A stretch of DNA of 20,839 nt from an uncultured archaeon (GTDB lineage: Archaea; Asgardarchaeota; Lokiarchaeia; Sigyniarchaeales; SOKP01). A program made the position numbers and the translations under genes. How positions within the stretch are numbered: the stretch's first letter is position 1; the number at the start of each line of letters is the position of its first letter. The stretch is from contig CAYLZE010000055.1 in NCBI GenBank assembly GCA_964388035.1, positions 11,070 to 31,908 on the forward strand, written 5' to 3'. The notes under the pieces are model-generated. The model saw nothing but the letters and a program-made list of their open reading frames with translations. It did no database searches and was not told the origin of the DNA. This document shows, one piece after another, positions 1 through 20,839 of the stretch.

Positions 1-26
1 GGCTGTACTTGTGGCTGTACTTGTGG
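1..26. repeat. 12-bp tandem repeat (GGCTGTACTTGT)x2+, encoding PQVQ repeats on the minus strand
   Basis: ggctgtacttgt ggctgtacttgt gg read directly; truncated by the window edge. Confidence 0.8.
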
Positions 27-416
27 TTGCGGTTGTTCATATATTGGTTCTATCTGTTGAGGTGTCTGAAGTGTTTCGTGAGGAATCATTTGATATACAC
101 TACTCCATATTTTTTGCGTTGGGAGTTTATTTCCGTGTTTGGCACAAGAACATCTTAACAACGTCCACGGGCCGCTCATTTTCACTTGACTTTCTATCGT
201 CTTCTCTCCGCATTTAGGGCATCGATGGATTCCATCTTGAATTAAAGGAATAAGAGGTTTCAATTCTACTAAAGGAAATTTAAAGCTTCTACCCCCGTGT
301 TTCGGGCATCTTTGTTTTACGATAACCTTTTTTGTTTCTACTTTTATTACGGAAATGGCACAAGCTTTCTTGCACTTGGGACAAGCAAATAAACTATTAT
401 AATCCTTTTTAGTCAT
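1..416 (-). CDS. Partial CDS (runs off the window edge): two tandem CxxC...CxxH zinc-ribbon repeats followed by a Pro/Gln-rich linker
   Basis: Manual translation from ATG 416 is open to base 1: MTKKDYNSLFACPKCKKACAISVIKVETKKVIVKQRCPKHGGRSFKFPLVELKPLIPLIQDGIHRCPKCGEKTIESQVKMSGPWTLLRCSCAKHGNKLPTQKIWSSVYQMIPHETLQTPQQIEPIYEQPQPQVQPQVQ. Probably absent from the ORF track because it has no stop inside the window. An in-frame TTG at 425 is an alternative start. Confidence 0.85.
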   Translation of the reverse strand, partial: MTKKDYNSLFACPKCKKACAISVIKVETKKVIVKQRCPKHGGRSFKFPLVELKPLIPLIQDGIHRCPKCGEKTIESQVKMSGPWTLLRCSCAKHGNKLPTQKIWSSVYQMIPHETLQTPQQIEPIYEQPQPQVQPQVQ

Positions 417-718
417 TTCGCTCAATCTGTTTCATTTTAAATAAAATATGAATTTGTGGATATATAAATTTAAGTATCCTTAAAATTAAATAAAAAAAGG
501 ATTATTCCTTACATTCTAAATCGCAGCATAAAATTAGTAATTGACTTCCTGTTAATCTTAAGGAGATTTAAGATGAATAGAACTGACTTTCATTTTTAAA
601 AACACGGAAGTAACCATTTGAACTCTACTTATCTCAGATTTTAAGAAATGGATATTAATACTTCCCGAATGGAATACGATAATCAAATCATAGATAAGTT
701 GAGTCGAAATAGCATTTG

Positions 719-1189
719 CTATATATGAGAGGAGGCATTTTCTGGCTTTTTAATGGGCTTGAGAACCACGCAAACTCGTTCCACGCTTCTCACATCACTT
801 CTTCCCCGAAAAGATTCAATTAATGCGTCTAATTCATTAATTTCAGGCACGTTAACTTTAATCAATACCCCGCACTCCCCAGCCAAGAAATATACTTCTT
901 CACATTGCGGAAGGACTTGAGCTTCTCTTAATAATTCTTTGATTTCCGCACTACTTTTTGGAATAACGGTGATAAAAGCCAATATGCAACTTTCCTCTTC
1001 CCTACAAACACGAATAGTAAAGCGTTCAATCACACCATCTTCTTGTAGGCGTATGACTCTTTTACGTACTGTAGACTCAGATAGATCTACTTCATCTGCT
1101 ATTTCTCGGTAGGGTCTTCGTGAATCTTCAATTAGCATTTCAAGAATATGCTTATCTTTTTCGTCCAAATTTTTCAAAACTATACTCAC
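719..1189 (-). CDS. Lrp/AsnC-family transcriptional regulator
   Basis: N-terminal LDEKDKHILEMLIEDSRRPYREIADEVDLSESTVRKRVIRLQEDGVIERF is a typical Lrp HTH; C-terminal RAM-like domain; GTG start. Confidence 0.93.
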   Translation of the reverse strand: MSIVLKNLDEKDKHILEMLIEDSRRPYREIADEVDLSESTVRKRVIRLQEDGVIERFTIRVCREEESCILAFITVIPKSSAEIKELLREAQVLPQCEEVYFLAGECGVLIKVNVPEINELDALIESFRGRSDVRSVERVCVVLKPIKKPENASSHI

Positions 1190-1248
1190 CTCATAATTGC
1201 CAACACAAAAAAAATAAAAAAATAAATTATTAAATTGTTCAAACTTTC

Positions 1249-2187
1249 TTAAAAATCTTTTAGCAAGGAAGCAAATAATCTCTCATATTCCACGGCCATG
1301 CAATGTATTCCCGCAGCCTTGGTGGATTTCTTAATCTCTTTTATGAAGGGCAGGAAAAATTTTATGTTAATTTCATCTATAGCGGCATATTTTGCGGCTT
1401 TGTCACCTTTATTTTCTTTTTCTGCAGATTTTAGGGCTTTTAAAAGGTCTTTCGGAACGGATACCCCCGGAATGTAGTTGTCAAAATACCAAGCGATACC
1501 ATAAGATTTCAAGGGAAAAATCCCTAATAAGACGGGAACATTATACTGCTCTAAATCTTTTAAAAAGTCCTTAGCTTCATCAAGATCAAAGGCCGTTTGA
1601 GTCTGAATAAAATCTACACCTTGTTCTACTTTCCTACCCACCTTAAAGATTTCGGGTTCTCTAGGATTACTATTAGGGTTCGCTACGCAACCAAAATTCA
1701 TTTCAATCTTTCCTCCTTCTATCTGATTCCCTTCATAATCCGTGCCCTCATCTATCATTTTAGATAACATTTCACAGAATTGAGTGCTATCGATATCATA
1801 TACAGGACGACCTTTCTTATGATCGCCAAGTGCTGTGTGATCGCCTGTAAGGGTTAATATATTTTTCAACCCTAACACTGCTCCGGAAAGCACATCCCCA
1901 AAAAGTGCAACTCGATTACGATCCCTTACAGTGACTTGCCATACCGCTTCTAATCCCACTTTTTCTTGCACAAAATAGCTGGGGGTTAAGGATGACATGT
2001 AAGCATCTCCTTGAGGACCATCCGTTACATTAGCAGCTACAATTTTACCCGTTTTTTTCATTTCTTCTGCGCCATGCAATATCTCGCTTAGATCGAGAAT
2101 TTTCTTGGGTTCAAGTTCTCCCGTTATGACAAATTTTCCTTTCTCAATTTCCTTGCATAAATTACTATATGCGGGTCGTTTTGCCAT
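1249..2187 (-). CDS. metF: Methylenetetrahydrofolate reductase, flavin subunit MetF
   Basis: GELEP, NVTDG, QVTVRDRNRVAL, LTLTGDH and GVDFIQTQ motifs; start codon directly abuts the metV stop. Confidence 0.92.
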   Translation of the reverse strand: MAKRPAYSNLCKEIEKGKFVITGELEPKKILDLSEILHGAEEMKKTGKIVAANVTDGPQGDAYMSSLTPSYFVQEKVGLEAVWQVTVRDRNRVALFGDVLSGAVLGLKNILTLTGDHTALGDHKKGRPVYDIDSTQFCEMLSKMIDEGTDYEGNQIEGGKIEMNFGCVANPNSNPREPEIFKVGRKVEQGVDFIQTQTAFDLDEAKDFLKDLEQYNVPVLLGIFPLKSYGIAWYFDNYIPGVSVPKDLLKALKSAEKENKGDKAAKYAAIDEINIKFFLPFIKEIKKSTKAAGIHCMAVEYERLFASLLKDF

Positions 2188-2883
2188 CTATTTTTTCTCC
2201 TCCTCTTTTTCTGGTTCGTTAGTATATTCCTTGTAAATTTCAATATAACCGGGGCTCGTGGAGAGCCGGTAATCTCGAGGCGGTCTATATTTCTTGAATA
2301 AATCCAATCGATTAAATTCCTTCAATCTTTTCCACATCTCGACCCAAGCACAAGGAATGGTATAACCTCCCACTTCACATTTCCCATCCACCATCCCACC
2401 GCACGGTCCATTGCTCAGATGCTTGGCGCAGCCAGCTCGGGGACACACGCCCCCAGTTTCTCCAAGAATGCAATCTCCACACGTTTCACAAAATTCAATA
2501 AAATTATTTTCACTATTATATTGGGCACCTCCAAAATGGCTATTTTGGGCGGGAAATGTTAAAATAGTGGGCAATACTTTATTCATCATCACGACGCCCA
2601 GACCACAAGCTAAAGATACCACGGCATCATAATCTTCGATCAAGGGACGAACGGTGGTAGCGGCAATGCGATCATCACATTGTCTTAAAACTGTAATTGC
2701 TTTCCAGATAAGATCCTTATTTTCTGTCCTTGCTTTTAATTCCAACAATTGTCCGAGAGTTTTCGCTTCATTCAAGGAGCGTGGAGGTTGACAGCACCCA
2801 TCGCATCCTGCTATCAAGATTTTATTATATGGTTTTATCAACTCATATATTTCATCAATTTCTTTTTGTTGGGTTATAATCAT
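2188..2883 (-). CDS. metV: MetV, Cys-rich (Zn/Fe-S) small subunit of methylene-THF reductase
   Basis: MIITQQK N-terminus, GCDGC, RQCD, ACGLG and CETCGDCILGETGGVCP...CAKHLSNGPCGG...CEV...CAW motifs; adjacent to metF. Confidence 0.9.
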   Translation of the reverse strand: MIITQQKEIDEIYELIKPYNKILIAGCDGCCQPPRSLNEAKTLGQLLELKARTENKDLIWKAITVLRQCDDRIAATTVRPLIEDYDAVVSLACGLGVVMMNKVLPTILTFPAQNSHFGGAQYNSENNFIEFCETCGDCILGETGGVCPRAGCAKHLSNGPCGGMVDGKCEVGGYTIPCAWVEMWKRLKEFNRLDLFKKYRPPRDYRLSTSPGYIEIYKEYTNEPEKEEEKK

Positions 2884-2970
2884 TTTTTTTATTCACATTT
2901 TTTTATATCTTTTTCAGTAAATTTTTTTGATTTCATGATTGTTATTGTACTATTTTAAAAAAATTGTAAG

Positions 2971-3855
2971 TTAAGTTGTTAATTTTTCAATTAACTTATC
3001 TGGTTTCACGCTTCTTTGTTTCAAATCTAGATCCTGTATTTCTACTCCAAGAGCAATAGCCATTATCTCGGGAAGATAAAGCACGGGAATGTCAAGCACC
3101 TTATTAGTTCTTCGAGAAAGAATCTTTTCTTTTCGATCATATTGGGTGATACAAGCCGGGCAAACAGCGATTAAAGCATCAACTTCCTCTCCCATATCTT
3201 TTAATTCGCACATTTTTTTCTCCACGAGTTCTTCTCCTATTTCTTCTTGCAATCGAGCACAATACCCGCAGCATTCGAGTTTGGTAGCAAAATCGACCGT
3301 TTTAGCCCCTAAAGTTCGAAGGATGAGATCAATCTTTTCGGGCTTTTCCGGATGATCGAATTTCATGATCTTACTCGGTCTAATCAGGTGACAACCATAA
3401 TGAACCGCAAGATTTAAATCATCTAAGGGTCTGACGACCATCTTCTTTATTTTTTCCAACCATTCGGGTTGAGTAAATATTTCCACGAAGTGATATACCT
3501 TTGTCTTTCCGCTGTAAGAATAATTAATTTTTTTCAGGATACCATTAATTTTCTTCAGATAATTCTTATCTTCTTCTAATAATACGCTTACCGTCTTTAA
3601 AGTTTCAAAACACCCGGAGCAAATGGTCAACACGTCTAATCCCATTTTTTCCGCTATAGACAGATTTCTCGCTCCTAATGTCATCCAAGTGTCAATATTT
3701 AAAGATTGTAAAGATACGGGTTCTGGACAACAACTCACGCCCTCCATTTCCTTCAGACCGATGCCTAAAATACTGGCCACGTCCCTGAAAGCCTTTTCTA
3801 AATGAGGAAGCTTCAAGGGGATGGTACAACCAAGAAATAGCGCAAAATCTTTCAT
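2971..3855 (-). CDS. hdrB: Heterodisulfide reductase subunit B (two CCG domains)
   Basis: FLGC...SCCPEP...ICSGC and HYGCHLIRP...ECCG...VCPAC motifs; GGAGGAGG SD-like sequence upstream; ATGA overlap with hdrC. Confidence 0.93.
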   Translation of the reverse strand: MKDFALFLGCTIPLKLPHLEKAFRDVASILGIGLKEMEGVSCCPEPVSLQSLNIDTWMTLGARNLSIAEKMGLDVLTICSGCFETLKTVSVLLEEDKNYLKKINGILKKINYSYSGKTKVYHFVEIFTQPEWLEKIKKMVVRPLDDLNLAVHYGCHLIRPSKIMKFDHPEKPEKIDLILRTLGAKTVDFATKLECCGYCARLQEEIGEELVEKKMCELKDMGEEVDALIAVCPACITQYDRKEKILSRRTNKVLDIPVLYLPEIMAIALGVEIQDLDLKQRSVKPDKLIEKLTT

Positions 3856-4388
3856 TTTTTGTCCTCCTCCAAATTTTTTACGAGATATCCTAATCCCGTT
3901 TCGTTAATTATAAATTGTATTTCACTCAAATTTGGTCCTTTTATCTCAGGAAGACCCATTTTCGTTCTTCTTCTATCTATTGTTTTTTTCAATCCTTCCG
4001 TATAAGGAACCACGAATCCATTTTGAAAGATAACTTCTACCGTGCTGGAATATTCTTTTGGAACCATTCCTTCCTTTGCAGCCATATTCCTCAATAATGC
4101 TAATATGAACGAGTAATCCACGTTTTTAGGACAGCGTTCCGTGCACCGATGACAAAGACTGCAGGTCCAGATCGCATTACTGCTAAGCACTTCTTCTTTA
4201 AGACCTAACAGGCAAGAAGCAACAACCCGGTGTGGTTGCATGTCCACGTATTCCGTGACGGTACAACCCGACGAACACACTCCACATTGAATACATTTCA
4301 AGAGCGATTTAGCTCCAATTTTTTCGCTAATTTCATAGCGAAAATTTAAATCTAATTCACCAGAATTTTTCTTTAACATTTCGGTCAT
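3852..4388 (-). CDS. hdrC: Heterodisulfide reductase subunit C (2x[4Fe-4S])
   Basis: CIQCGVCSSGC and IWTCSLCHRCTERCP motifs; RRRTKMGLP C-terminal motif; lies between hdrA and hdrB. Confidence 0.93.
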   Translation of the reverse strand: MTEMLKKNSGELDLNFRYEISEKIGAKSLLKCIQCGVCSSGCTVTEYVDMQPHRVVASCLLGLKEEVLSSNAIWTCSLCHRCTERCPKNVDYSFILALLRNMAAKEGMVPKEYSSTVEVIFQNGFVVPYTEGLKKTIDRRRTKMGLPEIKGPNLSEIQFIINETGLGYLVKNLEEDKK

Positions 4389-4389
4389 T

Positions 4390-7300
4390 TTAGGCCATCA
4401 CCTTTTCCATTTTTTTTTCCTTTTCTTTTTTTTCGATTTTATCTCCCGTTTTCTTTAAGGGACCAAGCTGCTTGATTTGCTTCACGAAATCCGTGACTGC
4501 TTCAGAGAATCGTTTTCCCTCACTGGCGGATATCCATTCTAGTCTAAGACGGTCTTTATTTATCCCCACTTTTTCAAGAATATCTTTCAGTTCATTATAA
4601 CGCTGTAGCATATCGTAATTTCCCTCTAAATAGTGGCAATCTCCAATATGACAACCTCCAATGAATACACCATCCGCCCCTTCTAAGAATGCTTGTAATA
4701 TGAACCTTTTTGGAATTCTACCCGTGCACATGACTCTTATCGGGCGAATATTGGTGGGGTATTGAAAACGACTCACACCGCAAGTGTCTGCTCCCGCATA
4801 GCTGCACCAATTGCATAAGAACGCCACGATGCGGGGACGTTCATCTATGAAATCTCCTCGAACGGCTTCCCGAATCATCGGATAAAGCTGTTCATCAGCA
4901 AAGTGGCTCATCGTAATTGCTCCTGCAGGGCATGCTGCTGCACAGTCTCCACAACCTTTACAGAGCAAGGGGTTTGATTGAGATACCAAGATTTCATTAT
5001 CAAAATTCACACCTATGGCTCCAAAATTACACACCTCTTCACATTTTTGACATCCTATGCATAATGCGGGATTCACAACCGAGACGAGGGGCTCATTTTC
5101 CACTTCTCCTGAAATGAGCGGGATGAGAGCATGAGCTGCTGCCCCTCTCCCTTGAGATATCGAATCAGCAATTCCTTTGGGGCCATGACAAGTACCCGCC
5201 AGATAGATTCCATCCGTCGCAAAATCTACGGGACGCAGTTTCACGTGCGCTTCCAAGAAAAAGCCCTTTTGATCCCGAGCACATTTGATCATCTCCCCTA
5301 ATTTTTCCGTATCATTAGGTATTAACGGCGTGGATAGTATTACCCGATCCGCATTAATAGTGAGATCAATCTGAGTTAAAATATCTTTAACTTCCACGTT
5401 AAGACGATTATTCGCAACCTCTACAGTTGGATAGTCATTAAATCGAATATAATTGACATTCTCTCGCGCTTTCCAATAATAGGGTTCTTCATCGGTACCC
5501 ACCCTTATATCTCGATACAATACGTAAATGTTGGATCTGGGATAATTTTCTTTTACATATAACGCGTGTCGGATTGATTCCGAACAACAGATTAGGGAAC
5601 AATAAGTTACTCCATTACCACCCTCTGGTTGCCGAGAGCCGACGCAATGGATGAATACTAATGTTTCCCCATCCTTTAACTCATTATTTCTCAATTTTTC
5701 GGATAATTCGAGTTGAGTCATCACTTTATCTTCCAATCCCTTCTCGCCGTAATGATACCATCCCTCAGGTTTATACTCATGGGCGCCCGTAGCGGTGATG
5801 ATTACTCCGACATTTAAACTTACTTCATCACCTTTTAAATTGTTATTGACTGATACTTTAAAGTCCCCGATGGATCCTTTCACGTCCTTTACTTCGGAAT
5901 TTAGATATGTAGTGATTCGTTTTTCATCATGGAATTCTTTTATTTTTTTATTTAAAAAGTCAGCAGAGTCGATTCTCTCAAAATTAATCTTGTAAATGAG
6001 GTTTAATTGTCCTCCCAATTTATCTGTTTTTTCAACGAGGTGAACCTTGAATCCCTTTTTAGCAATTTCTAGGGCTGCACTAATTCCTGCGATTCCTCCT
6101 CCCACGACTAGAGCTTCGGGTACCACGCTTCCTTTAATTTTATATTCCGGCTTCAAAACTTGCGCTCGTGCAACACCCATGCGAATTAAATCCTTTGCCT
6201 TATCCGTGGCTTTTTCCGGTTCTTTCATGTGTACCCAAGAATCTAATTCCCGAATACTCACGAAGTTAAACAAGTATTCATTTAACCCTGCTTCCCGAAT
6301 AGTATGTTGAAATAATGGTTCATGAGTTCGAGGCGTGCAAGCAGCTACAACAACACGGTTTAAATTTAATTCTTCAATCTTTTCTTTTATAATATCTTGA
6401 GTTAGACTTGAACAGCTATACTTATTATGCATGGCAAATACTACTCCCGGAAGAGTCTTTGAATATTCCACAATTTCTGGAATGTTCATGTATCCCCCTA
6501 TATTAACTCCACACTCACATACGAACACTCCAATACGTGATTCATCATATTTAGTAATTGGTTTCAGAGCAGGGAGCTCTACCTTGGTTTCTTCCTTACT
6601 TAAGGGGGTAGCATGTAATGCAGCTAATGCAGCCGCCCCTCCTGCTTTTGCCACGGAATTTGCGATGTCATCGGGAGATTGACATGAACCTGTTACATAG
6701 ATGCCTTCTTTAGTAGAATGCGTGTCTTCAGTAGAATTTGTAGTTTTATAAAAACCTAATTCATTCTTTTCAATCCCTAAGATCTTAGCCAGCTCATCCG
6801 AGTCTGTTCTAGGAATAACCGCATTGGCCAATACCACCAAATCAAATCTATTAGTTTCCACTTCTCCCGTATCTAAATTTGCATGTTTAACCAATAATTC
6901 ATGTGTTTCAGGATCTTCCCGAACATCTCCCGGTATCCCATGGTAATATTTTAGTTTATACTCCTCTTTAGCACGCTCTATAAATTCCTCTTGATTCTTA
7001 CCAATAACTCTGGTATCATTATAAAAAATAGTTACTCGCGTATCTGGAGCGTGTTCTCTCGTAACTACCCCTTCTTTTGCCATGTACATGCAGCAAAACT
7101 TCGAACAATACGCACATAAGTCTTCATTTCTGGAACCAACGCAAGCTACAAAAGCAATCTCGTGGGCGTGTTCTCCATCAGAAGGCTTCAATAGTTGCCC
7201 TTCCGTAGGACCTGAAGCACTAAGCAACCTTTCATATTGCATGGCCGTGATCACATTGGGATACTCTCCGTAATGATATCGAGTAAGAATACTTGGATCC

Positions 7301-7902
7301 AAGAGATCATAGCCCGTAGCAACGATGATGGAGGCCACATCGTACTCAGCAATTTCATCTTTCATGTCAAAATTTATTGCTCCAGCTTCACATTCCTTCA
7401 AGCATAATTTACAGGCACCCTTCGTCAGGAATAAACAGCGATCTTTATCAATCGTTGCTTTTCTCGGAACCGCTTGCGGAAAGGGAATGTAAATGGCTGT
7501 CCTATTTCCCATCCCTTCTTCAAATTCATTCGGGATTTTTTTCATGGGACACTTCTCGGAGCACGCCCCGCATCCGGTACATTTTTCCGTGTCTACAAAT
7601 CGTGATTTTTTCAAAACTTTCACGTGAAAATCTCCCGCTTTTCCTGAAACTTCTTGTACTTCGGAATATGTTAATAATTCGATTCGTGGATGTCGAGCCA
7701 CCTCTACCATTTTAGGCGCCAGAATGCAAATACTACAATCCAGGGTTGGAAATGTTTTATCTAATTGAGCCATGCGCCCTCCAACCGAGGGAGTTTTTTC
7801 CACTAAAATGACGCGATATCCTTGGTCCCCTAAGGTCAGTGCGGATTCAATCCCTGAGATGCCACCGCCGATCACCATAATATTACTATTTTGCATAATC
7901 AT
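4390..7902 (-). CDS. hdrA: Tandem HdrA-HdrA-MvhD fusion flavoprotein (1170 aa)
   Basis: Two FAD Rossmann motifs (VIGGGISG; VVGGGIAG), DKTFPTLDCSIC, two CVGSR...CSxxCC clusters, ferredoxin motifs, and a C-terminal MvhD [2Fe-2S] domain (AFLCNWCSYAGAD, RVMCTGR, GGCHIGDCHY, LEWISASEG). Confidence 0.93.
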   Translation of the reverse strand: MIMQNSNIMVIGGGISGIESALTLGDQGYRVILVEKTPSVGGRMAQLDKTFPTLDCSICILAPKMVEVARHPRIELLTYSEVQEVSGKAGDFHVKVLKKSRFVDTEKCTGCGACSEKCPMKKIPNEFEEGMGNRTAIYIPFPQAVPRKATIDKDRCLFLTKGACKLCLKECEAGAINFDMKDEIAEYDVASIIVATGYDLLDPSILTRYHYGEYPNVITAMQYERLLSASGPTEGQLLKPSDGEHAHEIAFVACVGSRNEDLCAYCSKFCCMYMAKEGVVTREHAPDTRVTIFYNDTRVIGKNQEEFIERAKEEYKLKYYHGIPGDVREDPETHELLVKHANLDTGEVETNRFDLVVLANAVIPRTDSDELAKILGIEKNELGFYKTTNSTEDTHSTKEGIYVTGSCQSPDDIANSVAKAGGAAALAALHATPLSKEETKVELPALKPITKYDESRIGVFVCECGVNIGGYMNIPEIVEYSKTLPGVVFAMHNKYSCSSLTQDIIKEKIEELNLNRVVVAACTPRTHEPLFQHTIREAGLNEYLFNFVSIRELDSWVHMKEPEKATDKAKDLIRMGVARAQVLKPEYKIKGSVVPEALVVGGGIAGISAALEIAKKGFKVHLVEKTDKLGGQLNLIYKINFERIDSADFLNKKIKEFHDEKRITTYLNSEVKDVKGSIGDFKVSVNNNLKGDEVSLNVGVIITATGAHEYKPEGWYHYGEKGLEDKVMTQLELSEKLRNNELKDGETLVFIHCVGSRQPEGGNGVTYCSLICCSESIRHALYVKENYPRSNIYVLYRDIRVGTDEEPYYWKARENVNYIRFNDYPTVEVANNRLNVEVKDILTQIDLTINADRVILSTPLIPNDTEKLGEMIKCARDQKGFFLEAHVKLRPVDFATDGIYLAGTCHGPKGIADSISQGRGAAAHALIPLISGEVENEPLVSVVNPALCIGCQKCEEVCNFGAIGVNFDNEILVSQSNPLLCKGCGDCAAACPAGAITMSHFADEQLYPMIREAVRGDFIDERPRIVAFLCNWCSYAGADTCGVSRFQYPTNIRPIRVMCTGRIPKRFILQAFLEGADGVFIGGCHIGDCHYLEGNYDMLQRYNELKDILEKVGINKDRLRLEWISASEGKRFSEAVTDFVKQIKQLGPLKKTGDKIEKKEKEKKMEKVMA

Positions 7903-7928
7903 TCATTTTTTTAAATTTTTTTTTCCGT

Positions 7929-7940
7929 TTTTATATAAAA
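7929..7940 (-). promoter_or_regulatory. Candidate TATA box for the hdr-met operon
   Basis: TTTTATATAAAA 27-38 bp upstream of the hdrA ATG; the AT-rich background limits certainty. Confidence 0.45.
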
Positions 7941-8354
7941 TGATAGACTTTTTTTACTAATTTAGTAAATATGTCGAGATCCTTTATATATCTTACGCTT
8001 AATATAGGAAATCGTGTATTATCATGGTAAGATATAATTGAGAAATATTAAATCTTCCCTTTAATTTGATTAATTTTCACTATTTTATTACATTTTTTTT
8101 TAAAATAGCTTTTTTTTAGTTTAAAAATACAGAATTTTCTTTTATTAAGATCCAGAAATAGTCCTTTTTGTGCTTAGCAATATCAAAAAAAGGAATTCAT
8201 TATCATTTTCCATAATTAATCTATAAAATAATATTATTTTTAATCATATTTAAAGGGAAGTTATTTCAGTTTTTCTCAACAAAAATAATGAATTTTTTTA
8301 AGTTAAATATCGCCCCTCCATGTAGCTTCGAAGGCAAAATTTTTATTAAGACAA

Positions 8355-8382
8355 AAATCATAACCTTAATTAACATTGTGAA
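8355..8382 (+). promoter_or_regulatory. Candidate BRE/TATA (AAATCATAACCTTAATTAA) overlapped by an operator-like site TTAACATTGTGAA (8370-8382)
   Basis: AAATCATAACCT is identical to 10330-10341 upstream of the MFS gene; 8370-8382 is a 12/13 match to the palindrome at 20710-20722. Confidence 0.5.
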
Positions 8383-8540
8383 AGTTTGATGGAAATTATT
8401 GAAAAATATTAATTAGATAAGATAAAAATAAACGAGATTGATAAAAAACTAAAAATGATTGTTATAATCGATCTCCAACCATATAACGTCCATTAAACGG
8501 ATATTAAAATAACACTTAAATATAAAAAGATTTTGAAGAA

Positions 8541-10118
8541 GTGAAAAAAAAAATGAATGGTAAGTATATAATTGCCCACGACCTTGGAACCACGGGCAAT
8601 AAAGCCGCAATCTTTGATTCCAAGCTGACATTAATTGCGGATGAGATGATAAAATATCCTCTTATCTATCCCAAACCTGGATGGGCAGAACAAAACGCCA
8701 TGGATTATTGGAATTCAGTCGTGAACACGACAAAAACCCTCATGCAAGCAAATAAAATCAATTCGGAGGACGTTCTTGCCCTGGTTTTTGATTGCCAAAT
8801 GAATTGTACCGTTCCCATCGATCAGGACGGAAATCCCTTAATGAATTGTATCAACTGGCTCGATACCAGAGCCGCTCAAACAACTCATAAATTCCGAAAA
8901 GGACCCATAAAAATCTCAGGATTTGGATTGAAAAATTTATTGATGTTTATTAAAATTACCGGAGGCGCTCCAGGAACGAATGGGAAGGATCCTATTGCCC
9001 ATATATTATGGATCAAAGACAATGAACCTGCAATCTATGACAAGACCTTCAAGTTTCTCAGTGTAAAGGACTTTGTAATTTTTAAATGTACTGAAAAAGC
9101 GGTTACTTCACGGGACTTGGGCAATACGTCGTGGTTGATGGATTCCAATCCGGGACAATTTGTCTGGTCGCCAAAAATTCTTGAAAAATTAAAAATAGAT
9201 AATGAAAAATTACCGGTAATTAAAAAATCCGTTGAAATTGCAGGAACCCTAACCGAAAAAGCAGCTAAAGAATTGGGATTAAAAACAGGAATCCCCGTGA
9301 TAGTAGGGTCGGGAGATCTGACTTCCGCTGCAATAGGTTCGGGAGCAATAAAGGATAATGAATTAATCGTTAATATAGGAACTTCCGACATGGTCGCCGC
9401 CCATACTCCTGATAGGATAAAAGATTTAATACATTACACGGGGTCCATTTGTTCTGCCCAAGATAAATATCTCTGCATTTCAAAGCAAGAAACGGGAGGG
9501 GCTTGTTTAGACTGGATTGTAGAACAATTATTTCCTTCTGAAAGGAAGAATTCTAGAGAAAAATTGGATGAAATTTATGAAGAAATTAATACAATGGTGG
9601 AAGGAGCTGAAGCGGGATCAAAAAACATGATCTTCACTCCTTGGCTGTTTGGAGAAAGAAGTCCCCTAAATGATTCGAGCGTGCGCGGTGGATTATATAA
9701 TCTGAGTCTTGATCAAAAAAGAGAAGATCTCCTTCGAGCCGTCTATGAAGGAGTTGCGTTTAATATTAAGTGGGCTCTACAGGTTGTAGAGAAATTAGTA
9801 GGGAAGGGAGAATCCATTAACTTTATTGGAGGTGGTGCGAAATCCCGGATTTGGGCCCAAATTCTGGCAGACGTGTTGGAGAGAAAAATTAACCGCATCT
9901 CAGAACCTAATTTAGCCGCAGTCAAAGGATCTGCCATCGTGGCTTTAGTAGGATTAGGTATTTTAAAAAGCTTTGAAGAAGCTATACCATTAATCAAGAT
10001 TGATGAATCTCTTACTCCTAATATTCAGAATAAACCAATTTATGACAAGCTATTTAAAGAATATCTCGCGACCTATAAAAGAAATAAAAAAATGTTCAAA
10101 ATTTTAAATCCTGAATAG
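8541..10118 (+). CDS. FGGY-family carbohydrate kinase (xylulokinase-like); ATG 8553 may be the true start
   Basis: AHDLGTTGNK, YPKPGWAEQ, WLDTRA, GSGD, FTPWLFGERSP, RAVYEGVAF, GGGAKSRIWAQILADVL motifs. Confidence 0.92.
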   Translation: MKKKMNGKYIIAHDLGTTGNKAAIFDSKLTLIADEMIKYPLIYPKPGWAEQNAMDYWNSVVNTTKTLMQANKINSEDVLALVFDCQMNCTVPIDQDGNPLMNCINWLDTRAAQTTHKFRKGPIKISGFGLKNLLMFIKITGGAPGTNGKDPIAHILWIKDNEPAIYDKTFKFLSVKDFVIFKCTEKAVTSRDLGNTSWLMDSNPGQFVWSPKILEKLKIDNEKLPVIKKSVEIAGTLTEKAAKELGLKTGIPVIVGSGDLTSAAIGSGAIKDNELIVNIGTSDMVAAHTPDRIKDLIHYTGSICSAQDKYLCISKQETGGACLDWIVEQLFPSERKNSREKLDEIYEEINTMVEGAEAGSKNMIFTPWLFGERSPLNDSSVRGGLYNLSLDQKREDLLRAVYEGVAFNIKWALQVVEKLVGKGESINFIGGGAKSRIWAQILADVLERKINRISEPNLAAVKGSAIVALVGLGILKSFEEAIPLIKIDESLTPNIQNKPIYDKLFKEYLATYKRNKKMFKILNPE

Positions 10119-10137
10119 ACACCAAGCTCAAATTCCT

Positions 10138-10162
10138 TGTTTTTTTCTTTTTCTTTAATTTT
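10138..10162 (+). terminator. T-rich tract, candidate archaeal intrinsic terminator after the kinase
   Basis: Oligo-T runs starting about 20 nt after the stop codon. Confidence 0.4.
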
Positions 10163-10329
10163 GTTAAAAGTTCTCCTTTTAGGTTTTCTTCATGAATACT
10201 TGCGAGAATATATCAAAGTAAATAGGGAATAAAAAGAAAAAAAGGAAAAATGATATTTTTATTACGCAAGGATTTCAAATATATATCATGGGAAACACAT
10301 GCTAAATCTAATAACGTATTTAAAGAAAT

Positions 10330-10348
10330 AAATCATAACCTATAATTA
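10330..10348 (+). promoter_or_regulatory. Candidate BRE/TATA (AAATCATAACCTATAATTA) for the MFS gene
   Basis: 12-bp identity with 8355-8366 followed by TATAATTA, about 60 bp upstream of ATG 10409. Confidence 0.45.
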
Positions 10349-10408
10349 GAATTTTAACAATTTAAAAAAAGAAAAAATAAAATAATAGAATATAATTGGA
10401 AGTTAACA

Positions 10409-11829
10409 ATGGTCGAAGAAAAACAGATTACCGAAAAAAAATATTCAAACTGGACCCATCTATCGTTTAATTTGATGATGTTCATGCTTCCCGCCACGTA
10501 AGGCAATATGCATTCTGCTTATTGCCCGTGATTGGCATATTCGGGACGCATTTCTTCTGGTACTACGAGACGGAAGTACTACTTCCGGTAATTTTCGTAG
10601 GAATTGCGAACGTTATTTATCTTTTATGGGACGCTTTTAATGATCCCCTTATCGGATATCTATCAGATAGATCGCACAATCGGTTATCGAAGAAATATGG
10701 AAGGCGATTCCCCTATATCGTCATAATGGGGGTGCCCACCATGCTTTCCATGATGCTTTTATTCATTCCCCCAATAACTAACGCTCAAATTAACCCTATC
10801 CCTGTTTTCTTATGGGCTGTTGCCATGTTAATCATTCATGAGACGGGATATACTACGGTAAGTTTAACAAGAGCGTTATATCCGGAGAAATTTCGATCTG
10901 ATTCAGAACGGCGGAAGAATGCGGGGATTGGCATGGTAATTTACAATATCGGCATGTTATGCGGTCTCGTGATTCCCATGATATTTGTCACTACGGGAGA
11001 TATCAACTCCTATTTTCTTGGTGCCATAATTTTAACGATTCCTTGTTTTATTACCTTTTTTCTGGGGATACCGGGAGTCAGAGAAGATAAAGAAATGATA
11101 GAACGTGATATCAACGAGGAGCGAGAGCCTTTCTTTAAAACCATGATTACAGTCTTAAAGAAGAAGAATTTTCGCGCCGTTATTGTCGTAATGATGTCTG
11201 TCCAGATGATTGGTGCCTGCATAATGGGTAGTGTTTATTATTACGTGTACTACATCCTATTGGAGCCCGCAGATTCGTCAGCGGACATATTATTCATGCT
11301 AGCTTGGTTCATTGCGGGAGTTGTATCTATACCTTTTTGGATGTTCATGGGTAAAAAAATCGGAAATCGAAAGCTGCAGATTTTAGCCTTAATCATGTAT
11401 AGTATCGCTATAATGCCCTTTCTTTTTATTCGAAGTCTCATTGGTGCGATTCTTGCAGCACTCGTGCTTGGGTTCATGATGGGAGCTAGTACATTCATCA
11501 GATATCCGCTATTTTCAGATTTAATAGATGAAGCCACCATAATGGATGGAAAACGCCAAGAAGGTATCTATCAAGGAGTGTTAGCATTTTTTGATCGATT
11601 CGGGATCCTCATACAGCCTATTATTTTTACCATCGTTCATCTCCTGACACGGTTTGATGCGACCCAAGCGGTTCAAACTCCCTTAGCTCAACAAGGAATA
11701 TTAGCAGCATTTACTTGGGTTCCAGCAAGCATCGCAATCATCGCTTGCCTTATCTTTTATAAATACTACGACTTGACGATAACACGAACTGAAGAAAATA
11801 AAATAAAACTGCATGAATTGAATTTATAA
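10409..11829 (+). CDS. GPH (MelB-like) MFS sugar transporter, predicted spliced: join(10409..10500,10533..11829), 462 aa
   Basis: WDAFNDPLIGYLSDR...YGRRFP, DLIDE...GKRQEGIY and YDLT motifs. Exon 1 reads MVEEKQITEKKYSNWTHLSFNLMMFMLPAT, and splicing continues YGIFGTHFFWYYETEV, giving a complete first TM helix. The track's TTG-10522 ORF lacks this N-terminus. Confidence 0.85.
10501..10532 (+). other. Candidate 32-nt bulge-helix-bulge (tRNA-type) intron in a protein-coding gene
   Basis: Central helix CACG(10495-98)/CGUG(10527-30); 3-nt bulges UAA(10499-501) and AUU(10531-33); inner stem GGCAAUA(10502-08)/UAUUGCC(10520-26). Cutting after the second nucleotide of each bulge removes the in-frame TAA, creates TAT and restores the frame. 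Confidence 0.82.
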
Positions 11830-11898
11830 TCTAATTTTAGCAACCTTTTTTTTCTTTTTATCCATTTCTCTTTATTTTAGAGTTCAACCTTAGAAAAA

Positions 11899-12393
11899 TT
11901 ACTCATGATGCTCACATGCTCCGTCACATCCAAAAATAAACGGATTAACCACGGGTTCGGGGTCCAATCCTTTTTCTATCACTTTTAAAGTAAAAGTAAG
12001 CGTCTTTCCCGCCCCCGGATGGTTCATATCCACGATCACGAAATCTTCATCGATTAATCGGATCCAACCGGGTGAACCCATACCATTCGGCCCTATAACT
12101 TCAATCTGGTTCCCTATTTTTAGATTGTGGTCTTGGGCTATTTGAGAGATTGGGATTTTTTCTAGCAAGAGGGGATCAAACTCTCCATATGCTTTTTCTG
12201 GGGGAAGAATTAGCTGTTTTTCCTCTCCGACTTCCATTCCAATTAAAGACTCATCCAAGCTTTTTAAAACCTGTCTCGTTCCAACTTGTACTTTGATCGG
12301 ACCGCCTCGCATATCAGAAGAATCAAAAATTGTACCATCTTCCAAGGTTATTTTAAATTGTAATTTAATAATATCGCCATTTTCTACAGGCAT
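11899..12393 (-). CDS. slyD: FKBP-type peptidyl-prolyl isomerase, SlyD-like
   Basis: EDGTIFDSS, GMEVGEEK, LPPEKAYG, VDMNHPGAGKTLTF motifs, IF-domain insert and a short Cys/His tail (CDGACEHHE). Confidence 0.9.
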   Translation of the reverse strand: MPVENGDIIKLQFKITLEDGTIFDSSDMRGGPIKVQVGTRQVLKSLDESLIGMEVGEEKQLILPPEKAYGEFDPLLLEKIPISQIAQDHNLKIGNQIEVIGPNGMGSPGWIRLIDEDFVIVDMNHPGAGKTLTFTLKVIEKGLDPEPVVNPFIFGCDGACEHHE

Positions 12394-12724
12394 GACAATC
12401 CACCTATTTCATTTAAAATACAAATATATAAAAGAGTTTTGATTATAAATTTATTTTTTTTATAGATTACAAGAGAAAAAGAAGTCCTATTTTTATATCT
12501 TAACCGCGAGGGAATAATAGTTATAAGAAAAAGATCATCAAATTAAGTATCAAATTCGCTGTCTTTCGTTCAGAAATAACGCGAATGGGGATTTTTTGGA
12601 TCTAAAAACGAAATTATAAGTTAAATGTACAATTGCATAATACATTGATTTATATACTCATAACGCGATTTTTTTAATATAGTAAAATTAGTTTGGTATT
12701 CTAAGCTCACGGGTTTGAAAAAAA

Positions 12725-13408
12725 TTGAAAGTCGTGATTAGTGGCCCCCTACAAGCGGGAAAATCCAGCTATATTAAACTTCTCGATCCTAATGCCTTAA
12801 ATATTGAAGCGGAAAGCAGAAGATATAACTGTAAAATAACGGTAGCCATGGACATGGGTAATATCAAGCTAAATGGATTTGAAGTTCATTTATTTGGCAC
12901 GCCGGGTCTGTTACATTTTTCGGTCATGCGCGACGTTATTACCCAAGGAGCCGATGGAATAGTTTTCATATTCGATGCTGCCAATCCTGACAAAGATAAA
13001 GATGCAATCGTAATCTTGAATGCTTTAAGAAAAATGATTGAAACGAATACCCCTATCGTTTTCTTGGCAAATAAGCAAGATATAAAAGGTGCTAGAAGCC
13101 CGGAAGTGATTAGAGCACAAAATTCCTTACCCCATAATTCCGTAATTTTTCCCTCCAGCACGAAAACTAAATTGAATATTCATAAGTCCATGAAGCATCT
13201 CATAAACATGATTTATGATAATTATGCAAGCCTTCTTGAAATTCTACGAAATTACGAAAATGATGTAAAAGGATTAGCAAAAAAATTGGAAAAAAATAAG
13301 ACCCAAATGCGAGATTTTTTGAATAACATGGAAGTCAAGCGCTTCATTGAGATTGACCGAATCAAGCGACGTTATAAGGTTAGGGAAGGTCTTAAAAATT
13401 TGACCTAA
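12725..13408 (+). CDS. Small GTPase (MglA/CvnD-like) with a C-terminal winged-helix-like domain
   Basis: G1 GPLQAGKSS, G2 region ITVAMDMG, G3 FGTPGL, G4 NKQD, G5-like SSTK; about 65-aa C-terminal extension with an HTH-wing pattern; TTG start. Confidence 0.85.
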   Translation: MKVVISGPLQAGKSSYIKLLDPNALNIEAESRRYNCKITVAMDMGNIKLNGFEVHLFGTPGLLHFSVMRDVITQGADGIVFIFDAANPDKDKDAIVILNALRKMIETNTPIVFLANKQDIKGARSPEVIRAQNSLPHNSVIFPSSTKTKLNIHKSMKHLINMIYDNYASLLEILRNYENDVKGLAKKLEKNKTQMRDFLNNMEVKRFIEIDRIKRRYKVREGLKNLT

Positions 13409-13694
13409 TAATAGGGGTTAGCTCCGATATGTGTAACTTCTTGGTCGGAGATACCTGCTTCGTCCAAAGCTAATTTAATGGTCTTTATTCCTAAAGTTGT
13501 TATTAATTCCAAACTATTTTTAACTTTAATTTCATGAATTAATGTTCTAATTTTGATCATCTTATTATTTTGTTAAACCTTTTGGATAACGATGAGAAGA
13601 GTAGCATAACTATTAACGGTTAGAGCCAAGATGTTAAAGGATTAGAAGTCGATCGAAGTAATCGGCGTTATAAGGTTAGGGAAGGTCTTAAAAA
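13370..13694 (+). repeat. 29-bp exact direct repeat CGTTATAAGGTTAGGGAAGGTCTTAAAAA at 13370-13398 and 13666-13694
   Basis: Read directly in the sequence. Confidence 0.95.
13405..13560 (-). CDS. Small ORF or gene fragment, 51 aa
   Basis: MIKIRTLIHEIKVKNSLELITTLGIKTIKLALDEAGISDQEVTHIGANPYY; shorter than any ORF in the track; lies between the direct repeats. Confidence 0.3.
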   Translation of the reverse strand: MIKIRTLIHEIKVKNSLELITTLGIKTIKLALDEAGISDQEVTHIGANPYY

Positions 13695-13704
13695 CTTGAT
13701 TTAG
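13630..13704 (+). pseudogene. Decayed, internally deleted copy of the GTPase 3' end
   Basis: Translates DVKGL-EVDRSNRRYKVREGLKNLI* versus the gene's DVKGL(25 aa)EIDRIKRRYKVREGLKNLT*; no start codon, and an in-frame TAG lies at 13621. Confidence 0.75.
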
Positions 13705-13827
13705 CAATATGATTTGGAACTAGGAAGGTAAGGTTCTTTTCCTAATTTAATTTGATTTTAATTTAATTAGATAAAAGTTCCTTTCTTGAAGCACGAGCAC
13801 TATATTTTAATATGGTAGAATAAGGAA

Positions 13828-15720
13828 TTAATAAAAATCGAAAGGGGATATTGTGCTTTTTCTGTATTTACTCTGTAAGCTTACTAATCGTGCTCTTTGA
13901 TCATTTAAAAGATTCCAAAAGAATTCAGGAGTTTCTTCCTCTTTCTTAAACAATTTCTCGATCCGGTTTAGTTTCTCTAAAAGTTTATCGCATCGAATGG
14001 AAAATTGAGCCACATAATCTTCTTTGGAATACTCTTTATTCAAGATAGTCTTAAACAAATGCTTCAAATCATCAAATAATGGTAAGAATCCGATAGGGGA
14101 GTTAATCGCTTTAAAATCATCATGAGCTCGTCCTTCTGCCCATAAGAGCCACACCTTTTTATCCATCATGCCCGTGATATATTTTCCCTTTTCATTTTTG
14201 AGAAAATAGTTCGTGGCAAAAACTTTAGGAGGATATTTCAAGGCGTTACCAAGTTTTTGGTGGTTTTTCAAATATTTACTCAAGGGAACGACCATGAAAT
14301 CCAAGTTTGCCATGGGATTTGCAGATCTCACTCCCGCTTTTCCTAAGGTTGCGGTGGTGGTTTCAGATTCAATGGAGGCTCCCAAGAAAATACCGTGTTC
14401 CCAATTAAAGCTTTCAATAATGGGTACCATGGTATCGGAATCTCTTCCCCCATAAAAAATGCCATGCAAAGGAACGCCCTCGGGATTATTCAAATTAGGA
14501 TCTGCATTGGATAATTCACTTATTCGGATGGTATATCTTGCATTGGGATGAGCTAAAGGGATTTCTTTTCCATTCTTATCCTTTTTCCCTTCATTCCAGT
14601 TCCCTGAATGATTGAATCCATCTTTTGGAGTGTCGATGCCCATTCCTAACCAATAAGGATGTCCCTCATTAATTAATACGTTAGAAAAAATCATTTCTCT
14701 GGGAGTGGTAAGCGCTTCATATATAATGGGATCGTCTTCTGCATTTACATCTTTTATGATACCAAATATTCCACATTCAATGTTAACAGCATGGGCATGC
14801 CCATCACTCCAAATGCGCAAATAAGCTATATCATCGCCTACAATGGTTTGTCCAGGAATCATTGCGGTAGAAGTTTTACCGCACGCACTTGGATAAGCAC
14901 CACAAAAATATGAAACGCGATTTTTACCTTCTGGATGCACACCCATTATGAACATGTGTTCCGTTAGCCAATCTTCATTATTTGCTTGGTTTATTGCTAG
15001 CCGCAAGGCAAGCTTTTTTAATCCCAATGAATTTCCCGCATATTGATTATTAACGGTTAAAACTCTGTTTTCTTTGAGATCCATGTAGATCCTTCTTTGG
15101 TCGATATTTTTTGTTACGGGGGGATTTCCTATTAATTCACCTGCAGAATGCACGAGATAATAAAATTGTTCGGAACCATTTAATTTTTTAAATTCTTCAT
15201 AGCCAGCGCGATATAGGAGGTCCTCGCTATGAGCCACATAAAGGGAATCCGTGAGTTGTAGGGCACAGATTGTAAATTTCGAGTTTTTCGGTCCTAAACA
15301 AAAGAACCTCACCACACATTCTTTGCCTTTCATGGCTCCATCCATTATGCTCATGATTTCTTTTAGTCCCTCCCCCCTATCGATGGTATTAATCCACGGA
15401 GAGGCATATTCCCCTTTCGGAATTAAAGTTTTCGTGTTCTCTTTGTCTCTTGCTTGGTCTTCATACGAATCGTAATGGATCGTAGAGCCTTCCAATTTTA
15501 AAGGCATTTCCTCTTGTTCTTCTAGGGCACGCTGTCTAATATATTCAATATCTTTGGGTGAATCGGTTATCACCGTGACTTTACTCGGTTTACATAACTG
15601 AATGTATTCATCCACAATTCTTAATACCTTGTCATTATTTAGCTCATAGAGCTTATTCATATCATCCTTGCTAATAATAGCAGAATCCATCTCATATCTC
15701 GTAGCTTTTGACGAGGGCAT
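13828..15720 (-). CDS. pckG: Phosphoenolpyruvate carboxykinase (GTP-dependent)
   Basis: YAGNSLGLKK, WLTEHMFI, AYPSACGKTS, VGDDIA, AHPNARY, YGGR motifs. Confidence 0.95.
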   Translation of the reverse strand: MPSSKATRYEMDSAIISKDDMNKLYELNNDKVLRIVDEYIQLCKPSKVTVITDSPKDIEYIRQRALEEQEEMPLKLEGSTIHYDSYEDQARDKENTKTLIPKGEYASPWINTIDRGEGLKEIMSIMDGAMKGKECVVRFFCLGPKNSKFTICALQLTDSLYVAHSEDLLYRAGYEEFKKLNGSEQFYYLVHSAGELIGNPPVTKNIDQRRIYMDLKENRVLTVNNQYAGNSLGLKKLALRLAINQANNEDWLTEHMFIMGVHPEGKNRVSYFCGAYPSACGKTSTAMIPGQTIVGDDIAYLRIWSDGHAHAVNIECGIFGIIKDVNAEDDPIIYEALTTPREMIFSNVLINEGHPYWLGMGIDTPKDGFNHSGNWNEGKKDKNGKEIPLAHPNARYTIRISELSNADPNLNNPEGVPLHGIFYGGRDSDTMVPIIESFNWEHGIFLGASIESETTTATLGKAGVRSANPMANLDFMVVPLSKYLKNHQKLGNALKYPPKVFATNYFLKNEKGKYITGMMDKKVWLLWAEGRAHDDFKAINSPIGFLPLFDDLKHLFKTILNKEYSKEDYVAQFSIRCDKLLEKLNRIEKLFKKEEETPEFFWNLLNDQRARLVSLQSKYRKSTISPFDFY

Positions 15721-16251
15721 CTTTAACGTTGGTGTTATGATTTTTTGAACAAAATATTAATGTTTAATAAAAAATAATATAAATTCCTATTAAAATTTTA
15801 GGAATGAATGAATAATGTTCAGAAAAAAAGTGATTAATGGGGTAAGTCTTTCATAAAAAAATTCATTGTTATTTAAGTTTATGGTTTTCGTTGAAAAGTT
15901 TTTAGATAATGAAAAAAATGGTGTGTTAAATTTATCTTTTTTTAATTCCATTCTCTCTCTTTCATAATAAAGTATTAATACATGTTTATAGTGTTTTTTG
16001 CCAAACATCATTGCAATTATAATTTAATTTTTTCTCAAGAACTTACTTAAGCCTATTTTAACAAGAAAATAATTTCATTATTGAAATGCAGTTCTATTTT
16101 GACCTTAATTTGGCAAGAGATTTAATTTTCAATAAAATCGGAATTTGGCTTTATAAATAATAAGTCGGTGGATTAAATATTTATTCACCCTAAAATATAG
16201 TAAAGAATTATCAGAAATTCGATTTATTAATAATTTTTAGAAAAAAGATAG

Positions 16252-16791
16252 ATGATAATGAGTATTGATATTACGGAAGTATTTAAAGTCCTTGCCAAGT
16301 ATAATAAACTTACAAATCAGCAGATGATAAAGGTATTAGAAAAGGTGGATCCAAAAAAGTTGACAGAAAATCTTGGGTCCTACTACGGATCTATTTTAGG
16401 TCTCTTGAATCATTCGATGATGGCGGATATCGACTGGATGCGTACTTTGGGAACTCATCTTTCAAGTTTGAGTTTTATACCCTCCCTTTTAGAACGATAT
16501 TCTAGCGCACCTTCCCCCCCAGATCAGCTCCATTGGAAAACCTTAGATGAATATAAAACTGTCCGTGCAGAGGTAGATGAGCTATTAGAAAGATTAGTTA
16601 ATTCAATTAATCCCAGTCAATTTAAAGAAGTTCTAAAACTCGAACGACGTCATGGTACATTTGAATTTATAACATGGCATATTATATTACACCTTTTCAA
16701 TCACGAAACGCATCACAGAGGAGGAGTGGCAGTAATGTTGGACCAACTTAAAGTAGAAAATGATTATTCTAGCCTTATTGGGAAAGTATAA
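16252..16791 (+). CDS. DinB/YfiT-family protein (His-triad four-helix bundle)
   Basis: YNKLTN, SYYGSILGLLNH, AD..W, and HLFNHETHHRG motifs. Confidence 0.9.
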   Translation: MIMSIDITEVFKVLAKYNKLTNQQMIKVLEKVDPKKLTENLGSYYGSILGLLNHSMMADIDWMRTLGTHLSSLSFIPSLLERYSSAPSPPDQLHWKTLDEYKTVRAEVDELLERLVNSINPSQFKEVLKLERRHGTFEFITWHIILHLFNHETHHRGGVAVMLDQLKVENDYSSLIGKV

Positions 16792-17105
16792 GCATGGATA
16801 AGAGTGACCGAATATATCATTAGAAAGTCATGGAATGACTTGAAACATTTAATAAATCATTTTGAATATTATTTCAGGAAACAAAACAATTCTAATTGGG
16901 CTGATTCTACATGGTGAATTAATCCAATATAAGTCTTCAAAGTAATATTATTAAGTTTATTGGCGTTTTAAGGGAGAATGAAGGCGAAATTTTAAAATCC
17001 ATGCTTAAATGATCGATGAGTTTTAAACATTAAAGGATTTAAAAAAAAAGATAATTAAATAATAATATAACTCTTGATTTATAAGAGTCTAGCGATATTT
17101 ATTTC

Positions 17106-18119
17106 CTAAGGTTCCACCAAGATTTTGATATCCTTTGTTTCGGGATTAATTGCACATTCAAATCCTTCTTCGACAATGTCTTGCAGGGGGATTATTTTTG
17201 TCACGATTGGATCGGGATTAATCAACTTTTTAGCTACTAATTCCACGGCGAATTCAAAATCTTCCTTGAGATAACCATATACCCCTTGAATTCGATTTTG
17301 GTTCATGACATATTTTAAAAGGTTAATTTCCACGGGTTTATCCCATAATCCTACTTGAACGATTGTTCCTCCCTTGCGGACCACATCAAGAGCAGCATTC
17401 ACCAAGGTGGGGACTCCTGAACACTCGAAAACATAATCTACTCCCGAAACTCCTCGTTTATTAGAGCGCTTTATTTTAGTTAAAGTTAATTTATCTAAAG
17501 TCAAATCGGGTTCAAATTTTTTGGCAACTTCCAGTCGATGTGGATTTCTTTCTAATACCGCAATAGTTCTGGCACCAGCTATTTTCAATACTTGGAGCAT
17601 GAATAAGCCCATCGTTCCCATTCCTAAAACTGCCGTGGAAGCTCCTGCAACAAAATTTATTTCTCTCAAAGATAATAAGGGAGTACCAATTTGGTCAAAC
17701 ACCGTTCCATATTTATCTGGGATTGAATCCGGTAAAGCTACTAGATGATGATCAGAAACTAACACGTATTCAGCAAATCCTCCATTTTCTCCAATTCCAA
17801 TGGCATCCTCGTACATGCAAATATTGGAGAGACCCTGTTTGCAATACCAGCATTTCTCACAATGAATGGAAGGAAAGATCGTAACTCGATCCCCTTTTTT
17901 CCACTTTTTTACCCCCGGACCTAATTCTTCGATATACCCCATGATTTCATGCCCTAACACCACGTGAGCCGGATATAAACCCGTCTTATACGCTTCAAGG
18001 TCAGATCCACAGATACCCGCATATTTTACCTTGACCAACACTTCTCCTTCTTTAGGAGCGGGCTTGGGTAATTCTACAAGGTCAATGGTCTTTTTTCCCT
18101 TATATTGGGCACCTAGCAT
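17106..18119 (-). CDS. Zn-dependent medium-chain dehydrogenase (polyol/butanediol/threonine dehydrogenase-like)
   Basis: GICGSD, LGHE, structural-Zn CEKCWYC...C and GMGTMG motifs. Confidence 0.92.
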   Translation of the reverse strand: MLGAQYKGKKTIDLVELPKPAPKEGEVLVKVKYAGICGSDLEAYKTGLYPAHVVLGHEIMGYIEELGPGVKKWKKGDRVTIFPSIHCEKCWYCKQGLSNICMYEDAIGIGENGGFAEYVLVSDHHLVALPDSIPDKYGTVFDQIGTPLLSLREINFVAGASTAVLGMGTMGLFMLQVLKIAGARTIAVLERNPHRLEVAKKFEPDLTLDKLTLTKIKRSNKRGVSGVDYVFECSGVPTLVNAALDVVRKGGTIVQVGLWDKPVEINLLKYVMNQNRIQGVYGYLKEDFEFAVELVAKKLINPDPIVTKIIPLQDIVEEGFECAINPETKDIKILVEP

Positions 18120-18130
18120 GATCTATCCCC

Positions 18131-19930
18131 TTAAATTTTTTTAGAAAGCTCTAATACGACTTCTTCCGCTTTCTTTCTTATCTCTCTTTCATATGCTGAG
18201 GGTTTATAGGCTCCCGCTGCCAAATAATCCATGACCGTATTCACTTTTGGATTTACTCTCGCGTCTATGACGGCAGGGATTCCTGAATCGAAAGCGCGCT
18301 GGAGTGCGGGTTTAATTTCATTGGGATCGGTCACTAACTCTCCATAGCAGTTAAAAGCTTCTGCATATTTATCATAGCGGGTATCATCACTCAGAGAAGA
18401 TGCCAAGCCAAATGCTTTTTTTCCATGTGCTAACTTCTGAACACGTGCAACCATTCCCCATAATCGATCATTGCTAATGACTGTAACAATAGGCAAGTCA
18501 TGCCTGCGTGCTGTATCAATTTCTTTGCCGTTAAACAAAAAGCTACCATCACCCGTCAGAACCAGTACTTTTTTGTCCGGATGAGCATATTTTGTTGCTA
18601 TTGCACAAGGAACTCCTCCTCCCAGATGCTGAATACCAAGACTCCCGGCGAAATATAAGGATTTGGGAAATTTAGCTTTTAAAAACAAGTAAGTTAATCC
18701 CCAAACGGTCGTATCCCCTCCATCTAAAATAATATAATCGTCATCCCCCATGAATTCTCCAATCTCCTTAACCAGCCTTTGCGGTTGGATTGGAATTTTA
18801 TCGGATGACCCCTCTTTATCTATGCGCTCTTTAAATTTACTTAATTGGTCATGAATTGCCTCTAACCATAAACTTCGATCCTTAATTGCTGAACTGCTAT
18901 TGAGAGCAAGTTCATTCAATTGAGTTAAAACGCCTTTAACGTCTCCGATAATAGGGACATCGATTGCTCTATTCCTGCCTATTTCTTCAGGCTTAATATC
19001 TACTTGAATAATTTTAGCTTCATCTTTAAGAAAAGGCATGTAACCAAAATTACAAAGTTCATTGATTCTCACTCCCAATAATAAAACAACATCAATTTTT
19101 TGGAGCAAGACCGTTCCTGGACCATCCATGGGACTGGCTAAGCCGAAATAGAGAGGATGATCGGGGGGAAAGGAACCTAATCCAAAACCCCATACTCCCA
19201 CGGGGATTTGTGTTTTTTCTGCGAATTTTAATAAAACATCATTTGCCTCCGAAAAACCTGCCCCAGTACCGGCAATTATCAAAGGACATTCTGCATTTTT
19301 CAGTAGTTCAAAAGCTTGATTAACCAATTCTTGGTTTCCATAGGGTCCTTTCATGGCGCGCAATTTTTCCACGGGTTGGAAAGCTTGCTGCACTATTTCT
19401 AATTGATCATCACATTCTTTAACCATCACATCTACAGGGACCAATAATAGAACGGGTCCAGGACGCCCCGTGCTAGCTATTCGAAAAGCCATGTTCACGT
19501 ATTCGGGTAATCGCGCGGTTTCATAACAGTACCCCGTCCATTTTGTAATGGGACGGAAGGCAGGAGCAACATCAATTTCATTCATGGCTAATTTCTCGAA
19601 ACTCATCACCGAAGTGGAAGTACAGATTGCAACCAATGGAATGCTGGCATCATGAGCTATGGGAATTGCAGGAAATAAATCGGTCACGCCCGGTCCCGAC
19701 TGAACAGAACATACACCGACCTTTCCCGTGGCAAGGTAATATCCCATGGCAGCGTGTCCCGTGGCTTGCTCATGACGGAAATCTATTAAATCAATTCCCG
19801 TTTCAGTACAAGCGTCATCAGTACAATAATTATAAATCAAGTCATTATCTCCACAGAGCGTCCAAATTACTTTTACTCCTTGATTACTTAAGGCCCGAAC
19901 GATAAGCTGGGCCCCATTCACTTTCACCAT
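18131..19930 (-). CDS. Thiamine-diphosphate enzyme, acetolactate synthase / 2-hydroxyacyl-CoA lyase-like
   Basis: RHEQ, SGPG, GRPGPV, DGGD and GDGSF...NDRLWG ThDP motifs. Confidence 0.9.
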   Translation of the reverse strand: MVKVNGAQLIVRALSNQGVKVIWTLCGDNDLIYNYCTDDACTETGIDLIDFRHEQATGHAAMGYYLATGKVGVCSVQSGPGVTDLFPAIPIAHDASIPLVAICTSTSVMSFEKLAMNEIDVAPAFRPITKWTGYCYETARLPEYVNMAFRIASTGRPGPVLLLVPVDVMVKECDDQLEIVQQAFQPVEKLRAMKGPYGNQELVNQAFELLKNAECPLIIAGTGAGFSEANDVLLKFAEKTQIPVGVWGFGLGSFPPDHPLYFGLASPMDGPGTVLLQKIDVVLLLGVRINELCNFGYMPFLKDEAKIIQVDIKPEEIGRNRAIDVPIIGDVKGVLTQLNELALNSSSAIKDRSLWLEAIHDQLSKFKERIDKEGSSDKIPIQPQRLVKEIGEFMGDDDYIILDGGDTTVWGLTYLFLKAKFPKSLYFAGSLGIQHLGGGVPCAIATKYAHPDKKVLVLTGDGSFLFNGKEIDTARRHDLPIVTVISNDRLWGMVARVQKLAHGKKAFGLASSLSDDTRYDKYAEAFNCYGELVTDPNEIKPALQRAFDSGIPAVIDARVNPKVNTVMDYLAAGAYKPSAYEREIRKKAEEVVLELSKKI

Positions 19931-19992
19931 TTTATTCTTACCATTTTATATTTTTTTAATAATTGCATTATTTTTCTCACGTTTTTAAAAAA

Positions 19993-20661
19993 CTAGATAC
20001 TTCCATTTTGTAAGCTACCGAGGATTTGATCTAATATTTCATCGATCATTTGTCTTGGATCTCGATTGATTCCATCGATCTCACTTAATTCAAGATCTTG
20101 AAGGATATTACTGTTATATAATGAAATTACGCCATGGAGTTCACACCATATTCTTAATGCTAAGATTTTGGAATCCTTTCCTTTTAGTTTTGGATTATTT
20201 TGTATAAATAGAGAAAGAAAATGATGGGCTAATGACCAATTTTTTATAGCTTCTCCCACTTGATTCTTAGCAAATTGCTCGGTTTCTGTTCCGCGGTAAT
20301 CTATTGATGAGGGGGTGAATCTATTAAACATCATGTCATATTGATGCGGGAATTTCAATCCAAATTCGATGTAAGCTTGAAACAATGCTCTTAATTTTTC
20401 TAAAATGTTTTTTTGCTTATCTACTGCTCCTAATAACATTTCATGCAATTTTCTATATCCTATTAAGTCCAAATGCAGGTATAGCTCTTCCTTGTTTCTA
20501 AAATAATTATAGAGATTAGCGGCAGTCATGTCTAATCGCTTGGCAAGCTTTCTCATGGGAAACTTATCGAATCCTTTTTGAATGATGATATTTAAAGCTT
20601 CTTCAAGGATGTGCTCTCTAGCATCGATAATTTCTTCCTCACTTCTCTTAGCTTTAGGCAT
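19993..20661 (-). CDS. TetR/AcrR-family regulator
   Basis: ILEEALNIIIQKGFDKFPMRKLAKRLDMTAANLYNYFRNKEEL HTH; WCELHG (WHG-type) C-terminal domain. Confidence 0.93.
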   Translation of the reverse strand: MPKAKRSEEEIIDAREHILEEALNIIIQKGFDKFPMRKLAKRLDMTAANLYNYFRNKEELYLHLDLIGYRKLHEMLLGAVDKQKNILEKLRALFQAYIEFGLKFPHQYDMMFNRFTPSSIDYRGTETEQFAKNQVGEAIKNWSLAHHFLSLFIQNNPKLKGKDSKILALRIWCELHGVISLYNSNILQDLELSEIDGINRDPRQMIDEILDQILGSLQNGSI

Positions 20662-20695
20662 GATTCTTGGAAATTGTGTTTTTTAAAAACTTACT

Positions 20696-20722
20696 TGAAC
20701 AATGTTAACTTAACATTGTTAA
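20696..20722. promoter_or_regulatory. Double palindromic operator, likely a TetR autoregulatory site
   Basis: Perfect 11-1-11 inverted repeat AACAATGTTAA-C-TTAACATTGTT (20698-20720). It equals two 13-bp palindromes, TGAACAATGTTAA (20696-20708) and TTAACATTGTTAA (20710-20722). Confidence 0.75.
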
Positions 20723-20742
20723 AATTATTTGAGATATCTTGT

Positions 20743-20760
20743 TATTTAAATATTTTCCTC
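20743..20760 (-). promoter_or_regulatory. Candidate BRE+TATA for the tetR operon
   Basis: Minus strand reads GAGGAAAA TATTTAAATA, placing the expected start site on the operator. Confidence 0.5.
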
Positions 20761-20839
20761 TTAGTGTCTAACTTCTCTGAATAAGCGAATCGAGTTAAGA
20801 ATAATTGAGATTAGATACAATCAACCCAAATGGGAGAAA

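What the first reader, a model, noticed from the sequence alone, without database searches (positions are those of the whole stretch)
10495..10534. Candidate bulge-helix-bulge (tRNA-type) intron inside an MFS sugar-transporter mRNA
Seen: the frame from ATG 10409 reads a normal GPH N-terminus and stops at TAA 10499-10501, while the rest of the transporter is in another frame. The intervening sequence folds into a BHB: 4-bp helix CACG/CGUG, 3-nt bulges UAA and AUU on opposite strands, a 7-bp inner stem GGCAAUA/UAUUGCC capped by GCA-UUC-UGC, and a closing pair C10494-G10534. Established: the archaeal splicing endonuclease EndA cuts after the second base of each bulge and RtcB ligates. Applying that rule with no adjustment removes 10501-10532 (32 nt, AGGCAATATGCATTCTGCTTATTGCCCGTGAT) and joins ACG TA|T GGC ATA TTC, giving ...MLPATYGIFGTHFFWYYETE. 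This destroys the stop, fixes the frame and completes TM1 (462 aa). The established archaeal mRNA intron I know of is in crenarchaeal cbf5. I do not know of one in a transporter or in an Asgard-like genome. Inference: endonuclease-mediated mRNA splicing acts on ordinary metabolic genes in this lineage.
Basis: partly seen in the sequence, partly recalled or inferred. Interest (0 to 1): 0.95.

Follow-up and report, generated by a model that had tools for sequence, protein, structure and literature searches.

The report
tRNA-type mini-intron in Asgard transporter gene
A 32-base hairpin shaped like a tRNA intron breaks a sugar-transporter gene of a Loki-type Asgard archaeon, and cutting it out by the tRNA-splicing rule restores the normal 462-residue protein exactly, so the messenger RNA very probably has to be spliced, which the papers I could search report inside an archaeal coding sequence only for cbf5.

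Summary
A GPH/MFS_2 transporter gene (ATG 10409) is broken by a 32-nt insert at 10501-10532. Removing exactly these bases gives a 462-aa protein that aligns without a gap to 462-aa orthologues. It is the single best of 805 frame-restoring deletions tested.

A syntenic orthologue (75% identity) and the same-genus orthologue are uninterrupted at exactly this base. The insert occurs once in the genome.

It has a bulge-helix-bulge core: helix CACG/CGUG, bulges UAA and AUU, and a 7-bp inner stem. The outer exon-exon helix is a single pair, so this is the relaxed HBh' form.

The genome encodes two EndA paralogues and one RtcB. Its tRNA introns share the same core.

My own census found at least six more 29-32-nt inserts of the same geometry in other genes. 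Pfam profiles continue exactly across two of the predicted junctions (NAD synthase 143|144, FGGY kinase 78|79).

No RNA data could be obtained, so splicing is inferred and not shown.

This scan had already reported the same class on other pieces of this genome (uL16, pyrG, actin and others).

Verdict: a new member of the cbf5-type kind of archaeal pre-mRNA BHB intron, here in an Asgard metabolic gene.

The parts
10409..10500 (+). Exon 1 of the GPH/MFS_2 transporter gene: 30 codons plus TA, the first two bases of the Tyr31 codon. It encodes the N-terminus and the first half of TM1.
   Evidence: ORF list. It aligns residue for residue with the N-termini of 462-aa orthologues.
10501..10532 (+). 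32-nt BHB-type intron (AGGCAATATGCATTCTGCTTATTGCCCGTGAT)
   Evidence: It corresponds to a clean 32-column gap in the syntenic and same-genus orthologues. It is the best of 805 deletions and is unique in the genome.
10533..11829 (+). Exon 2: T completes the Tyr codon, followed by 431 codons and the stop at 11827-11829.
   Evidence: MFS_2 profile positions 16-423 of 427, E 4e-52. 75% identity to the 462-aa orthologue P0002.
10495..10498 (+). Central helix H, 5' strand (CACG, exon 1)
   Evidence: Pairs with 10527-10530.
10527..10530 (+). Central helix H, 3' strand (CGUG, intron)
   Evidence: Four Watson-Crick pairs with 10495-10498, pair probabilities 0.22-0.37.
10499..10501 (+). 5' bulge UAA, which is also the in-frame stop. 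The predicted cut is after 10500.
   Evidence: Sequence. The cut position agrees with homology.
10531..10533 (+). 3' bulge AUU. The predicted cut is after 10532.
   Evidence: Sequence. The cut position agrees with homology. Only one weak closing pair follows.
10502..10526 (+). Inner hairpin h': 7-bp stem GGCAAUA/UAUUGCC with an apical GCA-UUC-UGC mini-stem.
   Evidence: Present in the MFE and centroid folds.
8541..10118 (+). Upstream FGGY sugar-kinase gene, in the same orientation. It is the likely functional partner of the transporter and serves as a synteny marker.
   Evidence: Pfam FGGY_N and FGGY_C. The same gene order is found next to the intron-less orthologue.

Best explanation
The 32 nt at 10501-10532 are a tRNA-type (bulge-helix-bulge) intron inside the coding sequence of a GPH/MFS_2 sugar-transporter gene of a Lokiarchaeia-type Asgard archaeon.

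Proposed mechanism:
1. In the pre-mRNA, the last exon-1 bases CACG pair with CGUG near the 3' end of the intron.
2. This helix is flanked by the bulges UAA and AUU, and a 7-bp intron hairpin stacks on it.
3. The two-subunit splicing endonuclease EndA cuts after the second base of each bulge.
4. RtcB joins ...ACG UA to U GGC..., creating the Tyr31 codon, removing the UAA stop and restoring the frame. Only the spliced mRNA encodes the complete 12-TM, 462-aa transporter.

Shown here: the insert, its exact boundaries by homology, the BHB core, the presence of the enzymes, and sister introns in the same genome. Inferred: the cleavage and ligation themselves.

The intron is confined to this species among the genomes searched, so it was gained on this lineage.
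For: 1. Boundaries. The spliced product is 462 aa and collinear with more than 30 orthologues of 459-466 aa, with no gap across PATYG. Of 805 stop-free frame-restoring deletions, 10501-10532 scores best against five orthologues and is the only one that gives the conserved Tyr.
2. Intron-less alleles. A DNA alignment with the syntenic orthologue L059 (same HdrA/FlpD, FGGY, MFS, FKBP, GTPase order) and with the same-genus orthologue shows one clean 32-column gap at exactly these bases.
3. BHB core. There is a 4-bp Watson-Crick helix H, two 3-nt bulges and a 7-bp h' stem. The constrained fold lies within 0.3 kcal/mol of the MFE.
4. Enzymes. The genome has two EndA paralogues, one of them closest to the Aeropyrum and Pyrobaculum EndA chains 3p1z_B, 3ajv_B and 2zyz_B, and one RtcB. 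Asgard EndA is reported as (alpha-beta)2 with the L1 loop, which is linked to broad specificity for relaxed BHB motifs (PMC5829648).
5. Same-genome tRNA introns share the core. An example is tRNA-Met, CTCA TA|G ... TGAG AT|A.
6. Class evidence. Inserts of 29-32 nt with the same geometry lie in an NAD synthase, an FGGY kinase, a nucleoside-phosphorylase-like gene, an E2-like gene, a Zn-ADH and one further gene. Pfam profiles continue exactly across the rule-predicted junctions: NAD_synthase 143|144 and FGGY_N 78|79. The only pyrG match in the genome is split into two frames, and by my reading removal of 31 nt joins them.
7. The insert is not a repeat or mobile element copy; it occurs once in the genome.
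Against: - No transcript evidence.
- The outer exon-exon helix h is a single pair of negligible probability. The unconstrained MFE prefers a competing exon-exon pairing, GCCA/UGGC. Recognition would therefore need a broad-specificity EndA.
- The gene is one of at least 42 MFS_2 matches in the genome, so its loss would be tolerated. The intron is absent from all orthologues examined, so there is no covariation and no evidence of long-term retention for this particular intron.
- In my census, the excess of real-topology over mirror-topology motifs with paralogue support is modest, 12 against 5.
Confidence: 0.8

Rival explanations
1. The insert is a recent disabling insertion, for example a replication-slippage or inverted-duplication hairpin. 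The transporter gene is then a young pseudogene among many paralogues, and the BHB shape is incidental.
For: The genome has at least 42 MFS_2 matches. The insert is species-specific. The intron 3' half TATTGCC-CGTG is an inverted copy of the local CACG..GGCAATA, and the intron 5' GGCAATAT resembles the exon-2 start GGCATAT (read by eye). That is what a local inverted duplication could leave.
Against: The bulges lie exactly where the EndA rule must cut to recreate the conserved Tyr codon, one solution in 805. The remaining 431 codons are intact, at 75% identity to the orthologue. Unrelated genes of the same genome carry inserts of the same geometry with exact Pfam continuity, and the sole pyrG is among the interrupted genes. 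Random disabling insertions would not all take this shape.
Confidence: 0.13
2. The insert is an assembly or sequencing artefact, and the 32 nt are not in the real genome.
For: The genome is a 211-contig MAG with 7% contamination. The only independent metagenome contig with 100% identity covers residues 166-435 and not the insert.
Against: An artefact would not produce a structured 32-nt hairpin with BHB geometry at codon-exact boundaries. It would not do so repeatedly in other contigs with different sequences.
Confidence: 0.03
3. The break is read through at translation, either by ribosomal bypassing of the hairpin as in T4 gene 60 or by a frameshift, and the RNA is never spliced.
For: A stop codon directly follows the take-off position and a stable hairpin follows it.
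Against: No landing codon matches the take-off ACG. The conserved Tyr codon exists only after the bases TA and T are joined across 32 nt. A simple frameshift cannot skip 32 nt.
Confidence: 0.02

Closest known systems
BHB intron in the cbf5 pre-mRNA of Crenarchaeota (Desulfurococcales, Sulfolobales; Watanabe 2002; Yokobori 2009, PMC2738675)
   Same: A short BHB-type intron lies inside a protein-coding sequence and disrupts the frame. It is removed by the tRNA-splicing endonuclease and a ligase, and it shows lineage-specific gain and loss.
   Different: The phylum differs (Asgard/Lokiarchaeia against Crenarchaeota), and so does the gene (a GPH sugar transporter against an RNA pseudouridine synthase). 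Here the motif is the relaxed HBh' form. The intron is one of several in unrelated genes of a single genome. Splicing has not been shown experimentally.
Archaeal pre-tRNA introns (hBHBh' and relaxed HBh' motifs) cut by EndA, including the heavily interrupted tRNA genes of Asgard archaea (bioRxiv 10.64898/2026.10.13.758758; PMC5829648)
   Same: The core geometry and cut rule are the same. The size range matches the tRNA introns of this genome, about 23-32 nt. The same enzymes are presumed to act.
   Different: The host RNA is an mRNA. No tRNA body is present, and there is no stable exon-exon helix (the anticodon stem in tRNA) to close the 3' bulge.
BHB intron in the 5' UTR of Haloferax volcanii HVO_1309 mRNA (PMC7714728)
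   Same: An mRNA substrate of archaeal EndA, confirmed in vivo and in vitro.
   Different: That intron lies in the untranslated leader, so its removal is not needed to restore a reading frame.
Ire1/RtcB unconventional splicing of HAC1/XBP1 mRNA in eukaryotes
   Same: A protein endonuclease and an RtcB-type ligase remove a small frame-shifting intron from an mRNA, outside the spliceosome. This comparison rests on my own knowledge.
   Different: The nuclease is different (Ire1) and so is the RNA motif (twin 7-nt loops). It is analogous and not homologous at the recognition step.

Membership tests
Archaeal BHB (EndA-type) introns | [quoted passage not shown] | tested here: met
   CACG/CGUG flanked by UAA and AUU. 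The topology is the same as in this genome's tRNA introns.
Archaeal BHB (EndA-type) introns | Flanking helices h (exon-exon) and h' (intron) that close both bulges, giving the strict hBHBh' form | tested here: not met
   h' is a 7-bp stem. h is one C-G pair with probability 0.006. This is the relaxed HBh' form, which still belongs to the family for (alpha-beta)2 and epsilon2 EndAs (PMC5829648).
Archaeal BHB (EndA-type) introns | Cutting after the second base of each bulge yields the functional mature RNA | tested here: met
   The rule-predicted deletion 10501-10532 is the best of 805 and gives a gap-free 462-aa protein.
Archaeal BHB (EndA-type) introns | The host encodes the splicing endonuclease and an RtcB-type ligase | tested here: met
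   Two PF01974 genes (C146, C33) and one PF01139 gene (C23). PDB relatives are EndA chains.
Archaeal BHB (EndA-type) introns | The intron is actually excised from the RNA (spliced junction, circular or linear intron) | not testable with these tools
cbf5 pre-mRNA intron family (Crenarchaeota) | The intron is located in the cbf5 gene at the conserved site, in Desulfurococcales or Sulfolobales | tested here: not met
   The host gene is an MFS_2/GPH transporter in a Promethearchaeota/Lokiarchaeota-type genome. It works like the cbf5 intron but is not a member of that orthologous intron family.

The most novel reading that the evidence does not exclude
This Lokiarchaeia genome has undergone a lineage-specific spread of tRNA-type micro-introns (about 29-33 nt, relaxed HBh') into many ordinary protein-coding genes, including transporters, kinases, NAD synthase and pyrG. 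Each intron has a unique sequence whose 3' end is complementary to its own upstream exon. A close prokaryotic relative of eukaryotes would then routinely need enzymatic mRNA splicing before translation, and the introns may arise de novo by local inverted duplication and not by transposition.
Probability: 0.55. Interest if true: 0.92.

Novelty: new member of a known kind. Interest (0 to 1): 0.8.

Why it matters
In the papers I could search, exactly one archaeal coding sequence, cbf5, is documented to need BHB splicing (PMC2738675, PMC7714728). An Asgard genome in which a transporter and several other metabolic genes carry such introns would show three things.

- Protein-catalysed mRNA splicing is not a one-gene curiosity.
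- Interrupted protein genes occur in the lineage closest to eukaryotes. That raises the question of how splicing is kept ahead of coupled translation.
- Standard gene callers truncate or split such genes. The public call for this gene is a 367-aa fragment, P0001.

The finding also supplies concrete, testable substrates for Asgard EndA.

Tried and rejected
- Repeat or mobile element: blastn-short of the insert against the whole genome found only chance 11-14-mers. One 11-mer, AGGCAATATGC, falls in the uL16 insert region of C35. It lies at a non-equivalent position, so I judged it coincidental.
- Other carriers of this intron: none was found. Forty relatives were searched by protein. The metagenome-contig scan gave 4 loci, of which the 100%-identical one lacks the N-terminus. 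An exact or degenerate pattern scan of genome contigs gave 0 hits.
- First genome-wide motif scans: with loose criteria and ORF-joining logic, the real and mirror-topology motifs gave equal counts (7180/7234, 3517/3487, 1743/1702, 321/306). Co-directional gene boundaries swamp the signal, so ORF logic alone cannot census these introns.
- Paralogue-based detection: a motif-free tblastn search for split genes found few loci and missed this one, because exon 1 is only 30 aa. It did uncover the C50 and C66 introns independently.
- Pfam on exon 1 alone (30 aa): no hit.
- Conservation of a sister intron: the nadE orthologues in 16 relatives are all uninterrupted, so no covariation test was possible.
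- Translational bypass or frameshift: rejected because the Tyr codon exists only after the RNA is joined.
- pyrG: a hand fit of a BHB to the pyrG insert gave only a G-U-rich helix H. I did not pursue it.

Full report
**What is in the sequence**

The + strand frame opening at ATG 10409 reads 30 codons and stops at TAA 10499-10501. A second frame is open from 10522 to 11829 (435 aa from a TTG) and matches Pfam MFS_2 from profile position 16 of 427, E 4e-52. About 15 profile positions at the N-terminus are therefore missing from the long ORF. The public gene call for this locus is a truncated 367-aa fragment, P0001.

**Homology fixes the boundaries**

The long ORF has more than 30 close relatives, named Promethearchaeota or Lokiarchaeota MFS transporters. 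Most of them are exactly 462 aa long.

Joining 10409-10500 to 10533-11829 gives 462 aa. That product aligns to these relatives with no gap:
- window, spliced: FNLMMFMLPATYGIFGTHFFWYYETE
- P0002 (75% identity): FNLMMFMLPATYGMFGTHFFWYYETE

I enumerated all 805 stop-free, frame-restoring deletions that start at 10470-10534. The deletion 10501-10532 scored best against five orthologues. It is the only one that yields the conserved Tyr. Shifts of 1 to 3 nt give Phe or Ile instead.

**Intron-less alleles**

P0002 lies on a contig with the same gene order as the window: HdrA/FlpD-like 1170 aa, FGGY kinase, MFS, FKBP, Ras-like GTPase. It is therefore a true orthologue.

A DNA alignment of the window, this orthologue and the same-genus orthologue shows a single clean 32-column gap at 10501-10532. 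The flanks are conserved: CCCGCCACGTA / TGGCAT in the window against CCCGCCACTTA-TGGCAT in the orthologue.

No orthologue in 40 related genomes is interrupted, and none of the four metagenome loci shows an interruption at this site; the 100%-identical fragment among them lacks the N-terminus. A pattern scan of 185,579 species genomes found no second copy of the intron. The insert also occurs only once in its own genome, so it is not a repeat.

**Structure**

The insert and its flank have the canonical BHB topology:
- Helix H: exon CACG (10495-10498) pairs with intron CGUG (10527-10530).
- 5' bulge: UAA, followed by the 7-bp stem GGCAAUA/UAUUGCC with a small apical stem.
- 3' bulge: AUU follows H on the 3' side.

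Cutting after the second base of each bulge removes exactly 10501-10532.

The outer helix is only C10494-G10534, with pair probability 0.006. The unconstrained MFE (-24.5 kcal/mol) uses a competing exon-exon pairing, GCCA/UGGC. A fold constrained to the BHB reaches -24.2 kcal/mol. This is therefore the relaxed HBh' form.

Motifs of this stringency occur about 1e-4 times per position-length pair in this genome. Here one coincides with the unique homology-defined deletion.

The synonymous third base of the Thr codon is G in the window (ACG), where it pairs with C10527. It is T in the intron-less syntenic orthologue. This is a single observation and is only suggestive.

**Machinery**

The genome (5.47 Mb, 96.7% complete) has two PF01974 EndA genes and one RtcB gene. 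One EndA is closest to the Aeropyrum and Pyrobaculum EndA chains 3p1z_B, 3ajv_B and 2zyz_B, which I recall (not checked here) as the catalytic subunits. The other EndA is more divergent. This is consistent with the (alpha-beta)2 enzyme with the L1 loop, linked to broad substrate specificity, that is reported for Asgard archaea (PMC5829648).

ARAGORN finds introns in 15 of the 22 tRNAs it detects, many of them 23-32 nt long. Several show the same core, for example tRNA-Met: CTCA TA|G ... TGAG AT|A.

**Is this a one-off?**

Notes from earlier agents of this scan report the same class on other pieces of this genome, in uL16, pyrG, actin, Roadblock and other genes. I treated these notes as leads and ran my own census.

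Loose motif scans combined with ORF logic were uninformative, because real and mirror-topology counts were equal. Adding homology separated the two:
- A motif-free tblastn screen for split genes and a junction-spanning paralogue test recovered this intron and at least six more of 29-32 nt with the same geometry.
- Counts with paralogue support were 12 for the real topology against 5 for the mirror.

For five of these introns I scanned the two exons separately against Pfam:

| Gene | Intron (G000 coordinates) | Pfam profile continuity |
|---|---|---|
| NAD synthase | C45 19136-19165 | 143\|144, exact |
| FGGY kinase | C149 3761-3790 | 78\|79, exact |
| E2-like (UQ_con) | C38 34333-34362 | exon 1 ends at 62, exon 2 starts at 68 |
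| Zn-ADH | C50 19070-19098 | exon 2 starts at ADH_N position 15; no hit for exon 1 |
| Nucleoside-phosphorylase-like | C32 9825-9854 | exon 2 starts at Glycos_transf_3 position 11; exon 1 matches only the N-terminal bundle domain |

In the two genes where one profile reaches both exon ends, it continues exactly across the rule-predicted junction.

The only CTP synthase match in the genome is split into two frames, and by my reading of the sequence removing 31 nt joins them as DFG|KYERFL.

The hairpin sequences of these introns are all different. In each one, the 4 nt before the 3' bulge complement that intron's own upstream exon.

The NAD synthase intron is absent from 16 related genomes. Like the transporter intron, it is therefore lineage-specific.

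**Interpretation**

The most economical reading is a BHB intron in a pre-mRNA, removed by EndA and RtcB. Only the spliced message encodes the full transporter. An unspliced message would yield a 30-aa peptide ending at the UAA in the 5' bulge.

The rivals are weaker:
- Young pseudogene by hairpin insertion. It is hard to reconcile with the codon-exact BHB geometry repeated in unrelated genes.
- Assembly artefact. It has the same difficulty.
- Translational bypassing. It is excluded because the Tyr codon exists only after the RNA is joined.

The pseudogene reading keeps some weight for this particular gene. The gene is one of at least 42 MFS_2 matches, its intron is species-specific, and no RNA data could be obtained.

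**Comparison with what is known**

The papers I could search report EndA-type splicing inside an archaeal coding sequence only for cbf5 of Crenarchaeota (PMC2738675). PMC7714728, published in 2020, states that cbf5 was the only earlier example and adds a 5'-UTR intron in Haloferax. A 2026 preprint on Asgard tRNA introns (10.64898/2026.10.13.758758) does not mention mRNA introns in the passages I searched.

This intron works like the cbf5 intron but is not orthologous to it. It is a new member of that kind, in a new phylum and in a metabolic gene. It is apparently part of a multi-gene set within one genome.

Noticed in passing
G000 contigs: C45:19136-19165(+), C149:3761-3790(-), C32:9825-9854(-), C38:34333-34362(+), C50:19070-19098(+), C66:9415-9446(+): Six further 29-32-nt inserts with the same BHB geometry interrupt an NAD synthase, an FGGY kinase, a nucleoside-phosphorylase-like gene, an E2-like gene, a Zn-ADH and one more gene. 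For the five scanned with Pfam (all but C66), two show exact profile continuity across the junction (NAD synthase, FGGY kinase), UQ_con is approximate, and for the other two only exon 2 matches the interrupted domain. The intron's first base is A in 5 of these 6, and the last two bases are AA in all 6.
   Followed up: partly
G000:C37:~552-653 (+): The only CTP synthase (pyrG) match in the genome is split into two frames. By my reading, removing 31 nt joins DFG|KYERFL. The BHB I could fit by hand has only a G-U-rich central helix.
   Followed up: partly
window 10495-10540 compared with L059: The intron 3' half TATTGCC-CGTG is the inverted copy of CACG..GGCAATA, and the intron 5' GGCAATAT resembles the exon-2 start GGCATAT. 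This hints that the intron arose by a local inverted duplication and not by transposition. The synonymous base G10498, which pairs in helix H, is T in the intron-less syntenic orthologue.
   Followed up: no
whole genome G000: ARAGORN detects only 22 tRNA genes in a genome that is 96.7% complete, and 15 of them have introns. Many tRNAs are probably missed because of multiple or non-canonical introns.
   Followed up: no
window 4390-7902 (-) and G000:C18:19610-27284 (+): The window encodes a 1170-aa HdrA-like/FlpD fusion protein. Its paralogues on C18 show short extra segments (8-11 nt and 38-47 nt) between collinear tblastn HSPs. These could be selenocysteine codons, frameshifts or further inserts.
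   Followed up: no
window 8541-13408 and L059: The block FGGY kinase, GPH transporter, FKBP (opposite strand) and Ras/Arf-like small GTPase is conserved in a related contig from a Logan assembly. The kinase and the transporter are likely a sugar-uptake pair.
   Followed up: partly

What the first reader, a model, noticed from the sequence alone, without database searches (positions are those of the whole stretch)
10409..10551. Splicing-gated expression: the unspliced mRNA encodes only a 30-aa peptide, and the exons supply an outer helix
Seen: the intron length is not a multiple of 3, and its first base completes a TAA, so unspliced RNA yields only MVEEK...MLPAT. The coding exons also pair: UCCCG(10489-93)/CGGGA(10542-46) and AUGC(10484-87)/GCAU(10548-51), which would clamp the BHB. 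Only one pair (C10494-G10534) directly closes the outer bulge, and an alternative register GCCA(10493-96)/UGGC(10533-36) would disrupt the BHB. Inference: splicing efficiency could be an on/off control for sugar uptake, conceptually like non-spliceosomal HAC1/XBP1 splicing. The same logic predicts that other apparently frameshifted genes in this genome hide BHB introns.
Basis: inference. Interest (0 to 1): 0.7.

Follow-up and report, generated by a model that had tools for sequence, protein, structure and literature searches.

The report
tRNA-type mini-intron in Asgard transporter gene
A transporter gene of an Asgard archaeon is broken by a 32-base insert shaped exactly like a tRNA intron, one of at least 13 such inserts in this genome's protein genes; it is very probably spliced out routinely rather than acting as a sugar-uptake switch, and introns of this kind are confirmed in print for the coding region of only one archaeal gene.

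Summary
The sequence facts are right. A GPH-like MFS transporter gene of a Promethearchaeota (Loki) MAG carries a 32-nt insert (10501-10532) with canonical bulge-helix-bulge (BHB) geometry. Cutting where EndA cuts restores a 462-aa protein with the Tyr-Gly of its intron-less orthologues; neighbouring registers give Ile, Phe or stop. The insert is also in another sample's assembly. The scan has noted this class before, here and in other Loki genomes. The regulatory reading is not supported: ORF disruption and an A at intron +1 (which makes the TAA) are class features, housekeeping genes have them, the intron occurs in no orthologue examined, and there is no dedicated sensor nuclease as for HAC1/XBP1. 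The exon helix is real but mostly predates the intron and is not conserved; the 'disrupting' register is the hairpin of the spliced mRNA and may hold the cut ends for RtcB. No RNA data: splicing is inferred.

The parts
10409..10500 (+). Exon 1 of the GPH-like MFS transporter (30 codons plus TA of the Tyr31 codon)
   Evidence: Aligns without gaps to the N-termini of 462-aa orthologues; SD-like GGAAGT at 10398-10403
10501..10532 (+). 32-nt BHB intron (1 bulge base + 25-nt hairpin + 4-nt helix strand + 2 bulge bases)
   Evidence: Only this register gives the conserved Tyr (35 Y, 2 W in 37 orthologues); present unchanged in an independent Logan contig; no second copy in the genome
10533..11829 (+). 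Exon 2 of the transporter, intact to the stop codon
   Evidence: Pfam MFS_2 E 4e-52; 13 of 15 codon differences in related strains are synonymous
10495..10498 (+). Exon strand of the 4-bp central helix (pairs with 10527-10530)
   Evidence: Four Watson-Crick pairs
10499..10501 (+). 5' bulge UAA; cut after its second base; also the stop codon of the unspliced RNA
10502..10526 (+). Intron hairpin (7-bp stem 10502-08/10520-26, -10.9 kcal/mol); holds the in-frame TTG 10522
10527..10533 (+). Intron strand of the central helix (10527-30, containing GTG 10528) and 3' bulge AUU (10531-33; cut after 10532); second exon-1-frame stop TGA at 10529-31
10484..10551 (+). Exon-exon pairing: C10494-G10534; 10489-93/10542-46; 10484-87/10548-51; alternative register 10493-96/10533-36, which is the top stem of the spliced-mRNA hairpin
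   Evidence: Pair probabilities 0.9-1.0 in short windows, 0.5-0.65 in a 320-nt window; spliced junction hairpin -13.4 kcal/mol, lowest 4% of the gene
8541..10118 (+). Upstream FGGY carbohydrate kinase (best XylB, below cut-off), syntenic in the closest orthologue locus

Best explanation
The 32 nt are a recently gained tRNA-type intron in an mRNA. The pre-mRNA folds into a BHB (predicted; near-isoenergetic with the competing register). The genome's two-subunit splicing endonuclease cuts after A10500 and after T10532 (inferred from the known BHB rule), the exons stay paired through the helix 10484-96/10533-51, RtcB joins them (inferred), and the 462-aa transporter is made (shown at sequence level by orthologues). 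It is one member of a genome-wide class of about 30-nt mRNA introns handled by the housekeeping tRNA-splicing machinery. Splicing is obligatory for expression but most likely constitutive, with the stop codon acting at most as a generic fail-safe; the intron persisted because it landed where a BHB can form, in the loop of a pre-existing exon hairpin.
For: Register-exact restoration of length and of Tyr31; chance about 1e-4 per position. Insert real in DNA. Exon 2 under purifying selection in near strains. EndA alpha with Tyr/His/Lys, a His-less beta paralogue, and RtcB present. Motif-free census: insert sizes peak at 29-32 nt; of 15 distinct ORF-breaking junctions of 29-32 nt, 13 have a full 4-bp helix plus at least 3 intron-stem pairs on the sense strand against 1 in antisense geometry, and ordinary in-frame indels lack it. 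Same-site introns with diverged, still-pairing stems: NadE in four genera with GGTG/CACT vs GGCG/CGCT, TFE in two genomes. The only TFE gene is interrupted. tRNA introns of this genome have the same sizes.
Against: No RNA was available, so neither this intron nor any of the class is shown spliced here. The BHB is a minority conformer in ViennaRNA (central helix 0.32 at 37 C, 0.45 at 20 C), and only one pair closes the outer bulge. This particular intron has no orthologous copy, so no covariation can be shown for it. The genome has many MFS paralogues, so loss of this copy could be tolerated.
Confidence: 0.8

Rival explanations
1. One reading: the intron is spliced, and its splicing efficiency is a regulated switch for substrate uptake (BHB versus alternative register), analogous to HAC1/XBP1.
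For: The two conformers differ by 0.3 kcal/mol (-25.9 vs -25.6); BHB share rises from 0.28 at 45 C to 0.59 at 5 C; both synonymous differences from the closest intron-less orthologue inside the helix add a pair; a negative-regulator role was proposed for the cbf5 intron (PMC2738675), and EndA knock-down lowers an intron-bearing Haloferax mRNA (PMC7714728).
Against: Intron absent from every orthologue examined, including the syntenic one; five other census introns have an equally weak or weaker predicted central helix; the alternative register follows from Ala-Thr/Tyr-Gly codons and is complete in four intron-less orthologues; the temperature shift is only about twofold over 40 C; the same enzyme must serve tRNAs, rRNA and TFE, so it cannot be switched off.
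Confidence: 0.09
2. The insert is an unspliced hairpin that inactivated one of many MFS paralogues (recent pseudogene); the BHB shape is chance or a relic.
For: Single-lineage insert; at least 11 close paralogues in the genome; BHB is not the predicted minimum-energy fold; the strains with synonymous differences are not covered across the insert.
Against: Chance of this BHB at a homology-fixed register about 2e-4; no other lesion in 1.4 kb; no target-site duplication or second copy; same anatomy as inserts in indispensable genes.
Confidence: 0.07
3. No splicing is needed: ribosomes reinitiate at TTG 10522 or GTG 10528, or hop over the stop and hairpin as in T4 gene 60.
For: Both codons are in frame with exon 2; a stop followed by a hairpin resembles the gene 60 layout (own knowledge).
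Against: Both starts are buried in the stem or central helix and have no SD-like element; the product would lose 30 residues conserved in all orthologues; no landing codon matching ACG, and a hop would give Ile instead of the conserved Tyr.
Confidence: 0.04

Closest known systems
cbf5 pre-mRNA BHB intron of Desulfurococcales/Sulfolobales (Watanabe 2002; Yokobori 2009, PMC2738675)
   Same: Short (16-44 nt there, 32 here) intron inside a CDS, BHB boundaries, hetero-oligomeric EndA, often ORF-breaking; a negative-regulator role was already proposed there.
   Different: cbf5 is one ancient, conserved intron in one gene; here a lineage-specific intron in a transporter, one of at least 13 in unrelated genes of an Asgard genome; splicing not yet shown.
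HVO_1309 5'-UTR BHB intron of Haloferax volcanii (PMC7714728)
   Same: mRNA substrate of EndA; removal appears needed for efficient expression.
   Different: Lies in the UTR, does not break the ORF; conserved in haloarchaea; experimentally shown.
Non-canonical tRNA introns of Asgard archaea (bioRxiv 10.64898/2026.10.13.758758; PMC11291895)
   Same: Repeated independent gains at BHB-forming sites, two-subunit EndA, unknown source; same size range in this genome.
   Different: Those studies cover tRNA genes only ('mRNA' does not occur in the preprint); this intron has no tRNA-intron look-alike in the genome.
HAC1/XBP1 non-spliceosomal splicing
   Same: Protein-only cut and tRNA-ligase join of an mRNA, with a frame change (PMC4090602).
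   Different: There a dedicated stress-activated nuclease (Ire1) cuts two stem-loops of one conserved regulator (own knowledge); here the motif is that of the housekeeping EndA, the host is not a regulator and the intron is not conserved.

Membership tests
Archaeal BHB (EndA/RtcB) intron | 4-bp central helix flanked by two 3-nt bulges on opposite strands | tested here: met
   CACG/CGUG, bulges UAA and AUU; definition PMC4090602
Archaeal BHB (EndA/RtcB) intron | Cuts after the second base of each bulge restore the mature sequence | tested here: met
   462 aa, Tyr-Gly as in orthologues; other registers give Ile, Phe or stop
Archaeal BHB (EndA/RtcB) intron | Flanking helices: intron side (h') and exon side (h) | tested here: inconclusive
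   h' is 7 bp; h is one stacked pair plus a displaced helix. Relaxed HBh' sites are known for two-subunit enzymes and 6 of 17 census introns have no outer pair
Archaeal BHB (EndA/RtcB) intron | EndA with catalytic triad and RtcB ligase in the genome | tested here: met
Archaeal BHB (EndA/RtcB) intron | Intron-less orthologues collinear across the site | tested here: met
Archaeal BHB (EndA/RtcB) intron | Spliced RNA or circular intron observed | not testable with these tools
   no RNA holder listed
HAC1/XBP1-type regulated splicing | Intron and its exon structure conserved across orthologues | tested here: not met
   no orthologue has the intron; exon helix 2-6 of 8 pairs in 13 orthologues
HAC1/XBP1-type regulated splicing | Dedicated signal-activated nuclease and condition-dependent splicing | not testable with these tools
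   motif is that of the housekeeping EndA; no expression data
GPH:cation symporter (TIGR00792) | Score above the curated cut-off | tested here: not met
   126.9 bits vs 231.35 for the orthologue P0002; Pfam MFS_2 passes: GPH-like MFS, substrate unknown

The most novel reading that the evidence does not exclude
Lokiarchaeia carry a genome-wide, still-accumulating set of about 30-nt mRNA introns removed by EndA/RtcB, in housekeeping and accessory genes alike, favouring exon hairpins and early stops, so that tRNA-type splicing is a general step of mRNA maturation in an Asgard lineage; in weakly folding cases such as this one it may also tune expression (that last clause alone about 0.1).
Probability: 0.7. 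Interest if true: 0.85.

Novelty: new variant of a known kind. Interest (0 to 1): 0.68.

Why it matters
Papers read here confirm BHB introns inside an archaeal coding sequence only for cbf5, and my literature searches found no report for Asgard mRNAs. Many such introns in the closest prokaryotic relatives of eukaryotes would mean that routine mRNA splicing, and the conflict between coupled translation and splicing, exists without a spliceosome or nucleus. It also changes annotation: this gene is called as a 367-aa fragment, and TFE, NadE, E2 and actin look broken. This intron is useful as a young gain with a syntenic empty site, which makes the route of intron arrival testable. The proposed sugar-uptake switch adds little on present evidence.

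Tried and rejected
No RNA holder listed for the locus; DNA contigs of three 2025 runs do not cover the insert. A metagenome pattern scan for the same exon flanks gave seven hits, all an unrelated protein with a 13-residue spacer. No orthologue with the intron among 61 relatives or 400 phylum genomes; N-truncated homologues were a contig end or start mis-calls. No donor or second copy of the intron in the genome, tRNA introns included. A homology-backed motif scan gave 15 sense against 5 mirror hits for broken ORFs, several being junk, and 4 against 7 for stop-free inserts. My idea that every 3n intron carries a stop (9 of 9) is weakened by the stop-free 33-nt actin insert and by detection bias. 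No Rfam match; no PDB sequence match; PMC3064391 not held. Assembly artefact rejected; ribosomal hop rejected. One script timed out and two calls were slips (25, 81).

Full report
Setting. The window is G000:C55:11070-31908 of a 5.5-Mb MAG. Its homologues are named Promethearchaeota/Lokiarchaeota MFS transporters and the DNA occurs in salt-marsh metagenomes. The finding lies at the start of an MFS_2 gene downstream of an FGGY kinase.

Observation. ATG 10409 opens 30 codons and meets TAA at 10499-10501; the rest of the protein is in another frame. The distance from ATG to the stop at 11829 exceeds a 462-codon gene by 32 nt. A canonical BHB spans the break: CACG(10495-98)/CGUG(10527-30), bulges UAA and AUU, a 7-bp intron stem, one outer pair. 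Cutting after the second base of each bulge removes 10501-10532 and gives 462 residues aligned without gaps to orthologues. The register matters: neighbours give Ile, Phe or a stop, while 35 of 37 orthologues have Tyr and two Trp. Of 329 frame-restoring deletions only two score within 6 units of the best, and the best is the BHB cut; the genome background for such a BHB at this length is 1e-4. A Logan contig from another run spans the insert with no difference, so it is not an assembly slip; that run may belong to the same 2019 campaign. Near strains differ in exon 2 at 15 codons, 13 synonymously, although they are not covered across the insert.

Machinery. The genome encodes two EndA paralogues, one with the Tyr/His/Lys triad and one lacking the His, and RtcB: the two-subunit type, described as accepting relaxed sites (PMC4090602) and common in Asgard genomes.

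A descriptor alone is swamped by noise. I therefore ran a motif-free census against this genome's paralogues, 1.0 Mb of a same-genus genome and 0.4 Mb of a same-family genome. Break sizes peak at 0 (in-frame stops) and at 29-32 nt. Of 15 distinct ORF-breaking junctions of 29-32 nt, 13 have a complete central helix and at least three intron-stem pairs at a best-scoring register, against one in antisense geometry; ordinary in-frame indels do not. With the list for this genome is 13 inserts of 29-37 nt (C1, C10, C23, C32, C38, C45, C50, C55, C65, C66, C109, C149, C199; three have only 3 of 4 central pairs, and in C66 the alignment prefers 35 nt to the 32-nt BHB), plus two in the actin C-terminus. 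This is a lower bound. The NadE intron sits at the same site in four genera, with GGTG/CACT replaced by GGCG/CGCT in one, and the TFE intron is shared with the same-genus genome with a diverged stem; TFE is single-copy here. Earlier AI notes report the same class in this and other Loki genomes; the TFE and actin leads came from them and were checked, the E2 and Roadblock cases I had found first.

The exon helix. It is real (pair probabilities 0.9-1.0 locally, lower in a longer window) and the spliced junction lies in a hairpin in the lowest 4% of energies along the gene. But the syntenic intron-less orthologue already has 6 of the 8 pairs and the whole alternative register, and twelve others keep 2-5 of 8: it is a local property of this lineage, largely older than the intron, not a conserved element. 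The two synonymous changes that complete it here are too few to call selection. Six of 17 census introns have no outer pair at all, so a clamp is not required, though 9 of 17 junctions lie in the lowest tenth of local folding energy. The register GCCA/UGGC is slightly favoured over the BHB (-25.9 vs -25.6 kcal/mol), but it is also the top stem of the spliced RNA, with the junction at the edge of its 4-nt loop. I infer that it forms after cleavage and holds the ends for RtcB, as the anticodon arm does in tRNA; before cleavage it may slow splicing.

Regulation. That unspliced RNA is useless is true but generic: 14 of 17 introns begin with A, so an exon ending in TA yields TAA automatically; 16 of 17 have an in-frame stop inside (10-11 expected), a tendency weakened by the actin pair and by detection bias. 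Housekeeping hosts argue for routine splicing by an enzyme that cannot be shut off. The intron is confined to this lineage, unlike HAC1/XBP1. The conformer ratio moves only about twofold between 5 and 45 C, and five other introns fold as weakly. The transporter is GPH-like but below cut-off, and only the closest orthologue shares the kinase neighbour, so 'sugar uptake' is a guess. A regulatory role for an archaeal mRNA intron was already proposed for cbf5. I give the switch about 0.09.

Verdict. A young BHB intron in a transporter mRNA, member of a genome-wide Asgard class: it works like the cbf5 intron and meets every BHB criterion testable from DNA except a strong stacked outer helix; splicing itself is unobserved. 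New variant of a known kind; interest 0.68, carried by the class and not by the proposed switch.

Noticed in passing
G000 C45:19136 (L198), L194, L195, L196: 30-nt BHB intron at one site of NadE in four genera, with a compensatory change in the central helix; most relatives lack it.
   Followed up: yes
G000 C23:37074 (L197), L193: The only TFE gene carries a 30-nt BHB insert with an in-frame TGA, shared with the same-genus genome.
   Followed up: yes
G000 C5:43891-43979 (L200): Actin C-terminus with two BHB inserts (33 nt, stop-free; 31 nt) around a 25-nt exon.
   Followed up: partly
G000 C149 minus 5467 and L095: Orthologous 30-nt intron shared by G000 and G001 with diverged stems.
   Followed up: partly
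G000 C199:1791 and G024 C6 (L102-L121): CO dehydrogenase/acetyl-CoA synthase alpha-like genes carry BHB introns at different sites in two genomes; G024 has 4-5 introns in 0.4 Mb, G001 one in 1.0 Mb, so density differs between lineages.
   Followed up: partly
G000 C4 plus 56312, C5 minus 84669: Two more 30-31-nt hairpin inserts with weaker BHB or alignment support.
   Followed up: no
genome-wide: About 70 junctions are single in-frame stops in otherwise collinear genes, many in Hdr/Mvh-like proteins; selenocysteine, pyrrolysine or pseudogenes not separated.
   Followed up: no
window 1249-7902, minus strand: hdrA-mvhD, hdrC, hdrB, metV, metF-like run of tightly coupled ORFs (also noted).
   Followed up: no
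G000 C191, C200: Contigs of 60-69% GC in a 34% GC bin, probably contamination; none of the listed introns is on them.
   Followed up: no
L128: An orthologue of this transporter (57% identity) lies in a contig titled Anaerolineaceae: transfer or mis-binning.
   Followed up: no
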